From Alphaproteobacteria bacterium (GTDB taxonomy: Bacteria > Pseudomonadota > Alphaproteobacteria > MPNO01), in the NCBI GenBank assembly GCA_964291675.2, contig OZ219866.1, positions 864,001-928,000 on the forward strand: a DNA stretch of 64,000 bases, written 5' to 3'. Within the stretch, counting starts at the first letter, position 1. Every line of letters begins with the position of its first letter. The position numbers and the translations under genes were made by a program. The notes beneath the pieces were generated by a model. The model saw nothing but the letters and a program-made list of their open reading frames with translations, was not told where the DNA came from and ran no database searches. Shown here piece by piece: positions 1-64,000 of the stretch.

Positions 1-365
1 ACCAGGCGCTCGCCCATGGCGGCGGCACCGACCGCCACGGCTGCCACACGGAGACCCGGACGGGCGAGCGCCATTGTCACAATCGCAAGGACGAGGACCG
101 CGGGATCGACTGGGCGATCGTCGGCGGGGTCGCCGGCGGGGCGCTGCTGCTGTGGCTGGCCGTGGAGCTGCTCGACCGCGGCGGCGAGACGGCGGCGGCG
201 GAGCGGCTGCGGATCGCGCCCTATCCCGGCGCGGCGGGCGGCATGGGCTTCGCCGCCGAGTACGGCCTCGGCGGGGCCGGCGCGATCGGCGTCCGCGCCG
301 TGCCGCCGGTGGAGGCCGGGCACGAGCGCGGCCATGTCGGCGCCTACTGGCGTCTCGGGTTCTGA
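1..365 (+). CDS. YHYH-domain membrane/exported protein, 5'-truncated by window edge
   Basis: Frame of ORF 162..365 is open from nt 3: QALAHGGGTDRHGCHTETRTGERHCH, then a hydrophobic segment WAIVGGVAGGALLLWLAV. Confidence 0.65.
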   Translation, partial: QALAHGGGTDRHGCHTETRTGERHCHNRKDEDRGIDWAIVGGVAGGALLLWLAVELLDRGGETAAAERLRIAPYPGAAGGMGFAAEYGLGGAGAIGVRAVPPVEAGHERGHVGAYWRLGF

Positions 366-443
366 TCCGGCAGCGCGCGTCGCGCGCCCGCCGGCCGAGG
401 CACGCCTGGAGGCAGCGGTCGCGATCGTGTCCCGCGCGGCGGA

Positions 444-773
444 TCAGGCGCCGTCCTCGTGCTCGCCCGCCAGCCGCCGGCAGCGGACGGACAGGATCTC
501 GTAGCGGGTGGAGAGGTAGCTGTAGGGCTCTTTCGTGTGCGCGACCGGGACCGGCTCGCCCGCCGAGAAGGACACCGCCTCGGCACCCTCCAGCGAGTCG
601 ATCATCAGGCACATCGCCCTGGCGATGCAGGCCCGCGCCGCCTGCCACGGCAGCACGGCCGCGGCGTCCTCCTCGCCGTCCGAGAGCTCGGTGAGCCGGT
701 CCAGCAGCCGGTCCGCCCGCGCGAGCGCCTGCAAGGCGTCCTCGACCCCCGCGACGACCTGCTCTTCGCTCAT
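444..773 (-). CDS. hypothetical protein (109 aa)
   Basis: ATG at 773 preceded by GAGGGAG RBS; protein-like acidic, helical sequence. Confidence 0.6.
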   Translation of the reverse strand: MSEEQVVAGVEDALQALARADRLLDRLTELSDGEEDAAAVLPWQAARACIARAMCLMIDSLEGAEAVSFSAGEPVPVAHTKEPYSYLSTRYEILSVRCRRLAGEHEDGA

Positions 774-970
774 GTTCGTCTCCCTCGAAGTGCGCGACCG
801 GGATGCGCGTATCCGGGACGCCGGGGCTGGAACGCTCCTCGCCGTGCCGCGCCGGAGTCCGTCCAGTATACATAACAATAAAATCCTTTGCTATGACGAG
901 CAGTAATATTTGGCGCCGCGCCGTCTCCCGGGCGGAGGCGGGGTTGCCCGAGCCGGATTTTTGCACTATA

Positions 971-992
971 TTTACATTGGAAACATTGTAAA
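971..992. promoter_or_regulatory. AT-rich imperfect palindrome TTTACATTG-GAAA-CATTGTAAA, probable operator of the PIN operon
   Basis: Inverted repeat (1 mismatch) directly before ATG 993/1002; TTGCAC at 961. Confidence 0.5.
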
Positions 993-1460
993 ATGCCGCC
1001 CATGCCCGAGCTCCGCGTCGCCGACGAGGTGTGGATCGCCACCGCGCTGCTGCACCGCCAGTACCCCGACCGGGCGGATTTTTCCGTCCGCGAGATCGTC
1101 CGCCGCGCCGCCACCGCGCGCGCCACCGGGGTCGAGCCGCTGCGCCCCGGGGTGCAGTCGCATGCCTACAGCCACTGCGTCGCCAACCGGCCGCCCGGGC
1201 CGGGGCGCTACCGCATGCTGGTCGAGACCGCGACGGGGCGCCGGCGGCTGTACCGCCCGGGCGATCCCTGCCACCCGCTGCGGGCGCGCGGCCGGCATCT
1301 GCCCGACCCGGCCCGCGTGCCGCCGGCCTGGCGCGGGCTGATCGGCTGGTACCAGGACGAAGTCGCCGGCGCGGGCGACGACCCGATCCTGGCGCTGGCC
1401 GGATTCGGCGGGGCGGCGGCCGAGGCCTGGCTCGCCGCCTGGCGCGAGGGCAGGCGGTGA
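993..1460 (+). CDS. hypothetical protein, putative atypical antitoxin
   Basis: GTGA overlap with downstream PIN gene; C-terminal tail DPILALAG...AEAWLAAWREG resembles VapB neutralising tails; start could be 1002. Confidence 0.6.
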   Translation: MPPMPELRVADEVWIATALLHRQYPDRADFSVREIVRRAATARATGVEPLRPGVQSHAYSHCVANRPPGPGRYRMLVETATGRRRLYRPGDPCHPLRARGRHLPDPARVPPAWRGLIGWYQDEVAGAGDDPILALAGFGGAAAEAWLAAWREGRR

Positions 1461-1861
1461 GCCGGGTGTTCTGGGACACCGACGTCTTCCTCCACCTCGC
1501 CGGGGCCGGGGCGCGGGCGGCGCGGGCGGCGGCGCTCGGGCGGTGGATGGCCGGGCGCGGCGACGAGCTCGCGACCTCGGCGCTCACTTTGGGCGAGCTT
1601 CTGGGCGCCTGCGGCCCGGCCGGGCCGCGCTTCGCCGCCGCGCTCGCCGGCGGGGCGACCCTGCTCCCCTTCGACGCCGACGCCGCCGCCCGCTTCGCCG
1701 CGCTCAGGCGCGAGGCCGGGCTCGGCACGGCGGATGCCATCCAGCTCGCCTGCGCCGCGTCCGGGGCGGCCGACCTGTTCGTCGCCGGCGACGAGCGCCT
1801 CGCCGGGCTGCACGTGCCCGGCATCGGCTTCATCCAGTCGCTGGAGCGCGCCGCGCCCTAA
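1457..1861 (+). CDS. vapC: PIN-domain (VapC-like) toxin
   Basis: VFWDTDVF, TSALTLGE, TADAIQLACA, FVAGD acidic tetrad; GTG start overlapping the upstream stop. Confidence 0.8.
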   Translation: MSRVFWDTDVFLHLAGAGARAARAAALGRWMAGRGDELATSALTLGELLGACGPAGPRFAAALAGGATLLPFDADAAARFAALRREAGLGTADAIQLACAASGAADLFVAGDERLAGLHVPGIGFIQSLERAAP

Positions 1862-1877
1862 TGTTTCACGTGAAACA
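1862..1877. promoter_or_regulatory. parS: parS site 1
   Basis: Perfect TGTTTCACGTGAAACA. Confidence 0.95.
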
Positions 1878-1898
1878 TAGGTCAGCATTGTTGACCAT

Positions 1899-1914
1899 TG
1901 TTTCACGTGAAACA
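1899..1914. promoter_or_regulatory. parS: parS site 2
   Basis: Perfect TGTTTCACGTGAAACA; with site 1 forms a 63-bp inverted repeat 1857..1919. Confidence 0.95.
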
Positions 1915-1969
1915 TTAGGATCGCCCGGGCGGGGTGACATTTGGCCCCGGCGCCCCTAGATTCCGCGCC

Positions 1970-3812
<1,843 letters not shown>

Positions 3813-3841
<29 letters not shown>

Positions 3842-4466
3842 GCCGCTGACCCCCGAGGCCTGCGCCGCCGCGCTTAATGTTTCACGTGAAACATTAGAGC
3901 GCCTCGAATCCTATGTGGCCCTCCTCGGGCGCTGGCAGCGCCGGCGCAACCTGGTCGGGCGCGGCACCGAGGCCGATATCTGGCGCCGCCACATCCTGGA
4001 TTCGGGCCAGCTCGCGGCGCATCTGCCGCCCGGCGCCCGGCGCATCGTCGATCTCGGCTCGGGCGCCGGCCTCCCCGGGCTGGTGCTCGCCATCCTGACC
4101 GGGGCGGAGACCGCCCTCGTCGAGGCCGACGCCGCCAAAGCCGCCTTCCTCGCCGAGGCCGCGCGCGCCACCGGGGCGCGCTGCGAGATCCGCCGCGCCC
4201 GGATCGAGGACCTCGCGCCCTGGCCGGTCGATGTCCTGACCGCCCGGGCGCTCGCGCCGCTGCCCCGTCTGCTCGACTACGCCGCCCCCTTCGCCCCGCC
4301 GCTCGCGATCTTCCCCAAGGGCGCGCGCTGGCGCGAGGAATTGACCGAAGCGTCCCGGACATGGCATATCTCGGCACGCGACGCGCCGAGCGCGACCGAG
4401 CCCGCGGCGCGGATTCTCATCGTCGAGCGCTTCGCCAGGAAGGCAGCCATGACCGGCGACGCATGA
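3813..4466 (+). CDS. rsmG: 16S rRNA m7G527 methyltransferase RsmG (GidB)
   Basis: [31 protein letters not shown]; synteny. Confidence 0.93.
3878..3893. promoter_or_regulatory. parS: parS site 3, inside rsmG
   Basis: TAATGTTTCACGTGAAACATTA palindrome encoding NVSRET. Confidence 0.93.
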
Positions 4467-5266
4467 CCGGAGAGCCCGGCCCGCCCGTCCCGGGGCGCAT
4501 CATCGCCATCGCCAACCAGAAGGGCGGCGTCGGCAAGACCACGACCGCGATCAACCTCGCCGCCGCGCTGGCCGCCGCGGGCAAGCGGCTGCTGGTGCTC
4601 GACCTCGACCCCCAGGGCAACGCCTCCACCGGGCTCGGCATCGCCCGCGCCGAGCGCCGCCGGGGCAGCTACGACGTGCTGTCGGGCACGGCCGCGCTCG
4701 GCGACGTGGCCCGGCCGACCGAGATTCCGGGCCTGTTCGCGGTGCCGGCGACGGAGGACCTCTCGGGCGCCGAGATCGAGCTCGCGACACTCGACCGGCG
4801 GGTCTACCGGCTGCGCGACGCGCTCGGCGGCGCGGACGCGCTCGCCGCCTGGGACTACATCCTGATCGACTGCCCGCCCGCGCTCGGCCTGTTGACGCTC
4901 AACGCGCTGGCCGCCGCCGACCGCGTGCTGGTGCCGTTGCAATGCGAGTTCCTGGCCCTCCAGGGGCTGAGCCAGCTCGTCCGCACGGTCGAGCGGGTGC
5001 AGCGGAACTACAACCACGAGTTGCATATCCAGGGCATCCTGCTCACCATGTATGACAGCCGCAACCGGCTGAGCGCGCTGGTCGCCGACGACGTGCGCGG
5101 CTATTTCCGCGACAAGGTGTTCGAGACGGTGATCCCGCGCAACGTCCGGGTGTCGGAGGCGCCGTCGCACGGCAAGCCGCTGCTGCTCTACGACCATCGC
5201 TGCTCCGGCGCCCGCGCCTATATGCACCTCGCGGGCGAGATGCTGAGCCGGGAGGGGGTTGCATGA
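4463..5266 (+). CDS. parA: chromosome partitioning ATPase ParA
   Basis: IAIANQKGGVGKTTT, DLDPQGNAS, DCPPALGLLT, SEAPSHG. Confidence 0.96.
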   Translation: MTGEPGPPVPGRIIAIANQKGGVGKTTTAINLAAALAAAGKRLLVLDLDPQGNASTGLGIARAERRRGSYDVLSGTAALGDVARPTEIPGLFAVPATEDLSGAEIELATLDRRVYRLRDALGGADALAAWDYILIDCPPALGLLTLNALAAADRVLVPLQCEFLALQGLSQLVRTVERVQRNYNHELHIQGILLTMYDSRNRLSALVADDVRGYFRDKVFETVIPRNVRVSEAPSHGKPLLLYDHRCSGARAYMHLAGEMLSREGVA

Positions 5267-6150
5267 CCGAAGAGAGATCCAAGCTCGGGCGCGGCCTGTC
5301 GGCGCTGTTCGAGGACGACGGGCCCGCCGCCCCGCAACCCGGCGCCGGCGCGGCGAGCCTGCCGGTGGCCGACCTCGCGCCGGGCCCGTTCCAGCCGCGC
5401 GAGACTTTCGACGACGAGGCGATGGCCGCCCTGATCGACTCGGTCAAGGAGCGCGGCGTGATCCAGCCGCTGATCGTCCGCGCCGACCCGGGCGCGCCCG
5501 GGCGCTACCAGATCGTCGCCGGCGAGCGGCGCTGGCGCGCGGCCCAGGCGGCGCAGCTCCACGAGGTGCCGGTCGTCGTCCAGGAGCTCACCGACGATGC
5601 CGCGCTCGAGGTCGCGCTGATCGAGAACATCCAGCGCCAGGACCTCACGCCGATCGAGGAGGCCGAGGGCTACCGCCGGCTGACCGCCGAGTTCGACCGC
5701 ACCCAGGAGGAGCTCGCCCGCTCGCTCGGCAAGAGCCGCAGCCACATCGCCAACGCCATCCGGCTCCTCAACCTGCCGGGCCCGGTCAAGCTGCTGCTCA
5801 ACAATGGCGGGCTCTCGGCCGGGCACGGCAGGGCGCTGCTCAACGCGCCGGACCCGATGGCCGTGGTCGGCGAGATCCTCAAGCGCAATCTCACCGTGCG
5901 CGACACCGAGCGCCTGATCGCCGGCCACGCCAGCCGCGCCCGCCGCGGCCCCCGCCCGCGCGCCGACAAGCCGCACGCGATCCTCGACGTCGAGCGCGAG
6001 CTCGCGCGCTGCCTCGGCATCAAGGTCGCCATCGTCCCCCGCGAGGGCCGGACCGGCGACCTCATCATCCGCTACAACACGCTGGAACAGTTCGACGATC
6101 TGCTCAGGCGGCTGACGAAAGGGGTGATGGGGGGGGAGGTAAAGGGGTGA
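5263..6150 (+). CDS. parB: chromosome partitioning protein ParB
   Basis: [42 protein letters not shown]. Confidence 0.96.
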
Positions 6151-6748
6151 GTGAGGTGGTTGGAGCATTACAGCATCTTTGATCTTGCCTAATCAACAAG
6201 ATTGCATGGGCGCTAAAGAATGCCCCACCCTTGGGTTCCATGGCTACGGCGGCGGTGCATGTCCCGCGTAAAGTCAATGCTCGGACTCGATCAGCCCGGC
6301 ACGAAAACAACACTCACCGAATCCGCCGCACAGTTCACCGACCGTTTGCGCGAGACCAATGGGTGAAGAAACCAACATCTCTTCTAACGGGCGTGTGCCG
6401 GGGCCGCTGTCTTGTACCGACGTATCGGCCATACAATGCCGCCCCCAATACGAAAACTATTCTATCGGACCTCTTCCAAGTCAACACCCGTCTCGGCGAA
6501 TACCTCACCCGCGTACAACCCGGGGTTTGAGTACTAACTTTATTCCGGTGCACCCTGACTCGTCGGAATCACATCACTCCCTGTTACATCTGTCGTTGAC
6601 GCAGTGGAGAAACCCAGAGTCCTAACCGTCCTTACGTACTGGAATTTGAGCGAGCTAGCCGAAAATGACCCTGATCGTTAGCTTCATCAAGCCGATGTTC
6701 ACTTAGTCGATGCAAATTAAGCGAAGTTTCGACCCAAGGAGCACAGCC

Positions 6749-8155
6749 GTGAACGACACCAAGAGAAAAGTATTAGAGCAATTAAAGCTTTATGTACTTC
6801 CAAATGGGGGAATAGGCAGTTGGTTGTCCGAAGAAACAAATGACTATGTCTTTCAAAGACTCTCAGAACTTGAAAGCACCCCTTTGTCGACGACGCAGCT
6901 CAATCAGCTCTTAGCACTTGCCCATGAGGCACCCCTAACCGATGGGTTTTTTCAATACTATTGGCTTGACTGTCCAGAACAACATCCGTACCAAATTTCG
7001 GACCTTGCCGGTAATGGCGAGCGTTGGAAAGAATCCCGGGCCATCGAATCACTCGATCATTTGTCGTGGGGACTACACAGACTATATGTGGATGGTCTCC
7101 TCTGGTTCGGTAATGTGAGGACTGCCTATCGAACATTGCGTGTCCAGAGCTACTGCTCCCTACGAGAGTTCTTCTCCAAACAGCGAATCGATACGGATCA
7201 CATCAAACAAAGGGGCCCGGCGCTCAATTTGCGGGCCATCGCTAAAGACAATCGCTACCTTATTTCCGAGATGGCATGCAAATCATACGGGGACAATCCT
7301 ACGACTAGCAGCGAACTAAAGGATATGCTCCTGCAATCTTTCCAAGAACACATGAGAAGAGGAGGTAAGGCGATCAAAATTAAAGAATTGATTGAAGGGC
7401 CGACTTCTTCGGTGAAAGATGACAGTCAAAGCCAATTCATTTTTTCTGCCGACGATGTTCTCGAAGATATTGTCGAAACAGAGGATCAACTAGTGACTAA
7501 GTATGAGGCAATCGCAGATGAATTTTTCCGAGCCAGGGAACTAGCTTTAGAAAATACAAAGTTCTACTTGTCGATGGTCGGAGATCTTGATGTATATGTG
7601 GCCACTAGTATGCGCACCCGCGCTGACTTTAGAAATATGGCGGAAACGTGCTACCGGATTTTCGGTCACGAGAAATTACAATCACTCGGTCTCCGGTATT
7701 TCGATCCTACTTTGAGCGCAGCGGCTGGGCATGAAGACAAGGGAATAATAGAGTGCTTGATGGTCAAATGTGCAAAAGCATTGGTTTATTGTGCGGGAGA
7801 CAAAGATAGCTACGGAAAGGACGCTGAGGCCGCTATGGCGCTTAGCCTCGGCAAACCAGTTATCTTTTTTTGCGATCAGGAGCGACGAAGCCGATTCTAC
7901 AGAGAGGTACATCCCCTAAGTCGCCTGATTGAATTTGAGACAGGAATTGCGGTCGGTGCGATGGTAACAGATTCGTTAGAGGACGTATCGAATCTCCTAT
8001 TCAGGATATTCGAGAACAAGATGGAATATATCTTGGAACAACCCAAACCAGGCTATCTCAGACTGAAGGAAGCTTTAACAGGGTCGGTCGTTCGTCTCCA
8101 GACTAATGATCAAATGCTACAGGAAACCTTTTGGAACTATTATCATAACAAATAG
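6749..8155 (+). CDS. low-GC protein with C-terminal nucleoside 2-deoxyribosyltransferase/TIR-like domain
   Basis: Long ORF in AT-rich DNA; GTG 6749 with AAGGAG RBS (alternative ATG 6710); VYVATSMR...YFDP...SYGKDAEAAMALSLGKPVIFF. Confidence 0.7.
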   Translation: MNDTKRKVLEQLKLYVLPNGGIGSWLSEETNDYVFQRLSELESTPLSTTQLNQLLALAHEAPLTDGFFQYYWLDCPEQHPYQISDLAGNGERWKESRAIESLDHLSWGLHRLYVDGLLWFGNVRTAYRTLRVQSYCSLREFFSKQRIDTDHIKQRGPALNLRAIAKDNRYLISEMACKSYGDNPTTSSELKDMLLQSFQEHMRRGGKAIKIKELIEGPTSSVKDDSQSQFIFSADDVLEDIVETEDQLVTKYEAIADEFFRARELALENTKFYLSMVGDLDVYVATSMRTRADFRNMAETCYRIFGHEKLQSLGLRYFDPTLSAAAGHEDKGIIECLMVKCAKALVYCAGDKDSYGKDAEAAMALSLGKPVIFFCDQERRSRFYREVHPLSRLIEFETGIAVGAMVTDSLEDVSNLLFRIFENKMEYILEQPKPGYLRLKEALTGSVVRLQTNDQMLQETFWNYYHNK

Positions 8156-8198
8156 TACAGTATGCAAGTAGCTTTTTCACAATGATTGAATGGTGAGC

Positions 8199-8996
8199 CT
8201 ACGCATCCTTAAGCGTGATAATTGTGGATCGCGCCCTCTCTAATTCTCCGGCCGGAACCAGACGGTAGTGGCGTTCCTCAAGCACCTGAATCTCGTCGTC
8301 CTGCAATGTCAATTCGATCAGCGCGATCTCCCCATTCTTCATGAGCTGCGCGGCCACCGGCCGGCAATGAAGGCTCCGAAATTTCTCTTCTACGAAGGCA
8401 ATGTCCTGGATGACCTGCACGACGCCGATCCGGTCCTTCCCGACCTTCGCCTGAACAGGAATTATGTGATGGCCACCGTCCTTGTCCAAGCCGATATAGA
8501 GCTCGTCGACCTCGATCTGTCCCATTCCTTCTACAGTCGTTCGGAGATGGTTTTGCAGGCTGTAGGTCGTGAGGCCGAGGAAGGTGTCGATCAGCCGGTT
8601 GTACCTGACGATCGCCAACAGAGCCTGCTCGTCGCCCATCGCGTGGAACCGGATGAGCTCGGGCGTTGCGTCGGGGATGTCGGTGACGACGAGCCCCTCC
8701 CGCGGCAGGATGTTGGCCTTCCTGAAAAGCTTGAACCGGTATCGGCCCTTACCCGCGCCCAGAATAATCCACTCGCGCCCGTCCGGCTGCGTCGCGAGGA
8801 TGCTTTCGGGCAATTTGCGCCGGTAACGGAAGGAATAGGGAACGTCGCCGATATTCCTGACCCGCGCAAAGCCGAGAGCGGCGGCGCCGGTCTCCAGCTC
8901 CTCTCGCACGAACTCGAACTCCGTCGCCCCGTCCGCATAGTGGTCGAAGAAGACCTTTTGGATCAGTTTCTGGTATCGGTTCAGGTCCTCAGCCAT
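8199..8996 (-). CDS. putative type II restriction endonuclease (XorII-like)
   Basis: Overlaps the MTase stop; PD-(D/E)xK-like EVDELYIG...PVQAK; recalled family motif YSLQNHLRTTV. Confidence 0.7.
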   Translation of the reverse strand: MAEDLNRYQKLIQKVFFDHYADGATEFEFVREELETGAAALGFARVRNIGDVPYSFRYRRKLPESILATQPDGREWIILGAGKGRYRFKLFRKANILPREGLVVTDIPDATPELIRFHAMGDEQALLAIVRYNRLIDTFLGLTTYSLQNHLRTTVEGMGQIEVDELYIGLDKDGGHHIIPVQAKVGKDRIGVVQVIQDIAFVEEKFRSLHCRPVAAQLMKNGEIALIELTLQDDEIQVLEERHYRLVPAGELERARSTIITLKDA

Positions 8997-10320
8997 AGAC
9001 CGCCTGCCCGCCCACCCGCTCGCGCTCGATGTCGACCTGCTTGCGCTTCCTCGCGCCGCTCTTCCGGTCGCGGCGGCTGGGCGGCGGGTCCACTTCGAAA
9101 TGCGCGGCAGCGGCGGAGATGTCCAGCGCCAGGAGCCCGGAATTTCCGAGAGACAGCGTTGTCTCCGCCGGGGTCGGGGCCATCCCCAGCGCCTCCATCA
9201 CCCCCCAGGCGACCGCCCGTGCCAGCGGCGGCGGGACGGCGTTGCCGATCTGGCGGGCGCCGTGCCACTTGGTCGCGTGGAAGCGGAACCAGTCGGGGAA
9301 GCCGTGCAGCCGGGCCATCTCCCGCACGGTGACGCAGCGGTCGTGGCGGTAGTGGATCGGCCGCGGGCTGGTGAACGCCCCGCGCGCCCCGTCGGTACCG
9401 GCGCGCAGCGTGTTGCTTACGCCGCTCTCGGCGAGCTTGAAGAAGCGGCTGATGGGCTCGACGGTGCCCGGTCCGGTCTCGCGGAAGCGCCGGCGCGATA
9501 TGCCGGTATGGGCGGTGCGCGCGCTGGAGGTCAGGACGGCCGGGTCCCATTCCCGCACATAGCCGCAGTGCCAGGCATCGTTGGCGAGACAGCGGAGCGC
9601 GGCCGCGTAGGCAGACGGCACGCCGTAGCCGGCGGTTCGGACCGAGTCCGACTCGGTCAACGTCTCGAAACCGTCGGCGTCGGGCAGGTCGCCGAGCGCG
9701 TCGCCGCAGGTCGGGCCGTCGGGAAGACCCTCGCTGCGCGGCCGTCTGCCGGCGATATTCGTCGTGGGTACCGGATACCCGGGCAGAGCCTCGCCCTTCC
9801 GCGCGCCGAGCAGGATCAGGCGTTCGCGATGCTGCGGCACGCCGAAGTTGCCGGCGTTCAGCACCCGCCAGGGTACCCGCACGTCGTAGCCGGCCTGCGC
9901 GAATTCCTCGACCAGCTCGTCGAGGAACGCGCGGTGCCGGCCGACCGTGAGGCCCTTCACGTTCTCGAACACGAAGGTCCGGGCGTCGAGCTCGGCCACG
10001 ACGCGCACGAATTCGCGGACCAGCCGGTTGCGCGGGTCTTCGAGCGCGCGGTGGCCGATCAACGAGAACCCCTGGCACGGGGCGCCGCCGAACACGCAAT
10101 CCACCGGCTTGCCGCCGATCCCGGCCGCCTTCGCGATATCCTCGCCCGACAGGGCCTCGATCGGCCGCGGGACGACCGCCGTCCTCGGGAAGTTGTACTT
10201 GTGGACGGCGCAATGCACCGGGTCGATCTCGACCGCCGCGGCGACGTCGAAACCGGCCTGCTCGAAGCCGAGGCTCAGCCCGCCGGCGCCGGCGAACAGG
10301 TCGATACCGATGGGTCTCAT
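8989..10320 (-). CDS. DNA (cytosine-5)-methyltransferase, M.XorII-like (predicted CGATCG)
   Basis: Motifs I DLFAGAGG, IV GGAPCQGFS, VI FENVKG, VIII PQHRER, IX/X TVREMARL...IGNAVPP; specificity inferred from recalled similarity. Confidence 0.92.
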   Translation of the reverse strand: MRPIGIDLFAGAGGLSLGFEQAGFDVAAAVEIDPVHCAVHKYNFPRTAVVPRPIEALSGEDIAKAAGIGGKPVDCVFGGAPCQGFSLIGHRALEDPRNRLVREFVRVVAELDARTFVFENVKGLTVGRHRAFLDELVEEFAQAGYDVRVPWRVLNAGNFGVPQHRERLILLGARKGEALPGYPVPTTNIAGRRPRSEGLPDGPTCGDALGDLPDADGFETLTESDSVRTAGYGVPSAYAAALRCLANDAWHCGYVREWDPAVLTSSARTAHTGISRRRFRETGPGTVEPISRFFKLAESGVSNTLRAGTDGARGAFTSPRPIHYRHDRCVTVREMARLHGFPDWFRFHATKWHGARQIGNAVPPPLARAVAWGVMEALGMAPTPAETTLSLGNSGLLALDISAAAAHFEVDPPPSRRDRKSGARKRKQVDIERERVGGQAVYG

Positions 10321-10799
10321 GACGCCGAACCCGGCCCGTGGTTGCCGTCCGGTCCGATCCTAGCACGGTGCCTACCGGATGTCGATCGAATTTCCCGGCT
10401 ACCCACAAAATCCTGTAGGCGCGAGGCCAGCGCTTGGAGGTCGGCCGTTTCGCACTGCCAGATCGTAAGCACGCTCCACCCCATCGACTGTAATTGTTCC
10501 AGTTTTGTTCTATCGCGTTCGCGATTTTTGTCAACCTTGGGTTGCCAGTAAGCGAGGCGCGACTTGGGGAGACGCCCCTTGGAGCAGCCATGGCCGTGCC
10601 AGAAGCAGCCGTGCACGAAGATCGCCTTGCGGCGCGAGCCGAAGACGATATCGGGCCTGCCGGGGAGGTCCTTGCGGTGCAGCCGGTAGCGATAGCCCAT
10701 GCCGTGCAGGAGGCGCCGCACGACGAGCTCCGGCCCGGTGTTCTTGCTCTTGACCGACTGCATGATGCGCCGGCGCTGTTCCGGGGTGCGGGTGTCCAT
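10317..10799 (-). CDS. vsr: very short patch repair endonuclease Vsr
   Basis: MDTRTPEQRRRIMQSVKSKNTGPE, LPGRPD, FVHGCFWHGH, IWQCE; ATGA overlap with MTase. Confidence 0.92.
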   Translation of the reverse strand: MDTRTPEQRRRIMQSVKSKNTGPELVVRRLLHGMGYRYRLHRKDLPGRPDIVFGSRRKAIFVHGCFWHGHGCSKGRLPKSRLAYWQPKVDKNRERDRTKLEQLQSMGWSVLTIWQCETADLQALASRLQDFVGSREIRSTSGRHRARIGPDGNHGPGSAS

Positions 10800-10878
10800 C
10801 GCGGCAAATATTCCGCTGGGGGATTGGACGTTGAAATGCACGGACATCCGTACAGGATTTCGCGCCGTCCGGCGAGGC

Positions 10879-10981
10879 CCGCCGAGACCGCGCTCCGCCT
10901 CGCGCGCTATTTCGGCACCGATGCCAGGAGCTGGATGAACCTGCAGCAGGGCTGGGCGCTCGAACGCGCGGCGCGGGACGG
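10879..10981 (+). pseudogene. duplicated 3' half of higA
   Basis: 103-bp near-identical direct repeat of 11482..11584 (AETALRLARYFGTDARSW). Confidence 0.85.
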
Positions 10982-11007
10982 CGGCAGCGATCGATCGCTT
11001 GATTTCT

Positions 11008-11028
11008 GTATATCGAAATGCGATATAC
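11008..11028. promoter_or_regulatory. higBA promoter/operator palindrome GTATATCG-N5-CGATATAC
   Basis: Perfect 8-bp inverted repeat after TTGATT (10999), ending 8 nt before the higB ATG. Confidence 0.65.
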
Positions 11029-11036
11029 GGCGCAAC

Positions 11037-11315
11037 ATGATCCGTAGCTTTCGCTGCAAGGATACCGAGCGGCTCGCGAACGGATACCGGGTGCCGCGCT
11101 TTGTCGACGTCGAGCGGGTGGCGCAGCGCAAGCTCGCCCAGTTGAACGCGGCGGCGACGCTCGACTTTCTGAGGGCGCCGCCCGGCAACCGGCTGGAGGC
11201 CCTGCGCGGAGACCGGGGAGGCTGGTACAGCATCCGGATCAACCTTCGGTGGCGGCTCTGTTTCCGCTTCGAGGATGGAGACGCCTGGGATGTGGAGATC
11301 GTCGACTATCATTGA
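11037..11315 (+). CDS. higB: HigB (RelE/ParE family) toxin
   Basis: MIRSFRCKDTERL, PPGNRLEAL, YSIRINLRWRLCF, VEIVDYH. Confidence 0.92.
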   Translation: MIRSFRCKDTERLANGYRVPRFVDVERVAQRKLAQLNAAATLDFLRAPPGNRLEALRGDRGGWYSIRINLRWRLCFRFEDGDAWDVEIVDYH

Positions 11316-11333
11316 GACCGGGGAGCCACCGCC

Positions 11334-11627
11334 ATGACCCGACTTGAGCCGGTCCATCCGGGCGAAATTCTGAAGCACGACTACATGGAACCGCTGGGCC
11401 TGTCGGCCACCGCGCTGGCGGCGGCGATCGGGGTGACGCCGGCGCGCGTCAGCGAGATCGTGCGCGGGCGGCGCGGGATTTCCGCCGAGACCGCGCTCCG
11501 CCTCGCGCGCTATTTCGGCACCGACGCCAGGAGCTGGCTGACCTTGCAGCAGGACTGGGCGCTCGAACGCGCGGCGCGGGACGGGGCGGCCGCCATCGCC
11601 GCCATCCGCCCGCGCGCGGCGGGGTGA
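11334..11627 (+). CDS. higA: HigA antitoxin
   Basis: HPGEILKHDY, HTH, ISAETALRLARYFG. Confidence 0.92.
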   Translation: MTRLEPVHPGEILKHDYMEPLGLSATALAAAIGVTPARVSEIVRGRRGISAETALRLARYFGTDARSWLTLQQDWALERAARDGAAAIAAIRPRAAG

Positions 11628-11741
11628 GCGTCCTTCGATACCGCGCTCATCGTCACTCCCTCCCCGTCATGCCCGGACCCGTTCCGGGCACAAGGCGGTG
11701 GACCGACCGAGTGGATGGGCGGAACAACTCCGGCCGTGACG
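11628..11741. repeat. repeat cluster (partial family B + two family A palindromes)
   Basis: GCGTCCTTCGATAC; CGTCATGCCCGGACCCGTTCCGGGCAC; GGATGGGCGGAACAACTCCGGCCGTGACG. Confidence 0.7.
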
Positions 11742-11754
11742 GTGGGCGCCCCCC

Positions 11755-12558
11755 TCAGAACCGGTAGCGGAAGCCGATCTCCAGGAAGTGGACCCGCATG
11801 GCGGTCTCGACGTCGACGGTGCCGAACTCGTTGCTGCCGTCGAAGCCGAGGTCGCTCGCCGCCTGGAAGCGGTAGCCCGCCTGGAGGATCACCCTGTCGT
11901 TGAGCCGGTAGCCCAGCCCGGCGCCGAGATGCCAGGCGAACACGTTGTCGACGGTGGAGATCTCGGGCACGAAGCCGGGCGGGTATTGCGGCCCCTGGCC
12001 CCGGGTCAGCCGGTCGGTAATCTCCTGCACCAGACGGTTCGCGTCGTAGTCGAGCCCGGACTGGTCGATGCGGATGAAGCCGAGCCCGCCGCCCGCGAAG
12101 GGCAGCCAGTCGCCGCCGAAATCGATGTCGTACCACAGATTGGCGAAGCCGCCGAGCTGGTCGGCGGTGCCGTCGATCGGCACGTTCACCCTGCCGCCCA
12201 GGGGCACCCCCCGGGCGTTCACCCCCGCATAGGTCAGCCGCTCGACCTCGGAGCGGGCGAAGAACAGCTCGCCCTCGACCCGCAACCCGCCGCCGAGCTC
12301 CCAGCCGACCACGCCCGCCACCTTGAACCCGGTGCGGTGCTCGGCGGTCGAGCCCGCCCGGTAGGGCGCGCGCATGCCGGGCGCCCGGGGATCGCCGGCC
12401 TGCATGCCCCTGGTGGTCGAGTCCGTGTCGTCGACGAACATCACCGGCGCGTTGAGCCCGGCATACATCCTGCCGTCCGCGGCGCCCGCCCCCGCGGCGG
12501 CGAGCGCCAGCGCGGCCGCGAGTACGCCTGCGCATGCCCGAAGCCCGATCGGTGCCAT
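11755..12558 (-). CDS. outer-membrane beta-barrel protein (opacity/OmpA-like membrane domain)
   Basis: Signal peptide; LRVEGE, NLWYD, PFAGGGLG, AGYRF; C-terminal GFRYRF. Confidence 0.85.
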   Translation of the reverse strand: MAPIGLRACAGVLAAALALAAAGAGAADGRMYAGLNAPVMFVDDTDSTTRGMQAGDPRAPGMRAPYRAGSTAEHRTGFKVAGVVGWELGGGLRVEGELFFARSEVERLTYAGVNARGVPLGGRVNVPIDGTADQLGGFANLWYDIDFGGDWLPFAGGGLGFIRIDQSGLDYDANRLVQEITDRLTRGQGPQYPPGFVPEISTVDNVFAWHLGAGLGYRLNDRVILQAGYRFQAASDLGFDGSNEFGTVDVETAMRVHFLEIGFRYRF

Positions 12559-12627
12559 CCCGCCCTCCGGCCCTGCCTCGCGAAGCCGTGAGGCTAGCAG
12601 ACGGCCGGAGAATCGGGCAATCGGCGG

Positions 12628-12862
12628 GTCCTTCGATACGCGGCTTCGCCGCTACTCAGGATGAGGGTGGGTGGTGGAACGGCCCCGGAACAGGTCCCCG
12701 GGCGTTCCGGGCACCCGCGGACGCCTCTCCCGACCTGCCGCCTCGCTGACGGAGAGCCCGCATGGGTGGCCGGAACAAGTCCGGCCATGACGGGAAGGGG
12801 GCAGCGGCCCGTCCACCACCCACCCTCATCCTGAGTAGGCCCGAAGGGCCGTATCGAAGGAC
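12628..12862. repeat. composite repeat: inverted family B units enclosing family A palindromes
   Basis: GTCCTTCGATACG...CTACTCAGGATGAGGGTGGGTGGTGGA at 12628 and its inverse at 12812..12862; GGCCGGAACAAGTCCGGCCATGACG inside. Confidence 0.8.
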
Positions 12863-12865
12863 GCC

Positions 12866-14920
12866 CTACCCCCCGCCCGGCTTCGGGATGCGGGCATCGA
12901 GGCGGCGCAGCAGCGCCTCCGCCTCGGCCATCTCGGGCCCGGCGAGCGGCTTGCCGGTGCAGGACCGCGCCGCCTCGGCGCCGGCGAAGCCGCGCGCCGC
13001 GGCGAGGCCGAGCCAGGCCCAGGCGCGCACGTCGTCGCGCGCCACCCCGCCGCCCCGGCAATAGGCCGCGCCGAGGTTGAACTGCGCCGCCGCGTCGCCC
13101 CGCTCGGCCGCCGCGCGGTAGAGCGCCGCCGCGCGCGCCGGGTCCCGCGCCACCCCCGCGCCGGTCTCGTAGAGCACGCCGAGCGCGTTGCTCGCCGCGG
13201 CGAAGCCCTGCGCGGCGGCGCGGCGGAACAGAGCCGCGGCTCGCTTGCCGTCGCGCGCCACGCCCTTGCCGTCGCGGTACAGCACGCCGAGATTGTACTC
13301 TGCCGCCGCCAGCCCCTGCGCCGCCGCCTTGCCGTACCAGCCGGCCGCCGCCGCCGCGTCCCCGGCGCCACCGAGCCCCTTGTCTGCGAGCGCGCCGAGA
13401 TTGTTCTGCGCCAGCGCCTCGCCCTGCTCGGCCGCCCGGCGGTACCAGCGCGCCGCCGCCGCGTAGTCGCGCCCCTGCTCGTACAGCACGCCGAGATTGA
13501 CCGCCGCCCGGGCATTGCCCTGCCCGGCCGCGGCGCGGTACCAGCGCGCGGCGGCCGCCGCGTCGCGCGCGACGCCGCGCCCGGCGGCATGCGCCGCGGC
13601 GAGGTTCGCCTGCGCCGCCGCCAGCCCCTGCGCCGCCGCCCGGCGGTACCAGCGCGCCGCCGCTTCCTCGTGTTGCGCAACCCCGCGGCCGGCGGCGAGC
13701 ATCGTCCCGAGCGCGTTCTGCGCCCGCGCATCGCCGCTGGCCGCCGCGCTGCGGTACCAGCGCACCGCCGCCGCGTCGTCCTGCGCAACCCCGCGACCGG
13801 CGGCATGGAGCGCGGCGAGCTCGCGCTGCGCCCGGGCGATGCCCTGCTCGGCCGCCGCGCGGAGCCAGCGCGCCGCCTGGCGGGGATCGGGCGCCACCCC
13901 GCGCCCGGCGGCATAGAGCGCCGCCAGCTCGTGCTGCGCCCGGGCGAGACCCTGCCCGGCGGCCGCGCGGAGCCAGCGCGCGGCCTGCCCGGGGTCGCGC
14001 GCCACGCCCCGCCCGGAGAGGTAGAGCGCGGCCAGGTCGAGCTGCGCCCGGGCGAGGCCCTGCCGGGCGGCGCGGGCGAACCACTCGGCCGCCTTCGCAT
14101 CGTCCTGCGCGACCCCGCGGCCGGCGGCGTACATGGTGCCGAGATTGTGGCGGGCGAGCGCGCTTCCCTGCCCGGCCGCGCGGCGGTACCAGGCGACGGC
14201 CTCTTCGTCGTCGCGCGCCACCCCGCGACCGGCGGCGTACATCACGCCGAGCGCGTTCTGGCCCCGCGCATGGCCCTGCCCGGCCGCCTCGCGGTACCGG
14301 CGAACGGCCTGCCGGTCGTCGCGCGCGACGCCGCTGCCGGTCGCGTGCATCAAGCCGAGGTTGAACTGCGCCGCCGCGTTGCCGCGCGCCGCCGCGCGGC
14401 GGAACCAGCGCGCCGCCTCGGCGTCGTCGCGCGCCACGCCCCGCCCGGTGCGGTACATGTAGCCGAGATTGGCCGCGCCGCGCGGATCGCCCTGGCCGGC
14501 CGCCTTCTGGAACCAGGCGGCGGCGGCGGCATCGTCGCGCGCCACGCCCAGCCCCTCGCGATACGCCACGCCGAGATAGTTCTGGGCCGCGGCGTCGCCC
14601 TGCCCGGCCGCCTTCTGGAACCAGGCGGCGGCGGCCGCATCGTCGCGCGCCACGCCCGTCCCCGCGCGCAAAAGCACGCCGAGATTAGTCTGCGCGACCG
14701 CGACCCCCTGCGCCGCCGCCTTGCGGTACCAGAAGGCGGCGCGCGCGGCGTCCGCCTCCGCCCCCCGGCCGAGATGGTAGACCTGGCCGAGCAGGGCCTG
14801 GGCCCTGGCATCGCCCCGCTCGGCGGCGCGGGTGAGCGCGGCGAGATCCGCGCCCGCCGCCGGCGCTGCCAGCGCCGCGGCGGCGAGCGCCGCGGCGAGA
14901 ACCGCCCTTATCCTGCGCAT
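12866..14920 (-). CDS. secreted Sel1-like repeat protein (about 18 repeats)
   Basis: Signal peptide; 36-aa units such as AQxNLGxxYxxGxGVARDDxxAAxWYRxAAxQG. Confidence 0.93.
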   Translation of the reverse strand: MRRIRAVLAAALAAAALAAPAAGADLAALTRAAERGDARAQALLGQVYHLGRGAEADAARAAFWYRKAAAQGVAVAQTNLGVLLRAGTGVARDDAAAAAWFQKAAGQGDAAAQNYLGVAYREGLGVARDDAAAAAWFQKAAGQGDPRGAANLGYMYRTGRGVARDDAEAARWFRRAAARGNAAAQFNLGLMHATGSGVARDDRQAVRRYREAAGQGHARGQNALGVMYAAGRGVARDDEEAVAWYRRAAGQGSALARHNLGTMYAAGRGVAQDDAKAAEWFARAARQGLARAQLDLAALYLSGRGVARDPGQAARWLRAAAGQGLARAQHELAALYAAGRGVAPDPRQAARWLRAAAEQGIARAQRELAALHAAGRGVAQDDAAAVRWYRSAAASGDARAQNALGTMLAAGRGVAQHEEAAARWYRRAAAQGLAAAQANLAAAHAAGRGVARDAAAAARWYRAAAGQGNARAAVNLGVLYEQGRDYAAAARWYRRAAEQGEALAQNNLGALADKGLGGAGDAAAAAGWYGKAAAQGLAAAEYNLGVLYRDGKGVARDGKRAAALFRRAAAQGFAAASNALGVLYETGAGVARDPARAAALYRAAAERGDAAAQFNLGAAYCRGGGVARDDVRAWAWLGLAAARGFAGAEAARSCTGKPLAGPEMAEAEALLRRLDARIPKPGGG

Positions 14921-15026
14921 GGCACCGGCAACCCGAACCGCACGATCGACCCGCCAAGGATAGCCCGGATCGCCCGCGCCGGGCCATTTTTCCGCCGCCG
15001 TCCCGCTGCCGGCCGCATCCCACCCC

Positions 15027-15731
15027 TCATCCCCGGCGCGGGCCGAACACGGCGGTGCCGAGGCGGATATGGGTGGCGCCGAGCTGGATCGCGGTCTCGA
15101 AGTCGGCGGTCATCCCCATGCTGAGCCGCGCGAGCCCGTTGCGCCGCGCGATCTCGGCCAGCAGCGCGAAGTGGAGCGCCGGCTCCTCGCCCGCCGGGGG
15201 GATGCACATCAGCCCTTCCACCGGCAGGCCGTAGGTCGCGCGGCAGGCGGCGATGAAATCGTCCGCCTCCGCCGGGTGGACCCCCGCCTTCTGCGCCTCG
15301 ACCCCGGTATTGACCTCGACCAGGCAGGCGGGGCGGCGTCCGCTGCGGTCCATCTCGCGGGCGAGCGCGGCGGCGAGCTTCGGCCGGTCGAGGGTCTCGA
15401 TCGCGTCGAACAGCGCCACCGCGTCGCGCGCCTTGTTGGTCTGCAGCGGGCCGATCAGATGGAGCGCGAGACCGGGCGCCGCCACGCGCAGCGCCGGCCA
15501 CTTGGCCTTCGCCTCCTGCACCCGGTTCTCGGCGAAGACGCGCTGGCCGGCATCGATGGCCGCTTGCGCGAGCTCGGCCGGGTGGGTCTTGGCGACCGCG
15601 ACCAGCTCGACCGAGCCCGGCGGCCTGGCCGCCTCGGCCTCGGCGGCGGCGATGCGCGCGCGCAGCGCAGCGAGCCTCGCCGCCACGTCGACGATGTCGC
15701 CGGCAAGGGGTTGCGATGTCTCGACGGTCAC
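15027..15731 (-). CDS. yggS: PLP homeostasis protein YggS
   Basis: LVAVAKTH, FAENRVQEA, HLIGPLQTNK, GLMCIPP, LSMGMTADF; GTG start with GGGGAG RBS. Confidence 0.93.
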   Translation of the reverse strand: MTVETSQPLAGDIVDVAARLAALRARIAAAEAEAARPPGSVELVAVAKTHPAELAQAAIDAGQRVFAENRVQEAKAKWPALRVAAPGLALHLIGPLQTNKARDAVALFDAIETLDRPKLAAALAREMDRSGRRPACLVEVNTGVEAQKAGVHPAEADDFIAACRATYGLPVEGLMCIPPAGEEPALHFALLAEIARRNGLARLSMGMTADFETAIQLGATHIRLGTAVFGPRRG

Positions 15732-15829
15732 GGCGGCGCTCCCCGGATCGGCCCGCACCATATCAGCGCCGGCGCGCGCGGCAAGCGGCCGCTTGACGGG
15801 TCCCGAGCCGGTATGGTTGTAGAGCCGCC

Positions 15830-16783
15830 ATGACCGCATCCCCGAGCGCGACGGCGCCCCGCGCCGACCGGCGGGTCTGGACGCTCACCACCGGCCAGGC
15901 CGGCACCGCCGCCCAGGCGGTCGGGCTTGCCGAGGCGCTCGGCTGGCCCTTCGAGACCGTCGTCGTCCGGCCCCGCCCGCCCTGGTCGTGGCTGCCCGCG
16001 CATTGCCAGCCGCCCGGGCTGCTGCGGGGTGGGCTGGAGCGACCGCTCGGCCCGCCCTGGCCCGATTTGCTGATCGCCTGCGGGCGGCGCAGCGCCGCGG
16101 TCGCGCTCGCCATCCGCCGCGCATCCGCCGGCGCGGTCTTCACCGTCTTCGTCCAGCACCCGCGCGCGCCCGCGCGTCACTTCGACCTGGTGGTCGCGCC
16201 GCGCCATGACGGGCTCGCCGGGCCCAACGTGGTGGCGACGCGGGCGGCGCTGCACCGGGTGACGCCGCAAAAGCTCGCCGCCGCCGCGACGGCGTGGCGC
16301 GGCCGGCTGGGCGGGCTCCGGGTCGCCGTGCTGCTCGGCGGGCGGACGCGCTCGCACCGCTTCTCGCGCGCCAGCATCGCGTCCCTGGCGGCCGGCCTCG
16401 CCGGGCTCGCCGGACCCGTCGCCGTCACCCCGTCGCGGCGCACCGATGCCGGCGCCGTCGCCGAGCTCAGGGCGCGTCTCCCCGGGGCGTGGTTCTGGGA
16501 CGGCGCGGGCGAGAACCCCTATCTCGGCATGCTCGCGCTCGCCCGGCACATCGTCGTCACCGAGGACTCGGTGTCGATGACCAGCGAGGCGATCGCCACC
16601 GGCAAGCCGGTCTACGCCGCGCGCATGGCCGGCGGCAACCGCCGCCTCGCCCGCTTCCAGGCGGCGCTGATCGCCGACGGCATTGTGCGCCCCTTCGACG
16701 GCGGCCTCGCCGAGTGGCGCTACGAGCCGGTCAACGAGACGCCGCGCATCGCCGAGGAGATCCGGCGGCGGATGGCGGGGTAG
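15830..16783 (+). CDS. ELM1/GtrOC1-family putative glycosyltransferase
   Basis: PWPDLLIACGR, FDLVVAPRHD, VTPSRRT, NPYLGML, VTEDSVSMTSEA. Confidence 0.85.
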   Translation: MTASPSATAPRADRRVWTLTTGQAGTAAQAVGLAEALGWPFETVVVRPRPPWSWLPAHCQPPGLLRGGLERPLGPPWPDLLIACGRRSAAVALAIRRASAGAVFTVFVQHPRAPARHFDLVVAPRHDGLAGPNVVATRAALHRVTPQKLAAAATAWRGRLGGLRVAVLLGGRTRSHRFSRASIASLAAGLAGLAGPVAVTPSRRTDAGAVAELRARLPGAWFWDGAGENPYLGMLALARHIVVTEDSVSMTSEAIATGKPVYAARMAGGNRRLARFQAALIADGIVRPFDGGLAEWRYEPVNETPRIAEEIRRRMAG

Positions 16784-16910
16784 GCGGGCGGCGCGGACCG
16801 GACACGCCTCGTCATGGCCGGTCCCACCGTGGGCGGCGTCGCAGTCGCGTTCCGGAGACAGTCTACCACTTGTGCTAGAAATACCCTGAAACCTCCGCTA
16901 GGATCGCTGC

Positions 16911-17102
16911 ATGAACGAGGCCCTCGACTATGCGACCCTCGGTGTCGGGATCGCGATCCTCGCGTTTCTCTGGAACCTGCACAGGGACGTGGCCAACCTG
17001 CGTGAGCGCATGGCGAGGCTGGAAGGCGCGGTCGATCTGCTGACCAAGTTCTTGATCGACCGCGAGGCGGGCCGCGCCGGCGGCGGGACGGCCGGCGAAT
17101 AG
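16911..17102 (+). CDS. small membrane-anchored coiled-coil protein
   Basis: TM segment LGVGIAILAFLW then LRERMARLEGAVD; AGGA upstream. Confidence 0.6.
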   Translation: MNEALDYATLGVGIAILAFLWNLHRDVANLRERMARLEGAVDLLTKFLIDREAGRAGGGTAGE

Positions 17103-17223
17103 CGCTCCCGCCCGCCATCCGAAGTTGCCCCGGAACAACGGCTTATCTATAGTGCGCCGTCTTGCGGCGCGGCGTTGCGGGGCGGGCGTTCCGTCCCGGG
17201 CCGGGCGCCGGCGGGGGTGGATC

Positions 17224-17787
17224 ATGGTAGCGTTCGGGTCGAGACGATACGTGGCGATGGCGGTTGCCGGCGCGGCGGCTCTGGTGCTGGCCGCGTGCGG
17301 CGGGCGCGGCTTCGAGCAGGACTATCCCGAGCGCCAGGCCGACCCCAACGAGCCCTACCGCTACACCAGCGAGGGGCCGGCGCCGACGATCTTCGGCGAG
17401 GGCGGGTTCAACGTGCTCGACATATTCGGCGGCGACGACGAGGGCGGCGGCGCCGCCGGGATCGGCGTCAACGGGTTCCTGTGGCGCGCCGCGCTCGATA
17501 CCGTCTCGTTCATGCCGCTCGCCTCCGCCGATCCGTTCGGCGGGGTGATCATCACCGACTGGTACGCGCCGCCCGAGACGCCGCGCGACCGCTTCAAGAT
17601 GACCGTCTACATCCTCAGCCGCCAGCTCCGCGCCGACGGCATCCGCGTCTCGCTGTTCCGCCAGACCGGCGACGCGGCCGGCGGCTGGACCGATGCCAGC
17701 GTGCAGCCCAAGACCGCGACCGATCTGGAGAACCAGATCCTCGCCCGCGCGCGCCAGCTCCGCATCGCCCGGGCGTCGTCCGGCTAG
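17224..17787 (+). CDS. DUF3576 lipoprotein
   Basis: LAAC lipobox; [33 protein letters not shown]; usual leuS neighbour. Confidence 0.88.
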
Positions 17788-17836
17788 GCGCCCCGCGCGG
17801 CCCGGCGCGGCCGCCCTCCGGCAAGCCATGACCGCC

Positions 17837-20409
17837 ATGACCGAACGCTACAACGTCAAACAGAGCGAGGCCCGCTGGCAGGCGGTGTGGGACGAGCGCG
17901 GCACCTTCGTCGTCGCGCCGGATCCGGAGCGCCCGAAATACTATGTGCTCGAAATGTTCCCCTACCCCTCGGGGCGCATCCATATGGGGCATGTGCGCAA
18001 CTACACCATGGGCGACGTGGTGGCGCGCTACAAGCGGGCGCGCGGCTTCAACGTGCTGCACCCGATGGGCTGGGACGCGTTCGGCATGCCGGCCGAGAAC
18101 GCGGCCATGGAGCAGGGCGTCCACCCGGGCTCGTGGACCTACGAGAACATCGCCGCGATGCGCGCCCAGCTGCGCTCGATGGGGCTGTCGATCGACTGGA
18201 GCCGCGAGATCGCCACCTGCCATCCGGGCTATTACCGCCACCAGCAGGCGATGTTCCTCGACTTCCTCGAATCCGGGCTCTTGTACCGCGCCAGCGGCTG
18301 GGTCAACTGGGACCCGGTCGACCGCACGGTGCTGGCCAACGAGCAGGTGATCGACGGGCGCGGCTGGCGCTCCGGCGCCGAGGTCGAGAAGCGCGAGATG
18401 CCGCAATGGTTCCTGCGCATCACCGACTACGCCGAGGAGCTGCGCACCGCGCTCGCCGAGCTGGAGCGCTGGCCCGACAAGGTGCGGACGATGCAGGAGA
18501 ACTGGATCGGCCGCTCCGAGGGGCTGCGCGTCACCTTCCCCATCGCCGGGCGCGAGGGCGGGCTCGACATCTACACCACGCGGCACGACACGCTGTTCGG
18601 GGCGAGCTTCTGCGCGGTCTCGCCGGAACATCCGCTGGCCGCCGAGATCGCCCGCGAGGACAAGGCGGTCGCCGGCTTCATAGAGGATTGCCGCCGGACC
18701 GGGACCAGCGAGGCGGCGATCGAGCGGGCCGAGAAGCTGGGCGTCGATACCGGGCTGCGCGTGCGCCACCCGTTCCGCCAAGGGGTCGAGCTGCCGGTCT
18801 ATGTCGCCAACTTCATCCTGATGGAGTACGGCACCGGCGCCATCTTCGGCTGCCCGGCGCACGACCAGCGCGACCTCGAATTCGCCCGCAAATACGGCCT
18901 CCCGGTGCCCCCCGTGGTGGTGCCGCGGGATGCCGACCCGGCGAGCTTCCGGATCGCCGACGAGGCCTGGCTCGGCGACGGCATCCTCGCCAACTCCGAC
19001 TTCCTCGACGGGCTCACGGTGGAAGACGCCAAGCAGGCGATGGCCAGCCGCGCCGAGGCGGAGGGCAAGGGAAGGCGCGAGGTCAACTACCGGCTGCGCG
19101 ACTGGGGGGTGTCGCGCCAGCGCTACTGGGGCTGCCCGATCCCGGTGGTGCATTGCGCGGCGTGCGGCATCGTCCCGGTGCCGCGCGCGGACTTGCCGGT
19201 CGTGCTGCCGGACGACATCGACTTCGAGACGCCGGGCAACCCGCTCGACCGCCACCCGACATGGAAGCGCGCCGCCTGCCCGGAATGCGGCGGCCGGCGG
19301 AGCGCGAGACCTCGACGCTCGATACCTTCGTCGATTCGTCGTGGTATTTCGCGCGCTTCTGCTCGCCGCGCGCCGATGCGCCGGTGGATGAGGCCGACGG
19401 CGCCTACTGGCTGCCGGTCGACCAGTATATCGGCGGCGTCGAGCACGCGATCCTGCATCTGCTCTATGCCCGCTTCTTCACCCGGGCGATGACCGACCAC
19501 GGCGAGCTCGACCTCGCCGAGCCCTTCGCCGGGCTGTTCACCCAGGGCATGGTGTGCCACGAGACCTACCGCACCCGGGACGGCGAATGGGTGCCGCCGG
19601 TCGAGGTGACGGACGGGCCGGACAGGAAGCCGGTGCGCGCCGCCACCGGCGAGGCGCTGACCGTCGGCCGGTCGGAGAAGATGAGCAAGTCCCGGCGCAA
19701 CGTGGTCGACCCCGAGGACATCATGGAGACCTACGGCGCCGACACCGCGCGCTGGTTCATGCTGTCGGACTCCCCGCCCGACCGCGACCTCGAATGGACC
19801 GAGGCCGGGGTCGCCGGCGCCTGGCGCTTCGTCAACCGGATGTGGCGGCTGGTCGCCGATCCGGGCCGCGCCATCGCCCCGCCGGGGGGTGCGATGCCGG
19901 CGGGCGTGGCGGGCGATCCGGCGCTGGTCGCCATCCGCCGCGCCGTGCACAAGGCGGTCGACGGGGTGACCGGCGACCTCGAAGGGTTCCGCTTCAACCG
20001 CGCGGTGGCGCGCATCCACGAGCTGGTCAACCTGCTCGCCGATTTCGACGCCGCGGGCGAGGCCGCCGCCTGGGTCCGGCGCGAGGCCTATGAGACGATG
20101 ACGCTGCTGGCCGGTCCGATGGTGCCGCATCTCGGCGAGAGCCTGTGGGCGTTCCTCGGCCACGACGCCCTGCTCGCCGACGCGCCCTGGCCGGAGGCCG
20201 ACCCGGCGCTCACGCGCGACGAGATCGTCACCGTCGCGGTCCAGGTGATGGGCAAGACGCGCGGCACCATCGACATCGAGCGCGACGCCGGCCAGGAGCA
20301 TGCCGAGGCGGCGGCGCTGGCGCTGCCGACGGTGACGGCGGCGCTCGCCGGACGGCCGATCCGGCGCATCGTCTTCGTCCCCAACCGCATCCTCAATGTG
20401 GTGGCGTAG
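17837..20409 (+). CDS. leuS: leucine--tRNA ligase with a 1-nt frameshift near 19295
   Basis: MFPYPSG-HMGH and CP1 in one frame; [29 protein letters not shown] in the next; break at GGCGGC-CGG. Confidence 0.95.
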
Positions 20410-20893
20410 CCTCGCCGCCATCGCCGCCATCGCGACGGCGGCGGCGCTTGCCGGCTGCGGCTTCGCGCCGCTCTACGGCGAGCGCGAGGGGGTGCGCGGC
20501 ATGCTGGCGCGGGTCGAGGTCGCGCCGATCGCCGACCGCACCGGCCAGATGCTGCGCAACGCGCTGCTGCTCGCCTTGCCGCCGCGCCGGGCCGGCGAGG
20601 CGCCGTCCTGGCGCCTCGTCCTGACGCTGGACGAGACCCGCCAGCGGGTCGGCGTCGAGGAGCATGCCGTGGCCACCCGGGCCAACCTGACGCTCGCCGC
20701 GCGCTTCGTGCTGGAGGACGCGGCGGGCGCCGCCGGGCTGTCCGGCCGGCTCGAATCGATCGCCAGCTACAACATCCTCGCCTCGCCCTACGCCACCCTG
20801 GCGGCGGAGCGCAACGCGCGCGCCCGCGCCACCTCCCGGCTCGCCGACGCGGTGGTGGCGCGCCTCGCGGCCTGGCTCGGCGGGCGCGGATGA
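20396..20893 (+). CDS. lptE: LPS assembly lipoprotein LptE
   Basis: [10 protein letters not shown] lipobox; between leuS and holA. Confidence 0.85.
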
Positions 20894-21948
20894 AGATCGC
20901 CCCCGCCAGGGCCGAGCGCTTCCTCGCCGCCCCGCCCGAAGGCTTGCGCGCCTGCCTGTTCTACGGCCCCGATGGCGGGCTGGTGCGCGAGCGGGCAGAG
21001 GCGCTGGGCAGGCGCCATGTCGGCGATCTCGGCGATGCGTTCCGGGTCGCCTCGGTGGCGCCGGCGGCGCTCGCCGACGAGCCCGGGCTGCTGGCCGACG
21101 AGGCGGCGCAGCTCTCGCTCACCGGCGAGACGAGGCTGGTCCGCCTCGAAGGCGCCGGCGATACGGCCGCCGAGGCCTGCCGCATGCTGCTGGAGCGCGG
21201 CGAGGCGGCGGCGCTGGTGGTCGTCGAGGCGGGCGAGCTCGCGCCGCGCTCGAAGCTGCGCCGGCTGTTCGAGCAGGCCGGGGACGCCGCCGCCATCGCC
21301 TGCTACGCCGACGACGAGGCTTCGCTCGGGCGCCTGATCCGCGAGACCCTCGACGCGGCGGGCATCGCGATCGAGCCCGACGCGGCGGCCTTCCTCGTCG
21401 AACGCCTCGGCGCCGACCGCAAGATCACCCGCTCCGAGCTCGACAAGCTGGTGCTCTATGCCGGCGAGGGCGGCAGGATAACCCTGGAGGACGCCGCCGC
21501 GAGCTGCGGCGCCGAGGCGAGCCTCACCATCGACGAGCTGTGCGACGCGGCGGCGGTCGGGCGCGCGCAGGAAGTGATCGCCGGCTGCGACGCGCTCGCC
21601 GGCGAAGGGGTGCATGCGGTCGCCATTCTGCGCGCCGCGCAGCGCCACTTCTCCCGCCTGCAGCTCGCCGCCGCCCGCATCGAGGCCGGCGCCGGCGCCG
21701 AGGGCGCGATCAAGGCGCTGCGCCCGCCGGTGTTTTTTCGCCGCCAGCCCGCCTTCCGCGCCGCGCTCGGGCTGTGGAGCGCTGCGCGCGCCGGCTGGGC
21801 GCTCGAACGCCTGGTCGCCGCCGAGGCGGCGTGCAAGCGGACCGGCGCCCCCGCCGAGGCGCTCTCCGCCGACGCCCTGCTCGCCATCGCGCGCCAGGCG
21901 GGCCCTTCGATACGCCGCCCTTCGATAGGGGCTGATACCGAATACTAG
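20890..21948 (+). CDS. holA: DNA polymerase III delta subunit
   Basis: LFYGPDGGLVRE, SKLRRLFE, ELDKLVLY, RPPVFF. Confidence 0.92.
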   Translation: MKIAPARAERFLAAPPEGLRACLFYGPDGGLVRERAEALGRRHVGDLGDAFRVASVAPAALADEPGLLADEAAQLSLTGETRLVRLEGAGDTAAEACRMLLERGEAAALVVVEAGELAPRSKLRRLFEQAGDAAAIACYADDEASLGRLIRETLDAAGIAIEPDAAAFLVERLGADRKITRSELDKLVLYAGEGGRITLEDAAASCGAEASLTIDELCDAAAVGRAQEVIAGCDALAGEGVHAVAILRAAQRHFSRLQLAAARIEAGAGAEGAIKALRPPVFFRRQPAFRAALGLWSAARAGWALERLVAAEAACKRTGAPAEALSADALLAIARQAGPSIRRPSIGADTEY

Positions 21949-22503
21949 ACGGGCGGGACGCCAACGACACTTCTTCCGTCATGCCCGGCCCCCGGATCGA
22001 GTCCGGGGGTGATCCGGGCACCCACTGGCGCCGCCGCCCCTCCCGACGGGGCGTTGTACCGGTGGCGCCAGTGGTTGCGCGGATCAAGTCCGCGCATGGG
22101 TGGCCGGATCAAGTCCGGCCATGACGGGGTGGGGGTGGCGGTGGAGAAGCACGGGAGCCGGGTGCGGCCCGCCCCGCCCGTGGGTGCCCGGAACGAGGCC
22201 GGGGATCGCCGGCGGGCACGCCGCAGATCGCGCCGCGCGGCCGCGCCGCCCCCCGTGGCGCCCGGCCCCCGCTCCTTCTCCCCGTTGCTCCACCGACACT
22301 CCCGCTACTCCCCACCCCGTCATGCCCGGACTTGATCCGGGCACCCATGGCCGGACTTGATCCGGCCACCCACTGGCGCCGCCACCCCTCCCCACGGCCC
22401 GCCGTGCGCGCCGATAGGCCGCATGTTTGAGGGCTGCCGGGGATGAGGGAACTGAAAAAAACCCCTCATCCCGAGTAGCGGCGAAGCCGCGTATCGAGGG
22501 ACG
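21904..22503. repeat. large repeat cluster (family B ends, several family A palindromes, 228-bp composite 21977..22204)
   Basis: Multiple GGCCGGATCAAGTCCGGCC and GCCCGGACTTGATCCGGGC units; family B at 21904 and 22462..22502. Confidence 0.85.
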
Positions 22504-22505
22504 CC

Positions 22506-22982
22506 CTACAGCGGCACCACGAGCAGGGTGTCGACGGTGCGCGAGTCGCAGACCACGACGCGCTCGGCGAATTTTAGGGCGCCGTCCCGCTCCACGATGC
22601 GGTCGAGATAGCGGCCGCAGGCGAATACCGACATGGCGCCGGAATGCATGGTGCGGACGACGATGAAGTTGGTCCGCGCGGCGTGGACCCCGTCCCCGCC
22701 CGCGGCCGGCTCGGCCGCGCCCAGCGTGTGGCAGTAGCTGTGCGGCTCGAAGATGTTGGCGGTCCGCATCGCGCGCACCCGGTCGCGCATCATCGCCGCG
22801 CCCTGGCAATGGACGATGGCGAGCGGCAGCGCCGCCTCGTGGTTCTCCCTGGTGACGATGCGGTAGAGCCCGTCTTCGGTGAAGAAGCCGGGCCAGTCCT
22901 CCAGCCGGTCGTCGTCGATGGCATGCGCGTAGGCCGTGTTGAGCCGCCCGATGCGCGCGGCCAGCTCGCCCGCCCCGGTCAC
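22506..22982 (-). CDS. aromatic ring-hydroxylating oxygenase beta subunit
   Basis: YAHAIDDDRLEDWPGFF, GRYLD, RVVVCDS; GTGA overlap with the alpha subunit. Confidence 0.88.
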   Translation of the reverse strand: MTGAGELAARIGRLNTAYAHAIDDDRLEDWPGFFTEDGLYRIVTRENHEAALPLAIVHCQGAAMMRDRVRAMRTANIFEPHSYCHTLGAAEPAAGGDGVHAARTNFIVVRTMHSGAMSVFACGRYLDRIVERDGALKFAERVVVCDSRTVDTLLVVPL

Positions 22983-24205
22983 AGCGCCATGCAGTCCCGC
23001 CAGGCGCGCCAGAAGCCGCGCACCGCCGCCTCGGTGACGCGCGATGCGCCGGCCGGCTCGATGGCGGTGCCGCCCATGCGCATGAAGCTGCGCTCCTCGG
23101 GCACGCTCCTGGTCGCGGCGTCGATGAAGCCGCCGATGCAGCCGTCCTCCATCGACACATAGCCCGCCGGGCCGACCAGGTTGTTGACCTTGAGCCTGAG
23201 CGCCTCCAGCGGCTCGTCGTCGTCCTCGAAGCCGAGCACGGTCCATCTCAGCTCGCACTCCTCCGGCCCCCGAGGCAGGAGCTGGCGGACGGCGAGCGCG
23301 TTCAGGATCTGCTGCACCACCAGGGTCGGAAAGATGGTCTGGATGGAGTTGGTGATGCGGTCGCCGAGCTCGAGGCGGTGCTCCATCAGCGAGGGGTCCT
23401 CGAGCGCGTATTGCTGTTTAAGCGAGCGCACCGCCTCGGCGCCCTCGCGCTCGCTGCCGTCGGCGGCGCGCTCGGTGAAGCTCAGATGGTGCCAGCCGTT
23501 CTCGCTGAGCACGATCCCGCCGCCCATGGTGAAGCGGACGATGCCGAAGGTGTTGTGGAAGACGTGCAGCAGGGTCGCGTGGTAGCTGTCCTTGGTGTTC
23601 TCGGCATAAAACTTCCAGTTGTTGGGCAGCATCTGGCTGTGATAGCCGAGCACCCGGACCGGCTTGACCAACACCCGGTCGAGCGCCGCCAGCATGGCCG
23701 GCCCGACATAGGTCTCCAGATCCGCGACATCCTCGGAGAAGGTGGCGAACACCAGCCCGCTGCGCGTCGCGCAGCGCAGCCGGCGCAGCCCGTGCGCTGC
23801 GGGCTCGAACCCCGGCTCCATGCCGCCCTCGCCGCGCACCCCGCGGCCGAACGCGACCCCGGTCAGCCGGCCGGCGAGGTCGTAGGTCCAGTTGTGGTAG
23901 ACGCAGGTAAACTCGCTCACCCTGCCGCGCGGCCTGTAGCAGAGCAGCGCGCCCTTGTGGGCGCAGCGGTTGACCAGCGCGTTGATGCCGCCATCCGCGT
24001 CGCGCACCGCGATAATCGGGGCGTCGCCGATGAAGCACGCCTTGTAGTCGCCGGGCCCGGGGATCTCGGCTTCGAGGCAGAGGAAGTTCCAGGTGGGCCC
24101 GCGGAAGATCCGCTCCTGCTCGCGGGCATGGATGCCGGGGTCGCTGTAGACCCGGTAGGGCACCCGCGAGACGTCGTCGTCGGGCCAGAGGGGGGCGGTG
24201 CTCAT
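22979..24205 (-). CDS. Rieske oxygenase alpha subunit, salicylate 5-hydroxylase/anthranilate dioxygenase-like
   Basis: NRCAHKG...CVYHNW Rieske motif; NWKFYAEN-DSYHATLLH; GPAGYVSMEDG. Confidence 0.9.
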   Translation of the reverse strand: MSTAPLWPDDDVSRVPYRVYSDPGIHAREQERIFRGPTWNFLCLEAEIPGPGDYKACFIGDAPIIAVRDADGGINALVNRCAHKGALLCYRPRGRVSEFTCVYHNWTYDLAGRLTGVAFGRGVRGEGGMEPGFEPAAHGLRRLRCATRSGLVFATFSEDVADLETYVGPAMLAALDRVLVKPVRVLGYHSQMLPNNWKFYAENTKDSYHATLLHVFHNTFGIVRFTMGGGIVLSENGWHHLSFTERAADGSEREGAEAVRSLKQQYALEDPSLMEHRLELGDRITNSIQTIFPTLVVQQILNALAVRQLLPRGPEECELRWTVLGFEDDDEPLEALRLKVNNLVGPAGYVSMEDGCIGGFIDAATRSVPEERSFMRMGGTAIEPAGASRVTEAAVRGFWRAWRDCMAL

Positions 24206-24273
24206 CCCGGGCCGAGGATAGGCGATCCCCCGCTTCGTGTCATACTGCGATCGATCGAACGGGGGGCCGCATC

Positions 24274-25422
24274 ATGGCGAGAGAAACGGGCGAGACGCGG
24301 CGCGTTACCGTCGACGGAAGGACGCTGGAGGCCTGGTTCGCGGTCCACCGCGGCGGCGCGGGGCCCGGCCTGCTGCTGCTCGCCGACGCGGCGGGGCTGG
24401 ATGCCGGGATCCGGGCGCGCGCGGCGCTGTTCGCCGAGGAGGGCTATGCGGTGCTCGCCGTCGCCGGTCTCACCCGGCCGGGCGAGGTCCGCGCGGCGGC
24501 CGACGCGCTGCGCGCGATGCCCGAGCACGCGGGCGGCACCGGGGCGCTCGGCCACGGCGCGGGCGGGGCGCTCGCCTGCCGGGCGGCGTCGGAATTCGAC
24601 GCGGCGGTCGCGTTCGACCCGGCGGAGCTGGACGAGGCATCGGAGATCGCCGCCGGTTGCCCGGCGCTGCTGGTCTTCGGCACCCGGGACGACGTGGAAG
24701 CCGAGCGGGCGGCGGCACGCATCGAGCGCGGCCTCGACCGGAGCGACGGCAGCTCGGTCGTGCGCTACCAAACGGCGGCCCCCGGCTTCGCGATCCCGCA
24801 CCGGGCCGCGTTCGACAAGCGCGCCGACAGCCTCGCCCACAGCAGGGCGCTCGGGCTGTTGCGCCGCGCGCTCGGCCCGCATTACGACCTCGTCGCGCTG
24901 TTCGAGGCGCATGTGCGCCACGAGTTCGAGACCCGCGACGTCGACGCCACCATGGCGACGATGATCGACGAGCCCTATGTCAACCACGTGCCGACGCTGG
25001 CCGGCGGCGTCGGCCACGACATGCTCAAGCGGTTCTACAAGTACCACTTCGTCGAGCAGAACTCGCAGGAGCGCTCCAGCACCCTGGTCTCGGAGACCGT
25101 CGGCCCCGACCGCATCGTGCTGGAGACGGTGGTCCGCTTCCGCCACGACCGGGTGCTCGACCGCTACTTCCCCGGCATCGCGCCGACCGGCAGGACGGTG
25201 GAGATCCCGACGCTGCTGCTGGTCCGGTTCCGCGGCGACCGGGTGTGCCACGAGCACATCTACTGGGACCAGGCATCGGCGCTCAGCCAGATCGGCGCGC
25301 TCGACGCGGCGGGGCTCCCCATCGCCGGCGCCGAGGCGGCGGCCAAGGTGCTGGACGAGACCCGCCCGTCCAACGTCTTCATGCGGGACGCCTGGGCGGA
25401 GAGCGAAGGCAAGCCGATTTGA
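24274..25422 (+). CDS. degenerate dienelactone hydrolase domain fused to a SnoaL/NTF2-like domain
   Basis: Eroded DLH N-terminus (GHGAGG instead of GxCxGG); EFETRDVDATMATM, YVNHVPT, HEHIYWDQAS. Confidence 0.8.
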   Translation: MARETGETRRVTVDGRTLEAWFAVHRGGAGPGLLLLADAAGLDAGIRARAALFAEEGYAVLAVAGLTRPGEVRAAADALRAMPEHAGGTGALGHGAGGALACRAASEFDAAVAFDPAELDEASEIAAGCPALLVFGTRDDVEAERAAARIERGLDRSDGSSVVRYQTAAPGFAIPHRAAFDKRADSLAHSRALGLLRRALGPHYDLVALFEAHVRHEFETRDVDATMATMIDEPYVNHVPTLAGGVGHDMLKRFYKYHFVEQNSQERSSTLVSETVGPDRIVLETVVRFRHDRVLDRYFPGIAPTGRTVEIPTLLLVRFRGDRVCHEHIYWDQASALSQIGALDAAGLPIAGAEAAAKVLDETRPSNVFMRDAWAESEGKPI

Positions 25423-25498
25423 GCCCGCGCCGGTCTCTGCTAGGCTTTCCGCCTCGATGAACGAAGACCGGCTCGGGCCGGGGAGAGGGAGACATTCG

Positions 25499-26515
25499 AT
25501 GACAGCACGCAGACTCATCGCCGCCGTGCTCGCGGCGGGCGTGGCCGGGGGCGCCGCGGCCACCGCCGAGGCCCAGCTCAAGCGGATCACGATCGGCAGC
25601 AACCCGGCGGGATCGACCTACTTCCTGCTGGCGGGCGGCTTCGCCAAGCACTTCCAGCAGGACCTGAAGATCCGCTCGACCGCCCAGCCGCATGCCGGAT
25701 CGTCGGTCTACCTGCCGCTGATGAACAAGGGCGAGATCGTGATGGGGCTCAACTCGAGCCTGGATTCCGGCATGGCGGTCGCCGGCACCCGGCCGTTCAA
25801 GGAGAAGATCAAGAACGTCCGCATGCTGGCGCGCATCTGGATCCTTCCCTACGCCTACATGGTCAAGGAGAACTCGGGCATCAAGACGATCGACGATTTG
25901 CGCGGCAAGAAGGTGATCGTCAAGGTCAAGACCAACGTCTCGCTCGCCCAGGCCAACGCGACGCTGCTGTCGACCGCCGGCATGACCACGAAGGACGTGG
26001 ACCCGGTGGACTCGGGCGGCGTGGTCAACGGCATCAACATGGTGGTCGAGGACCGCGCCGCCGCGACCACGGTCGCGCTCGCCATGCCGGCGATGCGCAA
26101 GACCCACGCGACGGTGCCCGGCGGGCTGCGCATCCTGCCGCTCGGCAAGCTGGCCAATAACGAGATGCTCGCCGAGGGCATGGCCGGGCTCTACACGCTG
26201 AAGGTCAAGCCCAGCAAGCGCTACCCCTTCGTCCGCGAGCCGATCACCATCGCCGCGTTCGACTCCTATCTCAACGCCTCGGCGGACAAGGTGGGCGACG
26301 AGGACGCGTACCGGCTCGCCAGGTCGCTGCACACCAACTGGAAGAAGCTGCAGAAGGATTACGGGCCGCTGCGCGGGACGCCGCAGGACGGGCTCGCCCC
26401 GGCCAACACGGCGATGCCCTACCACCCGGGGGCGATCAAGTACTACAAGGAAGCCGGGCTCTGGACGGCCGCGCACGATGCGGGCCAGGCCAAGGTCCTG
26501 AGCATGGTCGAGTAG
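25499..26515 (+). CDS. TAXI-family TRAP solute-binding protein
   Basis: Signal peptide; ITIGSNPAGSTY, IKTIDDLRGKKV, PYHPGAIKYYKEAG. Confidence 0.9.
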   Translation: MTARRLIAAVLAAGVAGGAAATAEAQLKRITIGSNPAGSTYFLLAGGFAKHFQQDLKIRSTAQPHAGSSVYLPLMNKGEIVMGLNSSLDSGMAVAGTRPFKEKIKNVRMLARIWILPYAYMVKENSGIKTIDDLRGKKVIVKVKTNVSLAQANATLLSTAGMTTKDVDPVDSGGVVNGINMVVEDRAAATTVALAMPAMRKTHATVPGGLRILPLGKLANNEMLAEGMAGLYTLKVKPSKRYPFVREPITIAAFDSYLNASADKVGDEDAYRLARSLHTNWKKLQKDYGPLRGTPQDGLAPANTAMPYHPGAIKYYKEAGLWTAAHDAGQAKVLSMVE

Positions 26516-26540
26516 CCCACGCCGCAGTCGAGGCGGGGCG

Positions 26541-28451
26541 ATGCGCGGCTCCGGCGCCCCGATGCAGCGGCTGACGGCGCTGCTGCTGCGCGCCTGCCTC
26601 GGCGCGGTGCCGATCATCGGGATCCTCTGGATCTTCGCGGTCGCCGACCGTTTCGGCTTCGCCTTCACCTTCCAGCAGGCGATCGGCGTCGTCCTCGGGC
26701 TGTCGATCGCCGCCGCCTATCTCAAATACCCCTACGGCACCCGGGCCGGGGCGCTGGAGATCGCGCTCGCCATCGTCTCGTTCGCGGCGTGGTTCTGGAT
26801 GTCGTGGAACTTCGAGGACTGGATCGTCGGCATGGCGGACCGCACGCCCGACAAGTGGGTGCCGGGCGTGGTCGCCGTGCTGGCCATGATGGAGGCGCTC
26901 AGGAAGGCCTGCGGCAAGGTGATCACCGTCCTGGTCTGGGTGATGATCGTCTACGCCTATTTCGGCGACATCCTGCCGGGCGCGCTGGAGGCCGAGGTCT
27001 TCCCGCCGACCAAGACGGTGCTCTACCTCTACGCCGACAACAACGGCATCCCCGGCCTGGTGCTGCGCGTGGTCACCGAGCTCGTGCTCGCCTTCATCAT
27101 CCTCGGCAAGCTGCTCGAGGTCTCCGGCGCGACGCGGTTCTTCACCGACCTCGCCATGGGGCTGATGGGCCACCGCCGGGGCGGCCCGGCCAAGGTCGCC
27201 GTCGTCGCCTCCAGCGCCTTCGGCACGATCTCGGGCTCGGCGGTCGGCAACATCATGTCGACCGGGATCGTCACCATCCCGATGATGAAGCGCACCGGGT
27301 TCGAGCCGCGCTACGCCGCCGGCATCGAGGCGGTGGCCTCCAATGGCGGGCAGATCGCCCCGCCGGTGATGGGGGCGACCGCCTTCATCATCGCCGAGTT
27401 CCTCGAACTCCCCTATATCGACGTGGTCATCGCCGCCGCGGTTCCGGCGGCGCTCTACTACCTGGTGCTGTTCCTCCAGGTCGATGCCATCGCGGCGCGG
27501 TTCGGCCTGCGCGGCCTGCCGAAATCGGAGCTGCCCCGCGTGCTGAAGGTGCTGCTGTCGGGCTGGGTGTTCCTGCTGCCGCTGGGCGTGCTGCTCTACT
27601 TCCTGTTCGGGCTGGGATACAACCCCGGCCTCTCGGCGATGTATGCCGCCGCCTCGCTGCTCCTGCTGTTCATCCTGAAGAGCCGGCGCCTGCCGAGCCG
27701 CGCCGAATGGTCCGACTTCATCTTCGGCGCGGGCGAGAACCTGCTGCCGCTGATGCTGATCGCCGGCGGGGCGGGGGTGGTGATGGGGGTGCTGAACGCG
27801 AGCGGGCTCGCCTTCCAGCTCTCGATCATCCTCGCCGAGCTCGGCCAGAGCGCCGGCATCTTCTGGATGCTGGTGGTGACCGCCCTGGTCTCCATCGTGC
27901 TTGGCATGGGGATGCCGACGGCGGCGGTCTACATCATCCTCGCCACGGTGATCGCGCCGGCCCTGGTCGAGATCGGCATAGAGCCGATAGCCGCCCATCT
28001 GTTCCTGTTCTATTTCGGGCTGTTGAGCATGCTGACCCCGCCGGTCGCGGTGGCCAGCATGGTGGCGGCGGGGATCGCCGGCTCCGACATGTGGCGCACC
28101 GGGCTGGTCGGCATGCAGCTCGCCGCCGCGGCCTATCTGCTGCCCTTCCTGTGGGCCTTCAACCCGGCGCTGGTGATGGAGGGGAGCTGGGTGGCGGTGG
28201 TCTATGTCGGGCTGACCGCGCTCGCCGCCGGGTTCCTGATCGCCGAGGCGGTGATCACCTGGGGCGACGGCGGCATCGCCAGGATCGGGCTCGCCCTGTT
28301 CTACTTCGCCGCGGCCATCGCGGTCGGCGGCTCGACCGTCTGGCTCGGCGCCGAATCCCCGCTCGCCCTGCCGGTCGCGGCGGCCGGCGGCGGCATCGCC
28401 TATCTCGCCCGGCGCAGCGCGGCGATGCGCCTCAAGGCGCGCGCTCTCTAG
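26541..28451 (+). CDS. TRAP transporter fused 4TM/12TM permease
   Basis: GGPAKVAVVAS, GTISGSAVGN, GGQIAPPVMGA, LGMGMPT, TPPVA; start may be 26562. Confidence 0.92.
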   Translation: MRGSGAPMQRLTALLLRACLGAVPIIGILWIFAVADRFGFAFTFQQAIGVVLGLSIAAAYLKYPYGTRAGALEIALAIVSFAAWFWMSWNFEDWIVGMADRTPDKWVPGVVAVLAMMEALRKACGKVITVLVWVMIVYAYFGDILPGALEAEVFPPTKTVLYLYADNNGIPGLVLRVVTELVLAFIILGKLLEVSGATRFFTDLAMGLMGHRRGGPAKVAVVASSAFGTISGSAVGNIMSTGIVTIPMMKRTGFEPRYAAGIEAVASNGGQIAPPVMGATAFIIAEFLELPYIDVVIAAAVPAALYYLVLFLQVDAIAARFGLRGLPKSELPRVLKVLLSGWVFLLPLGVLLYFLFGLGYNPGLSAMYAAASLLLLFILKSRRLPSRAEWSDFIFGAGENLLPLMLIAGGAGVVMGVLNASGLAFQLSIILAELGQSAGIFWMLVVTALVSIVLGMGMPTAAVYIILATVIAPALVEIGIEPIAAHLFLFYFGLLSMLTPPVAVASMVAAGIAGSDMWRTGLVGMQLAAAAYLLPFLWAFNPALVMEGSWVAVVYVGLTALAAGFLIAEAVITWGDGGIARIGLALFYFAAAIAVGGSTVWLGAESPLALPVAAAGGGIAYLARRSAAMRLKARAL

Positions 28452-29467
28452 GCAGCGGCCTCGGCGGCCAGGCGTTCCTCCAGGATGCGGCGTCCCTGGA
28501 AGGCGGCGTTGTCGACGTTGATGTCGATCATGGGCCGGCCCGCGCTGCGGTCGAGGCTCTTCTGCTGGGCCTCGATGGCGACCGTGTCCTCCCGGAGCGC
28601 CGACGAGAACATGCCGCGCAGCTCCTCGGTGAAGGCCGCGTCGTCGAGCCGGAAATTGCGCGCGTGGTGCCAGAAGTAATGCGTCGAGGCGGCGGTCTCG
28701 GGCGTCATGGTGTGGTTCGAGTAGACCTCGGCGGCGCGGCTGCGGTCGCCCTCGCGCGCGCCGGAGCCGGCGATCGCGCTGCCGGCGTCGATCACGATGT
28801 AGGACGGCGCGCGGAAATAGACGTTCTGCCAGCGGTCGACATTGGCGTTGGTGCCGAGCGCGTGGGCGTAGAACGGCGAGGGCGGGGTGTCGAAGGTCCA
28901 GCGGCTGACATGGACCGTGTCCGGGCTCCGCCTGACCTCGATCTCGGCGTCCTGGTCGCCCGGCGCGCCGAGCGTGTTCGCGTGCAGGAACTGGATATGC
29001 GACAGGTCGAGCAAATTGTCGTTCATCAGCCGGTAGTCGCCGGCGACGTGGTAGACGTCGCCATAGGCGGTCCATTCCGGGTCGTCGTTCCAGTGGTAGT
29101 CGGGGATCAGCTCGGGATCGGCGGCGTCCGGATCGCCCATCCAGATCCACACCCAGCGCCAGCGCTCGACCGCGGGCCAGGCGCGCACAGCCGCGCCGGG
29201 CGGGATCGTCGACTGCCCGGGCACCCTCACGCAGCGCCCGTCGAAGGCGAATTCGAGCCCGTGATAGCCGCACTGCACGGTATCTTCGAGCAGCCGGCCG
29301 CGGGACAGCGGCATCGAGCGGTGGCAGCAGCGGTTCTCCAGCGCGCGCGGCTTGCCGTCGGGTCCGCGGAACAGCACCACCGGCTGGTCGAGGATGGTGC
29401 GCGCGAGGAACCCGCCGTCGAGCTCATGGTCCCAGGCGGCGACATACCAGCAATTGCGCAAAAACAT
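28448..29467 (-). CDS. Rieske monooxygenase, vanillate O-demethylase (VanA)-like
   Basis: [40 protein letters not shown]. Confidence 0.88.
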
Positions 29468-29516
29468 CCGGACCTCCCTGTTCGCCGGGCGATGGTCGAA
29501 CGACCGGGCGGCCGCG

Positions 29517-31895
<2,379 letters not shown>

Positions 31896-32113
31896 TGCCG
31901 ATCCTCCAGAGATGCGGAACCTTGGACGGTCCCATCGCGGATTAGTGTATCCTACGCTGCTTGAAAATCACCCACACGGAAACATAGCCTTCTCTGCAAC
32001 GCGGCGACCGGTGAGTGGCGGCCGGATGATGCGCCTACGACGTTGATCCAGCCGCTACGGGAGCCTGCACGATCCGCAAGGTCAGGCGCGCGGCCGGAAA
32101 GCTCTTCTCCAGG

Positions 32114-33250
32114 ATGCTGACGACGCCATCTCCGCCTTCCGCTCGGCGCGGCCCGCTCTCCGTCCTGATCGTTCACCCCAGCAGGACAAGGCGCGGCGGG
32201 ATAGTGAACGCCACCTTGGCGCATGCGCTGGGTTTGCATCTGCGCGGTCATGTGGTGGAAGTTTGGACGGCGTCTCAGGCCCTGGCCGCTTCGCTCGAAG
32301 CACGTGGGATTTCGGTCTTCGCGCATCCGGCGATTTCCAGCGCAATGGGGTTGAGCCTGTCGCGCGCGATACGCGCACGCGGACGAAGTCTGCGGGCGGC
32401 GGGCGTCGACGCGGTTGTTCATCAAGGCGCGAAATCCTATCTCTGGTCACGGCTTGGGATGCGGCGCGCCCTTCACGCCGTGGTTTTCCATAATCGCAAA
32501 TTGGGTGGTCGGCGGCGTTTCGACCATTGGTTCGTGCTCTCCCATGCGCACGCAGCGGAGCTGACTTCGAACCCGCTTCATGCCAAGGGAAAAACCTTGC
32601 ACGTCATCCGCAACGGATACGCGATGGAAGACCGGGCAGGTCCCGCCGGATTTCGCGACGCCCGATCCCGGGACGGACATTGCCGTTATCGGATTGGCAC
32701 GCTGTGCGAGCTGAATCGGAACAAGGGTGTCGATCTGCTGCTCCAGGCGGTAGCCGAGTTGGTCGCGGCGGGCATGCCGATCAAATTGCTGGTGGGCGGG
32801 GCGGGTCCGGAAGAAGCAGCGCTAAAGCGCTCGGCGGGCGAGCTCGGTATCTCCGGCTCGGTCCGCTGGCTCGGCTGGGTGGAAGACCGTGCGGCGTTCT
32901 TTCGAGAAATCGACGTATTTTGCCTGGCGTCCCGCGTCGAACCGTTCGGTCTGGCCGTGATCGAGGCAATGGCTGCGGGCGTGCCGACGATCGCGAGCCG
33001 CACGGACGGAGCGCTGGAAATTCTTGCCCACGACACCACCGGATGGTTGTTTCCCGTCAACGACCAGAGCGCGCTTTGCGACATCATCCGACGAACCTTG
33101 AACGATCCCGTGAACCGGGGCCGGGTCGCCGAACGCGCGATGGTCGATGTCGAACGCCGTTTCAGCCCGCAGGCCGCGGCCGAGACGATCGAGAGCGCGT
33201 TGACGGAGCTTTTGGGCGACAACCCGGATCGGGGCGCCAGACCGGCATGA
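32114..33250 (+). CDS. glycosyltransferase family 4
   Basis: NKGVDLLLQA, FCLASRVEPFGLAVIEAMAAGVP; lower GC than its flanks; start uncertain. Confidence 0.88.
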   Translation: MLTTPSPPSARRGPLSVLIVHPSRTRRGGIVNATLAHALGLHLRGHVVEVWTASQALAASLEARGISVFAHPAISSAMGLSLSRAIRARGRSLRAAGVDAVVHQGAKSYLWSRLGMRRALHAVVFHNRKLGGRRRFDHWFVLSHAHAAELTSNPLHAKGKTLHVIRNGYAMEDRAGPAGFRDARSRDGHCRYRIGTLCELNRNKGVDLLLQAVAELVAAGMPIKLLVGGAGPEEAALKRSAGELGISGSVRWLGWVEDRAAFFREIDVFCLASRVEPFGLAVIEAMAAGVPTIASRTDGALEILAHDTTGWLFPVNDQSALCDIIRRTLNDPVNRGRVAERAMVDVERRFSPQAAAETIESALTELLGDNPDRGARPA

Positions 33251-33256
33251 AACCGC

Positions 33257-34291
33257 TCAGCCCAGCTCGTCGCGCATCATGTCGAGGCTGTCGCGGACCG
33301 GGCGGTCGCTCACCACGAACAGGTCGGCATCGCCGCCCAGCGCCTCGTGCCGCGCCCAGCTCCATTGCGGGATGGTGAACACGTCGTGCCGGGTCCATTC
33401 GACGGTCTCCTCGCCGATCGCCGACCTTCCCGAGCCGGACACGGCCAGGCAGATCTGGCTGCACAGCGACCGCCTCGGCCGCGTCGGCTGGCCCGCCGCG
33501 AGCCGCCGCGCGCAGCAGTCGAGGCTCGGCATCGCCGGCCCGCCGTCGAGCGGGTTGACGTAGCGCGCCGTCTTCGCCCCGTCCTCGCCCACGGGCGCGG
33601 CGTCGAGCAGGCGGCGCGTCGCCGCGCCGGGGTAGCGGTATCTCGGCGAATGGGAAGCGTCATGGCCGTGCCCCTCGGCCTGCAGCCCGGCCTCCTGCCA
33701 CAGCCGTTCGTCGCCCTCGCCGACCTCCCAGAACGCGTTGTCGGCGCGCGACCCGGGCTCGAAGAAATTGGCGTGCAGCGCGTTGACCAGCGGGATGTTG
33801 GCGGCGTCGAACCAGACCGTCCGCTCCGCGCCCTCGTTGATGTGGCCGTGCCAGCACATCGGCGGGGTGAGCACCAGGTCGCCGTCGAGCATCGCGCAGC
33901 GCCGGCCGTTGACGATCGTCACCGCGCCCTCGGCCCTGGTGGCGAAGCGGATCGCCGAGGCGGTGTGCCGGTGCGGCGGCGCCCGGTCGCCGGGCTCCAG
34001 CACGGTGAAGGCGGCGATCAGGTTGCCGGTGGTCACGGTCTCGCCGCCGAAGGCCGGGTGGCAGAGGATCAGCGCCCGGCGTTCGACGTCCTCGGCCCCG
34101 ACCTCGCGCGCGGCGCGCTCGGCGAAGGGCTCGATCTCGCGCCAGCGCCAGATCGCCGCCTTGTCGGGCGCGTCGGGGAGCGCCGGGGTGATCTTCTGGT
34201 AGCGGTCCCAGAGCGGGTGGATGCGCGCGGCCTCCAGCGCCGCGATCAGCGCCGCATCCGCCCGCTCCTCCGGTCCGGCGGGGCCGGACAC
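33257..34291 (-). CDS. cupin ring-cleavage dioxygenase (gentisate 1,2-dioxygenase-like)
   Basis: ERRALILCHP, APPHRHTASAIRF, LTPPMCWHGH, second cupin DVFTIPQW. Confidence 0.85.
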   Translation of the reverse strand: MSGPAGPEERADAALIAALEAARIHPLWDRYQKITPALPDAPDKAAIWRWREIEPFAERAAREVGAEDVERRALILCHPAFGGETVTTGNLIAAFTVLEPGDRAPPHRHTASAIRFATRAEGAVTIVNGRRCAMLDGDLVLTPPMCWHGHINEGAERTVWFDAANIPLVNALHANFFEPGSRADNAFWEVGEGDERLWQEAGLQAEGHGHDASHSPRYRYPGAATRRLLDAAPVGEDGAKTARYVNPLDGGPAMPSLDCCARRLAAGQPTRPRRSLCSQICLAVSGSGRSAIGEETVEWTRHDVFTIPQWSWARHEALGGDADLFVVSDRPVRDSLDMMRDELG

Positions 34292-34295
34292 CGCG

Positions 34296-35222
34296 CTACT
34301 TCTTCTTCGGCCGGATGAACTTGTCGACATTGGCCTTGTCGACCAGGACGTGGCCGACATAGACGCGCGGGTCGTGCTTGCGGCCCTTGAAATGGCCGTC
34401 CATCGTGTCGACCCCGAGGACCCCCCACTTGACCGGGTTGAGCACCACGGTCAGGTCCATCGCGCCGCGCTTGACCGCCCGTACCGCCGGCGGGATGCCG
34501 TTCATCCCGGTGACGATCACGTCCTTCTTCTTGCCCGCCGCCGCGACCGCCTGGGCGGCGCCCATGCCGAGCTCGTCATTGGCGCCGTAGATCGCCTTGA
34601 CGTCGGGATGGGCGACCAGCGCGTCCTCGCCGTGCTTGAGCCCCATCTCCCGGGTCAGCGCGAGCTCCTGCCGGTAGACGACCTCGATGCCGGGGTGGCC
34701 CTTGAGTCCCTCCTCGTAGCCGCGGGCGAAGTTCATGAAGGCCTGCGCGCCGGCGGGGCCGGCGAGCATCGCGACCTTGCCCTTGCCGCCGATCTTCCGC
34801 GCCGTCCACTCGGCGATTTCGCGGCCCACCCGAATCTCGTCCACGGCGATGTGCAATAGCTGCGCCTTGCACGCCGAGCCCCGGGCGATCGCCATCATCG
34901 GGATGTCGGCCTCCTTCGCCTTGTCGAAGGCGCTGCACAGCGCCTTGGCGTCGATGGGCGAGGCCAGTATTCCGTCGACGCCCTTGGCGATCAGGTCGTT
35001 GATGCCGTTGAGCTGGCGGGCCACGTCCTCCTCGGCGGTGACGACGCTCAGCTTGTAGCCGAGCTGCTTGGCGCGGATCTCGATGCCCTTGAGCATCGCG
35101 ATGTAGAACGGGTTGGTGTCGGAAGCGAGCGCCACGCCGATGGTCTTCTCGGCGGCCGTCGCGGCGCCGGCGATGCCCATTGCTGCGACTGCGGCCGCGG
35201 CGATCAACGCTTTGCGGATCAT
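34296..35222 (-). CDS. sugar ABC transporter substrate-binding protein (RbsB-like)
   Basis: Signal peptide; NPFYIAM, DLIAKGVDGI, YGANDELGMGA; GGAGG RBS. Confidence 0.88.
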   Translation of the reverse strand: MIRKALIAAAAVAAMGIAGAATAAEKTIGVALASDTNPFYIAMLKGIEIRAKQLGYKLSVVTAEEDVARQLNGINDLIAKGVDGILASPIDAKALCSAFDKAKEADIPMMAIARGSACKAQLLHIAVDEIRVGREIAEWTARKIGGKGKVAMLAGPAGAQAFMNFARGYEEGLKGHPGIEVVYRQELALTREMGLKHGEDALVAHPDVKAIYGANDELGMGAAQAVAAAGKKKDVIVTGMNGIPPAVRAVKRGAMDLTVVLNPVKWGVLGVDTMDGHFKGRKHDPRVYVGHVLVDKANVDKFIRPKKK

Positions 35223-35523
35223 CTTTTCCTCCCCCTGGAACCGCTCCGGTCGCGGCGATCCGCCAAGCTTGCGCGCAAACGCGCCGCGTGTCGATGGGGT
35301 CGGGGCTGCACGGTCCCTCCGGCCCGCCCATGGATGCCCGGATCGAGTCCACTGCTGTCCGGTTTGCCGTGAAACAGTTTCGGTGGGGGCGCGCGAGGGC
35401 CCCATCCAACGCCGGGAGGGAGTTGGCTGAGATCGCCGGAAGGGGGCGGCGGAGACGAGCGGTGGACTTCCCCGATGTGGCCCGAAGCGGTCCCGCGCGG
35501 CGGTCCGGCGTTATGCGGGCCGG

Positions 35524-36774
35524 TCAGGTGGCCTTGGGTTCGGCGCGCCGGGGTTGGATGTAGCCGTAGCGGCGGAGCATTCGGATCCAGCGCGGGGCGT
35601 TGCGCTTGACCATCAGCGCGTCGTAGTCGGCGGTGCGGTCGTAGTAGGGCCTGCCGGTCTTGAGCACGACATAAACGATGCGCAGCATCTTGTGTGCGCT
35701 GGCCACGATGGCGCGCTTGTATCCGCGCCGGGCGGCGAGCGCGCGGTGGTGGGCCTCGAACTGGCACCCCTTGGTTCGGGCCGCGCCGTGGGCACATTCG
35801 ACGAGGCTGGCGCGCAGCGTCTTGGAGCCCCTTCGGGTGCGCGCGTTGCGGCGCTTTCCGCCGCTTTCGTTGTTGCCGGGGCAGAGCCCGGCCCAGGCGG
35901 CGAAGTGCTGCTTGGAGGCGAACGCCTCGATATCCGGGCCGATCTCGATCAGGATGGTCGAGGCGGCGATGCGGTCGATGCCGGGGATGGTGGTCAGCAG
36001 GCGGAGCTGTTCCTGCCACGGCGTCATCTGCCGGTCGATCTTCTCGCCGTAGGACGCGATGCGCGCCTCGAGCGCGTCATGCTCGTCCAGCAGATCGCCG
36101 AGCATGAAGCGGTCGTTGTCGCCCAGGCTCAGGGAGAGCGCCTCGCCGAGCCCCTCCAGCTTGTTGGCGACGTGGCCGGTGAGCGAGGCGAGGATGACCG
36201 CGCGCGGCGTGGCTTGCGCCAGCCCGTCGAGGATCTTGCGGCCGTTGACGCCGAAGACGTCGGAGAGGATGCCGCCGATGCGCAGGCCGGCGCGGTCGAC
36301 GATCTTCTGCACCCGGTTGCGCACGGTCGAGCGCTGCCTGACCAGGGTGCGCCGCTGGCGGCTCAGCGAGCGCAGCTGCCGGAACGGCTCGGGGGGAACA
36401 TGGGAAGGCGTGCAGAGCCCGAACTGGCACACGCAGGCCAGCCACACGCTGTCGGCGACATCGGTCTTGCGCCCCTTCAACTGCTTGACCTGACGCGCGT
36501 GCACCAGGATCGCTTCGATCCCCGCCGCCTCCACCGCCGCGAAGGGCGCCTGCCAGTAGATCCCGGTCCCTTCCATGACAGCGGCCTCGACGCGGCGACC
36601 GGTCAGCCAGGCGACCATCTCCGCCAGACCGCTCGGAAGCGAGCTGAAGCAGCGCGTCTCCACCACCGGCTCGCCCTCGCCCTCGCACAGGCGAACCGTC
36701 GCGGTGATCTCCATCTTGTGCACGTCCAGACCCGCCGCGCGCGGCCGCACGACGTGCAAGCCTTCCGTCTTCAT
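35524..36774 (-). CDS. IS110-family DEDD recombinase
   Basis: GLDVHK, MEGTGIYW, KTDVADSVWLA, TIPGID, WAGLCPGNNESGGK; GAGGAGG RBS. Confidence 0.95.
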   Translation of the reverse strand: MKTEGLHVVRPRAAGLDVHKMEITATVRLCEGEGEPVVETRCFSSLPSGLAEMVAWLTGRRVEAAVMEGTGIYWQAPFAAVEAAGIEAILVHARQVKQLKGRKTDVADSVWLACVCQFGLCTPSHVPPEPFRQLRSLSRQRRTLVRQRSTVRNRVQKIVDRAGLRIGGILSDVFGVNGRKILDGLAQATPRAVILASLTGHVANKLEGLGEALSLSLGDNDRFMLGDLLDEHDALEARIASYGEKIDRQMTPWQEQLRLLTTIPGIDRIAASTILIEIGPDIEAFASKQHFAAWAGLCPGNNESGGKRRNARTRRGSKTLRASLVECAHGAARTKGCQFEAHHRALAARRGYKRAIVASAHKMLRIVYVVLKTGRPYYDRTADYDALMVKRNAPRWIRMLRRYGYIQPRRAEPKAT

Positions 36775-37122
36775 CGCTGTCCTCCTCGTTGCGCTCTCGC
36801 CACGGCGGCGTAGGATCGCGCCGTGGCATCGCCACGGTGGAGGCGGGGACAGCGGTCGGAAGGACACGCACCCGTCGAGCGGGTGCGGTTCGATTTGCCG
36901 CGCGTCCACGGCCGCGGGCCGGGCACAGTACGGGGTGCGGAGCCGACCGCCGGAAGCAGTTTATATCTCGGGAACCACATCACCGATAAACGGAACGCTC
37001 ACGCGTCGCCGCCTCCACCATTCCCATCCTGCCACGGCAGACCCGCGCGACGATCGGCAAACCCTCAGCCGAACGCCCCGAGTTTCATGCCACGGGGTGG
37101 CTCAGCACCGCCGAGACCATGA
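36775..37122 (-). ncRNA. putative IS110 bridge/seek RNA region
   Basis: ~350-nt upstream non-coding end; closing stem 36836..36850 with 37005..37019; ATATAAAC and CGGCAAA match target and donor; RNA boundaries unknown. Confidence 0.6.
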
Positions 37123-37243
37123 CGGTTTATATGAGTTGGACCGGGCGCAAAGCCTTGTTCCGGGCGGGATATCGGCGCATCCGCCGGATCGGGACACGGA
37201 TCGCCGCACGCCCGCACTTGCCGTCCCTGCCCCTCCGTTGTCA

Positions 37244-37472
37244 CCCCGGCCTCGTTCCGGGCACCCACGGGCGGGGCGGTCCGCCCCCGGCTCCCGTGCT
37301 TCTCCACCGCCACCCCCACCCCGTCATGGCCGGACTTGATCCGGCCACCCATGCGCGGACTTGATCCGCGCAACCACTGGCGCCACCGGTACAACGCCCC
37401 GTCGGGAGGAGCGGCGGCGCCAGTGGATGCCCGGATCACCCCCGGACTTGATCCGGGGGCCGGGGCATGACG
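37244..37472. repeat. 229-bp composite repeat, inverted copy of 21977..22204
   Basis: Near-identical reverse complement by direct reading. Confidence 0.9.
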
Positions 37473-37546
37473 ATGGGGGGAGGCATGGTGGTGGGGCGGG
37501 AAACGCCGGGCGCGACGCGCGTCGAAGGCTAAACCGGACAGCAGTG

Positions 37547-37639
37547 GATCAAGTCCGGGCATGACGAGAGGGGTGTTGGCGCTTCCCCAACCACGTCATG
37601 GCTGGCCCCCGGAACGAGTCCCGGGGGCCAGCCATGACG
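37547..37639. repeat. family A palindromes
   Basis: GATCAAGTCCGGGCATGACG; hairpin CGTCATGGCTGGCCCCCGG...CCGGGGGCCAGCCATGACG. Confidence 0.75.
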
Positions 37640-37663
37640 TGGAGCGGAAAGCCCGGCGGGGGG

Positions 37664-38050
37664 TCAGGCCTGGGAGGACGGCGGCATGGGGCCGCCCGCC
37701 AGCATCGGCCCCAGCCGCTTGCCGGCGAAGACGTGGAAGTGGAGGTGCATCACCTCCTGATGCGCATCGGCGCCGCTATTGGCGAGCACGCGGTAGCCCG
37801 GCCCCGACAGGCCCAGCGCCTCGGCGGTCTCGCCGATGGCGCGGATCAGGGCCGACTGCTCCTCGGCGCTCGCCCGTGCCGCGAAATCCGCCATCGAGAC
37901 ATAGCGCCCCTTGGGGATCACCAGCGCATGGACCGGCGCCTGCGGCGCGATGTCGTGGAACGAGAGCGCGTGGTCGTTCTCGTAGATCTTGTTGCAGGGA
38001 ATTTCACCGCGGACGATCCTGGCGAACACGTTGCCGTCGTCATACGCCAT
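37664..38050 (-). CDS. hinT: histidine triad nucleotide-binding protein
   Basis: [27 protein letters not shown]. Confidence 0.9.
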
Positions 38051-38390
38051 CGGCGTTTCCCTTGCTGCGCGCGCGCTTCTCCGCGATCCCCGACACGCCC
38101 TCGCGCCGGGCCAGCTCGGCCCACACGTCTTCCGGCGCGACGCCGGACTCGGCCCAGGCCACCAGCAGGTGGTACAGGAGATCGGCGCTCTCCGCGACGA
38201 CCTCCGCGCGCCGGCCGGCGGCGGCGGCGATCACGGTCTCGACCGCCTCCTCGCCCAGCTTCTGGGCGATCTTGTCCGGTCCGCGCGCGAACAGGCGCGC
38301 GGTGTAGGATTCCTCGGGATCGGCGTCCTTGCGGTCCTCGATCGCCGCGTAGAGCCGATCGAGGACCGCGCTGTCGTCGGTCTTCGCCAT
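38040..38390 (-). CDS. hisE: phosphoribosyl-ATP pyrophosphatase
   Basis: [24 protein letters not shown]. Confidence 0.93.
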
Positions 38391-38422
38391 GGGCGTTGCA
38401 ATAGCAGATCGGCCCTGCGGGG

Positions 38423-39181
38423 TCACGGACGCACGGCCACGCCGGCCCGCGCCATATGGGCCTTGGCCTCGGCGATGGTGTGGGTGCCGAAATGGAAGAT
38501 CGAGGCGGCGAGCACGCCCGTCGCCCCGCCCTCGCGCACCCCGGCGACCAGGTGGTCGAGCGTGCCGACGCCGCCCGAGGCGATCACCGGCACCCGCACC
38601 GCATCGGCGATGCGCCGCGTGAGGTCGATGTCGAACCCCTCCCCGGTGCCGTCCCGGTCCATCGAGGTGAGCAGGATTTCGCCCGCCCCGTTGCCCTCCA
38701 TCCGCGCCGCCCAGGCGATGGCGTCGATCCCGGTGCCGCGCCGCCCGCCATGGGTGAAGATCTCGAACCCGCCGGGCGCGGACGCCTTGGCGTCGATCGC
38801 GACCACGATGCATTGCGAGCCGAATTTTTGCGCCGCCTCGGCGACGAATTCCGGGCGATGCACGGCGGCGGTGTTGATCGAGACCTTGTCGGCGCCGGCG
38901 ACCAGCAGCTTGCGGATGTCGTCGACCGTGCGCACCCCGCCGCCGACGGTGAGCGGCATGAAGCACTGCTCGGCGGTCCGCTTGACCGCGTCGAACAGCG
39001 TGTCGCGGTTCTCGTGCGAGGCGGCGATGTCGAGAAAGCACAGCTCGTCCGCCCCCTGCGCGTCGTAGATCCGCGCCTGCTCCACCGGATCGCCGGCATC
39101 GACGAGGTCGACGAAATTGACCCCCTTGACGGTGCGCCCGTCCTTCACGTCGAGACAGGGTATGACGCGGGCCTTGAGCAT
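38423..39181 (-). CDS. hisF: imidazole glycerol phosphate synthase HisF
   Basis: [28 protein letters not shown]. Confidence 0.96.
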
Positions 39182-39183
39182 GG

Positions 39184-39909
39184 TCAGCCGGACAGCAGTC
39201 CGATCGCCTCGGCGGGGTCGATCCGCCCGTCATAGAGCGCGCGGCCGCAGATCACGCCTTCGATGCCCGCTCGCTCGTTGGCCTTGAGCTCGAGCAGGTC
39301 CTGGGTCGAGGACACGCCGCCGGATGCGATGACCGGGGTGGTCAGGGCGAAGGCGAGATCGACGGTCGCCTCGACGTTCAGCCCGCCGAGCGCGCCGTCC
39401 CGGCCGATGTCGGTGTAGATGATCGCGGCCAGGCCGGCGCCCTCGAAGCTGAGCGCGAGATCGAGCGGCTTCACCTCGCTGGTCCTGTACCAGCCCTCGG
39501 TCGCCACGCGCCCGCCGCGCGCGTCGATCCCGATGGCGATCCGGCCGGGGTATTGCCCGCAGGCCTCGCGCACGAAATCGGGATCGTCGAGCGCCGCCGT
39601 GCCGAGAACGGCGCGCGCCACCCCGGCCGCCATCCAGTGGTCGAGGGTCGCCGCGTCGCGGATGCCGCCGCCGAGCTGGACCGGCATGTCGACGGCATCG
39701 AGGATCGCCGCCACCGCATCGGCGTTGACCGGCCGCCCCTCGACGGCGCCGTTGAGGTCGACCACGTGGAGCCATTCGAACCCGGTCGCCGCGAACTCCT
39801 GCGCCTGGTCCGCCGGATCGTGGTTGAACACGGTGGCTTCGGACATCTCGCCGCGCAGCAGGCGGACGCAGAGCCCGTCCTTGATGTCGATGGCCGGGTA
39901 GAGGATCAC
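39184..39909 (-). CDS. hisA: ProFAR isomerase HisA
   Basis: [35 protein letters not shown]. Confidence 0.95.
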
Positions 39910-40466
39910 GCGGCGTCTCCGCCCGGTTCGGGCAGCGGCGCGAGATACTTGGTGTAGAAATGACCGGCGATCAGCCTGCCGCCCGCGACCGCATAGGCCG
40001 GGTTGGTGCCCCAGCGGACATAGCCGAGAGACTCGTACAGCGCGATCGCGGCATCCTGGGTCTCCCGCACGTCGAGATTTAGCGCCAGATATCCCCGGTC
40101 GCGCGCCGCGTCCTCGACCGCCAGCGCGAGCATCCGCGCAAGCCCGTGCCCGCGCGCCCAGGGGGCGACGAAATTGGTGGTCGTGTTGGCGGCGAAGGCC
40201 TGGGCCTCGTTGTTGCGCGGCGGCTTGACGAGCTGGGCCGAGCCCGCGATCACGCCGCCATGCCGGCCGACGAAGACCTCCCGCTCGGGCACCAGCAGCA
40301 CGCCCGTCCAGTAGCGTTCGAGCACCTTGCGGGGCGGCGGGGCGAGCCAGCCGAACCCGCCGCCTTCGAGGATCGCGCTCTCGGAGGCGTCGCACAGATC
40401 GGCGAGGTCGCGCGCGGTGAAGCCCGTAGCCCGTTGCACCGAGATCGCCGGGGGGTCGGCGGTCAT
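39906..40466 (-). CDS. GNAT-family N-acetyltransferase
   Basis: FVAPWARGHGLA, LDVRETQDAAIALYESLGY. Confidence 0.85.
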   Translation of the reverse strand: MTADPPAISVQRATGFTARDLADLCDASESAILEGGGFGWLAPPPRKVLERYWTGVLLVPEREVFVGRHGGVIAGSAQLVKPPRNNEAQAFAANTTTNFVAPWARGHGLARMLALAVEDAARDRGYLALNLDVRETQDAAIALYESLGYVRWGTNPAYAVAGGRLIAGHFYTKYLAPLPEPGGDAA

Positions 40467-41098
40467 GGGCGCCACGCGAGAAAGCGGGAGATCAGCGCGA
40501 GCCCGACGCGCTGGCTTTTCTCGGGGTGGAACTGGGTGCCGAGCACGTTGTCCCGGCCGACCGCCGCCGCTATCCGCCCGCCATAGTCGGTCACCGCGAG
40601 CACGTCGCCGGGATCGTCGGGAACCATGGTGTAGGAGTGGACGAAATAGGCGTGGGCGCCGCCGCCGATCCCGGCCAGCACCGGGTGGTCGCGGCACGGC
40701 TCGACCTCGTTCCAGCCCATATGCGGGATCCTGAGCTCGCCGGCGGAGGGGATCGGCACCACCCGTCCGGGAACCCAGCCGAGGCCGGGGTGGACGCCGT
40801 GCTCCTCGCCCGTGGTGGCCATGAGCTGCATGCCGACGCAGATGCCGAGCAGCGGGACGCCGGCATCCGCCCGCTCGCGCAGCGCGGCGACCATCCCGGG
40901 CAGCCGGGAGAGGCCGGTCATGCAGTCGACGAAGGCGCCGACCCCGGGCAGCACGATATGGTGCGCCCGGGCGAGCGCCGCCGCGTCGGCGGTCACCTCG
41001 ACCCGGGGCCGGCCAGGCGCGTCCGCGGCGGCCCGCTCGAAGGCCTTCGCCGCCGAGCGCAGGTTGCCCGACCCGTAATCGACGATGGCGACGGTCAC
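40463..41098 (-). CDS. hisH: imidazole glycerol phosphate synthase HisH
   Basis: DYGSGNL, LPGVGAF, GICVGMQ, PHMGWN, QFHPEKS. Confidence 0.96.
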   Translation of the reverse strand: MTVAIVDYGSGNLRSAAKAFERAAADAPGRPRVEVTADAAALARAHHIVLPGVGAFVDCMTGLSRLPGMVAALRERADAGVPLLGICVGMQLMATTGEEHGVHPGLGWVPGRVVPIPSAGELRIPHMGWNEVEPCRDHPVLAGIGGGAHAYFVHSYTMVPDDPGDVLAVTDYGGRIAAAVGRDNVLGTQFHPEKSQRVGLALISRFLAWRP

Positions 41099-41475
41099 CG
41101 CACCGGCCGCTCGCCGCGTTCGAGAAAGCGCCGCGCCGCGTCGTCCGCGTTGCGCCCGGCGACCACCGCGACCAGCCGCCGGCCCCGCCGCTCGAGCCCG
41201 CGGCAGCGCCAGTCATTGGCGCCGCCGCCGATGAAGACCGAGAGCGCGGCCACGCAGGCGAGCCCGGTGGCCGGGTGGGCGCCGGAAGCGGCGAGCGCCG
41301 CCAGCGCCGCCGCCACCCCGGCAAACAGGGCGAGCGCGGTCCACCACAGCCGGTGCCACGCCGCCCACAGGAAGGAGAACAGCAAGGCGGGCCAGCACAT
41401 GCCTTCCTTGACCAGGGTGACCGCGCGGTCCTCGCCGAGCGAGGCCGGGTCGATATAGGCCGCGTAGATGCGCAT
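41095..41475 (-). CDS. DUF2628 membrane protein
   Basis: VKEGMCWPALLF, WHRLW; typical position between hisB and hisH. Confidence 0.75.
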   Translation of the reverse strand: MRIYAAYIDPASLGEDRAVTLVKEGMCWPALLFSFLWAAWHRLWWTALALFAGVAAALAALAASGAHPATGLACVAALSVFIGGGANDWRCRGLERRGRRLVAVVAGRNADDAARRFLERGERPVR

Positions 41476-42071
41476 CAGCCGCCGCCGAGCGTGCCCTTGG
41501 TGGAGGGGATCGCCGTCGGCGCCCTGGGATCGGTCGCGGTCGCGGCGCGCAGCGCCCGGGCGAGGCCCTTGAAACACGATTCGACGATGTGGTGGTTGTT
41601 CTCGCCATAGATGTTCTCGACATGCAGGGTCGAGCCGGAGGCCTGGGCGAAGGCCTGGAACCACTCCTTGAACAGCTCGGTGTCCATGTCGCCGAGCTTG
41701 GGCCGGGTGAAGACGACCTTCCAGACGAGATAGGGCCGCCCCGAAATGTCGATCGCCACGCGCGACAGGGTCTCGTCCATCGGGATGAGCGCCGAGCCGT
41801 AGCGCGCGATGCCGCCGCGGTCGCCGAGCGCGTCGGACACCGCCTGTCCGATGGCGAGCGCGGTGTCCTCGGTGGTGTGGTGGAAGTCGATGTGGAGGTC
41901 GCCCTCGGCGCGCAGCCTGAGGTCGATCAGGCTGTGCCGCGAGAGCTGTTCCAGCATGTGGTCGAGAAAGCCGATCCCGGTGGCGACGTCGTATCTGCCG
42001 CTGCCGTCGAGACCGACCGAGACCTCGATGCGGGTCTCGCGCGTCTCCCGCGCGAGCGAGGCCGTGCGCAT
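41475..42071 (-). CDS. hisB: imidazoleglycerol-phosphate dehydratase
   Basis: [33 protein letters not shown]. Confidence 0.96.
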
Positions 42072-42231
42072 CCTGCCTCTCCTGTTCCGGGACGGGCGGT
42101 TGTTTAGCAAATCGGTCACGCCAAGGCTACACGTCACGCCGCTTGACGGCGCCCGCCCCGCCTTGACCTCGCCGGGCCCCGCCCCACATTGTGAGCCTGT
42201 GATGGAACGGCAGCGGCGACGGGGAGGGCGC

Positions 42232-42783
42232 ATGGCGGACCAGCGGGAGCGCCATGCGCTCGACGGCACGACCATTCTCTCGGTCCGCAAGGGCGGCAAG
42301 ACGGTCATCGCCGGCGACGGCCAGGTCACGCTGGGCAGCACCGTGTTCAAGTCGGGCGCGCGCAAGGTGCGCCGGCTCGGCAACGGCGCGGTGATCGCCG
42401 GCTTCGCCGGGGCGACGGCCGACGCCTTCACCCTGTTCGAGCGGCTGGAGGGCAAGCTCGACCAGCATCCCGGCCAGCTGATGCGGGCCTGCGTCGAGCT
42501 CGCCAAGGACTGGCGCACCGACCGCTATCTGCGCCGCCTGGAAGCGATGATGGCGGTAGCGGACGCGGACGCCTCGCTCATCCTGTCCGGCACCGGCGAC
42601 GTGCTGGAGCCCGACGACGGGGTGATCGGCATCGGCTCCGGCGGGCCTTACGCGCTGGCCGCCGCGCGCGCCCTGGTCGACGTCGCCGATCTCGACGCCG
42701 AGGCGGTGGCGCGCCGGGCGATGAAGATCGCCGCCGACATCTGCATCTACACCAACGAGAACATCGTCATCGAGAGCATCTGA
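42232..42783 (+). CDS. hslV: ATP-dependent protease subunit HslV
   Basis: Propeptide then [28 protein letters not shown]. Confidence 0.95.
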
Positions 42784-42788
42784 CCGCC

Positions 42789-44099
42789 TTGACCAATTTC
42801 AGCCCCCGCGAGATCGTCTCGGAACTCGACCGCTATATCGTCGGCCAGGACGACGCCAAGCGCGCGGTCGCCATCGCGCTGCGCAACCGCTGGCGCCGCC
42901 AGCAGCTCGACGACGAGCTGCGCGACGAGGTGCTGCCCAAGAACATCCTGATGATCGGCCCGACCGGCGTCGGCAAGACCGAGATCGCGCGCCGCCTGGC
43001 CCGGCTCGCCCAGGCGCCCTTCCTCAAGGTCGAGGCGACCAAGTTCACCGAGGTCGGCTATGTCGGGCGGGACGTGGAGCAGATCGTCCGCGACCTGGTC
43101 GAGATCGCCATCCACATGGTGCGCTCGCGCCAGCGCAAGGAGGTCGAGGCGAAGGCCGAGATCGCCGCCGAGGAGCGCGTGCTGGACGCGCTGGTGGGCG
43201 AGAAGGCGAGCGCCGAGACGCGCCAGAAGTTCCGCACGCTGCTGCGCGAGGGCAAGCTCGACGACAAGGAGATCGAGATCGACGTCACCGACAGCGGCTC
43301 CTCCTCGCTGCCGACCTTCGAGATCCCCGGCATGCCGGGCGCCCAGATGGGGATGGTCAATCTCGGCGACATCTTCGGCAAGGCGTTCGGCGGGCGCACC
43401 ACGCCGCGCAAGATGACGGTGGGGGATTCGCACGACGTGCTGGTCGACGAGGAGGCCGACAAGCTGCTCGACGAGGACGCGGTGGTGCGCGAGGCGATCG
43501 ACAGCGTCGAGCAGAACGGCATCGTGTTCCTCGACGAGATCGACAAGATCTGCGCCCGGTCCGACCGCTACGGCGCCGATGTCAGCCGCGAGGGGGTGCA
43601 GCGCGACCTGCTGCCGCTGATCGAGGGCACCACGGTGGCGACCAAGCACGGCACGGTGGAGACCAACCACATCCTGTTCGTCGCCTCGGGCGCCTTCCAC
43701 CTCGCCAAGCCGTCGGACCTGCTGCCCGAGCTGCAGGGCCGCCTGCCCATCCGGGTCGAGCTCAAGGCGCTGACGGAGGACGATTTCAGGCGCATCCTCA
43801 CCGAGCCCGAGACCAGCCTGATCCGCCAATACGTGGCCCTGATGGGGACCGAGGACGTGACGCTCGACTTCGCGGAGGATGCGATCAGCGAGATCGCCCA
43901 TGTCGCCGCCGAGGTCAACCGGTCGGTGGAGAATATCGGCGCGCGCCGCCTGCAAACCGTGATGGAGCGCCTGCTCGACGAGATCAGCTTCACCGCGACC
44001 GACCGGTCGGGCGAGAGCGTCAGCATCGACGCCGGTTACGTGCGCGAACGCGTCGCCGACCTCGCCAAGGACGCCGATCTCTCGAAATACATCCTGTAG
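42789..44099 (+). CDS. hslU: ATP-dependent protease ATPase HslU
   Basis: [26 protein letters not shown]. Confidence 0.97.
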
Positions 44100-44146
44100 C
44101 GGGCATCTGTCCCGGCAAGGCCCACCGGTCCTCAGGCAAACGGGTA

Positions 44147-44234
44147 GATGGCCGGAACGAGCCCGGCCATGACGTAGGTGGGGAGGCTCCGACACCCCTC
44201 CCGTCGTGCCCGGACCTGTTCCGGGCACCCATGG
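44147..44234. repeat. two family A palindromes between convergent genes
   Basis: GGCCGGAACGAGCCCGGCCATGACG; CGTCGTGCCCGGACCTGTTCCGGGCACCCATGG. Confidence 0.75.
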
Positions 44235-44243
44235 CCGCAGGCC

Positions 44244-44774
44244 TTACCCGCGGCGCTTCTTGAGCAGCACGTAGAACGCGCCGGCACCGCCGTCTTTGGG
44301 CTGCGCCTCGGCGAAGGCGAGGATGCGCGGGCGTAGCCGGCCCTGGTTGAGCCAGCGGGGAAACTCGCTGCGGATGGTGCCGCCGGCCTGTCCGACGCTC
44401 CCCTTGCCGGTGATCACCAGCACGCAGCGCCTGCCGTCCGCCGCGGCGCGGTCTATGAAGCCGGAGAGAGCCTGGTGCGCCTGGTCCAGCGTGTGGTTGT
44501 GCAGGTCGAGCCGGGCCTCGGGCCGGGTCTGGCCGCGCCTCAGCCGGAGCACGGCGCGGGCATCCACCCCGGTCGCCGCGCCGGGTGCCAGCGCCGGCGC
44601 GGACGGGGACGGCGCGAAATCGGGTTCGAGCGACGGCGCGGCGCGGCGCGGCGCGGGCGCGCCGTCCGCACGCCCGGAGTCGTCGCTCCCCACCGGCCCG
44701 ACCTCGCCGACCGCCTCCAGGAACAACGCCCGTTCCGCGGCGCTCGCCTCGCGGCCGCGACGCCTAGCCCGCAT
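44244..44774 (-). CDS. Smr/MutS2 domain protein
   Basis: RLDLH, VLVITGKG, GGAGAFYVLL. Confidence 0.9.
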   Translation of the reverse strand: MRARRRGREASAAERALFLEAVGEVGPVGSDDSGRADGAPAPRRAAPSLEPDFAPSPSAPALAPGAATGVDARAVLRLRRGQTRPEARLDLHNHTLDQAHQALSGFIDRAAADGRRCVLVITGKGSVGQAGGTIRSEFPRWLNQGRLRPRILAFAEAQPKDGGAGAFYVLLKKRRG

Positions 44775-45393
44775 CGCACACCACCACGTGCAGCGTCCTC
44801 GGCCCGTGCACGCCGATCTGCAGGATGCGCTCGATATCGCTGGAGCGCGACGGCCCGGTGATCAGCGTCACGTTGCGCGGCAGGGGCGCGCCGCCCGCCC
44901 GCAACAGCGCAAACGCGTCCTCGTAGGCGCCGACGATGCGCGCCGCATCGACCAGCGCGATATGCGTGTCGGTCAGGAAATGCAGCGCGTTGGCGATATC
45001 GGGGCCGGAGCGGACCATCAGCGTCCCGGTCTCCGCGATGCCGGCGACGGTGCCGGTGATCGACACCGCGTCCTCGGCAAGCGGCGCGCCGCGGCGGAGG
45101 CCGTCCAGCCGGTCGAGCCCGCAAGCGTCCAGCATGGGATCGCTCGAGGCGACCAGCCCGCCTGCGGCACCCGCGGCGGCGAGAAAGCGTTCGATCTCGG
45201 CGCCGACCTCCGGCCAGGCGGTCACCGTCGCATGGCTCACCCCGGCCGCGTCGAGACCGCCGAAGAAGTGCTGGCGCAGCGCGGCGGCCTCTCCCCGTCC
45301 GCGGGCGGGAATCGGTCCGGCAGACACCGGCACCGGCGGCCCCGGGCTGGCGGCGCGGATCCGGCGGAGAATGTCCTCGCGCGCGGCGCTCAT
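44764..45393 (-). CDS. lutC: lactate utilization protein C (LUD domain)
   Basis: AREDILRRIR, IAETGT, ITGPSRSSDIE, GVHGPR. Confidence 0.88.
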   Translation of the reverse strand: MSAAREDILRRIRAASPGPPVPVSAGPIPARGRGEAAALRQHFFGGLDAAGVSHATVTAWPEVGAEIERFLAAAGAAGGLVASSDPMLDACGLDRLDGLRRGAPLAEDAVSITGTVAGIAETGTLMVRSGPDIANALHFLTDTHIALVDAARIVGAYEDAFALLRAGGAPLPRNVTLITGPSRSSDIERILQIGVHGPRTLHVVVCDAG

Positions 45394-46808
45394 CTTCCGC
45401 GCCGCCTGTGCCACTGGCCGACGAAGGTGCCGCCCTCGGGGACCGGAAGATCGCGCCCGCCGGTCCACCTGCCGGCGAAGGGCAGGCGGGCGAGGCGCGG
45501 CCGGCCCATCGCCAGCAGCCGCAGCACCCTCCCGCCCATGGCGCCCGCCGCCCGGTAGGCCCAGGGCCACGCGTTCAGGGCCGACCATACGAACAGCCCC
45601 CAGCGCAAAGCGGTCGGCCCGAGATGGGCCTGGAAGGCGTCCTGCCGCCACAGGCGGAGCAGCCGGGGCAGCGGGATGCGCACCGGGCAGACCGCCTCGC
45701 AGGCGCCGCAGAACGACGAGGCCTCGGGCAGGTGCTTCGCCTTCTCCAGCCCGGTCAGCGCCGGGGTGAGCACCGAGCCCACCGGACCGGCATAGACCGC
45801 GCCATAGGCATGGCCGCCGATGGCGCCGTAGACCGGGCACACGGTCTGGCAGGCGCCGCAGCGGATGCAGCGCAGGATCTCCCGCTTGGGGCCGGCGAGC
45901 AGGTCGCTGCGGCCGTTGTCGACGAGCACGACGTGGAACGCCTCCGGTCCGGCCGCGTCGTCCGCGCGCCGGGCGCCGGTGGCGAAGGTGGTGTAGGCGG
46001 AGATCTCCTGCCCGGTCGCGGACCGCGCGAGCACCCGGACCAGGGTGAGCGCCTCCTCGACGGTGCCGAGCGCCTTCTCGATGCCGGTGACCACGATATG
46101 GGTGCGCGGCAGCGACTGGGCGAGATCGCCGTTCCCCTCATTGGTGACGATGACGACGCTGCCGGTCTCGGCGACGAGAAAATTGGCGCCGGTGATCCCG
46201 ACATCGGCGCGCAGGAAGACGTCGCGGAGCGCGCCGCGGGCCTCGTCGGTGATCGCCCGCGCCTCCTCCAGCGACCGGTCCCCGGGGAGCGCGTCATGCG
46301 CGTCGCGGAAGGTTTGGGCGAACTGGTCCTTGGTCAAATGGATCGCCGGAATCACGATATGGCTCGGCGTCTCGTCGCGGAGCTGGAGGACGTACTCGCC
46401 GAGATCGGTCTCGACCGTGTCGAACCCCGCCCCGAGCAGGGCGGCGTTGAGCTCGATCTCCTCCGAGACCATCGACTTGCCTTTGGCGACGGTCTTCGCT
46501 CCCGCCTCGCGGCAGATGCGGGTGACCGCATCGCAGGCCTCGGCGGCGTCGCGGCACCAATGGACCGCGCCGCCATTGGCGGTCACGTTCTCCTCGAAGC
46601 GTTCGAGATTGGCGCCGAGATTGGCGAGCGCTGCGTTGCGGATATCCTTCGCCGCGTCGCGCAGGGTCTCGAACTCGGGCAGCCGCGCGATCACGTCCGC
46701 GCGCCCGGCCCGGGCATCGCGCTGAAGCCTCTGCAGGGCGCCCAGCAGCGTCGGGTCGCGGCGCGCCGCGCTCGCGTTCTCGGGAAAGCGGGCGCTGTCG
46801 GCGTGCAC
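45390..46808 (-). CDS. lutB: lactate utilization Fe-S protein B
   Basis: KGKSMVSEEI, ETDLGEY, TNEGNG, CIRCGACQTVCP. Confidence 0.92.
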   Translation of the reverse strand: MHADSARFPENASAARRDPTLLGALQRLQRDARAGRADVIARLPEFETLRDAAKDIRNAALANLGANLERFEENVTANGGAVHWCRDAAEACDAVTRICREAGAKTVAKGKSMVSEEIELNAALLGAGFDTVETDLGEYVLQLRDETPSHIVIPAIHLTKDQFAQTFRDAHDALPGDRSLEEARAITDEARGALRDVFLRADVGITGANFLVAETGSVVIVTNEGNGDLAQSLPRTHIVVTGIEKALGTVEEALTLVRVLARSATGQEISAYTTFATGARRADDAAGPEAFHVVLVDNGRSDLLAGPKREILRCIRCGACQTVCPVYGAIGGHAYGAVYAGPVGSVLTPALTGLEKAKHLPEASSFCGACEAVCPVRIPLPRLLRLWRQDAFQAHLGPTALRWGLFVWSALNAWPWAYRAAGAMGGRVLRLLAMGRPRLARLPFAGRWTGGRDLPVPEGGTFVGQWHRRRGR

Positions 46809-46810
46809 GG

Positions 46811-47575
46811 TCAGCCTCCGCCCCCGCCGTCGCCGGCGGCGAGGATCTCGGCGACATGGCTTGTGCCGACCGCGGACCCCCGGCGGGACAGCCGGCCCTC
46901 GATATGCAGCAGACAGCCGAGATCGCCGCCCACCACCGTTTCGGCGCCGGTGGCCTCTATCGCGTCGATCTTCTTGTCCGCCATCGCCTCGGAGATCGCG
47001 GGATACTTGACGCAGAACGTGCCGCCGAAGCCGCAGCAGATGTCCGAGCCCTCCATCTCGCGCAGCTCCGGGGCGCCCGCCGCCGCGATCAGCGCGCGCG
47101 GCTGGGCGCGGATGCCGAGCTCGCGCAGCCCGGCGCAGGAATCGTGATAGGTGATGCTGCCGGCCGCCGGGCGTGCGCCTTCCGGCCGCCAGCCCGCGAC
47201 GCGGGCGAGGAAGTCGACCAGCTCGTAGCTCCTGCCGGCCAGCGCCCGGGCCCGCGCGCCCCATTCCGCGTCGTCGGACAAGAGGTCGGGAAAGTGGTGC
47301 ACGAACATCGCCGCGCAGGATCCGGACGGGGCGACGACATGCTCGAAACCCTCGAACAGGGCGACGGCGCGCCGCGCCCCGCGCCGCGCGCCCTCCCGGT
47401 CGCCGCTGTTGTAGCCGGGCTGGCCGCAGCAGGACTGGGCCCTGGGCACGACGACCCGATAGCCCGCCCGCTCGATCAGCCGCGCAGCCGCGAACCCGAC
47501 CGAGGGGCGGAACAGGTCCACCAGGCAGGTCGCGAAGAACCCGACCGCGCCTTTGGGCTCGGTATCGCTGGGCAT
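46811..47575 (-). CDS. lutA: lactate utilization protein A (CCG domains)
   Basis: FATCLVD, QSCCGQP, PSGSC, YHDSC, CCGFGG; start may be 47602. Confidence 0.92.
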   Translation of the reverse strand: MPSDTEPKGAVGFFATCLVDLFRPSVGFAAARLIERAGYRVVVPRAQSCCGQPGYNSGDREGARRGARRAVALFEGFEHVVAPSGSCAAMFVHHFPDLLSDDAEWGARARALAGRSYELVDFLARVAGWRPEGARPAAGSITYHDSCAGLRELGIRAQPRALIAAAGAPELREMEGSDICCGFGGTFCVKYPAISEAMADKKIDAIEATGAETVVGGDLGCLLHIEGRLSRRGSAVGTSHVAEILAAGDGGGGG

Positions 47576-47615
47576 TGCCGGGCCGGCCTCCCCGCCGGAC
47601 ATGGACACGGTATCG

Positions 47616-48857
47616 TCATACCCCGGCGGCCCGGGCGGGGTCCACCGGGAGCAGCACATAATAGCGGCCCGGGGAGCGCATCCGGCCAGCCCGCTCCTCG
47701 GCCTCCGGCCCCGCGCCGCAGAACAGATCGGCCCGCACCGCGCCGCGTATCGCGCCGCCGGTGTCCTGCGCCACCGTCAGCCGCCTGAGCGGATTGCCCG
47801 GGTCGAGCGGATCGGGCGTATCGATCCACAGCGGCACGCCGAGCGGCAGGAAGCGGCGATCGACGGCGAGGCTCCTTCCGGGCGTGAGCGCGACCCCCTG
47901 GGTTCCGACCGGCCCCTCGCCCCGGAGCTCACGGAAGAACACGTAGGACCGGTTCCTGTCGAGGATATCCCGCCGGCGTTGGGGATTGGCCCGCAGCCAG
48001 GCGCGGATCGACTGCAGCGAGACGTGCTCCAGCGCGAGAGCCCCCTCGGCGACCAGCTCGCGTCCGATCGCCGTATAGGGCCGGCCATTGGTGGCGGCGT
48101 AGCCCAGGCGCATGACTTCGCCATCGGGCAGCCGCACCCGCCCCGATCCCTGGATCTGCAGGAAGAAGGCCTCGACCGGATCGGCGACCCAGACGATTTC
48201 GAGCCCCTGGCCCGCGAGCGCTCCGTCGGCGATCTGGGCGCGGCTGTAATAGGGTTTCAGCCGCCCGTCCTCGACCCGGCCGGCCAGCCGCTCCTCGGCG
48301 TAGGCGTCGCCGAACTCCGCGAGGTTCACCGTCACCAGGTCGCGCGGCCTGGTGTAGAGCGGCACCGAGTAGGCATCGCCCGGCCGCCTCGCGCCTTCCA
48401 GCTCCGGTTCGTAGTAACCGGTGATCAGCCCCGTGTCGCCGTCCTTGCCGACCACGCGGAAGGGGCGGAAGCGGCGCTCGAAGAAGCCTCGCGCGGCGGC
48501 GTGGTCCGCGGCGGCGATGCCTGCGGCTTCCGCGCAGACCGAGCGCCAGTCCTCTGCGCGCCCGAACCGCTCCGCGCTCCCTTCGGGTCGCGGCGGGAAG
48601 CGCATCGGCCTGGTGCAGCTACGCCTGAACGCGCCCAGCGCCTCGGCATGGCGGTCCGCCGCCCAGCCGGGCAGGTCGGCGAACGACACGGGCTCCAGCG
48701 CGGGGTTGCCGCCGCTCCGCTCGTCCGGCGAGCAGCCGGGCGCGGCGGCGAGCATCAGCCCGGCGAGGGCCGCCGCGATCCCGCCAAGGGCGGCGCGGAG
48801 CGATGCAGGGCGGGGACGCGACAGCGCGGCCGTCTCAGCTCGGACTCCGCGTCTCAA
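47616..48857 (-). CDS. mltA: membrane-bound lytic murein transglycosylase A
   Basis: TGYYEP, FFLQIQGSG, NRSYVFF, AQDTGGAIRG; start uncertain. Confidence 0.92.
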   Translation of the reverse strand: MRRGVRAETAALSRPRPASLRAALGGIAAALAGLMLAAAPGCSPDERSGGNPALEPVSFADLPGWAADRHAEALGAFRRSCTRPMRFPPRPEGSAERFGRAEDWRSVCAEAAGIAAADHAAARGFFERRFRPFRVVGKDGDTGLITGYYEPELEGARRPGDAYSVPLYTRPRDLVTVNLAEFGDAYAEERLAGRVEDGRLKPYYSRAQIADGALAGQGLEIVWVADPVEAFFLQIQGSGRVRLPDGEVMRLGYAATNGRPYTAIGRELVAEGALALEHVSLQSIRAWLRANPQRRRDILDRNRSYVFFRELRGEGPVGTQGVALTPGRSLAVDRRFLPLGVPLWIDTPDPLDPGNPLRRLTVAQDTGGAIRGAVRADLFCGAGPEAEERAGRMRSPGRYYVLLPVDPARAAGV

Positions 48858-49533
48858 TCAGCTTCCAGTTGGGATCGCGGGACCGCGTGTTGCGCGCGAA
48901 CGTCCAGATGTCGGTCACGTCGGTGACCTGCGCGGGATCGCCGTCGATCACCTCCCCGTCGGCGTCGCGGGTCACGTTGACCTGCTCGGAGACGAAGGTC
49001 ACGGTGACGATCGCGTTGCGGCCGCTCATCGAGGCCTCGACGATCTCCGCCTTCTTGATCCCGACGACCGTGGTCTCGAGGGTCTCCGCGGCGTCCAGCC
49101 GCTCGCGGATGGCGCGTTCGAAGTTGTCGTACACCTCGTCGTTTAGCAGCGCGCCGAGCGTGCCGGTATCGGCGGTGGCGAAGGCGTGGACGACGGCCTC
49201 GAACGCGGCGCGCGCGCCGGCTTCGAAGGCGGCCGGATCGAAATCCGGATCGGCGGCCTGGATGCGCGCCATGCCGCTGGCCAGGAGATCGTCGGAGGGG
49301 GACGGCTCGAACGCCTCGTCGTCGTCGCGCTCGGGCCCGGCATCGGGCTCCGTGCGGTCAGGCAGCTCGATGACGTTCCCCTCGGCTTCGGACTCCCGAT
49401 TCCGCCCCGCCATGTTGTCCGGCGGGCGCGACTGGTGGCCGGTGCGGCGGCCGAGAACGCTGCGCAGCCGGAACACCAGGAACGCGGCGATCATCGCGAA
49501 GAAGATGATATCGAGAAACTGGAAGCCTTCCAT
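48835..49533 (-). CDS. Tim44/TimA family protein
   Basis: LRSVLGRRTG, DIWTFARN, PNWKL. Confidence 0.9.
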   Translation of the reverse strand: MEGFQFLDIIFFAMIAAFLVFRLRSVLGRRTGHQSRPPDNMAGRNRESEAEGNVIELPDRTEPDAGPERDDDEAFEPSPSDDLLASGMARIQAADPDFDPAAFEAGARAAFEAVVHAFATADTGTLGALLNDEVYDNFERAIRERLDAAETLETTVVGIKKAEIVEASMSGRNAIVTVTFVSEQVNVTRDADGEVIDGDPAQVTDVTDIWTFARNTRSRDPNWKLIETRSPS

Positions 49534-49752
49534 GGACGCGTCCTTTGACGCTTCGTCCCCGCGGCACTCCCGCAACCGCAGCGGGCAAATCCCCGTGATC
49601 GGTATCGCCTGACTGGCGAAGCGGTGCAACGAGAGTCTGTAAATAGGCCCAACGCCGCCAAAGCGCAAGCGCGAGAGCGGCGCCGCGTTTGCGCCCCGGC
49701 CTGGCGGGCGTCATCCTTGAGCGCCTTTCAATCCTCCTACTCTTCGACCGAG

Positions 49753-50307
49753 ATGATCCTGATCCGGCACGGCCAGACGATTTTCAACGCGATCTTCAGC
49801 GTGACGCGGATCGACCCCGGCGTCCCGGATCCCTTGCTGACGGCGCGCGGGCGCGGCCAGGCGCGGGAGATCGCCGCCGCCCTCGCCGGGGAGAACATCG
49901 AGCTTGTCGTCGCGAGCCCCTACCGGCGGGCGATCCAGACCGCCGACACGGTGGCGCGCGCGCTCGGCGTGCCGGTCGCGATCGATGCGGATGTGCGCGA
50001 ACGCTTCAGCTTCTCCTGCGATCACGGGAGCCGGCGCTCGGAGCTCGCCCGCGCCTGGCCGGAATACGACTTCGCCCATCTGGCGGAGCGCTGGTGGCCG
50101 GAATCGGAGGAGGGAGAGCCGGCCTTCGCGGCGCGCTGCGCCCGGTTCGCCGAACGTATGGCCGACAGCCCGGCATGGTCGGGCACCGCCGTCATCACGC
50201 ATTGGGGGGTCATCCGCGCCCTGACCGGCGAGCGGGTGACCAACGGAAGGCTGGTCCGCCTGGCCCCGCCGGGCGCCGACCTTGTACGCCCGGGGCTGCC
50301 GTGCTAG
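49753..50307 (+). CDS. histidine phosphatase family protein
   Basis: LIRHGQ, SPYRRAIQT, VITHWG. Confidence 0.88.
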   Translation: MILIRHGQTIFNAIFSVTRIDPGVPDPLLTARGRGQAREIAAALAGENIELVVASPYRRAIQTADTVARALGVPVAIDADVRERFSFSCDHGSRRSELARAWPEYDFAHLAERWWPESEEGEPAFAARCARFAERMADSPAWSGTAVITHWGVIRALTGERVTNGRLVRLAPPGADLVRPGLPC

Positions 50308-50333
50308 AGCCCGCGCGGTCCGGGGAGATGCAC

Positions 50334-50822
50334 ATGGCCGACGAAACCGACGCCCAGCCGCAGGAGAACGGCAGCGCCGCCGCCGCGCGGCCGATGCTGA
50401 CGATCGGCGCCCAGTACATCAAGGACCTCTCCTTCGAGAACCCGCTGGGCCCCGAAGGTCTGGCCAAGCTGACCCAGAACCCCCAGGTCGAGGTGGAGGT
50501 CAACACCAGCGCAAGGCTGCTCGCCGAGGACGCCTATGAGGTCGCCCTGTTCATCCGCGCCGAGGCGCAGAGCGGGGACGCGACGGCGTTCATCGTCGAG
50601 CTCACCTATGCCGGGATCGTGATCGTCGGCGACGTCGCCGACGAGGACGTCCAGCCGCTGGTGCTGATCGAGGGGCCGCGACATTTGTTCCCCTTCGCCC
50701 GGTCGGTGGTCGCCAACATGACCCGCGACGGCGGCTTCCCGCCGATGATGATCGACCCGATCGACTTCGCCGCGCTCTATGTGGAACACCACGCCGAACG
50801 AACGGCGCTGGACATCTCCTGA
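50334..50822 (+). CDS. secB: protein-export chaperone SecB
   Basis: QYIKDLSFENP, LFPFAR, GGFPP, IDFAALY. Confidence 0.94.
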   Translation: MADETDAQPQENGSAAAARPMLTIGAQYIKDLSFENPLGPEGLAKLTQNPQVEVEVNTSARLLAEDAYEVALFIRAEAQSGDATAFIVELTYAGIVIVGDVADEDVQPLVLIEGPRHLFPFARSVVANMTRDGGFPPMMIDPIDFAALYVEHHAERTALDIS

Positions 50823-50836
50823 CGCACCGCCGGCTT

Positions 50837-51505
50837 CTATCTCAACCAGATCGGATTGTTGAGCTTCCCGACGAACGCCGCGTGCGCGGCGCTCTCCTCG
50901 GCGTCCGGTTCGTGCCTGCGCGGCGCTCGGGCGGGACGCTCCTCCCTGGTCTCCGCCGCGACCTCCCGGGCGGCGCCCAGGCCCAACGACGGCTGCCTGC
51001 CGCCGATCAGCTCAAGATAGACCTCGGCGAGCAGCTCGGCGTCGAGCAACGCGCCGTGCTTGGTCCTCGCCGCGTTGTCGATCCCGAACCTGCGGCACAG
51101 CGCATCCAGGTTTGCCGGCGCGCCGGGGAAGCGGCGCCGCGCGAGGCTCACGGTGTCGATCGCCCGGGCCTCCGGCAGCGGCGGCCGGTCGATGCGCGCG
51201 AGCTCGGCGTTCAGGAAACCGAGATCGAACTGGGCGTTGTGGATCACCAGAACGGAGTCGCCGATGAAGGCGAGCAGGCCGTCGGCGACGTCGCCGAAGA
51301 GCGGCTTGCCGGCCAAGAACTCCTCCGACAGGCCGTGGATCTCGAACGCGCCCGAGGGCATGCCCCGCTCCGGATTCACATAGGCGTGGAAGGTCTCGCC
51401 GGAGGGGATGTGGTTGATCAGCTCCAGGCAGCCGACCTCAACGATCCGGTGGCCGCTCTCCGGGTCCAGCCCGGTGGTTTCGGTATCGAGGACGATTTCG
51501 CGCAT
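50837..51505 (-). CDS. dnaQ: DNA polymerase III epsilon subunit
   Basis: LDTETTG, HNAQFD, HGALLDAELL. Confidence 0.95.
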   Translation of the reverse strand: MREIVLDTETTGLDPESGHRIVEVGCLELINHIPSGETFHAYVNPERGMPSGAFEIHGLSEEFLAGKPLFGDVADGLLAFIGDSVLVIHNAQFDLGFLNAELARIDRPPLPEARAIDTVSLARRRFPGAPANLDALCRRFGIDNAARTKHGALLDAELLAEVYLELIGGRQPSLGLGAAREVAAETREERPARAPRRHEPDAEESAAHAAFVGKLNNPIWLR

Positions 51506-52142
51506 AGCGCCCCGGCTGCGGTATATGCGCCGGCGGCGGCCAGTACTTGCCGCGGCGCCCGGACAACACTCTGACGATCGATCCGAGTCGGAGCAAGGTA
51601 TGGGCGCGCCCCAGCCCGGTCGACACGACGAAGCCGGCGCGCCGCCGCTTCTCGCGGTCGGCAAGCTGGTTGGCGAGAATGCCGGCGAGGGTCTCCTCGG
51701 TCATCCCCGGGCGCGCGAGAACCCGCGCCCGTTGCAGGAAAGCCGGCGCCGTGACCACCACCACGGCGTCGCATTGCGCGGCAAGCCCGACCTCGAACAG
51801 GAGCGGGATGTCGAGCACGACCACGCGCTCGCCCCGCGCCGCGGCGCGGCGGAGAAAGGAGCGCTGGACGCCGCGCACCAGCGGGTGGACGATCGCCTCC
51901 AGCCGGCGCAGCTCCGCGGGGCTCCCGAACACAAGCTCGCGCAGCTTTGCCCGGTCGACCGCGCCGTCCCGCACCACGCCGGGGAAGGCCTCGCCGACAG
52001 CGCCCACCGCAGCGCCGCCCGCGGCCAGGAGTCCGTGCACCGCAGCATCGGAATCGTAGACCGGCAGGCCCAGATGGCGGAACATCCCGGCCGCCGTCGT
52101 CTTGCCCATCCCGATCGAGCCGGTGAGGCCGATGATCACCAT
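51438..52142 (-). CDS. coaE: dephospho-CoA kinase
   Basis: IGLTGSIGMGKTT, LEAIVHP, DIPLLFE; 3' end overlaps dnaQ. Confidence 0.92.
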   Translation of the reverse strand: MVIIGLTGSIGMGKTTAAGMFRHLGLPVYDSDAAVHGLLAAGGAAVGAVGEAFPGVVRDGAVDRAKLRELVFGSPAELRRLEAIVHPLVRGVQRSFLRRAAARGERVVVLDIPLLFEVGLAAQCDAVVVVTAPAFLQRARVLARPGMTEETLAGILANQLADREKRRRAGFVVSTGLGRAHTLLRLGSIVRVLSGRRGKYWPPPAHIPQPGRYARNRPRYRNHRAGPGERPPDR

Positions 52143-52147
52143 ACCGG

Positions 52148-52996
52148 TCAGCCGAGCAGGTCGGCGGCGACGTGACGGCGCAGCGCGGCGTCGACCTCGG
52201 GCTCGGCGCCGTACCAGGCGGCGAAGCCCGGGCGGGCCTGATGAAGCAGCATCTCCAGACCGTCCACGGCGCGGCAGCCGCGCGCCCGCGCGGCCGCGAG
52301 CAGGGGCGTCTCCAGAGGGGTGTAGACGATATCGTTGACCACCGCTTCCGCCGGCAGCCCGTCCAGGCGCAGCTCCAGCGGCGCGCCGCCCGCCATGCCG
52401 AGCGCCGTCGTGTTGACCAGCAATGCGGCGCCGTCGAGCGCGGCCTCGCGCTCGTCCCAATCGACCGCGACCAGCGGCGCGCCGAAGCGCTCGCAGAGCG
52501 CGTCCGCCCGCGCCCGCGTACGGTTGACCAGCCTGATCTCGCCCGCCCCCTCGTCCTGGAGGGCCGCGACGATCGCGCGCGCCGCACCGCCGGCCCCGAG
52601 CACGGCGGCCGCGATCCCCGCCCCCGACCACGCCCCGAGGCGGCTGCGCAGGGCCTCGACGAAGCCGAACGCGTCGGTGTTGGAGCCCGACAGCGAGCCG
52701 TCGCCGCGCACCAGGACCGTGTTCACCGCGCCGATGCGCCGGGCGATGGCGTCGGCCTCGTCGACGGCGGCAAACGCGGCTTCCTTGTGCGGGATGGTGA
52801 CGTTGGTCCCGGCGAAGCCGAGAGCCGGCAGCGCACGCAGCGCCTCGCCCAGCCGGTCGGGCGGTACCGCCAGGGGGATGTAGGCGCCGTCGATGCCGGC
52901 CCGCGCCAGCCAGAAATTGTGCAAGAGCGGCGAGCGCGAATGCCCGACCGGCCAGCCCATCACGCCGGCAATGACCGCCTTCCCCGAAATCGTCAT
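52148..52996 (-). CDS. aroE: shikimate dehydrogenase
   Basis: HSRSP, NVTIPHK, GAVNT, NTD, GAGGAARA. Confidence 0.95.
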   Translation of the reverse strand: MTISGKAVIAGVMGWPVGHSRSPLLHNFWLARAGIDGAYIPLAVPPDRLGEALRALPALGFAGTNVTIPHKEAAFAAVDEADAIARRIGAVNTVLVRGDGSLSGSNTDAFGFVEALRSRLGAWSGAGIAAAVLGAGGAARAIVAALQDEGAGEIRLVNRTRARADALCERFGAPLVAVDWDEREAALDGAALLVNTTALGMAGGAPLELRLDGLPAEAVVNDIVYTPLETPLLAAARARGCRAVDGLEMLLHQARPGFAAWYGAEPEVDAALRRHVAADLLG

Positions 52997-53000
52997 CGCT

Positions 53001-53627
53001 TCATTCTGCTATCGCGCCCCGGCGCCGCAGATAAGCCATCAAGGCGAGCAGCGGCAAGCCGAGGATCGTCGGCCAGTCGCCCTCGATCGCCTCGAAGAGC
53101 TGGATCCCCGGCCCCTCCACCCGGTAGGCGCCGGGCCCCGCGAGCGCGGCGTCGCCGATGCGGTCGAGATATCCCGCCGCGAATGCCGCGCCGAAATTTC
53201 GCATGGTGAGTCGCGCCTCCCCGGTCCGCCGCCAGACGGGGCTGCCGTCCTCGGCGATGCAGGCCGCGCTCAGCAATCGGTGGGTCCGCCCGGCGAGCGC
53301 GGCAAGCTGTTCCGCCGCCGCCGCTCTGTTCGCCGGCTTGTCGAACACGCGCTCGCCCAGGATCAGCACCTGGTCGGCACCGAGCACCAGCCTCCCCGGC
53401 CGGGCGACGCTCCGCGCCTTCTCCTCGGCCAGGCGCTCGGCGAGATCCGGGCCGTCGATGCCGGCGCCGCGAAGCTCGCCCTTGACACTCTCTTCGTCGA
53501 TGCCGGGCGGGACGATCTCGACCGGTACGCCGGCATCGCGCAGCAGCCGGGCCCGGGTCGGGCTGGCGGAGGCGAGGACGAGCCGCGCCTCGCGGCCCCG
53601 CTCAGCCGCCGCTGCCGTTCCCGTCAT
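53001..53627 (-). CDS. maf: Maf-family nucleotide pyrophosphatase
   Basis: LVLASASPTR, LGADQ, DKP, ILGLPL. Confidence 0.92.
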   Translation of the reverse strand: MTGTAAAAERGREARLVLASASPTRARLLRDAGVPVEIVPPGIDEESVKGELRGAGIDGPDLAERLAEEKARSVARPGRLVLGADQVLILGERVFDKPANRAAAAEQLAALAGRTHRLLSAACIAEDGSPVWRRTGEARLTMRNFGAAFAAGYLDRIGDAALAGPGAYRVEGPGIQLFEAIEGDWPTILGLPLLALMAYLRRRGAIAE

Positions 53628-54444
53628 CCGCCGCCATCCGGTGCTTGCGGTAGAGCTGGTAGATCGCCGTCGCCGTCTCCTCGATGGACCGCCGGGTCAC
53701 GTCTATCGCCGGCCAGCCCTGCTCGGCGAAGAGCCGTTTCGCGACCAGCACCTCGTCCTTGACCGCCTCGATATCCGCGTATTCGCCCAAAACTTCCTGG
53801 CGAAGCATCAGAAGCCTGTTGCGCCGCACCTGCACGAGACGTTCGGACGCCGCGGTGAGGCCGACGCAGAACGGGTTCTTCAGCCGGAACAGCTCGGCGG
53901 GCAGGTCGATCCCCGGGACGACCGGGACGTTCGCCGCCTTGATGCCCCAATGGTTGGCGAGATAGATCGAGGTCGGCGTCTTCGACGTCCGCGACACGCC
54001 GATCAGCACGATGTCCGCCTCCTCCAGGCTCCAGGCGTTCTGCCCGTCGTCATGCGACAGCACAAAGTTCATCGCCTCCATGCGGTCGAAATATTCGGCG
54101 CTGAGCAGGTGCTGACCGCCCGGCCGGCCGCTCTGCTTGCGATGGAAATAGCGTGCCATCGCCTCGATCACCGGATCGATCACCGAGACGCAGGGGAGGT
54201 TCAGGTTGCGGCACTCCTCCTGCAGCGCGCTCCGCGTCGTGTCGTTGACCAGGGTGAAGATCACCACCCCCGGCTCCCGCCGGATCCCCTCAATCACCCT
54301 GGCGAGCGCGTCCGGGGTACGCACCATCGGCCATAGATGCTGATCCACGTCGACGCCCTCGAACTGCGCCATGCAGGCGCGGACGACGCCCTGGGTGGTC
54401 TCGCCTGTCGAGTCGGACACCAGATGCAGGTTGTACTCGGCCAT
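53602..54444 (-). CDS. pyruvate phosphate dikinase regulatory protein (kinase/pyrophosphorylase, DUF299)
   Basis: LVSDSTGET, HDDG, GVSRTSKTP, DVTRRSIEETA. Confidence 0.93.
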   Translation of the reverse strand: MAEYNLHLVSDSTGETTQGVVRACMAQFEGVDVDQHLWPMVRTPDALARVIEGIRREPGVVIFTLVNDTTRSALQEECRNLNLPCVSVIDPVIEAMARYFHRKQSGRPGGQHLLSAEYFDRMEAMNFVLSHDDGQNAWSLEEADIVLIGVSRTSKTPTSIYLANHWGIKAANVPVVPGIDLPAELFRLKNPFCVGLTAASERLVQVRRNRLLMLRQEVLGEYADIEAVKDEVLVAKRLFAEQGWPAIDVTRRSIEETATAIYQLYRKHRMAADDGNGSGG

Positions 54445-54859
54445 GGCATTCCTTCGCTCCGCCGCTCCGGGACTATTGCGGGAATCGCCGGGACAATTGG
54501 GCAGATTCTCCGACCCGCGCTAAATCCATCCCCGAACACCCCGTTCGTTCCGCCCGCTTGCGCACGGCCCCGACAAGATTCCACATGTGGCAGACAGTTT
54601 CACCCTGTCCCTGAAATCCCCATGTTGTTCCGTCCACGGAACTTGGCCAGCTCTTTGATTTCATTGAACTACCTGCGCTGTTCCCCGTATTCCAACGAGC
54701 AGGAAGCCCTTTTCCACGACTCTCGCACCCGGGGGAAAACACGAAGCGCAATCAATAATCCTCACTATTTGGCCCTCCATCAAACACAACAACCTGATTC
54801 TGATTCTTGCAGTAGATTCGACGGGACGAACAAACCTTCCCCTCCAACGCCGGTTCATC
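54445..54859. other. probable chromosomal replication origin oriC
   Basis: AT-richer divergent gap before hemE (conserved alphaproteobacterial oriC position); seven GANTC sites (54482, 54504, 54577, 54718, 54796, 54802, 54815); DnaA-box-like TTTTCCACG (54710); IHF-like TTTGATT (~54655). Confidence 0.75.
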
Positions 54860-55900
54860 GTGCCCACGAACGACAAGCCGCTGCTAGCTGCCCTATCCGG
54901 CCAGACAACCGGGTCGCCGCCGATCTGGCTGATGCGCCAGGCCGGGCGTCATCTGCCCGAGTATCGGGCGCTCCGTGAGCAGGCTTCGTCGTTCCTGGAT
55001 TTCTGCTACACGCCCGAGCTTGCGGTCGAAGCGTCGTTGCAGCCCGTGCGGCGCTATCCGCTCGACGCGGCGATCGTGTTCTCCGACATCCTGGTCATCC
55101 CGGATGCGCTCGGCCAGCGGGTCTGGTTCGAGCCGGGCAAGGGGCCGAAGCTCGATCCCGTGCTGACGGCGGGCGAGATCGACCGGTTGAATCCGAACCG
55201 GCTGACGAAGCGGCTCGAGCCGGTCTACGAGACGGTCGCGAGGGTGCGCGAAGAGCTGCCCGCGGGAACCGCGCTGATCGGCTTTGCCGGCGCGCCCTGG
55301 ACCATCGCGACCTACATGATCGAGGGAGGCACGAGCCGCGATCATGAGCGGGCGCGCGGGCTCGCCTATCGTGCTCCTCACATCGTCGAGCGCCTGATCG
55401 AAATCCTGACGGCGGCGGCGGTCGAGCATCTGCTCGCCCAGGTTCGCGCCGGCGCCGAAGCGGTCCAGATCTTCGATAGCTGGGCCGGCGCCTTGCCGGC
55501 GACGCTTCGCGAACGCTATTCGCTGCGTCCGGTCGCCGAGATCGCGGCGCGGATCGGCGAGGCCTGTCCCGGGGTGCCGGTGATCGCCTTCCCGCGCGGC
55601 GTCGGCAGCGCGTATGCGGACTATGCCGCGCTGGCCGGGATTGCCGCGGTCTCGATCGACCAGACCGTCGATCCGCGCTGGGCGGCGTCGGCGGTGCAGC
55701 CGTATGCCGCGGTCCAGGGCAATCTCGATCCGGTCCTGCTGGCGGCCGGCGGGCAGGCGATGGACGAGGCCGTCGACGGCATTCTCGCGGCGCTCGGCGG
55801 CGGGCCGTTCGTATTCAATCTCGGCCACGGCGTGGTGCCCAACACGCCGCCGGCGCATGTCGAGACATTGATTGCCCGGGTGAAGGGGAACGCGGCTTGA
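54860..55900 (+). CDS. hemE: uroporphyrinogen decarboxylase
   Basis: WLMRQAGR, FSDIL, GFAGAPWT, FNLGHG. Confidence 0.95.
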   Translation: MPTNDKPLLAALSGQTTGSPPIWLMRQAGRHLPEYRALREQASSFLDFCYTPELAVEASLQPVRRYPLDAAIVFSDILVIPDALGQRVWFEPGKGPKLDPVLTAGEIDRLNPNRLTKRLEPVYETVARVREELPAGTALIGFAGAPWTIATYMIEGGTSRDHERARGLAYRAPHIVERLIEILTAAAVEHLLAQVRAGAEAVQIFDSWAGALPATLRERYSLRPVAEIAARIGEACPGVPVIAFPRGVGSAYADYAALAGIAAVSIDQTVDPRWAASAVQPYAAVQGNLDPVLLAAGGQAMDEAVDGILAALGGGPFVFNLGHGVVPNTPPAHVETLIARVKGNAA

Positions 55901-56934
55901 ACGAACGCGTTGCCGTGGTTCTGTTCAATCTCGGCGGTCCCGACCGCCTCGAAGCGGTCGGGCCGTTCCTGTTCAACCTGTTCAACGATCCGGCGATCAT
56001 GCGCCGCAGGCAGCCATTGCGCTGGTTGCTCGCGAGGCTGATCGCCTGGCGCAGGCGGGGCGCGGCTAAGGAGATCTACCGAAGCCTCGGCGGCGGGTCT
56101 CCTCTGCTACGGCAAACCGAGGCGCAGGCGTCGGCGCTGCAACGGGAGCTGGCCGATCCCGGCATCGGGGTCTTCGTGAGCATGCGCTACTGGCACCCCC
56201 GCGCGGCGGAGACGGTGCACGCGGTGAAGCGTTTCGACCCCGGAAGGGTCGTGCTGCTGCCTCTCTACCCGCAGTTCTCGTCGACCACGACGGCGTCTTC
56301 CTTCCGCGAGTGGCGGCAGGAGGCGGCCGGCATGCTCGCCGTGCCGACGGCGCGCATCTGTTGCTATCCCGAAGATCCGGGTTTCGTTGCGGCACAGGCC
56401 GCGCGCATCCGCGAGATCCTCGACCGCTGGGAAGGGCCGGAGCCCAGGATCCTCTATTCCGCCCATGGCCTGCCGAAGGCCTTCGTCGAGGCCGGCGATC
56501 CCTACCGATCACAGGTCGAGCGCAGCGTGGCTGCGATAAGCGAGACGCTGGGGAGGCCGGATCTCGACCGGGTGATCTGCTACCAGAGCAGGGTCGGTCC
56601 GCTCGAATGGATCGGCCCCTACACGGACCGCGAGATCGAGCGCGCCGGCGCTGAAGGAAGGCCGGTCGTCGTCGTGCCGGTCGCCTTCGTCTCGGAGCAT
56701 TCGGAAACCCTGGTCGAGCTCGACAGGGAGTATCGGGACCTCGCGCGGGCCTGCGGGGTGCCGCGCTACGAGCGGGCGGGGACCGTCGGGACCCACCCTG
56801 CCTTCGTCGCGGGTCTGGCTGGGCTGGTGTGCCGGGCGATGGGCTGCGGCGAAACGACGCTGCCCGGCTCGGGAGGGCAGATCTGCGAGCCGGGTGCGGG
56901 CGACTGCCCGGTCCGGCCGGCCGGCGTGCCATGA
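55897..56934 (+). CDS. hemH: ferrochelatase
   Basis: FNLGGP, MRYWHP, LYPQFS, SAHGLP, FVSEHSETLVE. Confidence 0.95.
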   Translation: MNERVAVVLFNLGGPDRLEAVGPFLFNLFNDPAIMRRRQPLRWLLARLIAWRRRGAAKEIYRSLGGGSPLLRQTEAQASALQRELADPGIGVFVSMRYWHPRAAETVHAVKRFDPGRVVLLPLYPQFSSTTTASSFREWRQEAAGMLAVPTARICCYPEDPGFVAAQAARIREILDRWEGPEPRILYSAHGLPKAFVEAGDPYRSQVERSVAAISETLGRPDLDRVICYQSRVGPLEWIGPYTDREIERAGAEGRPVVVVPVAFVSEHSETLVELDREYRDLARACGVPRYERAGTVGTHPAFVAGLAGLVCRAMGCGETTLPGSGGQICEPGAGDCPVRPAGVP

Positions 56935-57377
56935 CCTGGCTCGCCGATGCCTATCCCTGGCTGCTCGCCCTGCACATCGTCGCGGTGATCGCCTGGATGG
57001 CCGGGATGCTCTATCTGCCGCGGCTCTACGTCTATCACAGCGAGCGCGAACCGGGCGGCGAAGCGGACGAGATGCTCAAGGTCATGGAGCGCCGGCTGCT
57101 GCGGCTGATCGTCAACCCCGCGATGTTGCTGGTCTTTTTCACCGGCGGGTTGCTGCTGCTCGCCCCCGGTGTCGTCGATTGGGCGTCCGGCTGGGTCTAC
57201 GCCAAGCTGGCGCTGGTGCTTGCGCTGTCCGCCGTGCACGGGGCGTTCGCCGCCTGGCGGCGCGGGTTCGCGGAGGGGCGCAACCGGCGCTCCGCGCGGT
57301 TCTACCGGGCGGTCAACGAGATACCCACCGTGCTGATGATCGCGATCGTGGTCCTGGTCGTGGTGAAGCCGTTCTGA
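56931..57377 (+). CDS. hemJ: protoporphyrinogen oxidase HemJ
   Basis: WMAGMLYLPRLYVYH, MERRL, NEIPT, VVKPF. Confidence 0.93.
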   Translation: MTWLADAYPWLLALHIVAVIAWMAGMLYLPRLYVYHSEREPGGEADEMLKVMERRLLRLIVNPAMLLVFFTGGLLLLAPGVVDWASGWVYAKLALVLALSAVHGAFAAWRRGFAEGRNRRSARFYRAVNEIPTVLMIAIVVLVVVKPF

Positions 57378-57573
57378 CCCGGCGGGCGGGGCCGCAATCG
57401 AGGTTTGACTCCGCCTCGCCCATTCGCTAAGTGGTAGTGGCCAAGTTCGCCCCGACGCGTTCACCATCCCGCCGGAAAAAACAAACGAGCTCGCGAGGGC
57501 GGCCCGCTCGTTTTCGTTCATCGCTTCGTGTGCGAGAGCGAAGACCAACCGCTTCCAACCAACCGGTAATCCA

Positions 57574-58830
57574 ATGAATCTGCAAGAACTGAAGCAGAAG
57601 TCGCCGGCCGACTTGCTCAACTACGCCGAAGAGCTGGAGATCGAGAACGCATCGACGCTGCGCAAGCAGGACATGATGTTCGCGATCCTCAAGCAGCTCG
57701 CCGAGAACGATGTCGTCATCTCGGGCAATGGCGTGCTGGAGATCCTGCAGGACGGCTTCGGCTTCCTGCGCTCGCCGGAGGCGAACTATCTGCCTGGCCC
57801 GGACGACATTTACGTTTCGCCGAGCCAGATCCGGCGTTTCGGGCTCAGGACGGGGGACACCGTCGAGGGGCAGATCCGCTCGCCCAAGGACGGCGAGCGG
57901 TATTTCGCGCTGCTCAAGGTGAATTTGATCAATTTCGACGAGCCGGAACGCATCCGCCACCGGATCAATTTCGACAACCTCACCCCGCTCTATCCCGAAG
58001 AGAAGATCGGCCTCGAGGTCGACGATCCGACGCGCAAGGACCTGACCACCCGCATCATCGACCTGATCACGCCGCTCGGCAAGGGCCAGCGGGCGCTGAT
58101 CGTCGCGCCGCCGCGCACCGGCAAGACCATGATGCTGCAGGGCATCGCGCATTCGATCAGCGCGAATCACCCCGAGGCCTATCTCATCGTGCTGCTGATC
58201 GACGAGCGTCCCGAGGAAGTCACCGACATGCAGCGCTCGGTGAGGGGCGAGGTGGTCAGCTCGACCTTCGACGAGCCGGCGTCGCGGCACGTCCAGGTCG
58301 CCGAGATGGTCATCGAGAAGGCCAAGCGCCTGGTCGAGCACAAGCGCGACGTGGTGATCCTGCTCGATTCGATCACCCGGCTCGCGCGGGCCTACAACAC
58401 CGTCGTGCCGAGCTCCGGCAAGGTGCTGACCGGCGGCGTCGACGCCAACGCGCTGCAGCGCCCCAAGCGGTTCTTCGGCGCGGCGCGCAATATCGAAGAA
58501 GGCGGCTCTCTCACCATCATCTCGTCGGCGCTGATCGACACCGGCTCGCGCATGGACGAGGTGATCTTCGAGGAGTTCAAGGGCACCGGCAATTCCGAGA
58601 TCGTGCTCGACCGCAAGCTCGCCGACAAGCGCACCTGGCCGGCGATGGACATCGCCAAGTCGGGCACCCGCAAGGAAGAGCTGCTGGTCGACCGCGGCAC
58701 GCTGTCGAAGATGTGGGTGCTCAGGCGCATCCTCACCCCGATGGGCGTGACCGACTCGATGGAGTTCCTGATCGACAAGATCAAGGACACCAAGAACAAC
58801 CCGGACTTCTTCGAGGCGATGAACCAGTAG
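57574..58830 (+). CDS. rho: transcription termination factor Rho
   Basis: [35 protein letters not shown]. Confidence 0.98.
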
Positions 58831-58847
58831 GCCGCGGCTGCGCCCCG

Positions 58848-59060
58848 CCCATGGATGCCCGGATCAAGTCCGGGCATGACGGGGGGAAGGCATGGCGATG
58901 CGGCGAGCCGCACCACCCAGCGCTCCCTTTCCCCTTCGCTACCCCCGCCCCGGCCCTGGATGCCCGGAACGAGTCCGGGCATGACGAAGGGGGTGTCGGC
59001 ACGGCCCCCACCCCGTCATGGCCGGACTTGATCCGGCCATCCATCCGGGGCCAGCCGTGA
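58848..59060. repeat. three family A palindromes between convergent genes
   Basis: ATGGATGCCCGGATCAAGTCCGGGCATGACG and variants at ~58956 and ~59013. Confidence 0.85.
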
Positions 59061-59079
59061 CGGTGGCGAGAAAGCCCGG

Positions 59080-60054
59080 CTATGGGACCAGGATCGTCGA
59101 GCCCGTCGTCTTGCGGCCTTCCAGATCGCGATGCGCCTTGGCCGCGTCCTTGAGCGCGTAGGTCTGGTTGATCCCGATCTCCACCGCGCCGCCGCGCACC
59201 GCCCGGAAAAGGTCGTTCGCCGTCGTCGTCAAATCCTTGCGCGAGGCGGTGTAGTGCGGCAGCGAGGGCCGGGTCAGGAACAGCGAGCCCTTGGCGGCCA
59301 GCATCCCGGTCTCGAAGGGGGGCACCGGGCCCGAGGCGTTGCCGAAGCTCACCATCAGCCCGCGCGGGGAGAGGCAGTCGAGCGATCCCTCGAAGGTCTG
59401 CTTGCCGACCGAATCGTAGACCACCGGCACCCCCGCACCCTTGGTGATGCGGCGGACCCGGTCGGTGAAGTCCTGCTCGGTATAGACGATCGCATGGTCG
59501 CAGCCATGCGCGCGGGCGAGCTTCGCCTTCTGCCGGCTGCCGACGGTGCCGATCACGGTTGCGCCGAGATGCTTGGCCCACTGGCACAGGATCAGCCCGA
59601 CCCCGCCCGCCGCGGCATGGACCAGGATGGTGTCGCCCTTCCCGACCCGGTAGGTCTCGCGGATCAGGTAGCGCACCGTCATGCCCTGCAGCATCATCGC
59701 CGCCGCGGTCTCGTCCGAGATTCCGCGCGGGATCTTCACCACCCGGTCGGCCGGGATCAGCCGTTCCTCCGAATAGGCGCCGAGCGGCGTGGTCGCATAG
59801 GCCACCCGGTCGCCCGCCTTGAGGTCGGTTACGCCGCGGCCGAGCGCCTCGACGACGCCCGCCCCCTCCATGCCGAGCGTCAGCGGCAGCGGAAGCTGGT
59901 AGAGCCCGGAGCGGTGATAGACGTCGATGTAGTTGAGGCCGACGGCGGTATGGCGGATGCGGACCTCGCCCTTCCCGGGATCGCCGATCTCGACGTCCCG
60001 CCACTTCATCGCCGAGGCGGGGCCCGGCTTGTCGATCTGGATCGCTCGCGGCAT
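59080..60054 (-). CDS. qor: NADPH:quinone oxidoreductase (zeta-crystallin family)
   Basis: GLNYID, HAAAGGVG, VYDSVG, KGSLFLTRPSL. Confidence 0.92.
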   Translation of the reverse strand: MPRAIQIDKPGPASAMKWRDVEIGDPGKGEVRIRHTAVGLNYIDVYHRSGLYQLPLPLTLGMEGAGVVEALGRGVTDLKAGDRVAYATTPLGAYSEERLIPADRVVKIPRGISDETAAAMMLQGMTVRYLIRETYRVGKGDTILVHAAAGGVGLILCQWAKHLGATVIGTVGSRQKAKLARAHGCDHAIVYTEQDFTDRVRRITKGAGVPVVYDSVGKQTFEGSLDCLSPRGLMVSFGNASGPVPPFETGMLAAKGSLFLTRPSLPHYTASRKDLTTTANDLFRAVRGGAVEIGINQTYALKDAAKAHRDLEGRKTTGSTILVP

Positions 60055-60067
60055 GTCTCGGCCTCCC

Positions 60068-60763
60068 CTAAGCCAGATGGGCCTTGAAGAATTCGGCCGT
60101 GCGCCCGTTCGCAAGCTCGGCCGCCGCCCGGTCGTAATGCTCCCCGCCGATGCGGGCGAAGGCGTGGTCGACCCCGGGATAGACATGGACGGTGAACAGC
60201 GCGTTGCCGGCGAGCGCGTCCTGGATCGTCTTCTGCGCCTCGGGCGGGCAGTAGTCGTCCTCCGCGGCGATGTGCAGCATGGCCGGTTTCGATGCGCCTT
60301 CCGCCTTGTCCATGTTGCCCTCGATCTGCACCGGGTAGTAGCCGACCGAGGCGTCGGAATCGGTGAAGCAGGCCGACATGTAGGCGAGGCTTCCGCCCAT
60401 GCAGTAGCCGACCGTGCCGACCTTGCCGGAACACCCGCCGAGGCCGCGCACATGGCCGATGGTGGCGGCGATGTCGGCCACCCCCTTCTCGAAGTCGAAG
60501 CCCTGGAGGTAGCCGAACGCCTTCTCCCACTCCGCCTCGGTCTTGTCGGTGAGCTGGACGCCCGGCTCCTGGCGCCAGAACAGGTCGGGCGCGCAGGCGA
60601 TGTAGCCGTCCGCCGCGAGGCCGTCGCAGATGTCCCGCATGACCCGGTTGACGCCAAAAATCTCCTGGATGACGACGACGCCCGGCCCCGAGCCGGATGA
60701 CGGGCTGGCGAGGTAGGCGCCGAAGCTGCCGCCGTCCGAGGCGGCGATGGTGATGTCAGGCAT
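60068..60763 (-). CDS. dienelactone hydrolase
   Basis: QEIFGVN, PDLFWR, GYCMGG, YPGVDHAFAR. Confidence 0.92.
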   Translation of the reverse strand: MPDITIAASDGGSFGAYLASPSSGSGPGVVVIQEIFGVNRVMRDICDGLAADGYIACAPDLFWRQEPGVQLTDKTEAEWEKAFGYLQGFDFEKGVADIAATIGHVRGLGGCSGKVGTVGYCMGGSLAYMSACFTDSDASVGYYPVQIEGNMDKAEGASKPAMLHIAAEDDYCPPEAQKTIQDALAGNALFTVHVYPGVDHAFARIGGEHYDRAAAELANGRTAEFFKAHLA

Positions 60764-60829
60764 GTCCGGTTCTCCCCCAAACGGTTGCTGGCCGATTGCC
60801 CGGCAAGATAGCCGCGCGGCCCGGACGAG

Positions 60830-63151
60830 TCATCGCCGCGCGCGCTCGATGGCGCGCCACACCGTCTCCGGCGAGGCCGGCATGTCGATGGCCTCGACGC
60901 CGAGCGGGGCGAGCGCATCGAGGATGGCGCTGGTCACCGCCGGCAGGGCGCCTACCGTGCCGGCCTCGCCCGCCCCCTTGACGCCGAGCGGGTTGGTCGC
61001 GGTCGGCACCGGGTTGGCCTCCACCTTGAAGCCGCACATGTCGTCGGCCCGCGGCATCGCGTAGTCCATGAACGAGCCCGAGAGGTTCTGGCCCGAGAGG
61101 CGGTCGAACACGATGCGCTCCATCACCGCCTGGCCCAGCCCCTGGGCGACGCCGCCATGGATCTGGCCCTTCAGGAGCAGCGGGTTGAGCACCGTGCCCA
61201 CATCGTCGACGACGCAGTAGTCGACGATCCGGGTCTCGCCGGTGTCGGGGTCGATCTCGACCTCGCAGACATGGCAGCCATTGGGAAAGTTCTCCACCTT
61301 GGCCACATATCCGGCGCCGGCCTCCAGCCCCGGTTCCACGCCGGCCGGCAGCCTGGCGGGGAGGTAGGCCGCCCGGGCGACCTCGACCAGCGGCACGGAC
61401 CGGTCGGTGCCGGCGATGCGGAAGCTGCCGTCGACGAATTCGAGGTCGTCCGCCGCGGCTTCGAGGAGATGCGCCGCGACCGGCCGGGCGTGATCGACGA
61501 TCTTCTCCGCCGCGCGCAGCACCGCCGAGCCGCCGAGCGTCGCCGAGCGCGAGCCGCCGGTGCCGCCGCCGATCGACAGCGCATCCGAATCGCCCTCCGC
61601 CACGCGTAGCGTCGCCGGGTCGATGCCGAGCGTCTGGCAGACGATCTGCTTGTAGACCGTCTCATGCCCCTGGCCGTGGCTGATGGTGCCGACGAACAGC
61701 GTCGCCGTGCCCGAGGGATCGAAGCGCAGCAGCGCGCGTTCCTGGCTCGGCGCGCCGGCGCGCTCGATGGTGTTGGAGATGCCGATGCCGCGCAGCCTGC
61801 CTCGCGAGCGCGCCGCCCGGCGGCGTTGCTCGAACCCCGCGTGACCGGCAAGCTCGAGCGCCCGGTCGAGGTTCTTCTCGAACGCCCCGCAATCGTATTC
61901 GAAGACCAGCCCCGTCCGGAACGGCATCGCGTCCTCGGGGATGGTGTTCTGCCGCCTGAGCCCGACCGGATCGCGGCCGAGCCGGCGCGCCGCGGCATCG
62001 ATGAGCTGCTCGATCACATAGGCCGCTTCCGGGCGCCCGGCGCCGCGATAGGGGCAGGTCGGGTTGGTGTTGGTGAACACGCCCGCGGTCTCGACATGGA
62101 TGGCCGGGGTGACATAGGTGCCGGCGAGGGTGCCGAGATTGGCGGTCGCCGGCCCGCCGGCCATCGACGCCACATAGGCGCCGATATTGACCCTTGTGCG
62201 CACCCGCATGGCGAGGAAATTGCCCGCATCGTCGAGGGCGAGCGCGGCGTCGGTCACGTTGTCGCGGCCCTGGTGGTCGCTGATCAGCCCCTCCGAGCGC
62301 TCGCAGGTCCATTTCACCGGCCGGCCGGTCTCGCGCGAGGCCCAGAGCACCAGGATCTGTTCCGGGTACATGCCGCCCCTGAGCCCGAAGCTGCCGCCCA
62401 CGTCGTTGGCGATCACCCGGACCCGGTTCTCCGGCAGCCGGAAGATATCGCGCGCCAGCGCGCTCCGAGTGCGATGCGGGTAGTGGACGGCGGCGTATAG
62501 CGTGTGGCGCCCGGCGCGGTCGACGTCGCCCAGGAAGGCGCGCGGCTCCATCGTGTTCGAGGTCACGCGCGAGATCGCGAAGCGGCGCTCGACGACATGC
62601 GCGGCGCGCGCGAAGCCCGCCTCCACCGCGCCGCGGTCGCCGAGGAAATGGACGAAGCTCTCGTTCCGCGGCGCCTCCGGCCACAGCGCCGGCGTGGTTT
62701 CGGCATCGGCGACGGCGGTGTCGATGTTGGCGTCCAGCGGCTCGAAATCGAGATCGACGGCCTCGGCCGCGTCCCTGGCACGGGCGAGCGTGTCGGCGAC
62801 CACGACCGCGACCGCCTCGCCCACATGCACCGCCCGGTCGATCGCCAGCGGGGCGAAGGGCGGGCGGACCATCGGCGCGCCGTCGCGGGTCTTGAGGACG
62901 AGCTGGGCCTGGATCGTCCCCAGACCCGACGCCGCGTAATCCGCGCCGGTCAGCACGGCGTGGACCCCCGGCATCGCCCGCGCGGCATCGGCGTCGATCC
63001 CGCGGATCGCCGCATGGGCGTGAGGCGACCGCAGGATATGGGCGTGGCAGAGGCCCGGCAGGTCGATGTCGTCGACATACCGCCCGCCGCCCGACAGCAG
63101 CCGCGGATCCTCGGTCCGCGGCACCGCATTGCCGATGTCGAACTCGCCCAT
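60830..63151 (-). CDS. xanthine dehydrogenase-family Mo-binding subunit
   Basis: RTEDPRLLSG, VGGSFG, PYRGAGRPE, GVKGAGE. Confidence 0.92.
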   Translation of the reverse strand: MGEFDIGNAVPRTEDPRLLSGGGRYVDDIDLPGLCHAHILRSPHAHAAIRGIDADAARAMPGVHAVLTGADYAASGLGTIQAQLVLKTRDGAPMVRPPFAPLAIDRAVHVGEAVAVVVADTLARARDAAEAVDLDFEPLDANIDTAVADAETTPALWPEAPRNESFVHFLGDRGAVEAGFARAAHVVERRFAISRVTSNTMEPRAFLGDVDRAGRHTLYAAVHYPHRTRSALARDIFRLPENRVRVIANDVGGSFGLRGGMYPEQILVLWASRETGRPVKWTCERSEGLISDHQGRDNVTDAALALDDAGNFLAMRVRTRVNIGAYVASMAGGPATANLGTLAGTYVTPAIHVETAGVFTNTNPTCPYRGAGRPEAAYVIEQLIDAAARRLGRDPVGLRRQNTIPEDAMPFRTGLVFEYDCGAFEKNLDRALELAGHAGFEQRRRAARSRGRLRGIGISNTIERAGAPSQERALLRFDPSGTATLFVGTISHGQGHETVYKQIVCQTLGIDPATLRVAEGDSDALSIGGGTGGSRSATLGGSAVLRAAEKIVDHARPVAAHLLEAAADDLEFVDGSFRIAGTDRSVPLVEVARAAYLPARLPAGVEPGLEAGAGYVAKVENFPNGCHVCEVEIDPDTGETRIVDYCVVDDVGTVLNPLLLKGQIHGGVAQGLGQAVMERIVFDRLSGQNLSGSFMDYAMPRADDMCGFKVEANPVPTATNPLGVKGAGEAGTVGALPAVTSAILDALAPLGVEAIDMPASPETVWRAIERARR

Positions 63152-63223
63152 GCCTGGCCTGCTCCTGATTGCCGGGAAACCGCGCTACACTGCGGCGCCA
63201 AACTAGCAGCGGGGAGAGCGCGG

Positions 63224-63970
63224 GTGAAATTCGAGGGGCAGGTCGCGATCGTGACGGGGGCGGGGCGCAATATCGGCGAGCGCATCGCCGAGGTGCTGGC
63301 CGGGGACGGGGCGAAAATCGCCGTCGTCGACCTCGATCCGGGGCGCGCCGGACAGGTGACGCACAAGCTCGCCGAAGCCGGGCACGAGGCCGAGACCTTC
63401 GTCGCCGACGTGTCCGACAACGACGCCGTTCAGGAGCTGGTCCGGGCGGTGGTCGCGCGCTTCGGCCGCATCGACATCCTGGTCAACAACGTCGCGATCT
63501 CCGACAACCGCCACGTCCTCGAAATCACCGAGGAGGAATGGGACGACACCATCCGGGTCACCCTGAAGGCGCCGTTCCTGATGGCCAAGCACGTCGCCCA
63601 CCACATGGTCGACCACGGGATCGCCGGCAAGATCGTCAATATCGGCTCGACCTCCGGCTATCGCGGCCGGGGCAGCGCGTGCGCCTATTCGGCGGCCAAG
63701 GGCGGCGTCGCCAACCTCACCCGGTCGCTCGCCTTCCAGCTCGCGCCGCACGGGATCCGGGTCAACTCGGTCTCGCCCAACCGCACCGGCTCGCCGGTCG
63801 GCATCCAGGAGGTCGACCCCAACCGCTACTTCAAGAACCTGGTCAACCGGGCGGGCGTGCCGGACGACACGGCGCAGGTCGTGGCCTTCCTGTGCAGCGA
63901 CGCCGCGAGCTTCGTCTGCGGCGAGAACATCTTCGCCGATGGCGGGGTGATGGCGATGGAGGCGAGCTGA
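63224..63970 (+). CDS. short-chain dehydrogenase/reductase
   Basis: VTGAGRNIG, DILVNN, YSAAK. Confidence 0.92.
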   Translation: MKFEGQVAIVTGAGRNIGERIAEVLAGDGAKIAVVDLDPGRAGQVTHKLAEAGHEAETFVADVSDNDAVQELVRAVVARFGRIDILVNNVAISDNRHVLEITEEEWDDTIRVTLKAPFLMAKHVAHHMVDHGIAGKIVNIGSTSGYRGRGSACAYSAAKGGVANLTRSLAFQLAPHGIRVNSVSPNRTGSPVGIQEVDPNRYFKNLVNRAGVPDDTAQVVAFLCSDAASFVCGENIFADGGVMAMEAS

Positions 63971-63987
63971 CCGCCCCTCTTCCCAGC

Positions 63988-64000
63988 TCGTCATGCCCGG
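63988..64000. repeat. start of a family A palindrome (cut by window edge)
   Basis: CGTCATGCCCGG. Confidence 0.5.

Follow-up and report, generated by a model that had tools for sequence, protein, structure and literature searches.

An IS110-family insertion sequence in a MITE-like repeat with a predicted upstream bridge RNA whose target guides stand in reversed order

RNA-guided recombination has been demonstrated experimentally for the IS110-family element IS621 (Durrant 2024, PMC11208160). In the passages of the IS621 papers drawn on here (PMC11208160, PMC11208158), the left end, upstream of the recombinase gene, encodes the RNA, in which the target arm precedes the donor arm; the bottom strand is bound by the left guides and the top strand by the right target guide, the core (CT) lies within the guides, and the left target guide (LTG, A50-U58) stands 5' of the right one (RTG, G77-G80). 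The target is a repeated extragenic element, and the subterminal inverted repeats measure 2-3 bp. In the IS1111-type elements, as far as the corresponding passages describe them, the long non-coding region with its RNA lies downstream of the recombinase gene, the seekRNAs (ISEc11, ISPa11, ISKpn4) carry the top-strand complement 5' of the bottom-strand match (Siddiquee 2024, PMC11187229), subterminal inverted repeats of 7-17 bp are present and, for many members, the donor-binding bases lie in a multiloop (Durrant 2024, PMC11208160). The REP-targeting IS110 elements ISPpu9 and ISPpu10 are multi-copy and inserted in one repetitive extragenic sequence, according to the parts of the sources used (PMC12288879, 10.64898/2026.03.19.712850).

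An IS110-family element of 1.76 kb was found on the minus strand of the 64-kb stretch of DNA analysed here (the window), and its features are collected in Table 1. Pfam detected in the gene product, in this order, PF01548 (DEDD RuvC-like, E 4.9e-22) and PF02371 (Tnp, E 3.5e-23), the same two domains as in IS621, and NCBIfam NF033542 ('IS110 family RNA-guided transposase') matched with 266 bits against a cut-off of 140. The IS621 protein is a distant relative only (phmmer E 2e-14); in an alignment to IS621/ISCro4 chains, for which we inferred a 2-residue offset of the PDB chain numbering, the candidate catalytic residues D17, E68, D105, D108 and S304 fell on the ISCro4/IS621 positions, the residues given for IS621 in the passage concerned being D11, E60, D102, D105 and S241 (PMC11208158). 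These domains, together with the covarying fold described below, bear out the proposal of the first-pass annotation that an IS110-family element carries a bridge-type RNA in its upstream non-coding end.

On the minus strand the left junction reads CTCATAT-AAACCG-TCATGG, with AAACCG at 37128-37123, and the right junction TTCACGGC-AAACCG-GACAGC, with AAACCG at 35365-35360; these and the other strings quoted in the first-pass annotation were all present on this strand at the positions given. The genome holds eight copies at 99-100% identity with identical ends, which fix the boundaries independently of that annotation and leave non-coding ends of 351 nt on the left (upstream), where the predicted RNA lies, and 158 nt on the right. 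AAACCG had been taken for the core, but only the A-run is common to both junctions in related lineages, so the crossover was placed in this run; at the right junction, three of the eight copies carry one A less (AA, not AAA). Close to the ends, perfect subterminal inverted repeats of 5-10 bp occupy fixed places in 19 of the 21 lineages compared, with covarying C/G, T/A and G/C variants; at 6 bp, that of this element is shorter than the range given for IS1111 members.

Table 1. Features of the element and of its insertion site (positions in the window)
Feature	Position	Strand	Remarks
IS110-family insertion sequence	35363..37128	-	About 1763 bp if the A-run is counted once; ends from 8 copies, kept in relatives
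A-run AAA at both junctions	37128-37126 and 35365-35363	-	
Recombinase gene, 416 aa	35524..36774	-	DEDD RuvC-like and Tnp domains
Subterminal inverted repeat, left arm TGAAAC	37082..37087	-	Covaries with right arm in 19/21 lineages
Subterminal inverted repeat, right arm GTTTCA	35370..35375	-	Ends 4 nt short of the A-run; covariation with left arm
Structured core of the predicted bridge RNA	36836..37019	-	Closing stem P1 (37019-37006 with 36849-36836) encloses target and donor arms; RNAalifold and pair counts
Predicted target-binding arm	36954..37000	-	P2 (GAGCG 37000-36996 with UGCUU 36958-36954), internal loop, apical hairpin 36985-36969
Putative right target guide region	36986..36995	-	5' side of target loop; lineage-specific complementarity to right flanks
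Putative left target guide AUAUAAAC (ATATAAAC)	36959..36966	-	3' side of target loop; 8/8 to 37132-37125, top strand of left flank plus A-run
Predicted donor-binding arm	36850..36952	-	P3 (36952-36943 with 36859-36850) encloses a multiloop with hairpins Pa (36927-36903) and Pb (36887-36867)
Putative left donor guide CGGCAAA	36894..36900	-	Between Pa and Pb; identical to right-end terminus plus A-run (35369-35363)
Interrupted repeat, left part (target left side)	37129..37200, at least	-	Dozens of genome copies match query positions 1-78
Interrupted repeat, right part (CCGGACAGCAGTGGAC...TCCGGGCATCC)	35325..35362	-	Inverted-repeat end of a MITE-like unit of about 0.4-0.5 kb
Target sequence CATATAAACCGGACAGC			

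All eight copies sit at the same position of one repeat family, in agreement with the earlier description of the target as a subterminal site of a MITE/REP-like repeat. There are 98 CCGGACAGCAG sites in the genome, 8 of them occupied and 90 empty. The insertions were distributed over CATATAAA (n=5), CACATAAA (n=2) and CATCTAAA (n=1), and CATATAAA was absent from all 90 empty sites, so that no perfectly matched site is left free in the host genome. Insertion is site-specific; the donor junction shares a short A-run with the target, and the target is not duplicated over any great length.

The fold of the upstream non-coding end was supported by pair counts, with 93.6% of cells paired compared to at most 49.8% when the partners were slid, and two-sided (compensatory) changes were found in 12 of its 47 pairs. 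The stem that the first-pass annotation had drawn over both loops (37019-37005 with 36850-36836) belongs to this covariation-supported fold, 14 of its 15 positions being paired and one being a C.C. Under P1 the target and donor arms stand side by side and are not nested. In the target arm, two pairs of P2 showed two-sided changes in 7-8 of 18 sequences; in the donor arm, P3 was 90.9% paired with two compensatory pairs, Pb had two compensatory pairs, and Pa combined an invariant stem with a variable loop. No Rfam family matched the region, the only three matches being of chance level (E 0.27-0.96) and far under the gathering scores. When model R1 was run on the DNA upstream of recombinases with 37-43% identity, those of Streptomyces, Variovorax, Alicyclobacillus or Rhodococcus plasmids gave no match, and Caballeronia gave a weak one (19.7 bits, E 0.006).

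The putative left target guide, ATATAAAC, has just two occurrences in the 64-kb window, one at the junction and one in the non-coding end; 0.06 are expected by chance and none of 100 shuffles reached two. Its last C corresponds to the base with which the element's own left end begins, and not to the target. For the comparison between lineages, 86 element copies were parsed into 21 lineages, with only 6 loci contributed by a metagenome scan. Across these lineages the guide block changed together with the left flank, as the earlier assignment of ATATAAAC implied, for instance in ATCTAAAC, GACAAAAC, CACCAAAC, TGAGAAAC and GTATAATC. The mean match was 4.27 to a lineage's own flank compared to 2.45 to the flanks of other lineages, a difference reached by none of 50000 permutations, although such figures overstate independence because the lineages are related.

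On the other side of the target loop, the position proposed earlier for the right target guide, TTCCGTTTAT (36995-36986), was found to covary with the right flanks in other lineages. In this element GUUCCGUUU (36997-36989) is able to pair with the target's top strand, AAACCGGAC, by seven Watson-Crick pairs and one G.U with one mismatch, and the guide has a C.C mismatch in its interior; pairing with the same repeat is poorer in the L031 lineage, which is 99% identical. None of 50000 permutations reached the observed complementarity with the 21 lineages and 28 of 100000 did so with 18 lineages, figures that overstate independence in the same way, and the sense control was null. Clear cases are GAAGGU/ACCTTC, CCGCAU/ATGCGG, GCGGU/ACCGC and GUCUU/AAGAC. 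The guide is short; at least four contiguous complementary bases were found in only 6 of 18 lineages, and in the L035-type lineage, with 40 sites, the right flank was not conserved and no match to a right guide was seen, so that the guide is apparently absent there. One lineage with 38 sites gave a left-flank logo of gACAAAA without right-flank preference. Judged by complementarity, the putative right target guide is supported statistically across lineages and is weak in each of them.

An arrangement following the canonical IS621 layout would make ATATAAAC the left guide on the 5' side of its loop and the downstream GCUGUCC (36853-36847) the right target guide, and GCUGUCC is indeed a 7-nt perfect complement of the right flank (GGACAGC, 35359-35353). 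However, by our estimate a 7-mer match within about 350 nt is not rare, GCUGUCC is the place where stems P3 and P1 join, and it is unchanged in L034, L035, L037, L072 and L075 despite their different right flanks. Moreover compensatory changes are found in P2, the stem that puts ATATAAAC on the 3' side of the apical hairpin, and the canonical arrangement appears very improbable for this element.

Regarding the donor guides, the left one proposed earlier, CGGCAAA, follows the right end of the element in the lineages listed, those with a CAGCAA end having a CAGCAAA guide and those with a CGGCAA end having CGGCAAA. The motif itself is not rare (10 matches in the 64-kb window compared to 6.75 expected, a number reached by 9 of 100 shuffles), thus the support for this guide comes from the covariation. 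The bases after it, inspected by eye across lineages as possible handshake bases, did not follow the right flanks.

For the right donor guide, no recurring position with a complement of at least 5 nt to the A-run plus right donor was found in the non-coding ends of all lineages. The candidate of the first-pass annotation, GACGG (36876-36872), could not be maintained: it lies within hairpin Pb, occurs twice in this left end, is lacking in L086, whose right donor is the same, and shows no conservation among lineages, whether they share the right-donor sequence or differ in it. Two further candidates were discarded: the conserved GUGGACG, with 6/6 pairing to the right donor in the L097 lineage only, and UGAGGGUUUGCCG (about 37069-37057), 12/13 complementary to the donor junction, which was not accepted because it is missing from L034, L075, L077, L078 and L080. 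The covariation between guides and flanks across homologous copies, a comparison suggested by the first-pass annotation, was seen for three of the four guides.

A different explanation would be that the flank matches have no guide function, with the protein picking the site and the structured leader only regulating expression of the recombinase, for example through sequestration of the RBS. In its favour, GGACAGCG, at the RBS, and CGCUGUCC are complementary, no sigma-70-type promoter was detected in 36700-37250 or across the natural right-end/left-end tandem junction in L053, and the metatranscriptome contigs described below show no RNA ends. Pairing of CGCTGTCC with the RBS had also been suggested in the first-pass annotation, but the string on the RBS side changes to GGAAAGCG in the 99%-identical L031 and to GGAAGGCG in L035 without compensating change, CGCTGTCC being unchanged in L035 and reading CGCTGTCG in L031. 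In addition, the guide block varies in step with the flank across 21 lineages, with the RNA around it conserved, and the guide mechanism has been shown experimentally for IS621 in the passages cited (PMC11208160), so that we give this explanation as little credence as the canonical layout. Even less credible is a functional RNA read from the other strand, as an antisense transcript of the recombinase gene. The plus strand does show a terminator-like hairpin followed by a T-run (36867-36887), but the frequent G.U pairs of the fold are compatible with the recombinase-sense strand only, the conserved ones turning into A.C on the other strand (columns 23/76 in 11/18, 27/72 in 16/18, 79/186 in 11/18 and 105/132 in 14/18), and model R1 scored L084 with 187 bits in sense against 21 bits in antisense.

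As for expression, metatranscriptome contigs of three runs from two studies (X1, X2 and X4) cover the non-coding end of the element or of relatives at about 91% identity. Some X1 contigs have no differences in the gene, those of X2 and X4 come from the approximately 91% identical relatives, and a further run (X6) covered the gene only. Short contigs over the non-coding end were deeper than the gene contig, although contigs cannot rank parts of a gene. Such contigs carry no strand or ends and may include DNA, so their coverage is no more than a hint of RNA.

Taken together, we consider it likely, with a probability of roughly 85%, that this is an intact IS110-family element with an RNA-guided ('bridge') recombinase, whose left end encodes a predicted bridge RNA. 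The 351-nt left non-coding end would encode an RNA of about 185 nt, with its core at 37019-36836, in which one 14-bp closing stem would hold two arms. In the target arm, a short guide 5' of the apical hairpin would be complementary to the top strand of the A-run plus right flank, and an 8-nt guide 3' of the hairpin, identical to the left flank plus A-run, would bind the bottom strand; one more base after the left guide matches the element's own left end in the manner of a handshake base. A circle junction CACGGC-AA(A)-CCGTCATGG would recombine with the target CATAT-AAA-CCGGACAGC, with the crossover inside the A-run. By analogy with the family, the RNA would be made, bind the recombinase and, by way of a circular intermediate, direct serine/DEDD-catalysed strand exchange.

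The guide mechanism is already known and the layout is a variant of it. Compared to the passages on IS621 cited above, the element has in common the place of its predicted RNA upstream in the left end, the order of the arms, the strands with which the left guides and the right target guide would pair, a core within the guides and a repeated extragenic target. In contrast, its left guides, for target and donor alike, stand on the 3' side of apical hairpins and its right target guide on the 5' side, the order within the target loop thus being reversed, an aspect that the first-pass annotation had overlooked. It also differs from those descriptions in the additional closing stem over both arms, a donor loop in the form of a multiloop with two hairpins, an A-run in place of CT, longer subterminal inverted repeats and a handshake-like base after the left guide instead of the right one.

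Several of these features are those of IS1111-type elements as described in the passages cited: in the clade of this element the antisense guide lies 5' of the sense guide, the donor site is a multiloop and the subterminal inverted repeats covary, while the closing stem ties both arms together. The long non-coding region with the RNA is, however, upstream of the gene here and downstream in IS1111 elements (PMC11187229). With ISPpu9 and ISPpu10, as described in the sources above, the element has in common several copies and insertion in one repetitive extragenic sequence. It is tentatively proposed, at somewhat less than even odds, that the clade represents a distinct bridge-RNA architecture, combining an upstream RNA of IS110 type with IS1111-type traits and hence a possible evolutionary intermediate between the groups, in which the target is chosen mainly by the left guide on the 3' side. 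In the literature text searched, no bridge RNA encoded upstream and with its guides in reversed order was described; Durrant 2024 (Fig. 6d, Extended Data Fig. 10c, Supplementary Table 5) or the 2026 preprint (Fig. S12) may already show one.

The element would provide a natural and fully readable example of RNA-guided recombination, with three of four guides assigned by covariation. Its value as a tool is modest, as one more orthologue beside the tens of thousands already predicted. An upstream RNA with reversed order, in an element that also has real subterminal inverted repeats, is relevant both to the divergence of IS110 and IS1111 and to how far the structural model of IS621 carries over to other members. 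Finally, the relatives for whose insertion the right flank hardly matters offer a measure of how far specificity can relax.

The recombinase of the element, an IS110-family insertion sequence, contains PF01548 and PF02371, both Pfam domains of IS110-family recombinases, and reached 266 bits with NCBIfam's 'IS110 family RNA-guided transposase' model (cut-off 140). The mechanism, RNA-guided recombination, is already known. The solved proteins of IS621 and ISCro4 were distant kin (E 2e-14 and 9e-15, respectively), and in alignments with them D17, E68, D105, D108 and S304 fell onto the catalytic residues D11, E60, D102, D105 and S241 named in the text of Hiraizumi et al. (PMC11208158), with the PDB chain numbering apparently shifted by 2 residues. 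Eight copies of the element (99-100% identity) were present in its own genome, where the window spans G000:C2:864001-928000, and their junctions fixed the ends as ...CTCATAT-AAA-CCGTCATGG on the left and ...TTTCACGGC-AAA-CCGGACAGC on the right, with non-coding ends of 351 and 158 nt, respectively. Two copies had altered right ends: in L007 (G000:C1:1046155-1048031) the last 15 nt were duplicated in tandem (AAACTGTTTCACGGC), and in L008/L009 (G000:C2:1937941-1939952) the right end of L008 was followed by a second partial right-end copy of about 178 nt. Recombination at donor-like sites may have left both alterations.

All eight copies interrupt one repeat. Its right part (CCGGACAGCAGTGGAC...TCCGGGCATCC) was counted at 98 places in the genome, of which 8 follow the right end of the element and 90 are empty sites. 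The left parts at the insertion sites were CATATAAA (five copies), CACATAAA (two) and CATCTAAA (one), and those at the empty sites were GAAGGCTAAA (27), AAAATCTAAA (9), CTCATCCAAA (7), CTCACATAAA (3) and others. As CATATAAA stood before none of the 90 empty sites of this genome, all fully guide-matching sites are occupied. The first-pass annotation had described the target as a MITE end, which was roughly right, the site being subterminal, because the region holds many REP-like palindromes and in one example the insertion point lay where inverted arms of 52 nt (73% complementary, 383 nt apart) have their inner edge. The palindromes (CATGCCCGGACTTGATCCGGGCATG-like) form a dense family in this genome (e.g. 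G000:C1:545898-546635 and L010:1300-2200), and the target repeat recurs in tandem and inverted arrays, with spacings of about 330 and about 389 bp. The element and its repeat are located in the intergenic region upstream of a gene for a periplasmic sugar-binding protein (34296-35221, minus strand; Peripla_BP_4, E 5.8e-56).

Relatives were collected by a scan of species-representative genomes (79 loci, 58-99% protein identity) and a metagenome scan (6 further loci); 86 element copies were parsed with both ends and grouped by guide sequences into 21 lineages. The 6-bp AAACCG core proposed at first was found to be a coincidence of the element's own lineage, as the two junctions of other lineages had only an A-run in common. 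Since this run varied from 2 to 4 As, and three of the eight own-genome copies had AA at their right junction, the data fit an exchange inside an AA core able to slip in register. Head-to-tail tandem copies were seen in one MAG of the 91%-identical lineage (L038, L048, L049, L053, L054, L057, L098), with right-end/left-end junctions CACGGCAAA(A)CAGTCATGG; here the element had inserted beside the right end of another copy, which resembles its own target. The L035-L079 lineage, of high copy number, had inserted with very relaxed specificity at about 40 distinct sites, all in ordinary DNA outside repeats, and its logo (38 of 40 distinct sites parsed) held gACAAAA on the left and only one A/G on the otherwise unconserved right flank.

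According to the text of Durrant et al. (PMC11208160), the left target guide (LTG) pairs with left target plus core on the bottom strand, and the right target guide (RTG) with core plus right target on the top strand, the same strand rule holding for donor guides. The proposed left target guide ATATAAAC, which occurs twice in the whole window against 0.06 expected, is identical to left flank plus A-run as read on the top strand. Across the aligned ends, the block consists of a variable N(4-6) followed by a constant AAAC and tracks the left flank lineage by lineage: its non-A part matched its own flank over a mean of 4.27 nt vs. 2.45 for the flanks of other lineages, with at least 5 nt in 12 of 21 lineages and a sum reached by none of 50000 permutations. 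The constant C after the A-run matches the base with which the element's left end starts, and not the target; in L110 the left end starts with T and the guide carries U. This base resembles the handshake bases of IS621 (PMC11208158), a comparison with this single change behind it. The left donor guide CGGCAAA likewise held, being equal to the right-end terminus plus A-run, and among the listed lineages its sole variable position (G/A) agreed with their right ends. A segment upstream of the closing stem, UGAGGGUUUGCCG (37057-37069, minus strand), complements the donor junction's top strand (CGGCAAACCGTCA) at 12/13 positions and paired with the left donor guide in a single-sequence fold; similar segments were found in L035, L037 and L081 and were missing from five lineages.

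The fold was obtained from 18 aligned non-coding ends as an RNAalifold consensus, one helix being completed by hand.

Features of the recombinase gene, the predicted RNA and the element ends (window coordinates)
Feature	Position	Strand	Remarks
Recombinase ORF, 416 aa	36774-35524	minus	sequence
P1, closing stem, 13-14 bp	37019-37006 with 36849-36836	minus	RNAalifold consensus
P2	37000-36996 with 36958-36954	minus	closes internal loop with apical hairpin 36985-36969
P3	36952-36943 with 36859-36850	minus	closes multiloop containing Pa and Pb
Hairpin Pa	36927-36903	minus	inside P3 multiloop
Hairpin Pb	36887-36867	minus	inside P3 multiloop
Left target guide ATATAAAC	36966-36959	minus	top strand of left flank + A-run
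Left donor guide CGGCAAA	36900-36894	minus	right-end terminus + A-run
Subterminal inverted repeat, left arm TGAAAC	37087-37082	minus	
Subterminal inverted repeat, right arm GTTTCA	35375-35370	minus	

Standard pairs filled 93.6% of 839 cells, vs. 40.6-49.8% when the 3' partners were slid by 1-3 columns, and 12 of 47 pairs showed two-sided changes; the covariation score was 0.248 vs. 0.044-0.082 for the slid versions and was reached by none of 500 shuffles. Since the stem of Pa was invariant across the alignment, the support for this hairpin comes from its variable loop. With G.U pairs this frequent, the RNA must be read from the recombinase-sense strand. Of the 15-bp closing stem first described, 14 positions pair, and both loops do lie under it, as two side-by-side arms. 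Between this stem and the RBS, an extra hairpin region of 32 nt (36802-36833) is an accessory insertion; contigs from relatives of about 91% identity in the metatranscriptome runs X2 and X4 pass over it, and it is missing from L034 and the gammaproteobacterial lineages. A CGGGG motif in the right end (about 35465-35480, CATCGGGGAAG) is conserved in all lineages; its complement, CCCCG, occurs as a conserved motif in the left end (37093-37097) and in the donor arm (36932-36936).

On its 5' strand, where a right target guide had been placed (TTCCGTTTAT), the target loop was variable and complementary to A-run plus right flank in several lineages: GAAGGU with ACCTTC (L112), CCGCAU with ATGCGG (L097 lineage, 7 sites), GCGGU with ACCGC (L111), GUCUU with AAGAC (L089 lineage) and UAUUU(C)G with CAAATA (L086). 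In the element itself, a duplex of GUUCCGUUU and AAACCGGAC would contain 7 Watson-Crick pairs, 1 G.U and 1 C.C. This complementarity was reached by none of 50000 permutations over 21 lineages; after removal of the near-duplicate lineages L031, L084 and L111, 28 of 100000 permutations reached the value observed for the remaining 18 (mean 3.36 for own flanks vs. 2.62), values of at least 4 being found for 6/18 own flanks vs. 28/306 flanks of other lineages. The sense-strand control gave no signal (reached by 18248 of 20000 permutations), and the target loop of the L035-type lineage had no match to the right flank (40 distinct sites parsed). The signal of the putative right target guide is real but modest, and it lies at the position first assigned. 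A search of the lineages' non-coding ends found no right donor guide and gave no support to GACGG, the earlier candidate.

A covariance model built on this RNA (R1) recovered it in relatives whose protein identity was as low as 55%, gave only a weak match at 37% (Caballeronia) and had no matches in four other plasmid relatives (Streptomyces, Variovorax, Alicyclobacillus and Rhodococcus). Metatranscriptome contigs, which carry neither strand nor RNA ends, span the left end; no sigma-70-type promoter was seen in 36700-37250 or across the natural tandem junction in L053. In a 2026 preprint, 32,190 bridge RNAs are predicted from 86 models, and many structures are said to deviate from IS621. The running text of the literature searched gave no description of an RNA that is encoded upstream and has its guides in reversed order.

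The bottom-strand guides of both arms are placed 3' of the apical hairpins, whereas the top-strand target guide is on the 5' side, the reverse of the order in IS621. In the text of Siddiquee et al. (PMC11187229), IS1111-type seekRNAs have the top-strand complement first, exactly as here, whereas their IS110-type example has the opposite order. Subterminal inverted repeats are a further defining trait of IS1111 elements (PMC11208160, PMC11187229), and this clade has one: in 19 of 21 lineages the repeat was perfect, 5-10 bp long and fixed in position, and its variants covaried (GAAAC/GTTTC, GAAAT/ATTTC, GAAAG/CTTTC, TGAATATGCT/AGCATATTCA), the two others being L084 (spurious right end) and L090 (a mismatch). 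In contrast, the IS1111 RNA is described in those texts as downstream of the gene, and here it is upstream. The bridge RNA of the element is a prediction from fold and guide covariation. Its donor-binding bases are placed in a multiloop, an arrangement noted by Durrant et al. for many IS1111 members (PMC11208160).
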